Shown here: in pieces, positions 1-64,000 of the stretch
Position numbering within the stretch: the first letter of the stretch is position 1
How the letters are laid out: each line of letters opens with the position of its first letter
DNA from: Stylophora pistillata
Lineage: Eukaryota
Direction: 5' to 3'
Assembly (NCBI RefSeq): GCF_002571385.2
Contig: NW_019218608.1
Location: 1-64,000 of the forward strand
DNA: 64,000 bases
Translations under genes and position numbers: made by a program
Notes under the pieces: generated by a model
What the model was told of the DNA's origin: nothing
The model's input: only the letters and a program-made list of their open reading frames with translations
Databases searched by the model: none

Positions 1-151
1 ACGACTGTGCCCTCATGGCTCATACAGAATCCACCCTCCAGCTCACTGTCGACAAGTTTGCTGAAGCATCCCGCCTGTTTGGCCTCACCATTAGCCTGGG
101 AAAAACAGAAGTGCTGTTCCAGCCCGGTCCTCTCGCAACAGACCACCGCCC
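1..151 (+). mobile_element. RTE-clade LINE fragment (RT catalytic region), truncated on the 3' side
   Basis: Translates as (D)DCALMAHTESTLQLTVDKFAEASRLFGLTISLGKTEVLFQP, the RTE RT region from the YADD motif onward. It breaks at ~151 into sequence matching intron position ~52966. Confidence 0.85.
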
Positions 152-447
152 ACTTTTAAACAAAAAAGGTAGTTCACGTGGACATGAAAAACCGTATCAT
201 CTTTACTGAATCACGATTCACAGATAAACAGGAAATCAAGTTACGATTCATGCGAAAAAAAAAGTCAATCATGCTTCACGTAAAAAGTACAGGAGACCCT
301 CTGCAATTAAATATGGCCAAAGCTTACAACCCTTACAACCCTTATGCAACCGTTCCTTTGCTGAATAATTGCGCTTGTGCTTCACGCCTGAAGACGAAGA
401 ACACGAATTTCGAATTTTGATAGTTCTTCCGCAAGGAACGTGCCGTA

Positions 448-1685
448 TAGCCTGCATTGCAGGCGTCCTATTTAGGGTGAGTTAACGTTAAGAAGTGGGC
501 GATCGTTTATTTAACCAGCCATGTTTCATTTGTTGTCAGAGTCGACGGTGACGGTGGCGGGAAGGGGCGAGAAGACGCCTGCCCGAAGAGGCTGTTAAAA
601 AGCAAAACGCCCCCTGATTAGTTGCGCGTCACTGCATTTCCGGAAATCAGCAGGTACCCAATCAAAAGAAGTAAATTTAAAAACCGGAAGCACTGTCTTC
701 TGACAAAAACAAACACACGTAGAGCTGATGAGTGAAACGGTGAAGCAGTTTTTTTCGGTCAGGAAGGAAATGGCTTCTATCGACCTTACAAAACCTCCTT
801 CGCCGTGGTCACAAATATGAGGTGATATTTGCTACACACTATATTTTCCAAACGACAATCCATGTGTAGCTGCCATTAATCCATTTGAAAATTTTTCTTC
901 CATTTGATCGTAAACGATACTTTGAAGAAAATAAACAACTGCGCCAGAAGGTTTACGCGACATAATCTGGTTCATGCGAACCGGCATATTTTGGTAAAAC
1001 GATGTTGTTGACTTTTTTTCGTCAACAAAAGAAATGCCTTCGCCAAAACTCTCCTGCTGACGAAAATACGAGTTGGTATTTACCGCACTCTATACACTGA
1101 AAACGACAATGCGACAACGAGGGTATCTGTCGTTAATCCCAAGAAAGATGCTTCTTCCATTTGATCGTAAATCATACTTCGAAGGGGAAAAACGGCAACT
1201 ACGTACGCACGAAGGTTTCTCCGTCATGATATCCAAAGCTAGTTGGGAACACTGCCTGTAGATCTTGTCCAGAAACCAGTGTAGAAATTGCTTTTAAATT
1301 TTTTGTTTCGATCTCAATGCGCGATACATACCAAATTCTGGACAGCGGAATCGAAGCTAACAACTTCACCTTCAGCAGAGTTGTTTGTCTTTTTCCCGCA
1401 AGTGTGAAATTTTCAAATGACACATTTGGCTTGTGATTGACAGCTAAAGCTAAACCGTATCAATCAAAAACTTCGCGTGTGGGCGAATGGAGTTTTGCAA
1501 GATAACAATGAGTTTGGGCAGGCGTAATGTTCACTCCCCCCACCCCCACCCCAGCCCCTCTCCTTATTTTTGACTCTCACCCACCCTCTTAATACAAGTT
1601 TCATTAAAATCAAAGATGACGGCCATATTTCGTGAAGAAAATACTGGGAACTCGCTAGCCCTAATTACGCCTGCTCTGTGGGCAA
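448..1685. mobile_element. Non-autonomous DNA element (TAGCCTGC-type termini) in convertase intron; second copy at 53260-54500
   Basis: Imperfect TIRs tagcctgcattgcaggcgt / acgcctgctctgtgggcaa, flanked by a 9-bp TSD-like cgtgccgta / cgtgtcgta. Superfamily not assigned. Confidence 0.65.
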
Positions 1686-1871
1686 CGTGTCGTATTGCCA
1701 TAGTGTTTTCAAACTTTTACCGTGATGTTCACAACATTTTTCAGTGGCGAGTACCAACGTTTTTCTGAACGCAACGAATTAGCTTTTGTCGTCATACTTG
1801 TTGATCACCATACGCTTTAGTGATACGAATCGCAGTATGTTAATAGTTCAGCAAAATGTGCATACTTTTAA

Positions 1872-4588
1872 GGCCGCGATAAAAAAGGTTCCATTTTTGT
1901 CTTCGCTGCTGGAAATGGAGGAACTATAGCAAAAGACAGCTGTGCATACAATGGTTACGTTAACAGTATCTACACGATTGCTATCACTGGATTAGACAGA
2001 GCTGGATCAGTTCCTTCATATGGAGAGGTTTGTCCAGGAATTATGGCGGCAGCGTACAGCAGAAATACGTTCGGAGAAAGGAACCCGCTCGTGAGTAGTT
2101 TTACCGTATAAAGACAAATTCCTCCGATAAATTTTAAAGATGGTACTTGCAGTGCAGTTCTCTATTTTCGTCATAAAACTTGCATCTATAATTCACTTTA
2201 TCCAGCTTCGNNNNNNNNNNNNNNNNNNNNNNNNNNNNNNNNNNNNNNNNNNNNNNNNNNNNNNNNNTTGTCACTTGCCCATCAGTAAATGTTCTTCAGG
2301 TTAGGTAAAGACGGATCATACTGCGTTAAAAAAAGGCAATAGCTTTTCCTCTGTGTGCTATTTTCTTTGTTTATAAGTGACTCTTCTTTATCGGAGCAGA
2401 TAATTTCAGACATTTGTTTCCCCCAAACTTCGTCGGGTATCTTCTATTCTCATTTTCAAGTGTATTTTGAATCTCTTCACCTTATTATTGAACGTTGAGC
2501 GCGTCGGATATTTTCTGAGAATGCATCATTCTTCTCCTTTATTGAATCTTTTCTTTACGTTTGGTGAAAACTGTTCACGGGCCAGCATGACTTCTGCCGG
2601 GCGTTTAGTGTAATATGAATAATTTTGTCCGCAGTTGCCTCATGTAAACAAAAACAGAGACGCGTTTTACTAAGATCCTTTAATGACTGACCGATTACTT
2701 AACTGATTCTCAATTTTTATCACTGACTGCTGAATTACCTGTCGAGTTACCAATTTGGAGCTTAAAACTGACTATTAAATCAAGTGATATGTGCTTAAAG
2801 AAATCTGGGAATGAATTCATCAACGCACGGACAAGCAGAACAAATAGCCCTTTCTGCACTCACTTAAACTTTAATCATGTTTTATGATCATCCTCTTTTT
2901 CCTTTTTTAGTGACGAACAGAAAACTTCTGAAAGAGAAACAGTACATACCTCAATGTCTTCAAAGTGTGGAGACATTCGCCCTCTGGAGCACGTCCAAGT
3001 TCGTGTCAGCCTGGAGGTTTGGCTAAGAGAGGACCTCCTGCTAACTCTGGAATCACCGAGCAAAACTATATTTTGTCTTACACAACACGGGCCTATTGAT
3101 AGATTTTGGGGCTATTCGAATAATCTCACGGACAGGACCATTTTAACTTTACACCACTGTGGTGAAAATCCACAAGGCTTTTGGAAACTTAAGGCTGAAT
3201 TAGGCAGCAGAGGTAAGAGGACATCTTCCATTATTTTCAGTTCACAGATTGTGAATTAAGTTTTACCATAATTTTGTATGTTTTACTATTGTCTTTTTTT
3301 TATGAAAGCAAAAATGTCTCGAGTTTCTAAGTTTAATTGCTTTTATTTTCCTTCAATAGAAAAACACCGTTCAGCGAAGCTGCATAACAAATGAAAAGAG
3401 TAATCGATACCGCTCTTGAAACAAATCTATACAATTTCTTAAACTGACAGTCTGGCATAATGGGTTTAACGGAGTGCATCGGATCTGAAACCGCAAAACT
3501 TTCATGCACTTCGCCACCGGCCACAAAACGTTTACAGACGTTATTTTCGGAAGCTTCTCTGGAAAGAAACAGACGACTAAGAATGTCCGAAAAGGTACGT
3601 TTCTGTACGGCTGAGCTATCTTTCATGAAGGATGTCAAGCTTAATTAGCTTTTTTGCTGCGTTATGTCGCAAATTGCTTTGATTTCTTTTCTCAACGCTG
3701 TAAGAAAATGGTGCGAATGTAGCAGTGGCTTCTCGATTCTAATTGGCTGCTTTCGTCGTATGATTCTTTGATTGTCACCTTTTACTGGTTAAATTCATGA
3801 TTTTAGTCCGCAAAATACGTCATAGTACCAGAAAGTAACAATGATGTGCACTCTATCGCGGGTGTGGAAAATAGGTTCGTATTTAATTTATTTACGGCTT
3901 TTCAGTTTTTCTTTTTTCTTTCGAGTTTTAATGCAGAGAGATAAGTCGAGTATACAGTAAAGCGGTTCCCTCCTTAGCCGCTATCGACCGTACAAAATCA
4001 CGAAACAAAACAGTTACAGCGATTATATATTCGCGAGCGAGAAACATTTCTGTACATTTTTGTATAATATACCACGAACGTTGTCTTTGGGTAAATATTT
4101 CGAACGATAAATTTTCATATAAGCTCTACGATGAAACAGATAACAAGAAAAATACGTAAGTGCACAGAGAATAAAATATGAAACATTTACTTCTGATCAT
4201 TTTCTAAAAGGTTTCTTGCAGAGATCGGTGGTAGCAGCCGATAATGGGCTCTTATGCGTGGTTGTTTCGAAGTCACTTTACTATATTCTCTCCAATCCAC
4301 CGTCGGGTACTCATTTTGCTGATTCTCCGACGACCTTGCGTTTGAAATAAAAACACTGTAGATACCTAGGTGAAGGCCTGAAGCAATTAAGAACTGATTT
4401 TTTCTTCGAAAAAAATTTTTAACTGTGTGCCTCCTCTGCACACATAGGTTACGTCGGGTATATCGTTCAAGTTACCAGCAGATATTTTGCGAGGATGAGC
4501 ACCAATACTCGGATAAAGTTAATTGGCGTTTAAGTCAAACAGATGAACACGAGCTAATATCTGGTAAAAAGGGATGGTCATGTGGCAG
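1872..4588 (+). pseudogene. Kexin/furin-like proprotein convertase, decayed copy A (exons 1872-2090, 2911-3212, ~4442-4588)
   Basis: GRDKKGSIFVFAAGNGG...DSCAYNGYVNSIYTI exon plus a P-domain exon with RGD>RED, TDWT>TDRT and HWGE>HCGE relative to copy B. The next exon is deleted, and the last exon has lost its AG and has a 1-nt deletion. Confidence 0.9.
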
Positions 4589-6811
4589 GTAAGAACTAAA
4601 TGATAAACTCTTGACGTCTCAAGCGTTTTTGATGCACAACGTTTGGGTCTTCGGTCCTCTTCCGGTGGAACATTTTAAATTAACGAGTTACAAAAATAAG
4701 AAAGCTTAACTTCCTAAAGCGCTTAGAAAGTCGCTGATATTCAGAGTAGACCGGGAGGATGTACATTAACGTTCAGACATATACAATAAAAAAGAAAGGA
4801 AACACACACGAAGGCGCAAGCAGGGAAAACGCATCACTCTTACAGAAATGTCTTAAATTACAAAGTGTACTATAATTACTGAGCCACTTAAACAAATAAG
4901 ATTCTTCGATCTGAATTCGCGCCTTGAAATTTGAGTATTTATCACTGTACGTTTCTTCTTAGTAAAACTAATTTTGAGAATTCCTGCGTTCAATACAATT
5001 GGAATGAACTGCCAGCTCACTGTTTTCTTATTGTCGAGAGTGGATGAGTTATGGTTACGAAACTGTACAGTTTTTCATTCAGTTGATATAAATCTTACGT
5101 AGTACAGTTATCATTTGTTACACGATGGGTTGTACACGTTCATCTTCGATTGATCTTGCATGTACGTCTGTGCCAAAGCTCTAACAACTAGAGTCGTGGA
5201 TTAATAACTTCTTGTATAGGTCAGATCTTGAAGAGCATTTAAAACAATCTCCTATTTCTCCTTTTCCCTGATTCAACTTCTCTCCATCTTGGAGCTCATC
5301 CTGGAGGTTCAGTGTGCGTTCCGAAACATTGCATGTATGCTTCGAATGAACCGAACCAAATTCAATGGTTGAAAGTGTTACGGGAAAATTGAGAGATTTT
5401 TCCCTGTGGATGCTTAAGCATATTTATTCGTTGTTTTCGGAATCTTAGCATTCACAATTCATGCGAGTTTCTTTCATTGCGATTTTTTAAAAAGATAAAA
5501 AGCCACAGTACATTTTGAATAGTCAAGTTAAATTGTACAGCTGCATCTGCATACTTTTGTTGTTCAATTGTAGTGGAAATTTAGGTAAATATAAATGTTG
5601 ATGGTCTCTCTGACAAAATTAGTTCTCGTGGTAGTTGGAAGCTGAGTTTATACTCGAAATTTTAATTTCTTTTCATACGATAGTTTCCACATCAACCTTG
5701 CATAAATATGCAGAAACTTTTAATTACTTTTCCACTCTTATTTCCTAAGATGCGCTGCTGCAATGAAGATAAGTACACTTTCCATACCAGAGTTGTGAAT
5801 TCTCTCCTAAGTTTACTATTTTTAATGGCCTCGAGTTTATTGCATTCATCCTCTTAATTTGGAATTCTTTCCGTCGTAGAAAGAGTTGGGAACATTTAAG
5901 TAGTTTTCGTTTAACTTAAAAGAGATCTATACCGCTTCCTTTGTTCTGCTGTTTAAATATGGTCGATTTGGATAACAATAGAACCTCGCACCAGTTCAAT
6001 ACTTAAGTAACCACTTCGTAAAGGTTTTCCGATTACATCCTTGATTACAAACTTGTGTACGCTAGAGGTCACGTCGCTTGTTGGCCTGACCTTGAATAAA
6101 GTTTACTGTGGAACCGAACGCTGTCTCATCCTTGACGTCCGTATGAGCTCACTCGAAGTAGTTCTCCGTTTACCAGGAAATCGTGATGAGTTTCCGTTCT
6201 CGCTGCCGAGTGGTCTCTACCGTGTTATCTCCCCCAGTTATTGTTGTGCCGTCCGCGAAGGTTCAGTTTTTCCAGTTAGCACGCGAAAAACTATCGTCAC
6301 AAAAAAAATTGATGTACTCGAAAAACCCTCTCTGACACTTAAAGGAAACTACCTACAATGCAGTATCCAGACTGGCGATCGACTCATCGATAAATCCCAC
6401 AGCTAAACCAAAATAACTGCATCGGTTTTAGGGGCCCATTGCCGTTCCATGAAAATCGACAATTATTGGTATGCGGGCAAACCAAAGCTCGAGAATAACT
6501 GTAAGTTTCGAGGAACATGTAATGTCCAGCGGCAAATATACTAGCATACTTTCGCTCAGCATGGGGGCTGTTGTGTTAATTTCCGTCAAATATTTTATTT
6601 TTACAGCGAGCGCGACGAAAAGTTTAAATTACGAGTAAGAAGTGTTCCACTGAGTTAATGTCTGCAAACCTTGAAGCTATAATTCTCGGCGTGCAGCGGA
6701 GAATGTTGCAAACATTCACGCTCAATTACTTCGTGTGGTTTCTCCGAAAGGCGGATAAAACCGATACAAAATTCTCGCTTGTGAAAAAAATCGTATCAGC
6801 ATTCTCTTTAT

Positions 6812-7106
6812 TAATGAGAAAAATCGTATGACCAATGGGACTACTTCTCATCAAAGAGAGATGATTTTTATTCGATGAGTTTGCACTGAGTAAATCTCAG
6901 TACACTTTCTATGTGCAACTCTCTAAAGATAGCCGAGGATATGTATGTATATTCCCTATTATCAAGGAAGAGTGAACTCCTCGGCTTTCTTTAGAGAGTT
7001 GCACATAAAAGGTGTACTGAGATTTATTCAGTGCAGACTAACCAAATAAAAGTCGTCTCTCTTTGATGCAAGTAGTCCCATTAGTCATAAGATTTTTTCT
7101 CATTAA
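6812..7106. repeat. Long inverted repeat (~130-bp arms, ~36-bp spacer); paralogue at ~62880-63205
   Basis: The arm taatgagaaaaatcgtatgacc...tctctaaagatagccgagga is the imperfect reverse complement of tcctcggctttctttagagag...tttttctcatta. Confidence 0.8.
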
Positions 7107-7449
7107 GAAAAAAAAACCGTTTTCTATCAAACCTTTCAACTGAAAAAAAGATGCATATATTTCATACATATTATTAAATTGCAACGTTTTCGAAAACAGG
7201 TGTATGTGTATATACCTACATACATACATCCATATATACCTATATACAAGAGTCTCTCTGTTTACGTCCTTCATATTTATCCTTGCTTCATGCACTCCGC
7301 GGCTTAATAAAGGAGACTGCACTCCAGATCTACACAGCCCTACCGGCCACAACAACCAACATATTATATTCTCATGGTTTCGTTCTACCTTTTATCGTGG
7401 TAGATGTCTTGGTCAAACCTTCAGTGTACGACCGCTACTTCACATTAAG

Positions 7450-7527
7450 TCAAACCGGAAATATCACAGCTCTGCATTACTCTTATTCTTAATTGCGAGT
7501 GGTGATGTGGAACTTAACCCTGGCCCC
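7450..7527 (+). other. 2A/StopGo ribosome-skipping peptide motif (LLLFLIASGDVELNPGP)
   Basis: Exact D-V-E-x-N-P-G-P consensus at 7504-7527, preceded by a hydrophobic helix and in frame with the PLE N-terminal region. Confidence 0.8.
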
Positions 7528-8339
7528 ACGTCGACACTTCCGAAAGGGCTTCCCTTTGAGTGCACCAAAGCTGTTTGGCAACTACATCGGCTACATGCAA
7601 AATTAATTTCGAGTGAGCTCCATCAACATTTTCTCTTACTGTACAAGAGCCATGACATCACACCACCGGGTCTAACTGTAAAATTAACACCACTAGTCGG
7701 ATCTACAGACCTCCTCGATCAATGGAATGACGCTACTAAGGAATGCTCAAACCGTTTAATTGACCTCCTCGTTAAATCACACAAAGCTAAAAGCGTGACA
7801 CAGAAATCAAATCGAGAGTAAAGAAAATATCCTAACCGATAAATTGTCAACGTCACAACTTGAAGTACTTAAACACTGACTTCAGTTTCAAAATGAGAAT
7901 ACTCATCGATTCTTGACCTCAAGAAAACAAGAGAAACTTCACCAAAACATTGCCCTGCAAAAGTCTAAAGTAAGTAAACACAAAACACCTTCATTGCCCA
8001 CACCTATATGTAATGATTATCGACCCTAGGATGCCTATTCATTTACGTCACCTTCATCGGCCTCAACATCACACAATCGCCCAGGACCGAAAAAAGCACA
8101 GCTAAACCGTAAAAAATCTACTCCACTGATGCATGGAAATCATCAAGTTAAACGCAGAACCCACAGANNNNNNNNNNNNNNNNNNNATTTCATTATTTTA
8201 TTGTTACATTCCAGCGGGTAAATTTTAATTTTAATTATTCTTAGCATTATACCACTTTTCTGGGATTTGATGTAAAACATTTTTATTCCACGTATTGAAG
8301 ACTCTTTCATTGCTTGTAAATCTTACTTCTTATTGATAT

Positions 8340-8384
8340 TTAGTGCTGAGGAAGCCCGAATGGGCGAAACGTACACGTATTAAA
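8340..8384 (+). ncRNA. Minimal hammerhead ribozyme motif of PLE pLTR (copy 1)
   Basis: CTGAGGA-A-gccc gaat gggc-GAAA-cgt ac acg-TA; stem I is weak. Confidence 0.7.
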
Positions 8385-8548
8385 GGCCACAAGAGAAAAG
8401 TTTGCTTCTTCTTCTGTTTATTCCACTTATCGTCATTTAAGAAGGAAGCATCCTGTATCCTTTGGATCCTTTTCTCGGTGGAATCATCGTTGGTTAGCCT
8501 ACATCGTTCGAATTCACACTCCTATATATATATATATATATATAACTA

Positions 8549-8594
8549 ACTGCAGACAGTACTGTTTCGGCCTTCTGGGCCTCATCAGTGCAGT
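8549..8594 (-). ncRNA. Type I hammerhead ribozyme in a retrozyme-like fragment (8545-8715)
   Basis: Minus strand reads actgca-CTGATGA-ggcc cagaa ggcc-GAAA-cag ta ctg-TC-tgcagt. All core nucleotides are present, with a 6-bp stem I and palindromic stem III. Confidence 0.92.
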
Positions 8595-8877
8595 GCTAAT
8601 GCTAGGATGGGGGAGAACCGAGACGGTCACCCCAAACGAACCAACCTTTGTGGTATCGTCTAAGCCATGCCAGAGTGCTCAAACTAGAGTAAACCAGCGA
8701 GCATGCGCAATTGCATATATATATATATATACAAGTATATATATTGTAGTGTGAACGATGTAGGCTAACCAACGATGATTCCACCGAGAAAAGGATCCAA
8801 AGGATACAGGATGCTTCCTTCTTAAATGACGATAAGTGGAATAAACAGAAGAAGAAGCAAACTTTTCTCTTGTGGCC

Positions 8878-8922
8878 TTTAATACGTGTACGTTTCGCCC
8901 ATTCGGGCTTCCTCAGCACTAA
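8878..8922 (-). ncRNA. Minimal hammerhead ribozyme motif of inverted PLE pLTR (copy 2)
   Basis: Reverse complement of the motif at 8340-8384. Confidence 0.7.
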
Positions 8923-10503
8923 ATATCAATAAGAAGTAAGATTTACAAGCAATGAAAGAGTCTTCAATACGTGGAATAAAAATGTTTTACATCAAATCCC
9001 AGAAAAGTGGTATAATGCTAAGAATAATTAAAATTAAAATTTACCCGCTGGAATGTAACAATAAAATAATGAAATCCGGTGATGAGGTGGTGTTAATTAT
9101 ACCGAATCCTTTTCCTAGAATTGAACTCACACCTTTTAGTGAGACCGTGTGGTTTGAGTGTACATAGTTGGGCACACCAAAATGAAACGCCTCCCTGGTA
9201 AGCAGACGATCATCCATGCTATTATTGCTAGCGTTAGAGTTACGAAACTGTTCAATAATTAAAAATTCGAAATCTGTTAAAGTATGGGTCAAATCCATTC
9301 TACTGCCATGGGCCCTAAGAACGCGTGTAGTTTCGCTGATCTAGCCATGGGAATTATGATAAAAAAGCCAAGTTAGGGGAAATGAAACCCAACCTGTGGT
9401 GGAGGTACAGCGACGAAATTTTTTATCTCTGGTCCCAAGGGCATCCCAAACTTAATGAATTCACCATCTTTATCAATTCTCTGTATCCCACCATTAAAGT
9501 TACTTTAGTTTAATCTCCTAATTCACTGAACGTATTAGACCTTACTCTTAATTTGCTGAACAGGTTATTCAGACAGATAGTTACTCTTAACCCACGGATA
9601 ACCATATGTACTTGCTACGGAATAGTGCACATTCTGCTCATGTCACCAGGGCCATTCCGTATGGAGTTGCGACCAGACCTCGAAGGAATTGTTCCAGCGA
9701 TGAGGCGTTTGATAAACGCTCCTCTGAGTATCAGGGTTATTTACATAACCGAAGTTCTAACCCCAGTTTGGTTTCACAACAATTTAAAGGAGCCCAGCCC
9801 ATCCCTAGAAAAACATTGCTCCATCCTCAACCCAAGAAGTCCAAACAAATCTTTCCACTGGTGCTTGATTTTAACCCCCGCCTACCCAGCATTGGAAAAA
9901 TTATCAATAAGCACAAGTATCTCATTTATGATTCACCATTTCTTAAAAACATTTTTCCGGTAGGGTCTATCATTCCAGCTTTTCGTAGAACTAAAAACAT
10001 AAAAGAAATCTTGAGCAGTAAGCCTCGTCAACAACATCGCGCCCCAGATAATCAGCGGGGTTGCTTTAAGTGCAAATCCAAATGCGATCTTGGTCAAAAT
10101 TATTTGAAGGAAACGAATTGTTTCACTAGCACAGGCAAGAAGTATCCCATCACGCAGACAGTTGGCTGCAAATCCAAAAATGTAATCTACCTAGCAATAG
10201 TAGCATGGATGATCGTCTGCTTACTAGGGAGGCGTTCAATTTTGGTGTGCCCAACTATGTACCCTCAAACCACACGGTCTCACTGAAAGGTGTGAGTTCA
10301 ATTCTAGGAAAAGGATTCGGTATAATTAACACCACCTCATTGCCGCATTTCATTATTTTATTGTTACATTCCAGCGGGTAAATTTTAATTTTAATTATTC
10401 TTAGCATTATACCACTCTTGTGGGATTTGATGTAAAACATTTTTATTCCACGTATTTAAGACTCTTTCATTGCTTGTAAATCTTACTTCTTATTGATCAG
10501 TAT

Positions 10504-10548
10504 TTAGTGCTGAGGAAGCCCGAATGGGCGAAACGTACACGTATAAAA
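10504..10548 (+). ncRNA. Minimal hammerhead ribozyme motif of PLE 3' pLTR (copy 3)
   Basis: ctgaggaagcccgaatgggcgaaacgtacacgta at 10510-10543. Confidence 0.7.
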
Positions 10549-10665
10549 GACCACAAGAGAAAAGTTTGCTTCTTCTTCTGTTTATTCCACTTATATATAT
10601 AATTGGCAAACTTATATATATATAATTAGCAAACTGGCTCAAGACTTCAGAGGTAATTCATCGTT

Positions 10666-10761
10666 TTATATATATATATATTTTTTTTCTCTATTAAAAA
10701 ACTTAGGTACTATTCAATCTATAATATAATCATACGGAGCGCAATAGTTGCGTTAAATCTC

Positions 10762-10799
<38 letters not shown>

Positions 10800-10880
10800 C
10801 CCTATTAAAAATTTTTAGGTACTATTCAATCTATAATATAATCATACGGACTGCAATAGTGGCGTTAAATCTCACAATAT
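10666..10880 (+). repeat. Two ~95-bp direct repeats separated by (TA)n
   Basis: ctattaaaaa...ggtactattcaatctataatataatcatacgga...gcgttaaatctca occurs at ~10691-10762 and ~10803-10874. Confidence 0.8.
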
Positions 10881-12058
10881 ACAGACCGTGATAGTCACAT
10901 ATGATGTCATTATATATATTCCCGTTTTTAGATGACTCGAAATATCTCAGTTCCTGTCACCTGGAAATGACAACTGCCCAAACCTGCTCTTTGTAAGGAG
11001 ATGCATTAAGTCGTACAAATTTGCTATTGTGGTAACTGGGTTTTACATGTATTACTACCGCTGACATGTTGCGATTTATTCTTTCACTCTCAGTGTTTAT
11101 TAGAAACGTTCAATAAAGGTTTTCCTTTCTTTCTTTGGTTGTTTTTACTTCAAAATGCGTAGAAATCTGCTGAAATATCGAAAAATGTCCCTTTCTCGTC
11201 TTCTTTGGAGCGACCTGATGGAGACTTCATGGAGAAATGTACGTTATCACGCCATCGTGATAACGTAAATGTTTATGACAAATGGCCGGTGTTACGATAG
11301 TTCCATGTGGATCAGCCAACTTTAACATGTTTCAAATGACGGACAAGTGTAACGGTGTATCGTCAGAGGATGCGGATTGCTCAAATTTTCATGAAAGAAG
11401 GTACAGTAGTCGGAATGTGGATGATATGCACAAGATTTAACGTACATATTTGTAGTTACGTTGAGTAGTCCTCAATGAAGGTTGATCAATTTTTCTAAAT
11501 ATTAAAGCTAGAAGCGGGATTTCTCTTCAAGATATTGCTCAGAAGATAACATTCTTTCAAAGTCCTGCACTTTTCATTTGTCTGAAACGTATTAGATGTA
11601 AACATTGCCAATTTATGCAGTACCTGATTTTTGAGCTTCTTTCGCGAATTGCCACTATGAATAGTAGAGGTCGGCCCGCAGAGATTTTTACTTATTTAAA
11701 AATTAGAATATTATAACCAATTAAGTGCGAAGTTTCAGTTCTAGAATCGGTGCACTTTTGGAGGAATTTAGACAAACGTTTTCCCTGTTTTACCCTAGAG
11801 CAAAAATGACTGAAACTGTAAGAAGATAAATAATCTATTGGTGTGTTCACATTCACTCTCAGGTAAAATTGGATCCATCAAAGTAAAGATAAATGATGTC
11901 ACTATGTATGGTAGAAGTACCAATTTGTAATGTTATATTTAGCTTGACATAGAGAAATAAACATTTTACACTTTTTTTGCGATGCTTTTGTATGAAGACG
12001 AGGCCCCAGGCCTTGAACAAGCAAAGAAAAAAAGAAAAAAGGATGAAAGTTTTCTTAA

Positions 12059-15000
12059 AAGAAAAAAGGATGGTTATGAAGTTACCGTAAAATTTTCTTT
12101 GTGTATTTGTGTTGTTCTATCTTGTTCTATCTTGAGACGAACTTAAAGTCGGGCAAAACGTACTTACTAGCGACCATGAAATATACATGGCAAGCCTACT
12201 TGTCGCCATCGTCTACTGGCATAAATCACTAAAATTTGTTTAAAAAAATCTGACATAACATTCTTACCTTGTTTAATTATGATTTTATTAGCTGTTTCGA
12301 TTATCATATTACGTCTAGGTATTACTTTTTCCAGCAGAAGCCCAGGTTTTGCTTTGTATTCTCCCCTCCCCCATTTATATTGTAAGCTTGTCACGCAATA
12401 ATTGATACCGACACAAATGAATACTTACCCTGTATAAAGATTTTTGTTTATGTTGAATTGAAAATATCAGAATGTGTGCTTTTTGTGGTCACTGATCGTT
12501 ATTTCATTGGCAGCGAAGCAGTTAAAAGCGGGTTGTTGCTTCAACGCTATTGAAATTTATAGTGTACAGACAGGAGAGCAAAGCGTGATGCTCTGGGAAT
12601 AAAATGTTACGTGATATCGGAATGAGTTTTGTTCTAGAACGAGTTCATCCCGGTTGCCATATGATACCAATTAGGCAAGGTTAAAATTTATTCGAAACGA
12701 GTAATGTTTTAATAAGTTTATTGGGGTTTTCATTTCACAAAGAAACATTTATTCTGGACGACCATTTGTACCTGAATAATGTAAACGCTATACGACACTC
12801 ATATCTGCAGAGTAAAAGACAGAGAAGGACATCATACTTGTTTTTACAGGCTAAATTATCTCGCATGTAAACGCGGTACCTTAACTACTTTGCACTATCT
12901 GTTAATATTCTTTGCATTGTAATGCCATCGAAACAATTATGTACAAATAAAACAAGACTCAGGATTTACAGGAACACCTCTCCACCAAATATTTAATTAG
13001 CATAATATATGGTCTCTTGTGCTTAATCCCCGACGTCCATAGGCGTACGAGCTGGGGGAGGGAGGGTGGGGGGCTGCAGCACCCTCCGTTGCGGAAATTA
13101 TGTAATTTTTCGGGCAAAACGCTCTTGATTAGGGCAATGACATTTGGGAGAAAACATTATAAAATAATGCCGTTGGCGTGATTTCCAAAAGTCGCGAATA
13201 AAGTTACTAGTTAATTACTTTCCAGGTAATTAGATGCCCGAAGGTGGTGTCTTTAGAGATTTCGAAATTTAAATAATATCTTTTAAAATGTAAAATGTAT
13301 TGTTTCGGTAACATCTGCTGCAGTTCATACCTAATTTTCGCGCCAATTTCGCGGAGAGCGGGAAAATATTTTGACGAGTTCATATGAAGGTTTAGGTTTC
13401 CTCGTTGAAGTTCGTTCGATTCGTTGTTAAGTCGGTGGACTTGAAAGGTTCAAGAAGACGTAAACAATTAGGTGACTAAAGGTCAAGCGGCTGTCAAGGA
13501 CAACAAGGCGAAAAGTAAATACTACACAAATTTCATTAAGAAATTCGTTTATTCTATTCGATCGATTCTATCCGTAAATCTCAGTATTAAAGTATCACAT
13601 AATACGAGCTGATGTCACCCAGCTGGTAACTACCAGTTATTGACAGCTTTCAATGATAGCAGTTTCATTAGAAGGGAAGATGGTGAACATTTCCGTTTGC
13701 ATCCCGATTTCAACCCTTACCCTTTCGGGCATTGCGTGTTTTTTTCGGGCAAGGAAGTCCCCGCCCCCCAAGGGTGTCCGCCCCAAAGTGCCCGTACGCC
13801 TCTGCCGACGTCCTTCTGAAGATCTTGCAGGACCTTTTCTCTTTCCACAGCCTGTTGGTCTTTCTGGGTTTCAGTTTCGACATCGTGAATGCCCTTTTTT
13901 TTTGCTGTCTCCCGCGAAAAGAAGCTTGCTATTTGCTGAGATTTCAGGTATTCGTCTACTTGAAAAATTGCTTCGCTACTTGGGAGTCTTGCCTTTCGCA
14001 TGGATTTCGACACAGATACAGGATCCACCTTGTGACCAGTTTGATTACCAGCGTTATAAATGTCAAGCAAGTAGTCTTTCTGTATTTTGGAGAGTCACTT
14101 GTAATGTCTGGAACTTTTACGGGCCCATCCCATTTTTAATGAGGGTTCATCTCATTCAAGGTTACCAGCTTTATCAGAGACATAAGGGACATTAGTCCGT
14201 GCACCTTCTTTAAGTTGAGCTGCATATTTTAACATAGCCTTGTCGTAAAGGGTTTCACGATCTAGAACATATTGGTGTTTACCGCAATCGAGGTGGTTCT
14301 GAAGGGATGAAAGTCTTTGGTACGACTTAATACAGCCCTCTTCTTTACAAAAGAACAAGCTCTGCTCCTCTGAGTCGGAATCTGTTTCCTCTGGCGTATC
14401 AGTTATCTGATCACTAGGTGATTTGTTTTTAGCTGAAACTCGTCATCTTACGGTAACGTCAGTGAATGATACAATAGAACAGTGTGTGGGTGTGGCTTTG
14501 TCAAGCGTGGGCAACTGGTAATAAGTAGGAATGTCAAGGTCACTCCGAAGTAGCCATTTGCCAGGTTTAATGTTGTACGCTCTCCAAACTAGAACACCCT
14601 CTCTATTAAATGTCAAATTATTAAGGAAACTAATTTTGCACACGGTGGTAAGTAGCCTACTTACCGGAGCCAGGTTGTATAAATTTTCCAGATACCTTGA
14701 GTATTATCCGTGAAACACGCTTGCCAATTCCCCTATCGTCTTTTGGAATCGACGTAACCCTGCCTTCACCATGGCCGGACACTTCCTTTGGCACTCTACA
14801 TCTACTATTGAAATCACGACTCCACCCAACCCCGCGTTTTGATCTATGAGTGGGGCCAATTGTGAAATCATCGATATCTTTTGGCGTCTTGAAGATGCCG
14901 GCTCGCGACAAAATCAGGTGAACTTCATTTTCCGGATCTAAAAACTTATAACTCCGCAAGTGGCTTGAAATGCCATTTTTACAAATACGCAAGGAAACGA

Positions 15001-15653
15001 CTTGAGATTTACAACTTCGGTCTTCTCGTTAACTAAACCCACAAGTTCCACCAGCGAACGATTTATTAGATGAACAGCAAAGCTCCATGTTAGCATGTAA
15101 GATGAGATGCTTGTAAAACAGATAACACGCTAAATTAGTATGTAGCTTGTCAATCAAATTGACTTTTGTAAACAGTCTCTGACTTATGCCGGTAAAGGAG
15201 TCATTGAGGAATCTGGACATTTTAGTTCTCTGAATACAGAAATTCCTGGAAGGTTTTTCTAGATATGATGCAAGGAGGAAAAAAAACAATTTCTTCATAT
15301 TTCGGAGGTTGATCCATCTTTGAATTTATGTCACGCTTGTCATGCAATTGATAAAATAAAATGAAGAAGATATATAAACTGGAACTCAGCTTTGGCTAGG
15401 ATGTGGTAAAGCATAACGTGATCATCGAAACAGCTATTAAAATCCTAGATAACCATGGTAAGAGTGTTATGTTAGATTTTTTTCGCAAACTGTGGTAATT
15501 CATGCCAGTAAACGGTGGCGACAAGTAGGCATCATGTATATTTCATAGTCGCTAGCAAGTAAATTGTGCCCGACTTTGAGTTCGTCTCACGTTAGAACAA
15601 CACGAATACACAGGGAAATTTTTACAGCAATTTTATAACCGTCCTTTTGTCTT
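12059..15653 (-). mobile_element. Internally deleted DNA transposon with TTAA TSD and long imperfect TIRs (Sola3-like, tentative)
   Basis: TTAA at 12055-12058 and 15654-15657, with ~200-bp inverted repeats aagaaaaaaggatggttat... / ...ataaccgtccttttgtctt. Minus-strand ORF relics include C2H2 CKEEGC...HLDCGKH and QQIASFFSR. No DDD core was found. Confidence 0.7.
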
Positions 15654-16089
15654 TTAAAAGCTAGAAGCTCAGTAGATTCTGTCATATCGGTCATTATTAA
15701 CACTTTCTTTGTCTTGATGCTACTTTTCGACATAGAAAGAGTATGTTGGACAAAAATATTCACCGAAAAAAAAAAAGAATTTCTTTGCCAGCTTCAATAA
15801 TAACAGGGAATTTAGTTTAGATGATAAAACAAAGGATTATGTTGTCAGAAATACCGGAGGTCAAGTATATTCGTTACACGAGGTGACAACTTGCGTGACA
15901 TTCACGGTGAAATTTTGCATATTTGAGGGGTCGAACTAAAAAAAATTATTTCTCGAAAACTAAAATATACTTTCACAAAAAAATTACACCACCAACTATT
16001 AGGACATATTGGGCTACAAAATATGCAAGCAGGAGTGAAAGCAAATTTTGGATGACTTGCCTCTGTTTGTCTGATGCTTGTTGACATTA

Positions 16090-16263
16090 GCTTTTAACAT
16101 TCCACCATGTAAGTCTATTTCCACGCTTGGTGATCGATCTTTTTATGTGGCTGCCCCTAACTTATGGAACAATCTTCCCCTTTTTATTAGAAATATATCT
16201 TCAGTTAATGCTTTCAAGAAGGCTCTTAAAACTCATTTATTCCAGGAGACGTTTCCTAGCTAA
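16090..16263 (+). mobile_element. CR1/L2-type LINE 3' end fragment
   Basis: TLGDRSFYVAAPNLWNNLPLFIR...FKKALKTHLF, a typical ORF2 C-terminus. Confidence 0.8.
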
Positions 16264-16459
16264 TTTATTGTTTTTATTCTTTTCATAAAGAAGGATTTGT
16301 ATAGAGGAATTTAAGGATTAATTAATTATTGTAAATAAGACTTTTTGTTACTTGGAATATGTTTAGGATTTCAGGACTTTGTTGAGTCAATGTAATGCGC
16401 AGATGAAAATTTTTTACTCTCGAATGATATTTGCGCAATACAAATCAATAAATATTATT

Positions 16460-16812
16460 ATATTATTAAATGTCGCGAGGGTGGGTGACATCCTTAATGC
16501 CTTACTAAGTTTTGACCAGATATATGGGCCCTGGTATCTTATTGTATGCTTTCCGTAGCCTATGGTATTAAAACGAGGTATTTCAAAGTCGCAGTTTCTA
16601 AGGGAATACTGAGAATTGCTAAAATTGAATAATCGTAATTGACAGCTTGGGACAAGATCGTTTTTAACCTTGTACATCAGAATGGCGATATCTTGTAGCC
16701 GCCTGTTGTTTAGAGTCGGCAGTCTAGCACGAACGAGAAGATCTTCGTACGTTTCCGTCTTAGATTTATATATTGCGCGTGGTGCGCTTTCCTGTACCCG
16801 TTCAATCTTTCT
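16460..16812 (-). mobile_element. Second CR1/L2-type LINE 3' fragment, opposite orientation
   Basis: RLPTLNNRRLQDIAILMYKVKN...YSLRN...PRFNTIGYGKHTIRYQGPYIWSKL. Confidence 0.8.
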
Positions 16813-16954
16813 TTCCCTTATTGCAAGGCCATAAGGAGGAAAAAAAGGATCCGTAACTTATAAAACGGACCGGAAAGACGAGATTTGTAAGGCTAAGAGA
16901 TACAATAATTAACTATAAAATTAAAAAGGTATAAAGTTTGAACACTAGTTAAAG

Positions 16955-17272
16955 TCAGCCGAGCGTCGGTAGAGTATCGGCCGAAAGTCGACAATCTATC
17001 GGCCGAGAGTCGACAGTCTATCGGCCGACTAGCCTTCGCGATAAGGATGCTGCTGGCCGACACATGAGTCGTTCGCCACTCGAACAACTATCGACCCAGG
17101 TCTATCGAGTGTCGACCATGTGTCGATCGACCTATGGATAGAGCGACTGTCGATCGACACTCGCCCAACATGTGGGTCGAGTGTCGACCACACCCGATCG
17201 ATATGTTGGTCGAGTGTCGATCGATACCAGCGATCGACACTCGACCGCGGGTGCCTTTAGTACACATGATCC
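16955..17272. repeat. TCGA/CGGCCG-rich degenerate repeat, probably a non-autonomous DNA element remnant
   Basis: Dense gtcgac/tcgatcga/tcggccga words in an otherwise CpG-poor background, ending in tttagtacacatgatcc. Confidence 0.6.
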
Positions 17273-18039
17273 GAAGGAAGAGCCCTAGAATCACTTAAGC
17301 ATGACTTTCAGAAGGCACTGGCAAACTTCTTTCCCCTTGTGCCATCAGAGAATGGTATCTTCATGGAGGTTACCCAGCCAAAGAAAAACATCGTGGCTTA
17401 ACCGAAAAAGTGTCTACTTGCAACAAATCGTCAAAGCCGAAAAAAGGGAGTATGCCCATTTGCCTCTCTAATTGGGACTTAAAAGAAAAAAAACAGTCAT
17501 CCTATTCAGTTACCTTGCCAGCTAAAGCAACCCGCCACTCTACCACAGTATCAGAAAAACAAGTTTCAATATCAGTCATATTCCTGCCAATAATCCATTC
17601 ATAATTCATTAAAACAGAAAAACTTCCACAACCATATCATCTACTACCAAAGAATGCGACCAGCAAATTCCTGTCTCAGTAACTGAGGATAACTGTCCCG
17701 ATCCAAAGTCATGTTTGCATCCACAGGACCCTGAGAAAAAGAGTGACACCCTGAAGGCTATGGCCATTAATAAGGAGACCTCTGCTGAACAAAATATCCA
17801 TCCCTTCATCAAAGAAAATGCCACACACTTACTGAAAAGCACAACTATCTCCATGGACTCAGGTACATGTGATGATTCAATGAAAGATACAACTTCTCAA
17901 CTTCTACTAGCCTATCATCTAAAACTACAAAAGAATACAAGCATGACATTCCTGTCTTAGTTATTGATCAGAGCTCTCCTGATCCAAAGTCAAGGTTGCA
18001 TCTTCAGGACCCTGTAGACCCAACCTCAACCCTGATACT

Positions 18040-18760
18040 GTATGAACATTGAAAGGATCACACTTTAAACAAGACAACATGCCTGTGTGATTCTGAGATA
18101 CATGCTGGTCAGATCCTCCTAAAACAAAAACTCCCTATTGTAGATGGTCTACAGGACCCAGCTATTGTGGATGCATTAGTCACTCCAGCCATTAGTGAGT
18201 TTGTACAGAACATAAACACTGGCTCACACTGGGTTTGCCTGAGCACAATAGCTACTAGTCCTGAAACTGTCAAGGTGTATGACAGGTTATATCAAAATGT
18301 AAACACAGTTGCCCTCGATCATTCATGTCGCGTGCTATTGTATACTGGATCTACAGTCACTTTTTCTAATGAAAGAGTGCAAAAGCAAACAAATTAAAAT
18401 GAATGTGGCTTGTTTGAACTGGTATTCGCTACAGATTTATGCCACAGCGTAGACCCCACAGTGCAGTCATATGACTAAGATAACAGGCCCAAACATTACA
18501 TCAACAGCCTGGACTCACATAATACGGTTCCTTTCCCAAGAACATCAAGACGGGCACCATATCATGCAATCAGCAAAAGAAAAGCAGTGAAAATCTACTG
18601 TGTGTGTTAAGAACGCCATACGATAAAAAGAGTCTACATGTGAAGTGTTGCCAGTGTAAATGCTGGTATCAGCCAACATGTGTGGCAATTTCAGCATAGG
18701 CAATCAACACGTACTAATTGGAAATGGAGATGCAACAAGTGTAGAAGCTTGCCTGCTAAA
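18040..18760 (+). pseudogene. Ulp1/C48-like cysteine protease + PHD finger relic (probable transposon cargo)
   Basis: DSEIHAGQILLK...GLQDP...SHWVCLS...VKVYD...VQKQTN*NECGLF, followed by IYCVC...CCQCKCWY..TCV...WRCNKC. Intronless, with several stops and frameshifts. Confidence 0.7.
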
Positions 18761-20599
18761 AAAGCAAACCTACATACACTGTACAGCTAGTCATGTGAAG
18801 AACAAAAATATAGATTAGGAGGTCAGATGTTTTGCAACAATAACACAATTGCAATGCTATCAAAATGTATCCAAAAATCCTTTTCATTGTGTTATTTCAA
18901 TCAGAATTTAAGGGGTTCATTTTAGAGCTTAAAATTCATTATACTAATAAATATTATTGTGGGTGATTCCAACCACACCAGTGTATTCTCTAGACAGTCA
19001 AGTTTGATCATCAGTAGTAACCACACAAATGGTGGCAATGGTGTGAATGATTTGTAATTCAAAGTTAATCGCATCCTGAAAAACAATGAGTTTCTCCGTC
19101 AGTTTTTGTCTGCGTAACTCATTTTCCCTTGTTCTTGAGTTTGTAGTGCTTTAATATCATGATGAAAATTGCCTGTGAGAATTTCATGGATGATACTTAT
19201 AGACCCACAATATAATTCATAGGTTATAATCTTCAAGTTCAAATTGAAATACTTAACATTTAGGAGGAAGCTCAAGCTGAACATTCAAATATTGACAGTC
19301 GGTGGACTGTCATTAGACAGTCATCTTAAAATTGTGAAATATGTACATCAATTTATGTAATACAAGTTTGAAGGCTTATCATATGATAAATTTCTGATTA
19401 AGTACTTCTTCAGCAATTTCTGTATATATGAGTTCAACACAAATGCAATTAAAATTAATACTTGTCTTTCCCGACTATTCGGATGTCATTGTTCTTCTGC
19501 TCACTAGGCAGCTATGAGGTTCAGATCAATGGTGTATAGGATTTCCAAGAGGTGTTGCCAATCAATCAAATCGACCGAAACCAGGTCGACAAGTGAGGAA
19601 CCGCACAAACATTTCGTTAACAGCGCCATTGATCAAAATATCATTAAACTCGAACAAAAAGCCTGATTTTCTGTTGAAATCTGCCAGAAACTGGCTCAAA
19701 CGCACTACGCGAACTTCCTAATATATGAGTACACTTTAAATACGCTTCGTCAAGAATAAGCGAAAGCCACGTTGTAACCTACGGATCCTCATACAAGCTG
19801 CCGCTGATATGTCATGGGCTCATCTGGTTTAGGACGATGATATGTATTGCTTTCTAGTTTCTAAGCTCCTCAAGAAAGTGAACCCCAAAAACATACTGAC
19901 ACAACCCGAACAGACTCATTTGGCGCACCACATAATCTAAGGTGGAGGAGCGTGACATCGGAGTATCGCCCACTCCGCGATGAAAATTTCGTTTCTTCCC
20001 CCATCTAAGTTTCTTGGCTTTAAAATCGCAAAAGGAAGACATTCTAAGCGATCCCTCACAAAATATCCCTGCAACGTTGCATATTAGCTCCCAGAATTTT
20101 AAGAAATTTAACTTACATTGTGACTAATATACGGGTGGATATAAGGGGAAAATGCCAAAGATAATTAATTCAGTATTCAAAGAAAAGTGATCAACCCGAG
20201 TGTTAAGGTCTAGCAAGGAACCTCGAAAAGATAACACGACTAAAATCTTTATTTGAATACTTCTGAAATGGAGATTATTTCACTCACAAGCTAGCTACAA
20301 CGATGTTCTATAATCATACTCGTCTCTAGAAAACTTGCCTCAATACAACAAAGTTCAACTTAAGTATGTGACACTCAGATTTCATAACCGTTGGAAAAAG
20401 AACAAAATGATCGAGTAACAATATTGCTAAATGAGCATGCAATTAAAGATATATTAAGGACGTTTGTTCAACTTGTAATAAAATCAGCAATCAGTCTGTG
20501 GCAGTTTTTATATTTTTTTTTTAGTTCTTTATTTGGGGGGAGGAGGGGCGAGCCAGTGTTATGGCTGCCACGCTTAATTTAGGAGGCATAGGGTTTTCT

Positions 20600-23500
20600 A
20601 TTTTTTGCTTATTATTAGCTCAGTTGTTCCGCATAAGAAGAATTATTATTCGTCTAGGAAAACCACGAGCCATACCGACATCTCAAATGGCTTCGAATTA
20701 AGGTACAGGGTTGATTTATTGGACTTTTTACGGAGTCGGGAGGAATCCAAGTCAAGTTAACAAAAGATTCTGGCGAACGAACAGAGCCTTTTGCAAGATG
20801 TCTAAGTGGGGCTCTACATGCCTTGCTATTCCTGGACACGACCCCCTTCTAGATATTACTGTTTTCCACGATATTCCTAAGAATCCAGGTCCTACATTTC
20901 CTCAAGACTTTAACTTTTCGGACATTTGCAACAACGAGCCAGGCTTGAATTTACATATTGGCAACGAACCGGGCGCCAATTTGCATATTGGCAGTGAAGG
21001 ACGCACTCCATTGATCGCATACTCTCGTGAGAAGTTGTTGCAATTAAGATCTTCAAGCAATGCGCTGGTATACACCAGTCCCAAGATTTGAGGGACTGTA
21101 ACATCTTAAGGAAGGAAAGACTAAGAGCTGGCAGGCTGGTTCGTTTCAGGAAATTCAATGGGCATAAACGGCGAAATTTTATAACTCTAACTTCATCAAC
21201 AGAGAGTCCCACTGCTCGTGTAAACAATACTGTCTGTGAGCGTCCTGATACTGCCAGCTCTTTTAAGAGGTGTCAAGGCGGTGTTGACTGGAAAAATTTA
21301 GCGTGTGTTAATATAGGATCATCTTCTACAAGATTATTTCCGGTTCCTAAGAGCCTATTCCGTAATACCTGTAGTCTCGAGAAGATAAAGAATAGAGTAC
21401 GAGCATCTGCAGCTCTGACGGTAGATTTTCGATCGTGGGAAATTGACGTTGGTGTTATTTCAGAAACGCATCTTTAAAGACAGAAACCTGACAGTATTGT
21501 TGCTATCGAAGGGTATACAATATATAGAAGGGGCAGAGATTGGGCCGGAACTGATAAGCGAAAGAAAGGTGGAGTTGCAGTATATGTGCGGGAAAACTTA
21601 AAGGTCTTGGATGTTAATCGTGAACGCTCCTTCGAGAGGCTGAGTGTGGAATTACTATTTCTGTCTGGACATCATATACTTATCACTGGATTATAGCATC
21701 CCCCAAGTTTTCAGTATGATGAAGGCGATCTTATTGATACCATCATTGATCGTTGTGATACATTCTTAGACATGTATCCAAATGGTGTAGTACTCTGTGG
21801 AGGTGATCTGAAGCGGCTAGATCTGGACTGTCTTTCCACTTCATCTGGACTAGTGCCTATGGTGAATCTCGCCACTAGAGGGTCTCCCATCTTGGATAAC
21901 TGCCTCACAAACCACCCTGAGCTGTCCAACGACCCTTTACGCTTTGAAGCGCTTATAAAAACTGACCACTGGGGCGTAATACTTCCTCCGGGGAATAGAA
22001 TTAAACCATTTCGATCTAAATGCTGTTTTAGGGATTTTAGAGAGCATCACAAGATCAAATTTACCTCAGAGTTAGAATTTTTTTGATTGGACACTTGTGA
22101 TCAGTGCTCCAGATGTTGAAGTGGCAACTAGCATATTAAACAGGGAACTGCGCAATCTTATGGATAAGTGTTTCCCGGTGAGGAGAGTTGTGATGTCTTC
22201 ACGTGACCCCTACTGGATTACTCCACTAATTAAATATCTTCTAAGGAAAAAGAAAAGAGCTGCTGATAAGGGCCATATTCAAAAAGTGGGGGACTTGTCA
22301 TCGAAGGTCTTCAAGTTGATTGGTGAAAATCGAAAAAACTTGGGCAGGAATGGAGCACAGGGGAGTTTGCACTGGTGGAGGAGAGTGGACAAAATCACCC
22401 TAAGGAAAGAGAAACCTCAGCTATATTTAGAAAAGGAATTTCTTGCTGGTCTTAATGATCATTTTGGGGACGTATATAACGATGAGAACTATGTCAAACC
22501 AGTGCCTCTCAGGGTAAACCCCGAGACACACACACCCCCAAAGCTCCACGAATTTGAAGCGATGATGGCATTATCAAAGATTAAAAAAACCGCTACTAGC
22601 CCTGATGGGTTGCCTTTTCGGGTTTTGAGGGACAATTGCACAAGTCTCGCTCCTGTGGTGACTGCTTTGTGGAACAAGTCTCTGTCCTCTTACACTTGGC
22701 CGACAGCTTGGAAAGAAGCTAACATCAACCCGTCCCAAAGGTAGACACTCCTGTTCAATATTTGGATTTTCGGGGAATTAATGTGACTCCAGTTATAGCA
22801 CGCTGTTTTGAAAGAACTGTATACCATCATTACAGTAAGAAAGTTTTTGAGGAAAATCTGACCTTCACAAAATATGCCTAAAGGGAGGGCTTCATCCTTA
22901 CAGACGCCTCGATTCAGATACAGCATAATTACTTAAGGGCACTTGATGATAAGGATTGTAATTATGTTAGGCTTTTTGCGATGGATTTTTCGAAAGCCTT
23001 CGATAATGTACAGCAATTGTTAGTAGGGAAAAGCTAAAGGCTATTCATCTCAATCCTTATCTTGCCAACTGATACTTAAGTTTTCTAATGGATAGGAAAC
23101 AAAGACTAATATTTAAGGGTTTTATCTACAAATTGCATAATGTGAACAAAGGAACAACCCAGGGTGATGTCAGTGGGCCTCATCTTTTCAATTTTTTTAT
23201 CAACGATTTAGCTATTAGTGATAGTGACTTTACCAGCATAGTTAAATATGCTGACGACACTACCTTACTAGTCAAAGTATGTAAAAATGAAATAGATCAT
23301 TCTCAAGAGGTTGTCAATCAGTTTCTCAGTTGGACCCAAGATAATGCCATGGCATGTAATCCCAAAAAATGTAATGAACTAATACTTTGTAAGAAGGTTG
23401 CTCGTGATGTAGACCCTGTAAACAATATCACGCAAGTTTCTTGTTTAAAAGTGTTAGGGGTTACTTTACAGAGTATTCACAGGTTTAATGAGCATATTAA

Positions 23501-24070
23501 GGATAAGCTGCAAGAGGCCAATAAGTGTCTTTATGTGATAAGAAGTTTGCGCAAAGAGGGATATCAACAACCAGATGTAGATTACGTTTTTAGACCAATT
23601 GTTTTACCTAAACTAACGTATGGTCTATCCATATACGCTTCCTCAATACCTGAATTAACAACGGTCCAGAATTTTCCACAGCGCTGCTTTAAACGCAAAT
23701 ATATTTCGAACCAAATTGATATATATATATAATGTATTAGAAGAGGTTGATCGCTCACTATTCAAGATTCAAAAAGATCTCCAGTATGCCTGGTCACCCT
23801 CTGTACCCTTCTGTCCCTAAAACGAGAGAAAGCTCAGCGCGTCTCCGAGTTCCTAGTAGTCAACTCCCTAGGGTTAACACCCAGCGTTTAAAAAATGGTT
23901 TTTTTAATAGGCTCTTTTTTAAATATAGAGTAGCTATCTAATGTAATGTTTTATATTATGTAATGTTGATAGCCTTGTAATTATTTTTATGTAAATTTTC
24001 TTGTTTTAGCATGTATTTTTGCTTAAAAACAATAAAGACCTATTATTATTATAATTATTATTATTATTAT
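20600..24070 (+). mobile_element. Near full-length degenerate CR1/L2-group LINE (APE + RT)
   Basis: APE motifs ISETHL, KKGGVAVYV, GGDL and TDH. RT motifs FRGINVTP, DFSKAFD, GTTQGDVSGPHLF and YADD. 3' aataaa plus (TAT)n tail at ~24031-24070. Many frameshifts. Confidence 0.92.
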
Positions 24071-27000
24071 CATGATTATATGATAGAGAAAGGGAAACTA
24101 ACAAATCAAACGTTTACAATGAAATTTAACAACGTTTTGGCCTTCAGTTTCATTTCAAGGTGTTGGTAAAGGACAAATGAAATCATAGCCGATTGGATAA
24201 GTGTTTCAAAGATGTTCCTTCTCAAACTTCCAATCATCCACTCGGGGCTTTAAATTTTTAAAGCGGACCCTGTAGAAGCAAGCATCCGATTGCATCTTAC
24301 AATTCAGATCCCATTTTTCCTTCATACAATTTTGGACACGTTCTAAAACAAAATTCTTTTTGCAAGGTGCGAAGTCAACATTTGATATGACTTGCCTTGT
24401 GACGCGATGCGATATGAAAGACCCTGTGGAGTAAAGTCACCCTGTTAGTATTTAGATGACAAAGAAATCCTTCTGCAAAAAAAACTTAAATGTAAGCCGC
24501 AATAAAATGCTCTACATCATATATGGATTACGAAGTGAATATATTATCAATTGATAAAACATTATACGTACAGTTACCCAATACTTGTATTCGTTTCAGG
24601 TTTTTGAGTCCTCCTCATTTCCCTCTTACTAAAGTAGATTTCAACCAAATAGGGAGGGAAACTCGATTTCGAAAGAAGAACTTTGACTTTTGGGTATTAT
24701 GCCTATTCTTTGTTCTTTCGAATGTTTGTTTCGTCTTCTTTTTCTTTTCAAATGAGTTCACAGGTGTTGCAGACGGCCTGAGAATGAGTTCATTCAACTA
24801 AATGACGAATGTGAGCTGTATTCATTAACCATCTGTTCCATTCTCGTTGATTTCAAATTGTTTAATGTTATAAATTGGAAACACTCCGCAAAACTCCTTG
24901 TCATCATCGTTGCTATCGATATCATGACTATAATTATCATAGTTATTATTCAAAGTTTAAAAGCGCCATGATCGTGTTTCCAAAAATTTATTTATTTGCA
25001 CAATTTTTAAATCAAAAGGTGTGGTAAATCAAAATCAATGTTTTTTTTTGTTTATCAGAGGTGTTAACAGTTTTGCTCACGAGGATCTAGTTGCCTTTGG
25101 ATTATACTTTTGAATGAGATTTCAAACAGGACTAGCGATGGCTAAAATTAATCATTGCATGCTTCCGTTGTTTCAAATGCATTTACATCCTATCGAAGAA
25201 GATCTTACAAAGTAAATCGACAACGAATTTATGCTATTTGTAAATTGTTTCGTTATTTTTAAATTTGTCATCACACTGTTCTAACATCTCTCCTTTAAGT
25301 TAACACATCGACACCCACGTAACGCGTTTCTCTCACGTGAGGGACACTTTCCCCACTAAGTACTACTAGCGCGATCTCAACAAATGATCAAAATTTTTAA
25401 GTCGGATTTTCCGTTGCTTTCCGACTCGTTCGACCTTATGGAGCTTAAAATGAAAACTGAATGAGCTCTCGCCGTAATACACTGTTGGGAAAAGAATGGA
25501 TATCTTAGAAGCGACAGAATATGCTTTCGAGTCAATGACATTCCGATTCTCCGAAGCGATGTGAATTATTGCTCTAAAGGGAAATCGAACCTTTATTCAA
25601 GTGAGGCCCAGCGACAATATGTCCTTACGTAAAGTGATGCTTAATTAAAGATTTTGTATGAAAACGTACAGCCTTAAAAAATTTTCAACTTAACGCCAAG
25701 CAATTTTCTGGCCGTGGACTCAAGTATTACTTAATAACGATCTAAGCATGGAGAATAATCTAGTGATCTATTGGGAGGGTTTCGTATACGTTAGAAGTTC
25801 TTGGGTTTTTTGTTTCTGATAGTCCATCAAGATATGTTTTGAATAAAGCAGTTTGTGTCGAGATATTTCTTGTTCATTTTTGTTTTGCTTCTCATTTACA
25901 GTTTCCAGGCGTAGAAATTCAGCGATCTCTGAAAGATTTGATATGCATCTCTCGATTTTTTTCTCTGAAAATAAGTTATTTTAATGATGTACTTTCATCA
26001 GAGCTTGTTTTTGGGAAAAGACGCTTTCATAGGCAAGCGAAACACTCGGGAATGAATGGGTAAAATATTTGTCTCACTTTCCTCTTATTTAATAGGGGGA
26101 CAAAATGTCCATCAAAGTTTCTTTTTCGGTCTAAACTAAAGGCGGCTTAATCAAATCTACTTGACCCGCTAATAATGGAAGTAAATATCCCTTTCACCAC
26201 GGCTGGTCTCACGCGTGATCATTGCGGGAGACGATTTTTTCCACCCACGCGCGAGCACGCGCGAGCACGCGCGACCATGGCGTGATGCGCAGCTCGAGTT
26301 CGCAGTAGCAGTAGCGGGCACCGTTCTAAAATAAAAATAGGTCTGCAATGCGTACATGTGTGGCTAACGAAATTGAGCTGCTTTTTAGTGTCTGGTGTCT
26401 TAATGAGTTTCTTTTAGAAGAGCTAACATCTGACTACGGTTTTCAATATTGTTCCTTTTCATCAATAAAACAAGATAACTATCATATAATAGTCCTTAAA
26501 TGTTCATTTTCAAGTTCATTTTAATGGTCAAACTTTGTTATGAATGTCTTATTTTGACAACAAAGGTTGCACCTGTAACTTGAGATATTTTAGGAACTTA
26601 AAAAAAAACGTCAGCATCATCTCCCATACTGGCCTGATAGATTCACTCATGATTTTGTTTACATAACGAAGTGGAATTGAGTTCTGAAGTTTGTAGGTTA
26701 ATTGTCTTTTCCAAGGCAAGTGATTGAAATTTACTCTAGGGAAGCACTTTATATGAATATTTTTGGCATTTTGCGTGCAAGCACACAGGGACAAAGCTCT
26801 GCAGAAGGGCTGGGACATTCAGGAAAAGATGTAATCTGCACTAGAAGCCATTGGGAGCTTGATTTGGTTTGAATATGTGACTAATTTTGGACAATACATA
26901 TCCGGTATATGTAAAGTAACACAATGCCAAGCGTAGGTTCTATTTTCCACTAGAGCACAAAGTTCTATTTTCAGTTGGTTGGGAGCAAACATTTACTCTA

Positions 27001-29168
27001 ACTACTGTATTTGGGTTTGACTGTATGCTCAATAAATAACACAGAAAGAAGGAAAGGAACACCTAAGGAAGAATTTAGGTAAAAAAGATAGGTGCATAAC
27101 AAGATCAGAACACATGCAATATCTTAAGGAATCATATGCATATGTTGAGTAGTACTCTGAAGTACCATTACATTAACTTTGCTAATAATTTTTCATCCTA
27201 CATGATTTACAATTTGACCCGGAGGTTTTATTCAACGGAAAGTTCAATAGAGATAGAGTGTTACCATAATAGATTTCAGGAACAGTAATCAGAGAAATAT
27301 CTTAAACATAACAGAGTTTTTTATGTTGGCCTATTATTGAAATTGTAATTTCATGCCAGAGTGTTTCCCAAATTCAAGCTACGTGGAGACATGAAATGAA
27401 TAAGTGAACTTTACATCATCATGTAAATGATCAACTTCACATGCTATCAAAACTTTTCTTCAGCTGAAATCTTACTTTGGGATGCAATTTTGTTAATGTT
27501 TATCAATACGCATAAAAATATCCAAGCTTTTGTTTATTTTGGTCAGCTACAGTGTGTATCAATCGGCACAACCTACTTTGGGTAAATCTGATTGGTTTCT
27601 TGTGTGATCTATTGTTGCTGAGCCTTATAGTTTACATTTGTACTTGAGTTTTCCACTAGCGATACATGAAAAAGGCACCTAGCTGTTTTCAGCCAATCAA
27701 GAGTGTAATCTTTCATGTATATCAGTATTTTGATGAATTAACCAAAACCAAACAAGTAACTGTAAAGGAGTTGTAGTCTACCAAATAAAGGCCTAATACA
27801 CATGTATCGCTACCAAGTTTAAATATCAATGCTTATCTGAACCATTATGAAGAGAATTTAGGAGGCTGCCAAGCTTACAGGAAGTCATGAAATGTTAAGG
27901 TCTGAATACTTGCAGAAATTATTTGGAAAACATAATACTAATCACATTTCAGTTATAAAATTTAACTTCTAGGCTCCTATTCGTATTTTAATAAAAGCGA
28001 ACTCACTTTGTTCCTGAGTGTCAATGTATTCCTAAAAGTTTGGAGCAATCATAATAGACATTCAGCACCAAGGTTTTCATATTAACGACAAACCGCACTT
28101 TTAGGTCAGTCTTTAGACGTAATTTCTTATGAAGAGGCCGTCATATAATTTGAACTTCTAGACAACAACAGCGTTTGATTTTCAAATGGCAACAAAGAGT
28201 CCTATTTTCACTCACTGGCTAAAAATTGTATTAAAGCATGTACTGGTTAAGTAATTTTTTTTACTGAACATGTGACATGAACAGAAATTCAGGATAAAAA
28301 ACGTTCCGTATATGACTTACGTGGAACGTGATCGCACCGCTTTGTCACGTGAATTCTAGCAGTACATAAATTGGGTAAACCAAAACACTACTTCATTCCA
28401 CGTTTTATGTTATTGTCCAACAACTTGTTTCAATGTAAGTAATTAAAAGACTCCTTGTTGTAATCCGCTGTTAGAAGACAAGCCGAGTGTAGGAAAGCCG
28501 GTGTGTGAAACCTAAGCAACAAAGATGAACGAATAACTAGGTAAAAATCGATCTTCGACAACGTATATCACCCATGAATACAAAATTACTCGAGACCACG
28601 CTAACGACCACGACATTGAACCACGTGACGGGCGCTCTACTCTCATGGACAAAAAAATAAATCAGATCATGCCGCAATATGGTACACAATTTGTATAAGC
28701 CACACAAAAACTGCATATTTTACCCTTAGCCGCAACTTTATTATTCAAGGACATACCATAGAGTTCCGATAGTAGCGACCCTCGGTACTTTTGGAATTAG
28801 CAGCCTTTGGGGGTCGTAACTTTAGGGGGGTCGTTACTTTCGGGGAACAGAAATCGTTTACAAATAGAGCTGGCGTGAGTTTTTCTTTTTTTTTCCGAAA
28901 TTTAAACGAACAACATAAAATTAAAAAAGAACAATATTTTGTTTGCATTCCACATGTATAGATTGTGTTTCATAAAAAGGTAACAATGATAAATTCCGAC
29001 AGCAATACTGTAATAAAATACCGTAAATCAATATCAACACCAATAAACAAAGTAGATAAAATTCGTCTATCCAATTTCATGTTTTAACTGCGACATGGGT
29101 GGGTTCCGGATGTCTTCTTAGATTGAATTGTCAGTGGTCGGGATCAGTTGTATTAGTTTGTCTCTTGG

Positions 29169-29505
29169 TTATTTTCTTAGACTTCTAAGTCCTTTCTTGA
29201 CGTCAATTTCATAAACGCAGGTAATCTCAATGCCTCCTCCTTGAACCCATACACCTTCAGGCGCACTCCTGCTTTGGCCAGATACACGGCAAGTCATCTT
29301 GATTTCCTTTTTCACCAATGGCTTGTACAGGACCTCCGCTAGACTATCAGGCACGTGTCAAACTGTAGTGACATCTTGTTCGCCGCAGTTTGTGTTTTTC
29401 ATCTTCACCACTATGTCGTTTTGTGAATATGCGTTAGAAGGCTCGGGAATACATTTGCACACTTCATTAATTCGTGGATTAGACCGATAGCAGTGATCTC
29501 CCTTG
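29169..29505 (-). pseudogene. HIRAN-like domain ORF within pogo element
   Basis: KGDHCYRSNPRINEVCKCIPEPSNAYSQNDIVVK...V*HVPDSLAEVL...GGGIEITCVYEI resembles the HIRAN pattern G.H.Y...EP.N..D..A..V...GHVP. Confidence 0.6.
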
Positions 29506-29636
29506 TTAAGTCAAGAAATTGTGCATAATCGGCGGTAAATAGCAGCAATTGGTGATCAATTTTCACTTGAACAGTACACGTTCCTAATACTGATGCGAGG
29601 GTCTTTTCTCTGTATATTGTTGTGTTGATATACGGA

Positions 29637-29817
29637 ATGAATGGATCGAAATCGACCAATCACAACCTCTGGACGTGACCTTTTGAACCCATGAAAGTTA
29701 CCTTCTGTTGATTACATCTATTTGCCGAGATGTCCGCTAGAATTGTGTTGACAAATGAATGGATCGAAATCTACCAATCACAACCTACTGACGTGACCTT
29801 TTCAACCTACGAAAGTT
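29637..29817. promoter_or_regulatory. Duplicated CCAAT-box + CRE-like module between divergent HIRAN-like and transposase ORFs
   Basis: Two ~63-bp copies of atgaatggatcgaaatc.accaatcacaacct..(t/g)gacgtgacctttt. Confidence 0.45.
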
Positions 29818-31857
29818 TTCCCAAGACGTCCGCTAAAATGACAGACATTTGATCATGTTTTTACGTGGCATGGATTTTTCGTCTTTCCTCGGTGAAAATA
29901 GGGAGAAAGTTTGCCTATGTGGAAAGGCAACAAAATATCAATGCATACGATGTGAGACAACCGTTTGTGTCTTGTGTGCTCCCGAAATTCAGAATACTGA
30001 AGATGAGCCAGAATATAAGCCCATGATTAAGGTTGGAATTTGTAACCAATGTAACAATACCGCCATTACCGGCTGTCATGTTGAGACCGATGATGAATCA
30101 GTAGTGTTGGAGGATATGGAGGCTTCCAACGATACCGTGCCAGTTCAGTTAAACACAGAAAATGAGCAAAGTTCAACTGGCGCAGTCTTCAGGGCCCTTG
30201 AGACAACGACGAACAGTAGCAGCAAAGGTACTGATATCCAGGTCCCCGACAAGAGAAATCAATGGACAAGGGAACAAAGGCCAGAGTTCATAGATCTTTG
30301 GAAGGAATATAAGAACAAGGCAAAGGCCGCTAGAGAGTTTAAAGCTCGCTATAAGTTCGAAGTGAAAGCTAGCACGTATAATCCATGGATCAACCAAGAA
30401 CAGAAACTTAGAAATTCAAAGTACAAATCGAAAACGGCAGGAGCTGGTCGGCATGCAGCTTTTCCTGACGTGGAGAAGATATTATTTCAGGAATTCCAGG
30501 AACTTCGTGGGAAAGGTGTCAAGGTTAAGGAATGGTGATTCCGAAGTCAATGCAAACAGTTAACGGCAGAGCTGCATTCAAGAGTGGAATTCAAAATGTC
30601 AAACCACTGGTTTGGTCGCTTTAAGTCACCCTAGGATATCAGCTTGCGGCGCTCAACAAATGCTGCACGGAAACAGTCTGAAACACTACGTACATCTATC
30701 CAACAATTTCACAGATATCTCAGAAGAATGGCAACAGTTAAAGCAACTGAGCTGGAGGGTGTCCAAGAAGGCATTGTAGGTCCCTGGGAATTACGCAATA
30801 TAGCTAATATGGATCAAACATCTCTGCAATTCTGCTTCAACACCAAAGGAGCTACTTATGCAGAGAGAGGAGAAAAGTCAGTATGGACCCGGACGATAAG
30901 TGAAGGCCATGATAAGAGACAGTGTACCGTGCAATTGACCATGTTCGCCGATGGCAAGCCTCGTATCAAACCCTTGCTGATCTTTAGGGGCACAGGACAA
31001 CGAATTCCAGACCAAGAAAAGAGGCAGTATGATCCAAGAGTCGTGCTCCAGCTCCAAGAGAACGCGTGTTGCAACGAGGAAATGATGGTCTTTTGGCTCA
31101 GAAATATGTGGAAGAAGCCAAAAATGTTTGGTCAACCACGCCATAGACTTCTTATCTATGATGCGCATTGAGCTCAAACAACAGAGAGGGTAAAGACCAT
31201 TCTGACGCAAGAGTGTCAGACGACACTGAGGATTATACCTCCGGGCGTAACGAACAAGGTTCAGCCACTCGATGTTACATTTAATGCGGAATTTAAGAAA
31301 AGTGTCGACAGACTAGCTACGGAAAACTTGTCCGCAAGTCCAGAGCACTTTATGACGGGAAAAGTTACTGCTGGGGATCGGCGTGTGCTTTTCACGAAAC
31401 GGGTGGGTACGGTATGGCAAGAGACCTCGCACCGGCTGAAAGACACAGTTATTCGCTCATTTGTGAAATATGGAATTTCACTAACCATTTCCGGTAGCAG
31501 GGACAGTGAAATAAATATCGATGGCTTACCAGACTACCACATGGGTGAATCAGCTGATATAGAGGGGATCGAGTTCTTCACTGACTCAGATGAGGAAAGC
31601 TAAACTGCTTCGATTGTGCTGCATGACGCACCGCTGCGTTTTGTATCTCAGTGTCATTTAATTGGAACAAAGACGTTTTTATTAATGATAATCGACGAAA
31701 ACTACAAAGACTTTTAAATATCAATTTGAGGAAACGTTGCTGTTGTTAATATGAAATTATACCGCTTTACGCTCTTACATCACTACATCAGTGAACTGTT
31801 CCCCTTGTTGTAAATTAAAGTGCCTTATCGTGAACGTATTACAGTATTGTACATTAA

Positions 31858-32160
31858 AGTGCACCTAAACCCAAAATTGTTTTTTTCGCTTAACGAAATA
31901 AGCTTATTTTTTTGGGGTATTTCTGTGCAAAATTTTTTTGATTTGCTCAAATCTTTAATTTTCTGTGCCCTGTCAAAATGCGGAAAATCGTCCGCCGTCT
32001 TGCACCACGACCGAGTTTAAAGAGGAATGGCTCTAGCGGGTAATGTGACGTCAAATCGAGAACACGAAAGTCTGCATTTCACACATATTCACTTGTTTGG
32101 GAAGGTTTTCGTCGATATTGTCCGAAATATGCCGACTAGGTGTGTTGTATGAGGGATGTA
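31858..32160 (+). mobile_element. 5' end of a Kolobok-like element (TTAA junction, THAP-like start)
   Basis: ttaa|agtgcacct terminus and an MPTRCVV start at 32130 that is immediately disrupted. Confidence 0.35.
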
Positions 32161-34096
32161 TGAAGTGCGATACCCTCTTGCAAATTTCGCACCTTGCGAA
32201 ACCCTTTCCAAAAGTCTAGTAGGAAAACGCTATTTTCTGGTCTGTTACCGGTACGCCTCTCCCTAATGTCACCTCCAATCCAGCCTTACCACACCGCAGG
32301 CTTTTTTAATGAAAAGGGGGGACCTCTGCACTAAAAGGCAGATGGGTTGAAGGACCAGACTAAAGACACCCCCTACCAGAAAACCCCGCATGCGAGGGTT
32401 CGCGATTCTGTACTATAAAGCGTATTCACAGAGTTAACTGATGTTTCACCCTATGGCGGAGATTATATCGTCGAATCTCTCTTTCCAGGGGCTCTAAATC
32501 TTGGTCACCAACGTTGATGTCGCTGTCCTGTGGCAATTTTCCTGTTTTCTTTAAGATCGCCAGTCTAGAAAAATAGCTTGCAATCTGCTGAGCTCCTCTC
32601 TATCGAATAAGTGTTGGTTAGTACCCTCCCGATTTAGTGTGCGTATTCGTCTTGAAGCATTAGGCGGGGTCACCTTGCGCCCAGTCTCCTCACCAACGAG
32701 AAATAGCTCGAGAAGGAAGTTCTTCACCTGTTCTGTAAACCTGCTGCACTTCCTTGCCTTGAGGGCCCAGCCACCAGGCACACTGTTGAAGCTGTTGGCG
32801 GTAGAAGTACTGGAGGTCTTGTCGGTCTCTGGTATTTTTACTTTCAGAGAGGAGCATTTCGCCGCCCATTGCCGTCTATTGTGATCGTGCTGCGTTTCCC
32901 GATGAAGTTTGTACTGGTGCTTGCCGAAGTCAAGATGGCTGACAAGGTAGTGGTTAGAGCAGTAGACTTTACTACACCCTTCCTCAGGACATGAAAACAA
33001 GGCGCTTGCAGTTTCTTCGCAGTTACGTTTCTCCACATCTTTCGCTGATGGTGGATTTCTCGACCGAGAAGCTGGCTTTTTCAACGCGCCTTTTCCGGTG
33101 TCTAGTACGCGAATAGGTTCAAAACCTTTATACCTGTGACTTGCTGCGTTGAATCCATGGGAAGAGCCTTTATCCGACATCTTAGTCCAACACGAAATGC
33201 GTGCCACATCTTGATACTACCACACTCGTACTGGAAATTATTTAGCTGACTTATGCCCACCCACTTTACGGGTGTTAACATTTGCTTTGCTTGGTGGAGC
33301 TCGCATACAGCAGCCAGGCAGCCTTTAACTCCCCCGTGCGAGTCAATAGCCTCCTTCAGCTGCGCTACAGTAGTACCATCATGACCTGAAAATCAACATC
33401 CACAGGCATGAGTAAGTAGATGTTTGAAGCTTCAGCTGCTGTGGGCTTTAGGGGAGGTGCGCGAAGCATGCTGGATCTTCGAGCATGGGCTTTATACTAC
33501 GAGGCGCAATGTTGTACCTTTTGCCACTTGCTTTATTATCGAGTTTTAGACTCCAATGCAGTTTTAGTGATAATTGTAACCACGGACAGACAATATCGAG
33601 TCTGTTTGCGTGGTGCATCAATGTGGCGATCTTACTTCATACAGTTTGAAAATAGGGTGTACCGTGGGAACTCAATCAAATTATTATCCTTCACCTTTCA
33701 CTTTCTTCGGGTGTCTTAAAGGGTACAACGACCATGTCTTTTCTTGTAACGATAACAACCATGCTTTGAGCGCACAAATATAAGCTGCTAGGGACAGACC
33801 ATTACTTCTCTGAAGGGAGGGGGAGAGACAAAAATTGTTTTGAATGCAAACAACTTATTCCTTTTTGCAGCAGCAATTTATTTGGGGGTTGCATACAGTT
33901 TATGTCGGTTTATTGCGCTTGCAAATAATTCATTTCAGTGTTTACGGTTCTGCAAAGAATTGATTTGAAAATTTTCCATTCCCCCACCCCACTCGCAAAT
34001 AGAGTATAGTATACATTCGACCGGTACTCGCTACCAGGACTTTTCGAAATGAAAACTGTATGTGAAATGTTACCTTATTGTTGCATAAAAGCCTAA

Positions 34097-36052
34097 AGGT
34101 CGGCACACACGAGGGGACTAGTACCTGCGACTAGTCCCAGCGACCAGTTTCGTGCGACTAGTCCCTTCGTGTGATCTACACATTTCTTTTGGTCTCTGCA
34201 ACTGGTCGGACGAATTCGAACTGGTTTGAATTCGTGCGACCAGTCGCAGGGACTTGTCGCATGAAACTAAATGTTTGTCCCTTCGTGTGAACTGTTTGTG
34301 CGACCAGTCCCTACGACTAAACGGTAAATAAGCCAATTACGGGTCAGTATGATAACCTCCTATAATTCCATTACGCACAAATTTATCTGTTTTTGCTTCT
34401 CTTCAGCTCCAGACGCCATCTTCTTTCAAATTCCCGGCTTGATTTCCCGCTTTCCCGCCGAAATAGATACCGTGAAGAAGGGATTGCGTGACTTCCGGTA
34501 TTTGTAAAAATTGCAGTTTCTATGAATTTTCCCTGAATTCTAGATTTCTACAACTGAAAAATAAAAAGCTATTTCTAGTTTTTTAAACATATACAGATGT
34601 CTTGGAGCCGTTTTGATGAAATTTTTACCCTATTTTACTCTGTGTCTGTTAAAAATTAAAAAAACAAAAACGGAATAAGTAAAAGCAGGAATAGTCCGAC
34701 TGAATTAGTTCATTTGCGTCGATGTTTAATAGTGCTACAATGAAAAGTTACCAAATTTTCCTTGTTTTCGTGTAACGCCCCAGACTAAGAAACATCTTTG
34801 CCTCTTAAGATGACTCGTACCGGTTTTCATCTTTTTGGTGGTTTTTAACTTTGAAAGAATGCAACAGAAAGACTGACCAAGGCCAGTTGAACACTTTTAC
34901 AAGGTTGAAATATATAATCATTGGTTATCCAAAAATAGGCGTCATTTCGTCACTAGCAGTTTCCATGGCAACGCTTTCATGGGCTTATTCAGACGCATTC
35001 TTTGGCTTGTGGCTTAAATAATTCGAAAACTTCAGAGGTGACTCCGTGATTTTTTTCAGTGATTGCTTTCGGCACTTGAAAAGGAAAATGCACAAAGATT
35101 TTTAAAAAATTCTACGGAGCGGAATTTCAGAAAATCCAGAAAAGAGGCAATTTTCACACATCGCAAATTTCCTTCCCTAGAATTTTCTATTTTTTTTCAA
35201 TGATTCCTTTCGACGTTCTTAACATATTGGAACAATGAAAAGAAGGGGTCACCGGACTTGTTTTCATGCAATAGCTTTCGTGAGTTTAGCAATTTCCACG
35301 CGCGTTCTCGCGCATTTAAAAATCTGGATTCTATAAGGTCGCCATTTGCTCATGATCTATTTTAGCTACCGCTGACAATTGCGTGTGCTCGCGCGAGCGG
35401 CTACGATCTGATGTTTACAGACGTTTACTGCCAAGAAAATCATTAAACAGCTGTCAAAGACAGCCTCCCGGGCTCATCTTAAAATTCCTACACACAACTT
35501 CTGGCTACATCATATCATTTTCTTCGAGGTTTCAAAGTCGTCTTCCACTTTAGGTAGATTATCCTTCACTTGAGTTCTTCCTTTTTCGCCATCGCAAGAT
35601 TTCATATCAGTTGAATATTTCTTTTAAATGTGAAGTGAAGCAACCTTTACTTCTCCGAAAATCGTCTTCCTTATCTTAGTTTCTATTTCCTGCATTCACA
35701 CTGGCCGCTCAACACATCAAATACAAGCTCAAATACAAGGTAAACTTCTCACATAAGTAGAAAAAAATCCACGCGCCGCCATCTTTGTTTTAAATTTTCG
35801 TCTTTTAATCTCGCGTTTCTCTCGCACGCTTCTCTCGCGCGTGACGCAAGAGTTATCTGTCCCCGCGCGAGGAAACTAGTACGAGCCACCTTAATTTTCC
35901 TATGTTCTTGTGCAATTGAGTGCCCTCGTGTGAACGCCTTAAGGGAATAGTCCTTGCTACCGGTCTCCTCGTGTAAACCCTTCAAAAACTTGTCGCAGGG
36001 ACTAGTCGCACGGAGTAGTCGCAGGGACTAGTCCCCTCGTGTGTGCCGACCT
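34097..36052. mobile_element. Non-autonomous PIF/Harbinger-type element
   Basis: ~36-bp TIRs aggtcggcacacacgaggggactagt(a/c)cctgcgacta, TAA TSDs at 34094-34096 and 36053-36055, and subterminal gcgactagtccc repeats. Confidence 0.85.
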
Positions 36053-36286
36053 TAAAACTAAATTTATCGGAATGACTACCGGTTTAGAAAAGTACTAATA
36101 TTTCACATTATTATTTGGCTGTGTCTCACAAGGACTGGGAACTACCGAATTCACGAATTTGATTGGCTGAAATCAACATTGAAAGCGGTCTAGATTTTCC
36201 CATCTAGACCGGCATCTGGAAGGGTCTAGAAGAAAAAGGTATAGAGAATATAAATTGGCATTTAAGACACAGCCATATAATAAAAA

Positions 36287-36422
36287 TCTTATTAACCGAG
36301 CTAGGTCGGTCTGTATGGGAGAATCTTGACCTCGGTCGCTGGTACAGACCTCACTGCGTTTGGTTTGTACTGGCGACCTCAGTCACGATTCTCTCATACA
36401 GACCTCCCGCTTGGTTAATAAG
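36287..36422. repeat. Palindromic MITE-like hairpin
   Basis: tcttattaaccgagc...gtacagacc pairs with ggtttgtac...gcttggttaataaga. Confidence 0.75.
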
Positions 36423-39288
36423 AACTAAGTTTTTTACCTGTGTATCACTAGTTGTCTCCTCGGAGCAGCGCACAGTCTCGCTGTAATTAGATAATTATTT
36501 CCTACATATCCCTAGAAAACCAAAATAATAATACTATTTTAACTCGGAAGCATGACAAAACTTATATTTTATCTCATGCTGTGTTCATTTTAAAAAGTAA
36601 CCGGTGTTCCGACACAGCATTGCAATGAGTTACCTTGTCCAGTCTCGCAAAGCACACCGAAGGGTAAGTATATTTTTCTCGACATCTCCCTGGATATCCC
36701 TCTGTACGGTTTCTGTTTGCTCTGATGCTCAGTATATTTACAAACTTTACTTGGCCCCCATCCCAAGCCAAATTCGTTCCTGTGCTCGGGACAAATTGGG
36801 AGATCTTCTCCGCACTCGTCGAATAATCCAACGCCGGCGGACCAAACATAATTTACCGTCTTCCTCTACTCCTTCCCCGGAGGCTAAAACAACCATATAA
36901 GTGCTCTTTAAGGGTGCAAGAACAATTCTTCACAATAAAATAGATCTGACGCTCTTGTTTCGAGCAGAAAGGTTACGTTCTTTCTTAGAATATTGCTGAA
37001 AAAACACACACATTTAAAATCGCCCATCTTTACGAAATGTCTGCTTGTATGGTTATGCATGGAAAGCGTGGGAAATGTCGGTGTCTGTGCGTGCCAAGCA
37101 ATCCTCTCAGCGCGTTACCAAAATAATGCCGTTAGAAAACAAAAATGGCCAAAATAATTTGAATTTGCATTTTCGATATACTTGATCATTACTTTGCTTT
37201 TACAGCAAACAAATAAGTACTTTTCTTACTTAAAAGGGCCTAGAAGTTGAGTTGCAATGAAACGAAATAAATAAAACAAAAAGCGGCCAGGCTTCCCATA
37301 TGACTTTTAGATGAGATAAAACTGGAATCAAACATGAAAATGGTTTTCAAAATACTCCTAAAGATCTTCTCGAAGTTTTCCTCCCGTTATGGAGACCCAT
37401 CAACAAACGGAATCTGTATTACGACACTCCGGGACGTGTCACGTGACCCTCCCTTGCACGCCGGATTGCCGTACTTTAAGGGCAAATTCTTCACCTAAAA
37501 TGTAAACATCACAAACTTTTATTTTCGTAATTGCTTAGATCATCAATTTTCCAAGCTGGAAAAACCATTGAAAGGAATCAAAACATAGCCACTTATTTGC
37601 TCTTTCCCGCTATTTTAGAGGTATTTTCTGTTATTTCGCGAAATGGTGAAAATTGTCAAGTTTGATTGATGGCTTGAAAAATATAAAAACAGACAATCAT
37701 ATATCTTTATGTGTGTCCATAAAGATCTAGGTTTGTACTTCAACTTAGCGAAATATCTTTTGTTGGCTTGAGATTTTGGACAAACACCAGCATCATGAAT
37801 TCGCTACATTTTTGGCACGGATTTTTGCGCATTTTTTGAGAAAAACTTAAAACTAGTATATCTCTCTAAAAAATTAGTATCTGGATAAACCGCTTGGTCT
37901 AGATTGTAGGTTCATTGCAGGAAACAAGTGCGCCAAATTTGATCGAATTCAGTGGGGGGTCGTGTCGACTCGTCTGCATGGTTTTCAGGTGGACACGTTC
38001 TTAAAGAGCAGCATAAAGAGATAGAAAAAAAGTTTTTCTTCAATTTACTTCTAATTGTTTGTATTTCATCAGTAAGTAATTAATACAAGCTATGCCTTGC
38101 TCATTTTGATTTCGAAATAAACACAATAAAGTGGTAATTGAACTATCAAACTTACGATCACAAATCACACTCCCGCTTTGCGGTCATGTAACTTTGTCAT
38201 CGCACGTTTGATATCAGACCAAATTGCACTCCACTTAGTTCAATTACCATTATGTAGCATCCTATGCCTAACTAGGAACAACTCAGGTTTTGGTTGGATT
38301 TGAGGAACTACTTATTACCTTGAACTGAGATATCGTTGGTCTAGTGAATTTTATTGTAGAGGGCCTTGAATCTTGAGGGGATTTCAAATGATAGACTACA
38401 AAGGCTGCAGTGCCACAGGGGTCTCCCATGATCCATACATTTAGAACAGCTGAATGATATACACTGTTGTACATTGTATTGATTTCCCAATTCAACAGGA
38501 ATAATGTGCTCGTTGAGATCTTTTATGCCATTTCCAGAGTAGTAAACTGATTAATTATAGATCAAGAAATTAAATCTAAAAAGAAAGGGACACTAATTAT
38601 ATTTTTGCTTTTTCTGCATGACTTGGTTCCTATACCTGTGGAATCACAGCAATTTCTAAAGAATGCAATGCCAATTCGGAATGCATTTATCATTTTTTAC
38701 AACCAACTTTACTTTTTTCCATAAAAGACGTTTGCAAAAAGCCATGAAATATTTATTCAAATCAATAGCAGCATTTTCTTCCGATTCCCTTGTTTACCTT
38801 TCGTAGTTATCAACTACTTGAAAGTAATTAGCCCTTCGAAGATATTAAAAAATTTACGCGGTATGAATTTATAAAACAATGTCTGTAAATCTAGGAAATG
38901 TTGCGATATAACATACCCCTTTTTCTATGCTAGCTCGGGCAAATTTGAAATTTAAGTGTCCCACAAACATATAAAGTGGAAAGGGCATAATCCGTTTAGT
39001 TGTTGAAAGCTTACTTACCTTTCCTGGGCAAAGAAAAGCGCATGGTGTACCTTCAGAACTTACCAGCCGGCCGCCATTTTGTTTTGTCGTCACGCATATG
39101 TACATCAGTGACTCCCCAGACGTACATCAGTGACTCTCTATGTGTACATATGGCCGACTAGCGTACATACCATATATGGAAGTAGCGCGAGAGACCCTTC
39201 TCCTTCTGTCATGCGATCCCCGTAATTAAATATCCGCGAAATTCGCTTGCACTGAAATAACAATTTATCGTGTTCGATAATGAATAAC

Positions 39289-39425
39289 TTACTGGACGTT
39301 TTGGTGTATCGTATTGCTGAGTATTTTTACTCGTCATTCGTATTTTGGCTCGCCCTACGGGCTCGTCAAAATACGGCACAACTAGTAAAGATACTCAGCG
39401 ATAGTACACAACAAAACGTCTAATA
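39289..39425. repeat. Palindromic MITE-like hairpin
   Basis: ttactggacgttttggtgta...gctgagtat pairs with atactcagc...tacacaacaaaacgtctaataa, with a central gccctacgggc. Confidence 0.75.
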
Positions 39426-42400
39426 AGATACATATATGCTCCTCTTACTTGCAGACGCACACGCCATTCGTGGTAGACCCACAGTGAAAGGTGTGGAGCG
39501 TTTTCGGAATCGTCGGTCCACGAATTCTATGATTTGAAAGCGTCGAAGACTTTGCATAAAAAAGAACTGAATAACTCAGATGTTGAAAAGCTCTAGAGGT
39601 CAGAAATCTAGAGCCAGATTAGAATCAGCACTCTTTCATTCTTTGAAAGCTGTTGTATGCATGGTGCAAAGTCGTCGAACGTGTGAGTTAATTTGTGCTG
39701 ATAATACACTTGTTTACTGCTGCTGATCTAAGAGTCTAAAAGTACCTCACTAATCGAGGACCTACTTAATGCTAGTTTGAGGTGGTAAATATCCCATTTA
39801 TCAAATTTTTACACCCGAGACACTGAAAGCGACGGAGGAGCGTGCTTGTTTACTACTGTTAGCGATTCAATTAAAAAAATTAACATCGGGTTTTATTTGG
39901 CCTAAAAAATCAATTTTAACCGACAAATACTTTTGAGGTCAAGCGTCTTTGTTAGTTCGTACGTGCCTGAAGTTTTGTTTCTGAGTGCGCGATGCTGCTT
40001 TCTTCCTTAAACTAAAACGGATGACGCTATTGACTTTTTCGATTTGCGAAGGATTCATCCCCTTCAGCTTCAAGGAAACTATTTTCTGTCAAATTCGTCA
40101 GCAACAAGGAATGTAATTTTGTGATTTGCTTGTTAAATCGGAATCGTTTGAGGTCAATTAAACGACTCAATGCCTCTCTGAAAGCCCTCTCAAGTTTCTT
40201 AATTGTCAACCCGGATATATTTCCAGAGCGCTATTGTTCATCGCTACATTTATTTCAATTACTGTATTTTGAATCTGCTCACAAGCCAAACGGTCAGCAA
40301 AGTTCTTCTTCCCTTTTGAAACAAGCACATGAATTATTGCAAAGATTCACTTGGTTACAAGCTTGGGAATTTTATGGCTGAAAGGAAACAAGAGAACACC
40401 AACTTAGTAAATCCTAGACTTCTCACGGATGTGCCGACCCTAGGATGGGTTTTTCATCTGTTCGTGTAAAGGTGTCACGTGAATGCATCTTTGTTTGCTA
40501 TATATCAATCGATACCCACGTACACGAGTGCGCGCCCAGTGACGATCAATTCGGTGATTCTATAGCGGCAAAAAACAGTTGGTCATTGAGCTAGTTATGT
40601 TTTTATTTGCTCGGCCGACCATGTATCAACCTACTTTTGTCAATACTTTGTCACTTGTAGTGGAAAAATTGGTTAGGTTGCAAAACTGAAGTTACAAACG
40701 CTTCGCGTGACAGAGTGACGGTTATACGCTTGAGCGGGTTGTTGTGAAAATTACTCGGTCACTTTTGTACTCTTAAAATAAATTATGTTTACCGGTGGCA
40801 TAACATTTTTTCTATTTGTTGCAATGAATTAAGCTACCCGTGCATCCCACATACACATTTGTGGGTGTGTTGTTTTAAGTTGAAACGGAACACATGAAAT
40901 TGTATCACAATAATAGTGGGGAGGATGAAACAGGACCAAAAGCCCTGAAAAAAAAAGAGACAGCAACAAAACCTTGGTCTTGTTATTCTAGAATGCAGAA
41001 CATACTGTATTGGGGAAGATGCTCTATCAGTTACTGCATTCCTTTGTTTTACACTTATCGTGACTCATTACCGTGTCATAATATTAATTCAGAACTCCAT
41101 TTACAGAAAGAAAACCATTACCAGAAGCAAAGTGATCAAAAATAACTCATCGTTCCATCATGCTTACTTTGGTGAGTTCAGTTTTCGTGAGTAGAAATTG
41201 CCTGTCTTTGTATTTGACCTTAACGTGGTTGATGAAAGCACACTTTAACTCAGACTTAAGAATTCGCTATTGGTGAATTGGAAGTTCGAGTTGAAGTCTA
41301 TGGGTTTGGGACTTTGAGTAAATCAGCATTCTGTTCCTCCGGTCAGTTCATAAATTAAGTATAACTTCCTCATGCGCTGAGTCGATCTCACGAACAAAAG
41401 TCAACTTGATCATGAGGGAAAAGGACCATCGTAAACAATTGATTCACACTCTTCAAATTAACGAAGAGTATTTCAAACAATCCATGTAGTGAATAATCGA
41501 TAACTGGCTACTGTAACAGAATGTCTGGGGTTACGTAGGCTAACTAACAGTACCAATGAAAGGTCACGCGCACGAAGTCATAGGGAGTATTTTTGTTCCT
41601 GAGTTGCTTATTAGCGGGAGGCATTATGTCATGGGGAGAACTTCAAAGCAGACAAACAATTTTCCCGTGTTCCCGGTAACGGCAATTACCGAAATATCTA
41701 AGAAGTACAACATAACAGATAACATTTACAAATTTTTAGGTCCTGGTATATTATGAATAAATTTCGTTCGAAAACTTGATCCTTTCCGTCTGAGGTTGAG
41801 AAGTGAAACGCCATAGATTGATAGTTGTTCCTGCCGTCATAAGTTATTACAGATTTATATATTGGTTCATTATTTTCATTTTCCAAAGTGAGTTGATCTT
41901 TCTTAACCCCCCTCTGCCCTCCATTAAAGTGCTTACTTCTATCACGTACGTACTGTGAGCTGTCACGTTTCAACAAATGCTTCTTGTAATTCCTGACCCT
42001 AAATCAGTAGTCTACGTGTTGCAGAAATAACAAACAAGTTTTCGAACTGCTCAGTTTTCAAGGAAGTAACTTCCAAAGGCACAATTATATCTAACCCCCA
42101 TGTGTAAGAACAAAAACATATTCTATTGAGCTTAGGAGGACACGGATGAATTAGTATGGGAATCTTGGTGATTATTATTGCAATTTTACCTTTTGTTTTC
42201 TCTAAACCTTCTGATGAAAGTCGGTCCATGGATGAAAGCAAAGTAAGTCGGCTAAGTCTAACAAATAATATGGTAACTTAGGTTTAAGAGTGATCGACTC
42301 ATACAGACAGAAATTTGGTTGCAAGCTAAGGGACGCAATAATCAATCTTAGGTCAATGCAATATATCAATTCAATAGGTTTTTGAGCGGGAATGAGCCAT

Positions 42401-42660
42401 TGTAAAGACATTTCCGTCGGCCTAAGTGCAAAAAGCGCATTAATTCGTAAGGCCTACTTAAATTCAATTAAAAACTAACCAAGAGATAGACAAGCAAGAG
42501 AGGTATTTTGCTAGCCTGAATAGGTTTCGAGATGGACCAGAGGTTGTCAGAAGTCACAGGAGCACGAATGCGAGAGAAGTCTGGAAAATTTGCTTTACTA
42601 GGGCAAACAGTATAGATTACCCCCTCCGATCTCCGACCATTACTGTTCGGAACTTAACTA

Positions 42661-43365
42661 CAGTCGAAGCTCTCTTAATGGACACTCTCGTAAGCGAACA
42701 GCTCTACTTACGGCCGCCTTGAAACCCCGTTTTAACTCCCACACAAACTCTGCATTTTTACATTCTCGTAAGCAAACATTCCCGTGAGCGGCCGCGGACA
42801 CTTTCAGGGACTTTTTCTTTGTTTTTAAGCTCTCATAAGCGGACACCCGAGAGAAAATCAACAACCTCTATACAGTATCTTGTTTTTAATCAATCAACTA
42901 TTTTACATTACCGTTCGTCACAATAATTTTACAGTAATTACAGTACCATATTTCAATGTTTGTTTTGTCGTCATCCACCTCCGGTTACATTTCAAAGCAT
43001 ATGAGCTTGTGACTGGAATTACAACGTTGTCAGCACACTGTAGCCAAGGCACCCAAGTTTCGATTTTAGCCAAGGCATAGACATTTTAGTGTCACCATCA
43101 CATATATACTGGCAAGGAATTTCTAAGTCGTATACGGCTCCTCTGTTTACTCGCTTTCCCCTTACAACAGTCTTTCCTTTGTTTGTTCCCCGCTTTAAAA
43201 ACTTTCTAACAAACAGCAACATCCTCAAAGGAGTGTGTCCGAGTATTTCACGGTTCTTGTTTATGGTGTTTGGGTGTTCTTGAGTCTACAGTTCTTGATG
43301 ATACGTTTATTCACGTGGTCTTACTTCAGCCACTGCATTTGTGTCCTTCACATTGTTTGGCTAGT
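42661..43365 (-). mobile_element. Pogo/Tigger-type element end with HIRAN-like ORF relic (43019-43365, minus)
   Basis: TA|CAGTCGAAGCTCTCTTAATGGACAC TIR with subterminal repeats. Minus strand reads PNNVKDTNAVA...ILGHTPL...FLK...VRGKRVNRG...LEIPCQY. Confidence 0.7.
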
Positions 43366-43806
43366 ACTGCAGTATACAGTACTGTAATTTTAGCGGCGAT
43401 AGGTTGATGAGCTGAGTCAAATCTCACATTGGATACAAACACCACGACGTGGAGTTAAATGACGTTATTCTTTAATGTGGTCCAACACGTAAAAACTGAA
43501 ACAAGGATGCAATAGGCAAGCTGAATCTTAACTATAGCTTAATCGATTCAAGGCACGAGTAAAATCGCTAGCCGATCCGAACGATAAACATTATACAAGA
43601 AGAAATAAGTATATCGCGAAATCAGTGAATGTCGGCGACTGAACCGATGAATTAAGAGATAAAAGGAATTAAATGACAAACAACGTTAGAGCGATTACGA
43701 TGAGTAATATAAAAGGGCGTACCTCTATCCCGATCTTGGGGCGAAAACGTGCACAAACAAAACAGAAACGATAAATCNNNNNNNNNNNTATCAAGCCACT
43801 AGGCTT

Positions 43807-46493
43807 AGATCAAATAAATTCAAAATAGCTAACCTTTTCTAGCTGTAAATTATTCTTTCGGAATAGTTTCTCTGATGAGTCAATTCCTCCAGTTTCTAAC
43901 TCCAACAAATCCCACTGTTATCCAATCTAGTTAAAATGCAAATATTTTACAGAAATTGCGCACGTTTTGTAGCGTAACCAAATTATTATTGTCGTAATAT
44001 GAGATACAAACTACCTTCTGTATGTACCTGTTAAATAATGGCAAGCAGCTCAATTATTCAGCAAACAGACGCGGTGCAATGAACTATGGTGTAGATTTAT
44101 TGAAGAGTGTATCATATGAGAAAGGTAGTTCTTTATCTTTTTCTTGAAACTATTAAGCTAACATACATTATATATTGTTTGCACTTCGTTTATTCGAATT
44201 TAGACATGGCTCTTAGTGTGCAGGCGTTACTGCGGCTGAAGGAAACAACGGATTTTGTGGAGTTGGCCTGGCTTACAATGCTCGTATAAGAGGGAAGAAA
44301 ACTCTTTTTTATCTGTAGAAAAAGTGATTTCTAGTGACTAAATAGATAATAGATACTCTGCGCTTTCTCCCCATTGCCTTAGTCTCCATAGAATGATTCT
44401 TGGCTATGAGATTTATTGAAAATTGGTGTCTTAAAAATTGAATGCCCCATTTGAAAGACTAAAAGAAAACTTTTTTGACTTGAAGAGCGGACAAAAAATC
44501 TCGCAAACTTAAAATTGTTATCATTGCTTGTATTTTAAGAACGTGTTCACGAGAAAACCGGGCGGGGGAAGATAAAGCCCAAATCATCGATTTGGCTTAA
44601 ACTTGGCACAGATGCTAAGTATCATGAGTTAACAAATATGTGAAATAATAGGTCAAAATATTTAATTTCCTGAGAGATATAGGGCCCCCCTTGCAACACC
44701 CTCAATTCCTAAATTTTTTGCAATGCTCCTATAAGAGGCAAGAAAACTCATCTTCATCTGTAGAAAAAGTGATTTCTAGTGACTAAATAGATAATAGATA
44801 CTCTGCGCTTTCTGCCCTTACATTGGTGCTGTTACAAACCGAAAACCCATCAGACCTTAAGAAAACTAAATTGTTCTAACCTTTTCATTTCATATCTTTC
44901 CTTACCTCTCCTCTAAGTATAAACAATTTTTTTTGGTTTTGACAAAGTCCAAGAATAAGGGTATTTTAAGGCCCAATATCTCCGAAGACCAACCACTTCT
45001 GATCATTATTCGTACCTGGGCAGTGAAAACTATCAACGGACTTCCAAAATCAGTAATAAAATTTTAATGGCATCAATATGAGTGAATGTTGTCATAGAGA
45101 ATGATAAATTCAGTCTCACTCTGAGATCAAGTCGCTGATTCTAATAAAAAACTCGTCAAAAGGTGCGATAAACCAATTAAAGTGCCGGAAATTGAAAGAA
45201 CTGTCAGCTAGAATTTATCGTTGAATGAAAGCAACGGCAGGAGAGACTGAGCAGAAAATATAAAGAAACCAATGGAAAATAACGATATGCAAGATAAAGG
45301 CACGAACTATAAAGTGCTACTGAAGAATACTATAGTTTAGACGGATAAAACTCCATTTTTGTGGCCAGTGTGTACCACTGCGCTTACGATCTGATTAATC
45401 TGTACGGAAAGTTTTTAAAGTCTGCATGCCAGGAGGCAGTATTAATGTATTCCGAAAGTTTCTTTGGAGAAATAAAGGTCATTTGTAGAGTTTTGATTAA
45501 TCATATCTATTTCGATCGTGAGAACTTAACTTTAAATTCTTTAATAACTTTATTAGACCACACCACGACAAAAGTGGAAAAATTGAAAGACAACAACGTC
45601 AAGTCGTGTGCACTGATTCATACTTTGTCCAGCTATTTTGTTTACTCGCGGTACACTATTTTCCTTCAACCAAATTTGTTTCTGTTGCTTCAGCTTGAGT
45701 TCAAAATTCCATGGAGTCCTAGCTAAAATTTACAGAAAGAGCTTAAGACGCTTAAATTTGGCAAAACTATCAAATAAAAGCTGAAATTGCGGAGAGCAAC
45801 CTGAGTTTCCATAAACCTTGAGTGTACATTCACTTTGCAAGTGGTTTTTGTTCTTGTCAGTAAATAATATTTTCATTAATATTTAAATGAAAACTCAGTT
45901 AGTTTGACAGTACGATATTCTTGAAGTACAAACATTAGAACCTATATTTTCTTCTCGGCGAGCAGTTGGGATCCTAGTGGACTCGAATTTCTGAAGTTCT
46001 TTCACTCTAACCGCGCATCGCAAAATAAAGGCATAAAACGGAGCAACCAGAAAAAATTAAACTGACTTTTAAATATCAGATTTGATAATGTTTGAAAAAT
46101 AAAATCTTTGTTGTTGTTTTTGGCGTTCAAAGTGTCCTCCTCGTTTCCTCCAAACCAAAAGCCTTATACAGAGATATATACGATAGATTCTTCACCAATG
46201 AGAGCGCACGTTGTACCTAAGTTATGTCATAGATCAATATAAATTTCTCGAAGCGAACTGAAAACCTCAACTAGAAGCATTTTAATGACAAGAACACGCA
46301 TTAAACTTCGATAGCATTTTATCCAAAGCCACTGACTTTAATCACACTCTGATTCAAAGTACTAAACCGATTTCAAATGATTCTCTCAGGGTAGCTTCTC
46401 TAAAGGATCAGTCTTTTCCGACATTAAGAGTCCCCTCCCCATCTATTTATGCGCAGCATTTATAAAGATGTTATTGAGACTTTGTAGCGCAAC
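43807..46493 (+). repeat. Segmental duplicate of ~49258-51987
   Basis: Colinear high similarity up to gcgcaact, where the RTE LINE is inserted. Confidence 0.95.
44204..44292 (+). pseudogene. Convertase catalytic-His exon with premature stop
   Basis: HGS*CAGVTAAEGNNGFCGVGLAYNARIR; TAG at 44214-44216 where copy B has AAG. Confidence 0.9.
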
Positions 46494-49246
46494 TGGGGGA
46501 GTATGGGAAGTATGGGGTGCCAGGGAGTGGTAGTACCTCTGACGGGGAGACATGTCGCACCCTCTGGGGTGGTCCATCCACTTTTGTCCGCACCTGGAAC
46601 TCAACTCTCACCTGTGGCTCCAAGTAGCTGTGGCATGCGCAGCGGCCACACCCCAGCAAACCATTTCGACAGGCGGGCGAAACCAGGTGAGGGTAGCCGT
46701 CAGGTCTAAAACCCTCGGTAAACTAGGGAATGTCTACCCAAGCATGTGAAGACTGAACCCGGCCGACTGGGCGGAAGAGATAATCTGATCCAACGGCTAC
46801 GAAGGCGGCGACAGCAAGGTGTTGTAGAGCGCCAAGAGCACGACATGACACAGAAGACGTCGGGGTCATCTACTGCAGCCAAAGAAGCTTCCGGTCGTGA
46901 CGTCTCTACGTACCACTGGAATTCAGCTTCCTAGGCCGAGAGAAGAGGGATCACCCGCGTGTAACGACCCTCCCAATATAAACAACCTCATGCACAGGTT
47001 CTCTATGTGCAACTTTTTCTGAACATCTCAACTCTTCTTCTGTATCCCGCTATCGTCAAAGTCCTACGGCGATGGGGAAAGGGCGAAGCAACAGGTGGAG
47101 GAACCCACTGGCAGTTGTAGCTCCAGCCCTGCATATAGGCGGCCTGGAGGTAAGAGTCGCTCTCCTTCTGACCCTGGGACAACAGAAGAGTTCGGCGTTT
47201 TCTCAGGTGACTGAGCAGCCCTGTTTAGGATAGCACCGCTCACCCTCCAATGAGGAGGAGACTAGAAAAGGCGTCTCAAACATTGCTTGTCCCATCACCT
47301 ACTGGCCAGTCTACCGCGGCTGGCAGTGTTACCCCTTTTGCGGTCGAAACACAAAGAGAATGAAACAGATGATTTTCGGAGCATGAATCGTCCGAACACT
47401 TATGGACAGGGAAACTTCAACAATGCCAGAGAGGAGAACAGCCCTTGTTGCAAAAGAACTGTCACGCTACAGGATCGACATTGCCGCACTCAGTGAAACT
47501 AGGCTAGCAGATGAAGGATCCGTTGCTGAGCTCAAAGGGGGATACACCTTCCTCTGGAAAGGCAAAGCTCAAGCCGAAGAAAGAATCCATGGAATAGGTT
47601 TGGCAATCAAGACATCAATTCTGGAGCAGCTGCCAGACCTCCCTTCTACCATCAACGAACACCTAATAGAGCTTCGTTTTCCACTAAACGCCTTCCGACA
47701 TATTACAATCATCAGTGCATACGCACCAACAATGACCAGCAGTGATGAAGCAAAGGAAACCTTCTATGAGGATCTGAATAACCTTGCAAAGGATGTACCC
47801 AGCGGAGATACACTCTTACTGCTGGGCGACTTTAACGCAAGAGTCGGCTCTGACTACACAAACTGGTATGGCGTGCTGGGACCACATGGAATGGGGAAGA
47901 TGAACTCCAATGGTCTGCTACTTCTGAGCCTATGTGCAGAGAACAACCTGACAATCACCAACACCCTGTTTCGGCAAGCTGACAAGTACAAATCAACTTG
48001 GATGCATTCAAGGTCCAAACAGGGGCACCTGATTGATTACATTATCTGCCGCAGACGAGATGCTAGAGACTTCAGGATTACCAGGGCCCTGCGAGGAGCA
48101 GAATGTTGGACTGACCATCGACTCGTCATATCTGCCGTCAAGCTCTACATCGCCCCCACTCGTCAGAAGAAGCCCAAGCTCATCCGACCGTCATTCAACA
48201 TCGCCAAACTCAAACATTCAGACCACCGAGACCACTTTTTGAACAGCCTGGACGACAAGATGACCTCCCACGGACCACTCTCTGGAAGCCCTACACAACA
48301 ATGGGACCAGTTTAGTTCGATGTTGAAGGAGTCAGCTCAGTCGATACTTGGTCCAAAGAAGAGAGTGCACCAGGACTGGTTCGATGAAAATGATCAAGCC
48401 ATCACTCAGCTCTTAGACGAGAAGCAGAAGGCATTTGTGGCCTGGCAGAATGATCTTCCTCCATCTCTAAGCGTGATCACTCCAAACACCTTCAGCACCG
48501 AGCCCAGACCACCCTACGCCACATGCAGGATGAATGTTGGAAGATCAAGGCCCAAGAAGTCAAACTATGGGCTGATATGAAAAACTCGAAGATGTTCTTC
48601 AGCACCATCAAGGCAGTGTACGGACCGTCCCGGCCTAACACGACCCCTCTCCTGTCAACAAATGACGCTCTACTGAAGGAGAAGAACGCCATCAACGAAA
48701 GACGGAGGGAACACTTCAACATCCTTCTCAACAGATCCTCTACTGTTAGCAATGAATCACTGGACCAGATCCCTCAGAGACCCACAATAGACAGCCTCGA
48801 CCTCCCTCCCAGCATGGAGGAGGTCCAGAAGGCCATCAAGCAGACCAGCTCAGGAGAAGCCCCCGGCGAGGATGGGATCCCTGCACAAATCTACAAGGCT
48901 GCAGGACCAGTGACCCTTAACGCCTTCCACAGCCTCCTCTGCAGCATATGGGAGGAAGAGGACATTCCCCAGGAGTTCAGAGACGCCACAATCATCTCCC
49001 TGTACAAAAACAAGGGCAGCAAATCTGACTGTGGCAACTACCGGGGCATATCACTCCTGTCTATTGCTGGTAAGATCCTGGCGCGCATCATCCTGAATCG
49101 CCTGATCTTCAACATCTCTGAGCACAACCTACCAGAAGCCCAGTGTGGATTCCGTCCAGGCCGCAGCACAACTGACATGATCTTTGCGGTCCGGCAAGTA
49201 CAGGAGAAGTGCAGGGAACAGAATATGGATCTGTATGCAGTATAAC
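46494..49246 (+). mobile_element. RTE-clade LINE (5' UTR, APE, N-terminal RT), cut by assembly gap
   Basis: GA*IVRTLMD...ALSETRL...LLGDFNARVG...IDYI...TDH (APE) and CGNYRGISLLSIAGKILAR...QCGFRPGRSTTDMIF (RT). One frameshift at ~48460. Empty site at ~51988 in the paralogue. Confidence 0.95.
46565..46694 (+). ncRNA. Candidate HDV-like ribozyme in RTE 5' UTR
   Basis: P1 ggggtg/cacccc, P2 ctctcacctg/caggtgaggg, P3 tggc/gcca, L3 beginning tcc, and J4/2-like gcgaaa. L3 is unusually long and P1.1 is imperfect. Confidence 0.45.
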
Positions 49247-49689
49247 NNNNNNNNNNNTAGATCAAATAAATTCAAAATAGCTAACCTTTTCTAGCTGTAA
49301 ATTATTCTTTCGGAATAGTTTCTCTGATGAGTCAATTCCTCCAGTTTCTAACTCCACGTGGGTAAATAAAGTATTGATTGATTGATTGATCGAAATCCCA
49401 CTGTTATCCAATCTAGTTAAAATGCAAATATTTTACAGAAATTGCGCACGTTTTGTAGCGTAACCAAATTATTATTGTCGTAATATGAGATAAAAACTAC
49501 CTTCTGTATGTACCTGTTAAATCATGGCAAGCAGCTCAATTATTCAGCAAACAGACGCGGTGCAATGAACTATGGTGTAGATTTATTGAAGAGTGTATCA
49601 TATGAGAAAGGTCGTTCTTTATCTTTTGCTTGCCCCTATTAAGCTAACATACATTATATATTGTTTGCACTTTGTTTATTCCAATTTAG

Positions 49690-52600
49690 ACATGGCTCTA
49701 AGTGTGCAGGCGTTATTGCGGCTGAAGGAAACAATGGATTTTGTGGAGTTGGCCTGGCTTACAATGCTCGTATACGAGGGAAGAAAACTCTTGTTTATCT
49801 GTAGAAAAAGTGATTTCTAGTGACTAAATAGATAATAGATACTCTGCGCTTTCTCCCCATTGCCTTAGTCTCCATAGAATGATTCTTGGCTATGATGCTT
49901 ATTGAAAATTGGTATCTTAAAAATTGAATACCCCATTTGACAGACTTAAAAGAAAACTTTTTTGACATGAAGAGCTGACAAAAAACCCCGCAAACTTAAA
50001 ATCGTTATCATTGCTTGTATTTTAAGAACGTGTTCACGAGAAAACCGGGCGGGGGAAGATAAAGCCCAAATCATCGATTTGGCTTAAACTTGGCACAGAT
50101 GCTAAGTATCATGAGTTAACAAATATGTGAAATAATAGGTCAAAATATTTAATTTCCTGAGAGATATAGGGCCCCCCTTGCAACACCCTCAATTCCTAAA
50201 TTTTTTGCAATGCTCCTATAAGAGGCAAGAAAACTCATCTTCATCTGTAGAAAAAGTGATTTCTAGTGACTAAATAGATAATAGATACTCTGCGCTTTCT
50301 GCCCTTACATTGGTGCTGTTACAAACCGAAAACCCATCAGACCTTAAGAAAACTAAATTGTTCTAACCTTTTCATTTCATATCTTTCCTTACCTCTCCTC
50401 TAAGTATAGAAAAATTTTTCTGGTTTTGACAAAGTCCAAAAATAAGGGTATTTTAAGGCCCAATATCTCCGAAGACCAACCACTTCTGATCATTATTCCT
50501 ACCTGGGCAGTGAAAACTATCAACGGACTTCCAAAATCAGTAATAAAATTTTAATGGCATAAATATGAGTGAAGTTTGTCATAGAGAATGATAAATTCAG
50601 TCTTACTCTGAGATCAAGTCGCTGATTCTCAAAAAAAAAAAAAAACTCGTCAAAAAGTGCGATGAACCAATTAAAGTGCCGGAAATTGAATGAATTGTCA
50701 GCAAGAATTTATCGTTGAATGAAAGCAACGGCAGGAGAGACTGGTCAGAAAATATAAAGAAACCAATGGAAAATAACGATATGCAAGATAAAGGCACGAA
50801 CTATAAAGTGCTACTGAAGAATACTATAGTTTAGACGGAGAAAACTCCATTTTTCTGTCTAGTGTGTACCACTGCGCTCACGATCTGATTAATCTGTACG
50901 GGAAGTTTTTAAAGTTTGCATACCTAGGAAGCAGTATTTATGTCTTCCGGAAGAGTTTTTTGGAGAAATAAAGGTCATTTGTAGAGTTTTGATTAATCAT
51001 ATCTATTTCGATCGTGAGAACTTAACTTTAAATTCTTTAATAACTTTATTAGACCACACCACGACAAAAGGGGAAAAATCGAAAGACAACAACGTCAAGT
51101 CGTGCGCACTGATTCATACTTTGTCCAACTAATTTGTTTACTCGTGGTACACTATTTTCCTTCAACCAAATTTGTTTCTGTTGCCTCAGCTTGAGTTCAA
51201 ACTTCCATGGAGTCCTAGCTAAAATTTACAGAAAGAGCTTAAAACGCTTTAACTTGGCAAAACTATCAAATAAAAGCTGAAATTGTGGAGGGCAACCTGA
51301 GTTTCCATAAACCTTGAGTGTACATTCACTTTGCAAGTGGTTTTTGTTCTTGTCAGTAAATAATATTTTCTTTAATATTTAAATGAAAACTCAGGTAGTT
51401 TGACGCTACGATTTTCTTGAAGCAAAAAAATTAGAACCTAAATTTCCTTCTCGGCGAGCAGTTGGGATTCTAGTGGACTCGAATTTCTGAAGTTCTTTCA
51501 CTCTAACCGCGCATCGCAAAATAAAGGCATAAAACGGAGCAACCAGAAAAAATTAAACTGACTTTTAAATATCAGATTTGATAATGTTAGAAAAATAAAG
51601 TCTTTGTTGTTGTTTTTGGCGTTCAAAGTGTCCTCCTCGTTTCCTCCAAACCAAAAGCCTTATACAGAGATATATACGATAGATTCTTGACCAATTAGAG
51701 CGCACGTTGTGCCTAAGTTATGTCATAAATCAATATAAATTTCTCGAAGCGAATTGAAAACCTCAACTAGAAGCATTTTAATGACAAGAAAACGCATTAA
51801 ACTTCGATAGCACTTTATCGAAAGCCGCTTGACTTAAATCACACACTGATTCAAAGTACTAAACCGATTACAAATGATTCTCTCAGAGTAGCTTCTCTAA
51901 AGGATCAGTCTTTTCCGACATTAGGAGTACCCTCCCCATCTATTTATGGCAGAATTTGTACAGTTATTGACACTTTATAGCGCAACTAGGTAATTTAAAA
52001 AAGATGTTTGAACATTTACACAGCGTGACACTAGAAATGACTACAAATTTATTAATTTCCTGAAATATACTTTTTTTTTCATGATTGCTTCCCCCCCCCT
52101 TCTTTTTAATACCTCAGCACCATGCGTTCCTTCATGATGAACCCATATTAGTTTGCTATTTGCTCTTTCCTGGGGCACGATCCCTTAAAAGGCTGGCATG
52201 TTTATCGCAGACTAAACCTGACGAGGATTATTTACTTTAGGTATTCGACTGTTCGTGGATGACATGGCGCCTGACTGGAGAGAGGCTAAAGCTCTACGGT
52301 ACAATCGGCAATACATAGATATTTACTCTAACAGCTGGGGACCTGGCAGTAAGGGATTTGAAGTAAAGGGACCTGGATACCAAACTCAAAGAGCACTCAG
52401 AGACGGTGCGACGGAGGTAATTTTCATGATAATTATTACCATAATTATCACTCATCATTTTTTCTCTTAGATGAAGTGTGTTTTGACTTTTTAACGCAGG
52501 GTTTTAAAACTTCAATTTAGTTGCATATGACCTCAAATGGGGTGTTTTTTGTCTATGGACATATTTTTCTTTGGATTTATTGAGGGTCACTCATGCCCCT

Positions 52601-55600
52601 TTGTAAAACTCAGTCACGTAAAAATATTTGGCCTTTTTATGCACCAAGAATAATGGCGAAATTTGAGACGATCACGTTCCACATAAACGTAAAAAACCAA
52701 ATTGACCAGTTAATATTTTTACCTTTTCTAGTCTTGACCGGTCTTAAGTGACAAAAGATGACTTAATGTCGTATCTTGTCTGCTCAAGGAACCTTTATTG
52801 ATCCATATGAAGTCCATTTCCTGTTAACATCCTGGTCAAAACCTAACCCCAACCTTTCGAGAACCATACATACATTTTCAAAACCATGAAAAAGCTGGGA
52901 ATTCATCGGGAAAAACAAAATAGTTCTTGCATTACGTTTAATTCAGCTCTTCATTCACGGGTCACGTTTAAACAAAAAAAGTAGTTCACGTGGACATGAA
53001 AAATCTTATCATCTTTACTGAACCACGATTCACAGATAAAGAGGAAATCAAATTACGATTCCTGAGAAAACAATCGCCAATCATGCATCACGTAAAAGGT
53101 ACAGGAGACCTTCTGCAATTAAATATGGCCAAAACTTAAAAAACTTCCAACCCTTATGCAAACGTTCCTTTGCTGAAAAATTGCGCTTAAGCTTCACGCC
53201 TGAAGAAGAAGTACACGAATTTCGAATTTTGATAGTTCTTCCGCAAGAAACGTGCCGTATAGCCTGCAGTGTAGGCGTCCTATTTAGGGCACGTTAACGT
53301 AAAGAAGCGGGCGATCGTTTATTGAACCAGCATATTTAATTTGGAGTCAAAGTCGACGGTAGGGTGACGGTGGCGGGAAGGGGCGAGAAGACGCCTGCCC
53401 GAAGAGGCTGTTAAAAAGCAAAACGCCCCCTGATTAGTTGCGCGTCAATGCATTTCCGGAAATCCGCAGGTACCCAATCAAAAGAAGTAAATTTAAAAAC
53501 CAAAAGCATTGTCTTCTGACAAAAACAAACACACGTAGAGCTGATGAGTGAAACGGTGAAGCAGTTTTTTTGCTCAGGAAGGAAATGGCTTCTATCGGCC
53601 TTAAGAAACCTCCTTCGCCGTGGTCACAAATATGAGGTGATATTTGCTACACTCTATATTTTCCAAACGACAATCCATGTGTAGCTTCCATTAATCCATT
53701 TGAAGATTTTTCTTCCATTTGATCGTAAACGATACTCTGAAGCAAATAAACAACTGCACTAGAAGGTGTACGCGACATAATTTGGTTGATGCGAACCGGC
53801 ATATTTTGGTGAAACGGTGTTGTTGATTTTTTTTCGTCAACAAAAGAAATGCCTTCGCCAAAACTCTCCTGCTGACGAAAATACGAGGTGGTATTTGCCG
53901 CACTCTATATCCTCCAAACGACAATGCGACAATGAGCGTAGCTGACGTTAATCCCAAGGAAGATGCTTCTTCCATTTGATCGTAAATTATACTTCGAAGG
54001 GGAAAAATGACAACTACGTACGCACGAAGGTTTATCCGTCATGATTTCCAAAGCTAGTTGGGAACACTGCCTGTAGATTCTGTCCAGAAATCAGTGTAGA
54101 AATTGCTTTTTATTTTTCTGTTCTGATCTCAATGCGCGATACATACCAAATTCTCGACAGCGGAATCGAAGCTAACAACTTCACCATCAGCAGAGTTGTT
54201 TCTCTTTTTCCCGCAAGTGTGAAATGTTCAAATGACACATTTGGCTTGTGATTGACAGCTAAAGCTAAACCGTATCAATCAAAAACTTCGCGTGTGGGCG
54301 AATGGAGTTTTGCAAGATAACAATGAGTTTGGGCAGGCGTAATGTTCACTCCCCCCACCCCCACCCCAGCCCCTCTCCTTATTTTTGACTCTCACCCACC
54401 CTCTTAATACAAGTTTCATTAAAATCAAAGATGACGGCCATATTTCGTGAAGAAAATACTGGGAACTCGCTAGCCCTAATTACGCCTGCTCTGTGGGCAA
54501 CGTGTCGTATTGCCATAGTGTTTTCAAACTTTTACCGTGATGTTCACAACATTTTTCAGTGGCGAGTACCAACGTTTTTCTGAACGCAACGAATTAGCTT
54601 TTGTCGTCATACTTGTTGATCACCATACGCTTTAGTGATACGAATCGCAGTATGTTAATAGTTCAGCAAAATGTGCATACTTTTAAGGCCGCGATAAAAA
54701 AGGTTCCATTTTTGTCTTCGCTGCTGGAAATGGAGGAACTATAGCAAAAGACAGCTGTGCATACAATGGTTACGTTAACAGTATCTACACGATTGCTATC
54801 ACTGGATTATACAGAGCTGGATCAGTGCCTTCATATGGAGAGGGTTGTCCAGGAATTATGGCGGCAGCGTACAGCAGAAACACGTTCGGAGAAAGGAACC
54901 CGCTCGTGAGTAGTTTTACCGTATAAAGACAAATTCCTCCGATAAATTTTGAAGATGTTACTTGCAGTGCAGTTCTCTATTTTCGTCATAAAACTTGCAT
55001 CTATAATTCACTTTATCCAGCTTCGAGGAACTTAGCTATCAAAATTCATTCACTAAATTCATTGTAGCTCCCTTTTATCAGTTTTTTAGGTAGACTGAGA
55101 AAGACTTGGATCTATCTCATAACTGCTTTGCGCACATTTTTTGTCATACGTATGAATAAAATAATTATTATTGCTGCTATCATTTTTCTTTTTTTTTCTT
55201 GCTACTTTCGTGCTGCCCGCTGTTTCTTGATCGTATGTATGTACAGATGCTCTCTTTGTCAATGGGTATAAGGTTTTCCAGTATTTATATGATGGAGGAG
55301 AAAGTTATTCACTTGTGCTCAGACTCGACTTCCCTGGTTGTGGTTAACTTAGGTGAAATAAGAGAACGAAGAAATATTGAGTTTGTTCTTGATAGATAAA
55401 TGTGTAAAAGCTGGCCGGTGGTAAAGCAAATGTAAAATGACAGAAATCTACTGATGAAAGGGCAAGACTGTTCCCTAAGTGCTGGAGGGCTGTATTGTGA
55501 AGGAGATTCAGTCCAATTGGGCTTGAGTTTCTCCTTTCATATTGCAAACGAAATAAACCGATTAGCATGCATAAACTGAAACTTGAAAAAAGGAACAGCC

Positions 55601-58600
55601 CTTTATTACCTATGTCAAGTTATTTTTTAATAACAGAAGAACAGACTGAACACTTAAATTATGATAAATTGCCTCGCGGTAATTTTCATTACAGTAACAG
55701 GATGTATCGGGAGAATTTTACTTAATTCAGTTTCGTTCACTAGCAGAAGACTTACGTCCCGTTTGAAATATACGCTTTAGGTCACGGCAGGGGATGACGG
55801 ACAGTGTGAATACCAGTTTGGTGGAAGCTCTGCAGCAACCGCAATGGCGTCTGGAATAAGTGCATTGACACTTGAGGCAAAGTAAGTCGTAGACATTTTT
55901 ATGATTCCTCGTTTTTTCAAGAAGTAATGGCTGTTAACAGATCAAGCTATTATTAACGAAAAGAAAATTCCTTTCTCTTGTAATTTACAACAGAAGATCA
56001 TTTTTAGTTTTGTTCCTTTAAAGCTACTCGATCGTTTCACTCTTACATAACTTGTTTAATACCTGTATGTTGTTCGCCAGCCCGCAACTGACATGGCGCG
56101 ACATTCAGCACATCATCGCAAGGAGTGCAAGATTTCCTAAAATTCATAAGCCCCCTGTGAATGCAGCTGGCTTATCAGGTATGTAAGGTTGTCCTCTAAC
56201 TGTAGAAATTCCCAGGTATAAATACATTTCTAATAGTTTTAATACGAAACTAAATATGAAATGAAATTCGAATCGAGTAGAACATGGGTTATGTTAGGGT
56301 TGGGATTTATTCATTTTACTCTTTTAAAATTAATTTCATAATTTTGTGGGATAAGAGCTATTGAATTCAATCTTAGTGAACATTCACTTCATCACATCTT
56401 TCCAATGCTTTTTTGAAGTTTCTGGGAACGAAATAGAAGAAAATGGTGGGAGTTAGAGAAACGCATGCGTAAGCTCTCTTCTTTAAACCTACAAAGATAC
56501 TCTAGGTATTACCCAAAACAACTGCCATATCTTGATTTTAAAGGTTATTACTTCAGATTAGATTGGAACATATCAAGCATCCATTTCTCGTCCTTGATAG
56601 ACTGAAAAGTGTCAATTACCATTGTTTTCGTCCACGTTTCTGTTTTAGTCAGCAACTATATGGGATTCGGATTGATGGACGCGCTGAAAATGGTCACATA
56701 CGCAAAGAAATGGACAGGAGTACCAAATCAACAGAAGTGTGAGATATTTAGTTTCGTCGGGAACAGGAGGTTTGTATTTTTCACGAAAATTCAAATCGAT
56801 GAAGATGAGAGAGATTGACGCATGAATCACGAAAATTAATTACTTACACTCTATCAGTGTTGACTGACGACATTTACATATCAGGACCCCGACATCATTT
56901 TTGTAAAAACAAGATAATAATACTGACAAAAGACTCTTTATTCCAAGTATTCTTCATGTAAAGGTCCTAGTCAGCCACAAGAAAATGCGCGCTTAGTCCG
57001 CCTCTTTCTCTGCCATCTAAATTCATAAAATTTCCAGTCCATGGGTCAACCATCCAAGTGCATCCGAGCGATTAAGATATATCGAGGTCTTAAATTGACG
57101 TGGCAGTCTTCTAAAATGATCAGTAGTCTATTCTGGGTAGTTATTTTAGCGGCTTCTCGCACTTTTCTTGTGAAATTTTGTTTGCAACTGGGACTATCGA
57201 TGGCATCTTGCTTTTGTTCACATGGAAGGCCCAAAGCCGCGGAGAAGACGAAAACCCTCAGCTAGTGGAATGACATGAAGAATAGTCCTAGCATCAGAAG
57301 TGAAGCTACTAGCCAATTTGCATGGATTTTGCTGAATCAAAGTGTCGACAAGCTTCGTGCGAGGCGCAGGTCGCAAGGCAAACGACCAGTAAAAATGTTA
57401 AAACATTGACAGCCTTGCACGACTCCTGTCATTCGCAAGCTATTTTAAACTTCTGCCTTCACGATGTATTTCAATGGACTTTTTCTTTGGGATGTAATTA
57501 AATGCGTTGGTTTTGAAAAACTTGTCACTTGCCCATCAGTAAATGTTCTTCAGGTTAGGTAAAGACGGATCATACTGCGTTAAAAAAAGGCAATAGCTTT
57601 TCCTCTGTGTGCTATTTTCTTTGTTTATAAGTGACTCTTCTTTAAAGGAGCAGATAATTTCAGACATGTATTTCTCCCAAGCTTCGTCGGGTATCTTCTA
57701 TTCTCATTTTCAAGTGCATTTTGAATCTCTTCACGTTATTATGGAGCGTTGAGCGCGTCGGATATTTTCTGAGAATGCATCATGCTTCTTCTTTATTGAA
57801 TCTTTTCTTTACGTTTGGTGAAAACTGTTCACGGGCCAGCATGACTTCTACCAGGCGTTTAGTGTAATATGAATAATTTTGTCCGCAGTTGCCACATGTA
57901 AACAAAAACAGAGACGCGTTTGACTAAGATCCTTTAATGACTGACCGATTACTTACCTGATTCTCAGTTTTTATCACTGACTGTTGAATTACCTGTCGAG
58001 TTATCAATTTGGAGCTTAAAACTGACTATTAAATCAAGTGATATGTGCTTAAAGAAATCTGAGAATGAATTCATCAACGCACGGACAAACAGAACAAATA
58101 GCCCTTTCTGCACTCACTCAAACTTTAATCATGTCTTATGATCATCTTCTTTTTCCTCTTTTAGTGACGAACAGAAAACTTCTGAAAGAGATACGGTACA
58201 TACCTCAATGTCTTCAAAGTGCGGAAACATTCGCTTTTTGGAGCACGTCCAAGTTCGTGTCAACCTGGAGGTTTGGCCAAGAGGGGACCTCCTGCTAACT
58301 CTGGAATCACCGAGCAAAACGATATCTCGTCTTACACAACACAGGCCTATTGATAGATTTTGGGGCTATTCGAATAATCTCACTGACTGGACCATTTTAA
58401 CTTTACATCACTGGGGTGAAAATCCACAAGGCTTTTGGAAACTTAAGGCTGAATTAGGCAGCAGAGGTAAGAGGACATCTTCCATTATTTTCAGTTCACA
58501 GATTGAGAATTAAGTTTTACCATATTATTATATGTTTTACTATTGTCTTCTTTCTTTTTCTATACCTCGCGGCTGAGAGATACCTTTACTTGTCTAAGAA

Positions 58601-60670
58601 GCCGTGATCAATTGAATATTCAATCTCCGAAACCTTCTCTCTCGTTCGATTACTTTCTGTCCAACATATAGGAAGGTAGGACAAAATACAAATGTTCTTG
58701 TCCCTTAAAAAAATATCAGCTTTGGTTTTCCTCTCACTCAAGAATCAAGACTTATGGGATTACCAAGCTGGCATTAAGGATATTCATGCTATAAACTATA
58801 TTTGATAGGTCGCCTGTTTGATTGGACCCTGATACTATATGGAACATCAAGTGATCCACTTGAAAGAAATCAACATGTTATGAACGCTGCACTCCCAGTT
58901 CATCCAAATAATGGCCCATCTTTGACTGGTAAGAAGCAAATCTATTTCCTTTTTTTAAACGTGCCCGTAATCCTTTTAAAGTTCGCTTAACATTGATCTC
59001 CAAGTAGGAAAGGTTAAAATTTAAACGTCAGCACAAAGTGTCAACGGCAAACTGGATCCAAAATTTTAGATAGAAACAAAAACATTTTTAAGGATCAAAA
59101 ACGGTTTTTCTTTTTAATCTGTTTTTAACTTATTGAGGTCTTGTATATCAGTTATTTCGAGCGATCATTTTCCATGTTGGTATTCTAAGACAACATAACA
59201 AAAGAGTATATGTATGCAGGCATAAATATATTTGGGGCTCGACTAGATTCATTTTAGTCCAAGCCACCAGGCGATTCTTGAAATGAGCTCATAGAAGGGC
59301 CCAAATCATATTTATGCCCCAAAACATAAACTGTATTGCTGCTATTATTACTTTGGAGGGCACTGAGAGAAAAAAACTGGAAATATGAAAGCAAAAATGT
59401 CTCGAGTTTCTAAGTTTAATTGCTTTTATTTTCCTTCAATGGAAAAACACCGTTCAGCAAAGCTGCATAACAGATGAAAAGAGTAATCGATACCGCTCTT
59501 GAAACAAATCTATACAATTTTTTAAACTGACAGTCTGGCATAATGGGTTTAACGGAGTGCATCGGATCTGAAACCGCAAAACTTTCATGCACATCGCCAC
59601 CGGCCACGAAACTTTTACAGGCGTTATTTTCGGAAGCTTCTCTAGAAAGAAACAGACGACTAAGAATGTCCGAAAAAGTACGTTTCTGTACGGCTGAGCT
59701 ATCTTTCATGAAGGATGTCAAGCTTTAATGGCTTTTTTGCTTCGTTATGGTGCAAATTGCTTTGATTTCTTTTCTCAACACTGTAAGAAAATGGTGCGAA
59801 TGTAGCAATGACCTCTCGATTCTAATTGGCTGCTTTCATCGTATGATTCTTTGATTCTCACCTTTCACTGGTTAAAATCACGATTTTAGTCCTTAAAATA
59901 CGTCATAGTACCTGAAAGTAATAATGATGTGCACTCTATCGCGGGTGAGGAAAATAGGCTCGTATTTAATTTCTTACCGGCTTCTCTATTTTTTTTTTTT
60001 TTCGAGTTTTAATGCAGAGAGCGAAGTCGAGTATACAGTAAATCGGTTTCCTCCTTAGCCGCTATCGACCGTACAAAATCACGAAATAAAACAGTTACAG
60101 CGATTATGTATTCGCGAGCGAGAAACATTTCTGTACAATTTTGTAAAATATACCACGAATGTTGTCTTAGGGTAAATATTTCCAACGATAAATTTTCATA
60201 TAAGCTCTACGATAAAAAAGATAAAAAGAGAAATATGTAAGTGCACAGAGAATAAAATATGAAAAATTTACTTCCGATCATTTTCTAAAAAGTTTCTTGG
60301 AGAGATCGGTGGTAGCAGCCGATAATGGGCTCTTATGCGTGGTTGTTTCGAAGTCACTTTACTATATTCTCTCCAGTCCACCATCGGGTACTCACTTTGC
60401 TGATTCTCCGACGACATTGCGTTTGAAGTAAAAACACTGTAGATACCAAGGTGAAGGCCTAAAGCAATTGAGAACTGATTTTTTCTTGGAAAAAAATTTT
60501 TAACTGTGTGCCTCCTCTGCAGTCATAGGTTACGTTGGCTATATCGTTCAAGTTACCAGCAGATATTTTGTGAGGATGAGCACCAATACTCGGATAAAGT
60601 TAATTGGTGATTTAGGTCAAACAGATGAACACGAGCTAATATCTGGTGAAAAAGGATGGTCACATGGCAG
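49690..60670 (+). pseudogene. Kexin/furin-like proprotein convertase (peptidase S8 + P domain), copy B; 5' exons not seen; open frame but two splice-site lesions
   Basis: Exons: 49690-49778 (HGSKCAG), 52241-52416 (YSNSWGP), 54687-54905 (AAGNGG), 55781-55881 (GSSAAT), 56081-56178 (LTWRDIQH), 56649-56769 (GFGLMDA), 58165-58466 (LEHVQV..RGDL..HWGENP), 58809-58928 (WTLILYGT) and putative 60523-60670. Phases are mutually compatible. The donor at 49779 is GG and the acceptor at 54685-54686 is AA. Confidence 0.88.
59219..59318. repeat. Imperfect palindrome within an intronic repeat
   Basis: ggcataaatatatttggggctc pairs with gggcccaaatcatatttatgcc. Confidence 0.6.
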
Positions 60671-63442
60671 GTAAGAACTAAATGATAAACTCTTGACTTC
60701 TCCAGCGTTTTTGATGCACAACGTTTCGGTCTTCGGCCCTCTTCCGGCGGAACATTTTAAATTTACGAGTTAAAAAAATAAGAAAGTTTAACTTCCTAAA
60801 GAGCTTGGAAAGTCGCTGAGATTCAGAGTAGACCGGGAGGATGTACATTAACGTTCAGACATATACAATAAAAAAGAAAGGAAAAACAAGGCGCAAGCAG
60901 GAAAACGCATCACTCTTACAGAAATGTCTTAAATTACAAAGTGTACTATAATTACTGAGCCACTTAAAAAAATAAGATTATTCGATCTGAATTCGCGCCT
61001 TGAAATTTGAGTATTTACAAGTATGCGTTTCTTTTTAGTAAAATTAATTTTGAGAATTCTCGCGTTCAATACAATTGGAATGAACTGCCAGCTCATTGTT
61101 TTCTTATTGTTGAGAGTGGATGAGTTATGGTTACGAAACTGTACAGTTTTTCATTCAGTTGATATAAATCTTACATACCACAGTTATCATTTGTTACACG
61201 ATGGGATGTACATGTTCATCTTCGATTGATCTTGCATGTACGTCTGAGCCAAAGCTCTAACAACTAGAGTCGTGGATTAATAACTTCTTCCATAGGTCAG
61301 TTCTTGAAGAGCATTTAAAACCATCTCCTATTTCTCCCTTTCCCTGATTCAACTTCTCTCCATCTTGGAGCTCATCCTAGAGGTTCAGTGTGCGTTCCGA
61401 AACATTGCATGTATGCTCCGAATGAACCGATCTAACTTCAATGGTTGAATAAAGTGTTACGGGAAAATTGAGTGATTTTTCCCTGTGGATGTTGAAGCAT
61501 ATTTATTCGTTGTTTTCGGAAATTTAGCATTCACAATTCATGCGATTTTTTAAAAAGATAAAAGGCCACAGTAAATTTTGAATAGTCAAGTTAAATCGTA
61601 CAGCTGCATCTGCTTACTTTTGTTGTTCAATTCTAGTGGAAATTTAGGTAAATATAAATGTTGATGGTCTCTCTGACAAAATTAGTTCTCGTGGTAGTTG
61701 GCAGCTAAGTTTATACTCGAAATTTTAATTTCTTTTCATACGATAGTTTCCACATCTACCTTGCATAGATATGCAGAAACTTTTAATTACTTTTCCACTC
61801 TTATTTCCTAAGATGCGCTGCTGCAATGAAGATAAGTACATTTTCCATACCAGAGTTGTGAATTCTCTCCTAAGTTTACTATATTTAATGGCCTCGGGTT
61901 TATTGCATCCGTCCTTTTAATTTAGAATTCTTTCCGTCGTAGAAACAGTTGGGAACATTTAAGCAGTTTTCTTTTAACTTAAAAGAGATCTATGCCGCTT
62001 CTTTTGTTCTGCTGTTTAAATATGGTCGATTTGGATAACAATAGAACCTCGCACCAGTTCAATACTTAAGGAACCACTTCGTAAAGGTTTTCCAATTACA
62101 TCCTTAATTACAAACTTGTGTACGCTAGAGGTCACGTCGCTTGTTGGCCTGACCTTGAATAAAGTTTACTGTGGAACCGAACGCTGTCTCATCCTTGACG
62201 TCCGTATGAGCTCACTCGAAGTAGTTCTCCGTGTACCAGGAAATCGTGATGAGTTTCTGTTCTCGCTGCCGAGTGGTCTCTACCGGGTTATCTCCCTCAG
62301 CTATTGTTGTGCCGTCCGCGAAGGTTCAGTTTTTCCAGTTAGCACGCGAAAAACTATCGTCACAAAAAGAATTGATGTACTCGAAAAAACCCTCTCTGAC
62401 GCTTAAAGGAAACTACCTACAACGCAGTATCCAGACTGGCAATCGACTTATCGATAAATCCCACAACTAAACCAAAATAACTGCATGGGTTTTAGGGGCC
62501 CATTGCCGTTCCATGAAAATCGACAATTATTGGTTTGCGGGTAAAGCGAAGCTCGAGAATAACTGTAAGTTTCGAGGAACATGTAATGTCCAGCGGCAAA
62601 TATACTAGCATACTTTCGCTCAGCATGGGGGCTGTTGTGTTAATTTCCGTCAAATATTTTATTTTTACAGCGAGCGCGACGAAAAGTTTAAATTACGAGT
62701 AAGAAGTGTTCCACTGAGTTAATGTCTGCAAACCTTGAAGCTATAATTCTCGGCGTGCAGCGGAGAATGTTGCAAACATTCACGCTCAATTACTTCGTGT
62801 GGTTTCTCCGAAAGGCGGATAAAACCGATACTAAATTCTCACTGGTGAAAAAAATCGTATCAGCATTCTCATTGGTCAAACGGTTTTTTTTTATTAATGA
62901 GAAAAATAGTATGACCAATGGGACTACTTCTCATCAAAGAGAGATGATTCTTATTCGATGACTTTGCACTGAATAAATCTCAGTACACTTTCTATGTGCA
63001 ACTCTCTAAAGATAGCCGAGGATATGTATGTATATTCCCTATTATCAAGGAAGAGTGAACCCCTCTTCTTTTTATTAGAGAGTTGCACATAAAAAGTGTA
63101 CTGAGATTTATTCAGTGCAAACTCACCAAATAAAAATCGTCTCTCTTTGATGAGAAGTAGTCCCATTGGTCATAAGATTTTTTCTCATTAATAAAAAAAA
63201 CCGTTTTCTATCAAACCTTTCAACGGAAAAAAAGGTGTATATATTTCATACATATTTTTAAATTGCAACGTTTTCGAAAACAGGTGTATGTGTCTATACC
63301 TTCATACATACATATATACCTATATTGGTCATAAGATTTTTTCTCATTAATAAAAAAAAAACGTTTTCTATCAAACCTTTCAACGGAAAAAAAGGTGTAT
63401 ATATTTCATACATATTTTTAAATTGCTTGGCCCAGTGTCTGC

Positions 63443-63493
63443 ACTGCACTGATGAGATCCACATAGGTCGAAACAGTGTGCACTGTCTGCAGT
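63443..63493 (+). ncRNA. Type I hammerhead ribozyme (second retrozyme-like variant)
   Basis: actgca-CTGATGA-gatc cacata ggtc-GAAA-cagt gtgc actg-TC-tgcagt. Confidence 0.9.
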
Positions 63494-63648
63494 TATATAC
63501 CTATATATATTTATANNNNNNNNNNNNNNNNNNNNNNNNNNNNNNNNNNNNNNNNNNNNNNNNNNNNNNNNNNNNNNNNNNNNNNNNNNNNNNNNNNNNN
63601 NNNNNNNNNNNNNNNNNNNNNNNNNNNNNNNNNNNNNNNNNNNNNNNN

Positions 63649-64000
63649 GTTTCGGCCTTCTGGGCCTCATCAGTGCAGTGCTAATGCTAGGATGGAGGAG
63701 AACCAATATGGTCACCCCAAACGATCCAACGTTTGTGGTATCGTCTAAGCCATGCCAGAGTGCTCAAACTAGAGTACACTAGCGAGCATGCGCAATTGCA
63801 GAGCAATGACTCATCCTAGTTAGAGTGCTCAATTTGGACATGAAAGCAAAGCTTTGTATGCCAAAGAGCTATATCTAACTGCAGACAGTACTGTTTCGGC
63901 CTTCTGGGCCTCATCAGTGCAGTGCTAATGCTAGGATGGAGGAGAACCAATATGGTCACCCCAAACGATCCAACCTTTGTGGTATCGTCTAAGCCATGCC
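63649..64000 (-). mobile_element. Tandem retrozyme-like repeat, 244-bp unit, one hammerhead per unit
   Basis: gtttcggccttctgggcctcatcagtgcag at 63649 and 63893. A complete HHR at 63878-63923 is identical to the one at 8549-8594. The array runs off the window end. Confidence 0.88.

Follow-up and report, generated by a model that had tools for sequence, protein, structure and literature searches.

Could a Penelope-like element (PLE) use a virus-like 2A peptide to detach the head of its own protein during translation? This question is raised by a stretch of 64,000 nucleotides from Stylophora pistillata (contig NW_019218608.1, positions 1 to 64,000; hereafter, the window), in which a model reading the letters alone had noticed a 2A-like motif followed in frame by a segment resembling the N-terminal region of Penelope/Neptune ORFs, and had proposed that ribosome skipping would free the reverse transcriptase-endonuclease (RT-EN) protein from a hydrophobic leader. 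As a whole, that interpretation is partly supported by the present analysis. The reading we favour, with a probability of about 55%, is that a Neptune-type PLE ORF is headed by a leader of about 96 residues, composed of a signal-like N-terminus, a variable spacer and a Leu-rich class A 2A, which would act at NPG/P (the slash marks the predicted skip site); the leader would be released in part of the rounds of translation, and the RT-GIY-YIG protein would be leader-free and scarce.

Is the motif present, and to what does it belong? On the plus strand, SSALLLFLIASGDVELNPG/P is found at 7468-7527, in frame within the open frame 7144-7821. The stretch encodes SSALLLFLIASGDVELNPGP, with the G codon at 7522-7524 and the P codon at 7525-7527, and the motif is therefore read in the open frame as claimed. 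The ATG at 7204 is in the same frame and was considered as the start of the element; it was rejected, since it lies inside a flanking microsatellite and homology to the sister copies begins only at 7247. The original prediction had likewise placed it in flanking sequence. The features of this part of the window are the following.

7204-7246, plus strand: flanking microsatellite, rich in TA/TACA; the sister copies have no match before 7247.
7247-8165, plus strand: dead copy of the 5' part of a PLE ORF, probably of Neptune type; 95% DNA identity to L005 and L006, both of which run into a PLE RT.
7247-7302, plus strand: rest of the hydrophobic, signal-peptide-like N-terminal helix, codons 4-22, as judged from the hydropathy of L006 and an AF2 helix at 5-21.
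7303-7467, plus strand: leader spacer, poorly conserved (mean pairwise identity 17%; pN/pS 0.54-0.88 between lineages).
7468-7527, plus strand: class A 2A-like 20-mer with a predicted skip between G and P, from the sequence motif.
7525-7801, plus strand: start of the predicted helical PLE N-terminal domain, which runs to ~7965 in a shifted frame (AF2 pLDDT 71-92 per 10-residue block over residues 101-240; homologues in PLE ORFs).
7801-7821, plus strand: deletion of 2 nt after 7801, which leads to a stop at 7819-7821; more in-frame stops follow in the family frame.
8168-8186, unstranded: N stretch, behind which the transition to the following element is hidden.

The window copy is dead, being 5'-clipped, frameshifted and stop-bearing. 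Its family homology begins ~10 nt downstream of the family ATG, and it is without these first ~10 nt of the ORF as well as everything from the linker onward. The 2-nt deletion is unique to it, the other three family copies being intact there. A long imperfect, MITE-like inverted repeat (6802-7115) lies directly upstream of the copy. Could the motif be a chance occurrence? In the whole assembly (G000), D[VIM]ExNPGP is encoded 171 times, against once for a reversed control pattern, and the motif recurs at the same place in diverged homologues; the window motif is thus not due to chance. As for the segment behind it, residues 64-169 of the protein P0035 match window 7474-7785 (E 2e-11), which identifies this segment as a PLE N-terminal region and agrees with the likeness to Penelope/Neptune ORFs that had been proposed. 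Pfam gave no domain for the window ORFs or for the N-terminal half of L006, and no RT of the family was found anywhere in the 64-kb window.

Then, to which enzyme does this N-terminus lead? A DNA search of G000 with 7246-8160 returned four places, namely the window and three other contigs, at 95-97% identity. Two of these copies, L005 and L006, reach further 5', where an in-frame stop is followed by an ATG ~10 nt before the point matching 7247. In L006, an ORF of 522 aa begins at the ATG, crosses a 2A site that is degenerate, and covers the pre-RT block of PLEs up to ADKG; L005 has the exact 2A motif and several 1-nt deletions, and can be followed as far as the RT aspartate motif. The RT, the thumb, a C2H2 finger, CX5CxxC and GIY-YIG with CCHH, the last being decayed in L049, come from copies at 92-95% DNA identity (L048 and L049). 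No complete element of the window copy's exact family was found in the assembly, and the C-terminal half is taken from these copies at 92-95% DNA identity. The C2H2 finger in the RT-EN linker has a Pfam E of 0.0015, below the cut-off, and the CX2-5CxxC motif between RT and EN takes the form CX5CxxC in L049 and CX4CxxC in P0034 and P0035. Across the 2A-bearing PLE clade, a classical C2H2 zinc finger is kept in this linker (L048:3172-3984; P0034 892-913; P0035 925-946).

The original prediction had also tied the 2A ORF, across the N stretch, to the RT and the hammerheads of the same window. This linkage was not borne out, and these parts belong to a different PLE family, with the following features.

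8187-10594, unstranded: another PLE family, with inverted and direct pLTRs, minimal hammerheads and a decayed RT-thumb/EN; it has no DNA match to the 2A family and lies on a separate branch of the RT tree.
~8339-8383, 8879-8923 (minus strand) and 10503-10547: minimal hammerheads of this neighbouring PLE.
9232-10190: its decayed RT-thumb/EN fragment.

The RT/GIY-YIG fragment beyond the N stretch (9232-10594) was therefore rejected as the body of the 2A element: it has no blastn match to the 3' half of the family, its RT/EN shares 29-42% aa identity with L049, and its RT groups with another genomic PLE at 100/99, apart from the 2A clade, with 22% of the columns filled. Between the inverted pLTRs of the neighbouring family lies a short unit with a hammerhead-like core (8541-8715), and the same unit occurs in nine tandem 245-nt repeats at L052:2229-4382, in a retrozyme-like manner.

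Do other PLEs carry the 2A and the enzyme in one chain? In a metagenome scan with alignment A1, at least 599 stretches were matched by the motif pattern, and four loci were confirmed, of which L083 and L084 are PLE relatives while L085 and L086 are APE LINEs that match through the motif only. L083 shows 72-78% DNA identity to the window family, and contains, in order, the last part of a GIY-YIG that lies upstream, a putative minimal hammerhead, an ATG-free stretch of 294 nt, the ATG itself, the leader, IASGDVELNPGP and the RT; its 839 codons from the ATG through the 2A to the RT, including YIDD, are free of stops (RVT_1 E 6e-12). A profile search yielded P0034 (1053 aa) and P0035 (1085 aa), in each of which a 2A-like motif, RVT_1, C2H2, CX4CxxC and GIY-YIG are present in one chain. 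Here Pfam gives RVT_1 with E 2e-8, and GIY-YIG with E 4e-4 and 6e-3, below the gathering cut-off, in addition to the CCHH motifs. A single ORF with a PLE-type RT is thus indicated by RVT_1 in L083, P0034 and P0035, by the ADKG and YIDD motifs, and by the copies L005, L006, L048 and L049. Consequently, the predicted contiguity of the 2A with PLE RT/GIY-YIG is found in relatives, as ATG-2A-RT in L083 and as 2A-RT-GIY-YIG in P0034 and P0035. The possibility that intact copies join this N-terminus to an APE-type LINE was considered as well, and the copies lead to a GIY-YIG PLE instead; such an origin was rejected, because the PLE N-terminal domain, RT and GIY-YIG follow downstream, with no APE. 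In P0001, a PLE without 2A, an OTU deubiquitinase domain is inserted between the N-terminal domain and the RT.

Taken together, the anatomy of the family is a pLTR with a putative minimal hammerhead, a ~294-nt leader without ATG, the ATG, the protein leader, the 2A, the N-terminal domain, the RT, the C2H2 finger, CX4-5CxxC and GIY-YIG. The 3' end of L049 is found again in L005 and L006, directly 5' of their ATG, an arrangement typical of pLTRs, and in L083 the upstream EN end is followed by the pLTR and then by the ATG; in the window copy, this part is clipped away. The pLTR has an open hydrophobic frame of ~70-90 codons without ATG, alike in both lineages (L083:~355-615 and L049:~3970-4170); in L083 this frame is in phase with the ORF, yet closed by two stops before the ATG.

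How well is the motif conserved? HMMER against 1.84 billion representatives gave 26 matches. Ten have the leader and the motif at the same place, six start inside the N-terminal domain, eight have unrelated N-termini without the motif, and the remaining two are one fused gene model and one repeat. Exact NPGP is found in seven of the ten leader-bearing matches, with NPSP, NPDP and NAGP once each; word-index searches with single queries gave 0 and 1 matches. Among 11 non-redundant sequences (the near-duplicates P0005, P0015, P0024, L006 and L084 being left out), the mean pairwise identity is 27% in the signal-like part, 17% in the spacer, 30% in the 2A helix, 76% in the 2A core and 39% in the N-terminal domain, figures that lean upward and are partly ascertained, since the motif was present in the HMMER query and L083 and L084 were found by the motif pattern. 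The 2A core is thus the best-conserved N-terminal block (76% vs 39%). Its G, D, N and both P are invariant in all 11 sequences, and the key Glu is kept in four lineages of the 11, being replaced by Q in three, by S in two, and by P and A in one each. GD(V/I)ExNPG/P is exact in the window, L005, L083, L084, P0002 and P0034, and degenerate in L006 and in the Q, S, P and A lineages. The check suggested in the original prediction therefore shows that the place of DxExNPGP is kept (10 of 26 matches) and that its Glu position varies. Between lineages, pN/pS is 0.30-0.43 in the 2A, 0.28-0.37 in the N-terminal domain and 0.54-0.88 in the spacer. The core codons of L083, L084 and the window are nearly identical despite a pS of ~0.5, and the spacer pS is low; an RNA-level constraint on the leader is possible.

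In an RT tree of 18 rows, the five 2A-lineage rows form a clade (97/97), in which two rows, L048 and L049, are placed by DNA identity and are both without their own N-terminus. The rows of this tree are all unnamed elements, and the placement in Neptune, as against Nematis, is putative. No 2A was found in the DNA preceding 20 PLE loci of this genome; two of these loci are clipped copies of the window family and 18 are other PLEs, many of them truncated.

What kind of leader precedes the motif? Of 14 2A-bearing leaders, 10 have a hydrophobic N-terminus (KD11 of at least 2.4), and none of nine related proteins without 2A does; the other four leaders appear clipped or frameshifted. The Gly of NPG/P is at residue 80-96 in those ten, and the maximum 11-residue hydropathy of the L006 leader is 2.45. 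The hydrophobic leader that had been proposed upstream of the 2A is therefore present, and by its hydropathy the N-terminus is signal-peptide-like. AF2 on A1 (mean pLDDT 70, pTM 0.55) predicts a low-confidence leader with helices at 5-21 and 74-87, a loop over G/P and a confident helical domain from residue 101, so that the G/P is predicted to lie at the border between the leader and the folded helical domain. Helix 74-87 (pLDDT ~54) ends at position -10, and active 2A-like peptides of eukaryotes are reported to have this same geometry (PMC13405545). Between -19 and -10, 5-8 hydrophobic residues are found in 14 of 14 leaders, and the window 20-mer has four Leu there. PDB sequence and fold searches gave nothing significant.

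Based on these features, the favoured reading may be spelled out. The N-terminal helix would engage SRP, taking the ribosome together with the element RNA to the ER. StopGo at NPG/P would free the leader in part of the rounds, and restart would give a cytosolic, Pro-started RT-EN that begins just before the first folded domain. Read-through and fall-off chains would be routed to the ER or degraded, and the dose of the enzyme would thereby be capped. A near-invariant NPGP exactly at a domain border suits such release with restart.

How would a peptide of this kind behave in translation? Published peptides provide base rates. Supplement file 3 of Snell and Matreyek (PMC13405545) holds 86 peptides ending in SGDVELNPGP, and according to our own tally of their classes, which come from an SVM on human-cell reporter data, 21 are skipping, 10 skipping with reduction, 3 fall-off, 13 fall-off with reduction, 20 non-skipping with reduction and 19 without effect. 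In other words, there is some effect in 67, release of the chain in 47, skip with restart in 31, lowered protein in 43, and 19 are inert. The nearest core match seen in these supplements, IAVIRMLLIASGDVELNPGP, is skipping with reduced levels, and some Q and S variants skipped too; neither an exact match to the window peptide nor a Penelope, Neptune or telomerase label was found in the supplement files searched (PMC13405545). Odon et al. reported that E-to-Q gives low activity and that E-to-S abolishes recoding (PMC3708506). For the 2As of RT elements, 7.4% are given as highly active and 56% as mid-range (10.64898/2026.09.24.754024). From the class counts and these screen figures, partial skipping with reduced output is the most likely behaviour of the window-family 2A. 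Some translational effect is probable; a productive skip with restart at NPG/P has close to an even chance; and a throttled protein output has about the same likelihood as clean skipping.

The same figures bear on another explanation, in which the 2A is mainly a brake: the Leu-rich helix would stall the ribosome, with fall-off or lower protein as the result, and the enzyme would be rare and often still leader-bearing. Peptides with 3-6 Leu tend to reduce output, as did 59% of the tested ORF2p peptides, and among the 86 same-core peptides 43 are in reduced-protein classes and 16 show fall-off only (PMC13405545). Down-regulation was proposed by Luke et al. for single-ORF LINEs (PMC3894237), and in the PLE clade the Glu is lost in seven of 11 lineages with the hydrophobic helix retained. 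However, the position of the near-invariant NPGP exactly at the domain border fits release and restart instead, and a retained signal-like leader would be expected to draw the enzyme to the ER, away from the DNA. We regard a peptide that is mainly a brake as rather unlikely.

Could the motif be inert in translation, and be kept as an RNA element of the 5' ORF or as a membrane anchor of the full-length protein? Between L083 and the window family, pS is 0.33 in the spacer, lower than the 0.60-0.64 in the N-terminal domain, and three lineages have almost the same core codons. In an Anolis PLE, the ORF has to supply its first 172 nt in the form of RNA (PMC11167929), and the 19 inert peptides of 86 (PMC13405545) point the same way. 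However, the amino-acid motif holds across lineages that are only 24-26% identical in the N-terminal domain, with a spacer free to change, and the 5' region folds no better than its shuffles do (z -0.65). An inert motif is improbable on this evidence.

What about the hammerhead? In L083, a putative minimal hammerhead core precedes the ATG by 294 nt, and the interval is free of any other ATG (P 0.0075 by mononucleotide shuffle, post hoc). Core and stems were seen by eye in L083 and in the read consensus, with a fold z of -2.6 and three of 200 shuffles as good. Rfam on the window recovered none of the PLE hammerheads; its sole gathering-level match there is Hammerhead_1 at 63443-63493. The original prediction had combined hammerhead and 2A in one element. 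This stands insofar as the family has its own putative minimal hammerhead ~294 nt upstream of the ATG, and fails for the hammerheads of the window, which are those of the other PLE family.

It had further been proposed that the element could be translated from hammerhead-cut, uncapped RNA or from host transcripts, with the 2A trimming anything upstream. The L083 core, by its place and its fold, is consistent with this. Nevertheless, a conserved ATG of the family's own follows an in-frame stop, and translation can therefore do without a host transcript; minimal PLE hammerheads cleave weakly, as dimers (PMC4209133); in the Anolis PLE, cleavage was dispensable in vitro, and reads with an end at the cut site were absent (PMC11167929); and hammerheads are present also in PLEs without 2A. 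Such a scheme seems to us a poor candidate, although a coupling of the 2A to hammerhead cleavage is conceivable.

As for transcripts, a contig from a polyA library spans L006 2538-4550, from the 5' leader to the RT, without a joint and with three 1-nt deletions, such contigs being no proof of transcription. At the site that is degenerate in L006, two RNA-run contigs carry variants that yield the exact motif. Across the stretch from ATG to 2A, four raw-read RNA runs, each sampled at 2-6%, gave zero depth, and at the pLTR end most of the covering reads came from other copies. The RNA data gave no sign of an intron that would take out the leader.

Where else does this genome encode such motifs? 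Among the 171 motif loci, 30 were looked at by eye, and none of them was PLE-like. In nine, a Met is found 60-125 codons upstream, and six of these open with a comparable hydrophobic stretch, mostly within APE-LINE-like frames. In about half of the 30, the frame that follows is Cys-peptidase-like (QCVAM...) or OTU-like and not an APE (L053, L056-L059, L061-L063, L068, L069, L073-L075, L079, L082 and L060). These are possibly of Helitron type, a label with side support from the PIF1-helicase match of a similar coral protein in the supplement. In the window itself, a non-canonical 2A-like DIPKNPGP (20882-20908) heads a decayed APE-type LINE (element ~20650-23750), and another LINE, which by eye resembles RTE, has its APE and RT frames at 47387-49245.

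The closest known systems are the 2As of APE-type LINEs (CR1, L2, Crack, Rex1 and Ingi/L1Tc; Odon et al., 2013, PMC3708506), which have in common with the PLE clade GD(V/I)ExNPGP, preceded by a Leu-rich helix and placed close to the N-terminal end of one long RT ORF, and a Glu that is variable in cnidarian members. The APE-type LINE copies of this genome have similar leaders of ~90-110 aa. In contrast to those elements, the host here is a PLE with a C-terminal GIY-YIG, pLTRs and a putative hammerhead, and the 2A site is 80-96 residues from the start, versus the ~40-80 reported for LINEs (PMC3708506). No homology of the PLE leader to a LINE leader was found in this genome, and DNA and protein searches of G000 for a recently captured LINE leader gave the four family copies only, with loose filters; such a capture was set aside. 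More tentatively than the favoured reading, and with considerable doubt, we suggest that a whole clade of Neptune-type PLEs has acquired the same head of signal peptide, spacer and 2A as the unrelated APE LINEs, and that SRP docking at the ER and StopGo release would constitute a convergent, membrane-coupled and 2A-metered RNP assembly, downstream of a self-cleaving hammerhead.

With the Neptune/Nematis EN+ PLEs, the family shares a single ORF with RT plus a C-terminal GIY-YIG with CCHH, the CX2-5CxxC linker, tandem pLTRs, a putative minimal hammerhead and insertion in TA microsatellites (PMC8557442, PMC4209133). It adds the signal-like leader with 2A and the classical C2H2 finger in the RT-EN linker, neither of which appears in the available portions of the descriptions by Craig et al. 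(2021) and Cervera and de la Pena (2014). In the sea-urchin NLRs, similarly, a hydrophobic N-terminus with a 2A could split secretory and cytosolic products; there the 2A itself is the signal, whereas the PLE clade, a group of transposons, has a signal-like helix distinct from the 2A and ~55 residues upstream of it (Roulston et al., 2016, PMC4981915). In the available text of Rao 2025 and of Snell and Matreyek (PMC13405545) no GIY-YIG was found, and in the main text of Li 2026 no discussion of retroelements.

No paper describing a 2A in PLEs was found in the literature searched, most subscription journals and Repbase Reports being outside that search. PLE RTs are related to telomerase. Therefore, some of the 'telomerase-like' RT contigs with class A 2A in 10.64898/2026.09.24.754024, whose main text is without Penelope, PLE or GIY, may be PLEs. 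What is described here is a conserved variant of a known device, genuinely present in PLEs and apparently undescribed so far, with a predicted function.

A head of signal-like leader and 2A has so far been described for a different class, the APE-type LINEs, and the translation and dosing of PLE proteins have been little studied. A conserved module of leader and 2A in a third class of retroelements suggests repeated convergence on the same translational control. Since intact relatives exist (P0034, P0035 and most of L083), the long-open role of the 2A and the leader in retroelements becomes testable.

What the first reader, a model, noticed from the sequence alone, without database searches (positions are those of the whole stretch)
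63649..64000. 244-nt tandem hammerhead repeat (retrozyme-like circRNA template)
Seen: a non-coding unit repeats with a 244-bp period, and each unit carries a type I hammerhead on the minus strand (GUC site, predicted cut between 63884 and 63883; the first copy is cut by the gap). Established: tandem HHR repeats of this size in metazoans, including corals, are non-LTR retrozymes that self-cleave to monomers and circularise. Inference: this array could yield a ~244-nt linear or circular RNA. The short palindromic stem III (ACAGUACUGU) favours dimeric cleavage between neighbouring units.
Basis: partly seen in the sequence, partly recalled or inferred. Interest (0 to 1): 0.8.

Follow-up and report, generated by a model that had tools for sequence, protein, structure and literature searches.

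The report
Known coral hammerhead retrozyme array
This is a real tandem array of a 244-base non-coding unit with a self-cleaving hammerhead ribozyme, and it belongs to the stony-coral "retrozyme" family that was published in 2020, so it is a correct call but not a new kind of element.

Summary
The 244-bp period, the minus-strand type I hammerhead and the GUC site (C17 = 63884) are all there. The array runs on past the window to contig position 64133 and ends at a (TA)n tract.

The unit is homologous to the Acropora millepora retrozyme of Cervera & de la Peña 2020. The ribozyme with its helix I flank matches 62 of 65 bases, and the published coral primer 108R matches exactly.

The genome holds 854 such ribozymes, most of them identical. 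RNA-seq assemblies from four studies hold the unit. One holds it as a closed 274-nt (244+30) cycle, while the unique flank has zero depth.

The same stem III cleaves fast as a single motif in the published assay.

- About 262 insertions end at a fixed tail 7-11 nt past the cleavage site (UGCAGUUAGUU or UGCAGUU), followed by (TA)n.
- The tail sequence does not occur at any of the 155 junctions between units that I read.
- 5' ends are variable.
- Penelope-like elements end at (TA)n too.

A second family (254 nt) sits tail-to-tail with the array across the masked stretch. The scan noted the same family elsewhere in this genome (s1-775592).

Verdict: already known, low-to-moderate interest.

The parts
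63649..64000 (-). Family A retrozyme array, the part inside the window (1.44 units of 244 nt). It continues to contig position 64133. Its RNA-sense 3' end lies in the masked stretch.
63878..63923 (-). Complete type I hammerhead. C17 = 63884, cut between 63884 and 63883. Helix I 6 bp, helix II 4 bp, helix III 3 bp with a GUAC loop.
   Evidence: cleavage site marked in the homologous construct
63649..63679 (-). 5' two-thirds of the next hammerhead (helix I strand to GAAAC). The rest is under the N run and was not filled in.
63745..63771 (.). Conserved central box of stony-coral retrozymes. It matches the published degenerate primer 108R_Coral_Rtz exactly.
63517..63648 (.). Masked N run between the two ribozyme elements.
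63427..63516 (+). 5'-truncated copy of a second retrozyme family (B, 254-nt unit). Hammerhead at 63443-63493 (C17 = 63487, helix III 5 bp), then the tail UGCAGUUAUAUA... running into the N run.
8544..8715 (-). Second, partial family A copy: unit positions 84-244 (95.7% identical) plus the 11-nt tail UGCAGUUAGUU.
8523..8544 (.). (TA)n next to the tail of the partial copy. A second (TA)n at 8716-8731 lies on its 5' side.
8187..8509 (+). Arm of a 323-nt, 100% complementary inverted repeat (partner at 8753-9075; third copy at 10191-10594). It encloses the two (TA)n tracts and the partial copy, and contains a CUGAGGA...GAAAC motif. It looks like Penelope-like element ends, but this is not proven.

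Best explanation
The array is a member of the stony-coral non-LTR retrozyme family, a non-coding, non-autonomous retroelement.

How it works:
1. The minus strand is transcribed.
2. Each type I hammerhead cuts after GUC (63884/63883 here). This releases 244-nt monomers with a 5'-OH and a 2',3'-cyclic phosphate.
3. A host RtcB-type tRNA ligase closes them into circles.
4. A reverse transcriptase supplied in trans, most likely from a Penelope-like element with a GIY-YIG nuclease, copies the RNA into tandem cDNA at nicked (TA)n tracts.

Shown here:
- the anatomy of the unit and its ribozyme;
- homology to the published element;
- copy number and near-identity of the copies;
- presence of the unit in RNA libraries as a closed 244-nt cycle;
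- fixed 3' ends and variable 5' ends at (TA)n.

Inferred from the published homologue: cleavage, ligation and circularity.

Inferred from footprints: the Penelope partner, and whether the copied RNA is a circle or an uncleaved multimer.

This particular locus has at most two working ribozymes, so it can release at most one monomer per transcript.
For: Homology:
- 62 of 65 bases identical to the A. millepora ribozyme plus flank.
- The published primer 108R matches exactly at 63745-63771 and at 8660-8686.
- The conserved central box is shared with family B, as the paper's supplement describes.

Unit properties:
- 244 nt, GC 46.7%, no open run longer than 63 aa.
- Compact predicted fold: linear -79 kcal/mol, z -2.4; circular -72.1 kcal/mol, z -2.8.

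Copy number and identity:
- 854 ribozyme motifs in the genome against 0 for the control.
- At least 150 listed units are 100% identical over 244 nt, on about 45 contigs.
- 137 of 143 complete units that I read are identical. Those loci were chosen from the best hits, so this figure is biased upward.

The fold is kept across families by compensatory changes:
- helix I: ACUGCA/UGCAGU, UCUGU/ACAGA, AAUCCC/GGGAUG;
- helix II: GGCC/GGCC, GACC/GGUC, GUGC/GCAC.

RNA:
- The unit is present in RNA-seq contigs of four studies.
- A 7.5-Mb run holds a 274-nt record at depth 117 whose last 31 letters lie again on its start.
- The unit makes up 0.07-0.38% of letters (my arithmetic). A library of pure coral DNA would give 0.052% (854 x 244 / 397.6 Mb).
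- The unique flank L001:2240-2450 has depth 0 in all four runs.
- All 17 variant sites in the RNA contigs lie outside the 50 ribozyme positions (P about 0.02, my arithmetic).

Footprints:
- 19 of the 24 array ends that do not run into a gap stop 7-11 nt past the site.
- Genome-wide, 194 ends read ...GUC UGCAGUUAGUUAUAU and 68 read ...UGCAGUUAUAUAU.
- 437 internal junctions read UUAGAUAUAG.

Penelope link:
- At least 90 GIY-YIG matches in the genome.
- One Penelope-like family ends at (TA)n about 250 nt after the nuclease domain in 4-5 loci.
- Array and Penelope-like fragment share one (TA)n in L068 and at 8.5 kb in the window.
- (TA)n insertion bias and tandem/inverted structures of these elements are published (PMC8557442).
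Against: - No raw reads were available. Contigs cannot show RNA ends, strand or circularity, so cleavage and circles in this species rest on the homologue.
- The RNA-library share exceeds the DNA expectation only if the assembly's copy count is roughly right. Many arrays abut gaps, so the true copy number may be higher.
- No autonomous element was found that shares the retrozyme's ribozyme or tail. The units show no similarity to the 12 Penelope-like loci apart from TA tracts.
- ORFs near the 8.5-kb copy have no Pfam match.
- The fixed tail contains an uncleaved site and a sequence absent from the 155 internal junctions I read. A simple model of a circle primed by microhomology does not predict this.
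Confidence: 0.9

Rival explanations
1. Plain satellite DNA that happens to carry a hammerhead. It would be amplified and homogenised at the DNA level (unequal crossing-over, gene conversion), with no RNA-mediated spread.
For: Tandem head-to-tail units of exact period with near-100% identity within arrays. Newt hammerhead repeats were first described as satellite 2.
Against: About 262 separate insertion ends on many contigs share one fixed 3' tail, and 5' ends fall at variable unit positions. Many insertions are a single unit or less. Units are identical between distant contigs. These are retroposition footprints, not local DNA expansion.
Confidence: 0.04
2. The units are pseudo-LTR fragments of an autonomous Penelope-like element rather than an independent non-autonomous family.
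For: Penelope-like elements carry hammerheads in pseudo-LTRs, form tandem and inverted copies, and insert into (TA)n. Such elements are abundant here and lie next to some arrays. In Xenopus, retrozymes resemble pseudo-LTRs.
Against: Arrays of up to 15 units have no ORF between them. The Penelope-like ends seen here carry a different, minimal CUGAGGA-type motif. No similarity between the units and 12 Penelope-like loci. The A. millepora paper also separates the canonical retrozyme ribozyme from the minimal ribozymes of Penelope-like elements (Fig. S1 legend).
Confidence: 0.04
3. The integration template is a linear read-through multimer with an uncleaved last ribozyme and a (UA)n 3' tail, not the circular RNA. 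Circles would then be a by-product. This is a rival for the mechanism only, not for the family assignment.
For: 194 ends carry UUAGUU(AU)n, a sequence absent from all 155 internal junctions read. Only 2 ends in the genome carry the UUAGAUAUAU expected from priming on the unit's own AUAUA. Three of 4 arrays with the shorter tail are less than 99.5% identical to the reference unit, against 1 of 12 with the longer tail, as if tails are inherited by lineage. RNA-library contigs join unit sequence to TA-rich flanks (table 7).
Against: The homologous ribozyme cleaves within minutes in vitro, which would destroy such a template. Exact 244-nt periodicity and many family B copies of almost exactly one turn fit a circle equally well. 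A site-specific start by the reverse transcriptase on a circle could also give a fixed end.
Confidence: 0.3

Closest known systems
Acropora millepora and stony-coral non-LTR retrozymes (Cervera & de la Peña, NAR 2020, PMC7229834)
   Same: - Type I hammerhead with the same helix I, core and helix III.
- Same cleavage site context (GUC|UGCAGUUAGAUAUAGCUCUUUGG).
- Same conserved central box, matched by primer 108R.
- Unit size in the same class: the paper reports about 225 and about 245 bp variants.
- Low GC, dispersed tandem arrays, high RNA level.
   Different: - Loop 2 reads CAGAA rather than AGAAA.
- The rest of the unit is diverged: primer 108D does not match within 3 mismatches.
- I could not tell whether this species is among the 12 corals aligned in that paper.
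- The fixed tail and the (TA)n junctions are not described there.
Newt and axolotl hammerhead repeats (satellite 2; 330-350 nt retrozymes)
   Same: Tandem type I hammerhead units expressed as monomeric linear and circular RNAs. Same proposed life cycle.
   Different: [quoted passage not shown] This one has 3 bp plus a GUAC loop, identical to a coral ribozyme that cleaves well as a single motif.
Penelope-like elements (Neptune, Naiad and Hydra clades; Craig et al./Arkhipova, MBE 2021, PMC8557442)
   Same: Insertion bias for (TA)n, partial tandem and inverted copies, short tail extensions, and hammerheads in the terminal repeats of canonical clades. They are present in this genome in large numbers.
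   Different: They are autonomous (reverse transcriptase plus GIY-YIG nuclease ORF) and 2-4 kb long. Their ends here carry minimal ribozyme-like motifs with no sequence similarity to the retrozyme unit.
Plant LTR retrozymes and Avsunviroidae viroids
   Same: Hammerhead-processed small circular RNAs. The plant retrozymes are also non-autonomous retroelements.
   Different: Those use type III hammerheads. The plant elements have LTRs, a PBS and a PPT, with 4-bp target duplications and Gypsy-type mobilisation. Viroids have no DNA stage.

Membership tests
Metazoan non-LTR retrozyme (stony-coral family) | Canonical type I hammerhead with complete catalytic core (CUGANGA / GAAA / RUH) in each unit | tested here: met
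   177 intact motifs in 26 fetched loci and 854 in the genome.
Metazoan non-LTR retrozyme (stony-coral family) | Short head-to-tail repeats of 150-450 bp, from dimers to large multimers, dispersed in the genome | tested here: met
   244-nt period. Arrays of 1 to about 15 units on many contigs.
Metazoan non-LTR retrozyme (stony-coral family) | Non-coding, GC below 50%, no LTR/PBS/PPT | tested here: met
   GC 46.7%; longest open run 63 aa over concatenated units. The unit is too short for LTRs. PBS and PPT were not searched for specifically.
Metazoan non-LTR retrozyme (stony-coral family) | Sequence homology to published coral retrozymes (ribozyme and central region) | tested here: met
   62 of 65 bases. 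Primer 108R matches exactly. Central box shared between families A and B.
Metazoan non-LTR retrozyme (stony-coral family) | Expressed as abundant unit-length RNA | tested here: met
   RNA-seq contigs of four studies hold the unit; the unique flank has depth 0; the share of letters is above the pure-DNA expectation. This is contig-level evidence only.
Metazoan non-LTR retrozyme (stony-coral family) | Part of the RNA is covalently circular | tested here: inconclusive
   A closed 274-nt (244+30) record in run X1 fits circles or multimers. Contigs cannot tell them apart.
Metazoan non-LTR retrozyme (stony-coral family) | Ribozyme self-cleaves | not testable with these tools
   Only by analogy: the near-identical A. 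millepora ribozyme cleaves at about 0.8 per min.
Amphibian-type dimer-dependent hammerhead repeat | Helix III reduced to about 1 bp with a palindromic tetraloop, so that two ribozymes must pair | tested here: not met
   Helix III is A:U, C:G, A:U plus a GUAC loop. The same stem works as a single motif in the literature.
Autonomous Penelope-like element | ORF with reverse transcriptase and GIY-YIG nuclease | tested here: not met
   No ORF in the unit or array. GIY-YIG matches lie elsewhere in the genome.
Plant LTR retrozyme | Type III hammerheads inside LTRs flanking a 600-1000 nt body | tested here: not met
   The topology is type I (helix I open) and there are no LTRs.

The most novel reading that the evidence does not exclude
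The insertion footprints may record how animal retrozymes integrate.
- About 262 independent family A insertions end at a fixed tail that still contains an uncleaved ribozyme site.
- In 194 of them the tail carries a UU that was absent from all 155 between-unit junctions I read.
- The tail is followed by (TA)n.
- Penelope-like elements of the same genome end at (TA)n too.

If this means that the copied RNA is a tailed, uncleaved linear multimer, or that a Penelope reverse transcriptase starts at one defined nucleotide just 3' of the ribozyme, it would revise or sharpen the current model of rolling-circle copying of the circle. It would also name the partner's target.
Probability: 0.35. Interest if true: 0.55.

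Novelty: already known. Interest (0 to 1): 0.3.

Why it matters
As a find it confirms that the scan can recognise a ribozyme-bearing circular-RNA element from raw sequence. However, the element class, its coral family, its cleavage and its circles were published in 2020.

What could matter is the by-product. This genome holds a very young and uniform burst: hundreds of identical units. Their junctions are clean enough to read the integration mechanism, namely a fixed tail past the cleavage site, a (TA)n target and variable 5' ends. The partner and the template of animal retrozymes are still hypotheses in the literature. This coral would therefore be a good system in which to test them.

Tried and rejected
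- TRF found no 244-nt array because the window holds fewer than 2 copies. The repeat finder did find it.
- Rfam at gathering thresholds reports only the family B ribozyme. Family A scores 22.9-25.7 bits, below the cut-offs.
- Published primer 108D has no match within 3 mismatches.
No family matched.
- BLAST of units A and B against 12 GIY-YIG loci gave only TA-tract matches, apart from the array itself in L068.
- The search for an empty site or paralogue using the right flank failed. The first ~220 nt of that flank are another dispersed repeat, and no more loci could be cut out. There is no tRNA in that flank.
The junction statistics therefore rest on 28 arrays plus whole-genome pattern counts.
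- An assembly artefact, a coding element and a viroid-like agent without a DNA stage were considered and rejected.

Masked stretch: locus L001, handed out by the genome search, is not masked where the window is. One search printed about 21 letters of 63628-63648 by accident. I read no further, did not use them, and left open whether the first ribozyme is complete. The aggregate motif count included locus L051, which spans that stretch; nothing from it was printed. A row also reports a match reaching into it, and I did not use that either.

Full report
**What is in the sequence**

After the N run (63517-63648), the window holds 352 bases in which 63649-63756 recurs at 63893-64000, 244 nt apart and 99% identical. 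Read on the minus strand, 63923-63878 is a type I hammerhead:
- helix I strand ACUGCA;
- core CUGAUGA;
- helix II GGCC/GGCC with loop CAGAA;
- GAAA;
- helix III A:U, C:G, A:U closed by GUAC;
- C17 at 63884, then UGCAGU closing helix I.

Rfam scores this motif below its curated cut-offs (22.9 bits), so the call rests on the complete core and on homology (see below).

The contig continues past the window. The array ends at contig position 64133, five bases upstream of what would be the next cleavage site, against a (TA)n tract. The locus thus shows 1.99 units, with one complete ribozyme and one whose last nine bases are under the mask. Its RNA-sense 3' end is hidden.

I did not fill the mask. 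One search printed about 21 of its letters by accident, because locus L001 is not masked there. I did not use them.

**It is a member of a published family**

The supplement of Cervera & de la Peña 2020 (PMC7229834) prints the A. millepora construct Amil224 with its mapped cleavage site.
- A 65-nt stretch of that construct (ribozyme plus the 3' strand of helix I and the start of the unit) matches 63861-63925 on the minus strand with three mismatches. All three lie in loop 2.
- The paper's degenerate primer 108R_Coral_Rtz matches 63745-63771 exactly, and also 8660-8686. Primer 108D does not match.
- The paper describes 220-245-bp tandem units in A. millepora, from dimers to 62-mers. It reports self-cleavage at about 0.8 per min, linear and circular RNAs of about 220-240 nt at roughly 0.1% of total RNA, circles confirmed by RT-PCR, and homologous units in 12 stony corals (Fig. 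S2 legend).
- The unit here fits the class: 244 nt, GC 46.7%, no open run above 63 aa, and a compact predicted fold.
- The runs that hold the unit are labelled coral metagenome.

**Genome-wide picture**

- The assembly (397.6 Mb, 5513 contigs) holds 854 copies of the 39-nt ribozyme pattern with at most 2 mismatches. The reversed control gives 0.
- At least 150 listed units are 100% identical over all 244 nt, on about 45 contigs.
- Of 143 complete units that I read, 137 are the same sequence. Those loci were picked from the best hits, so this number is biased upward.
- Arrays range from less than one unit to about 15 units. Many abut assembly gaps, so sizes are lower bounds.
- The scan's own notes list the same family elsewhere in this genome (s1-775592).

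**A second family and the local arrangement**

The only Rfam hit above threshold in the window is a different ribozyme on the plus strand (63443-63493; Hammerhead_1, 35.3 bits). It is the 3' end of a 254-nt family B unit.
- Family B has at least 43 matches in the genome, with some arrays of 254-nt period.
- It shares with family A the helix I, the ribozyme core and a UUGAGCACUCU box.
- It differs in helix II (GACC/GGUC, a compensatory change) and has a 5-bp helix III.

In the window, family B is cut down to about 90 nt (63427-63516). Its tail UGCAGUUAUAUA... points into the masked stretch, and the 3' end of the family A array points into the same stretch from the other side. The two elements are therefore tail-to-tail across a TA-rich tract. 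The same arrangement of two arrays is seen in C190 (L046).

A third family (393-nt period) and further ribozyme types in the fetched loci all keep helices I and II by compensatory changes.

**RNA**

Twenty of the listed public runs hold at least half of the unit's sampled words. Eleven of the runs that hold it are on record as RNA. I laid four RNA runs from four studies on one unit plus 470 nt of flank.
- All four cover the unit. The unique part of the flank (L001:2240-2450) has depth 0 in all four.
- In the 7.5-Mb random-primed run X1, one record of 274 nt (244 + 30, depth 117) lies on the whole unit, and its last 31 letters lie again on its start. That is a closed cycle in the assembly graph.
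- By my arithmetic the unit is 0.38% of the letters in X1, and 0.07-0.14% in three poly(A) runs (taking the shallower half of the unit). A library made only of this coral's DNA would give 0.052%.
- All 17 variant sites in these contigs lie outside the 50 ribozyme positions (P about 0.02).

This supports expression and selection on the ribozyme. It cannot show RNA ends, strand or circularity, and a higher true copy number would weaken the share argument.

**Stem III**

ACAGUACUGU is a perfect palindrome and could form a 10-bp intermolecular helix (-13.4 kcal/mol). But the A. millepora construct has the same stem and a single ribozyme, and it cleaves almost to completion in 5 min. The paper assigns the dimer requirement to amphibian ribozymes, which have a 1-bp stem.

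**Insertion footprints (the new part)**

In 28 arrays read in RNA sense, the 3' ends fall as follows:

| 3' end | arrays |
|---|---|
| ...GUC UGCAGUUAGUU + (AU)n | 12 |
| ...GUC UGCAGUUA + UA-rich sequence | 4 |
| ...UGCAGUUAG + assembly gap | 3 |
| Runs into a gap earlier | 4 |
| Ends inside a unit | 5 |

Whole-genome exact pattern counts agree:

| Junction | count |
|---|---|
| Longer tail (UUAGUUAUAU) | 194 |
| Shorter tail (UGCAGUUAUAUAU) | 68 |
| Internal junction (UUAGAUAUAG) | 437 |
| Unit running straight into TA (UUAGAUAUAU) | 2 |

None of the 155 internal junctions read has the UU of the longer tail.

The 5' ends fall at many unit positions. Nine of the 28 follow (TA)n. There is a cluster at unit positions 7-20, in 7-8 of the 22 ends that are not at gaps (about 1.8 expected). 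Several family B copies start at AUAGCUC, which makes them almost exactly one turn.

The partial family A copy at 8544-8715 shows the same anatomy. It has (TA)n on both sides, the 11-nt tail, and a 5' end at unit position 84.

A fixed 3' end with variable 5' ends is the signature of target-primed reverse transcription. Because the tail lies past the cleavage site, the copied RNA was not a cleaved linear monomer primed at its end.

**The partner**

- GIY-YIG nuclease matches are abundant: at least 90 scored out of 1590 candidates.
- In one family the (TA)n tract sits about 250 nt after the nuclease domain in 4-5 loci.
- In L068 a family A array, its tail, a (TA)n tract and an inverted Penelope-like end with a minimal CUGAGGA...GAAAC motif lie in a row.
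- In the window, 100%-complementary 323-nt arms enclose the two (TA)n tracts and the partial copy.
- Six of the seven (TA)5+ tracts in the 64-kb window touch such pieces.
- Penelope-like elements are published as (TA)n-biased, tandem/inverted and tail-forming (PMC8557442). They are also proposed as retrozyme partners (vertebrate evidence in a 2026 preprint).

Against this, I found no element sharing the retrozyme's ribozyme or tail, and the ORFs near 8.5 kb have no Pfam match. The partner is an inference.

**Open point**

A circle primed by microhomology at the unit's own AUAUA would give UUAGAUAUAU. That junction is almost never seen (2 against 194). Two explanations remain:
- the template is a linear read-through multimer carrying an inherited tail. 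As a hint, three of four shorter-tail arrays are older, against one of twelve longer-tail arrays;
- the reverse transcriptase starts at a defined nucleotide on a circle.

I cannot decide between them with contigs.

**Verdict**

The element is an already known kind and family. Interest is low to moderate, and it comes mainly from the clean junction footprints in a very young burst.

Noticed in passing
window 62878-63206, and 6849-7068: A foldback, MITE-like element (132-nt arms, 88% complementary, 65-nt centre) lies just left of the ribozyme site. A related hairpin at 6849-7068 draws sub-threshold plant miRNA-precursor matches in Rfam, which are surely spurious names for a hairpin repeat.
   Followed up: partly
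window 63193-63266 and 63353-63426 (also 63165-63200 and 63324-63359): A local direct duplication of about 110 nt, 160 nt apart, ends exactly where the truncated family B copy begins (63427).
   Followed up: no
L001:2012-2230 (contig C820 64160-64378, just outside the window): The sequence right after the (TA)n at the array's end is another dispersed repeat of about 220 nt, with at least 40 copies at 87-93% identity. No tRNA was found in it. It explains the diverged RNA contigs on that flank.
   Followed up: partly
L058 (contig C77 335572-338660): A third hammerhead repeat family with a 393-nt period (CUGACGAG...GAAAC...GUA|ACAGA) lies beside family A-like and family B copies in one 3-kb stretch.
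   Followed up: partly
L035 and L039 flanks: Another hammerhead type (AAUCCC CUGAUGA GUGGGCGACCAC GAAA CAGG...) abuts family A arrays in inverted or direct orientation. This may be a pseudo-LTR of a Penelope-like element.
   Followed up: no
L033:5264-5325: A 62-nt unit fragment (positions 131-192) is followed by A14, then the tail UGCAGUUAUAUA and (TA)n. This is an odd internally deleted or polyadenylated insertion.
   Followed up: no
window 8523-8731, 10592-10795: Six of the seven (TA)5+ tracts in the 64-kb window touch retrozyme or Penelope-like pieces. Such tracts may be partly made by the insertions (as tails) rather than only targeted by them.
   Followed up: partly
L047 (contig C168 57700-64000): Two family A arrays are joined head-to-head at their 5' ends with tails pointing outward. 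This is the inverted arrangement described for Penelope-like insertions.
   Followed up: partly
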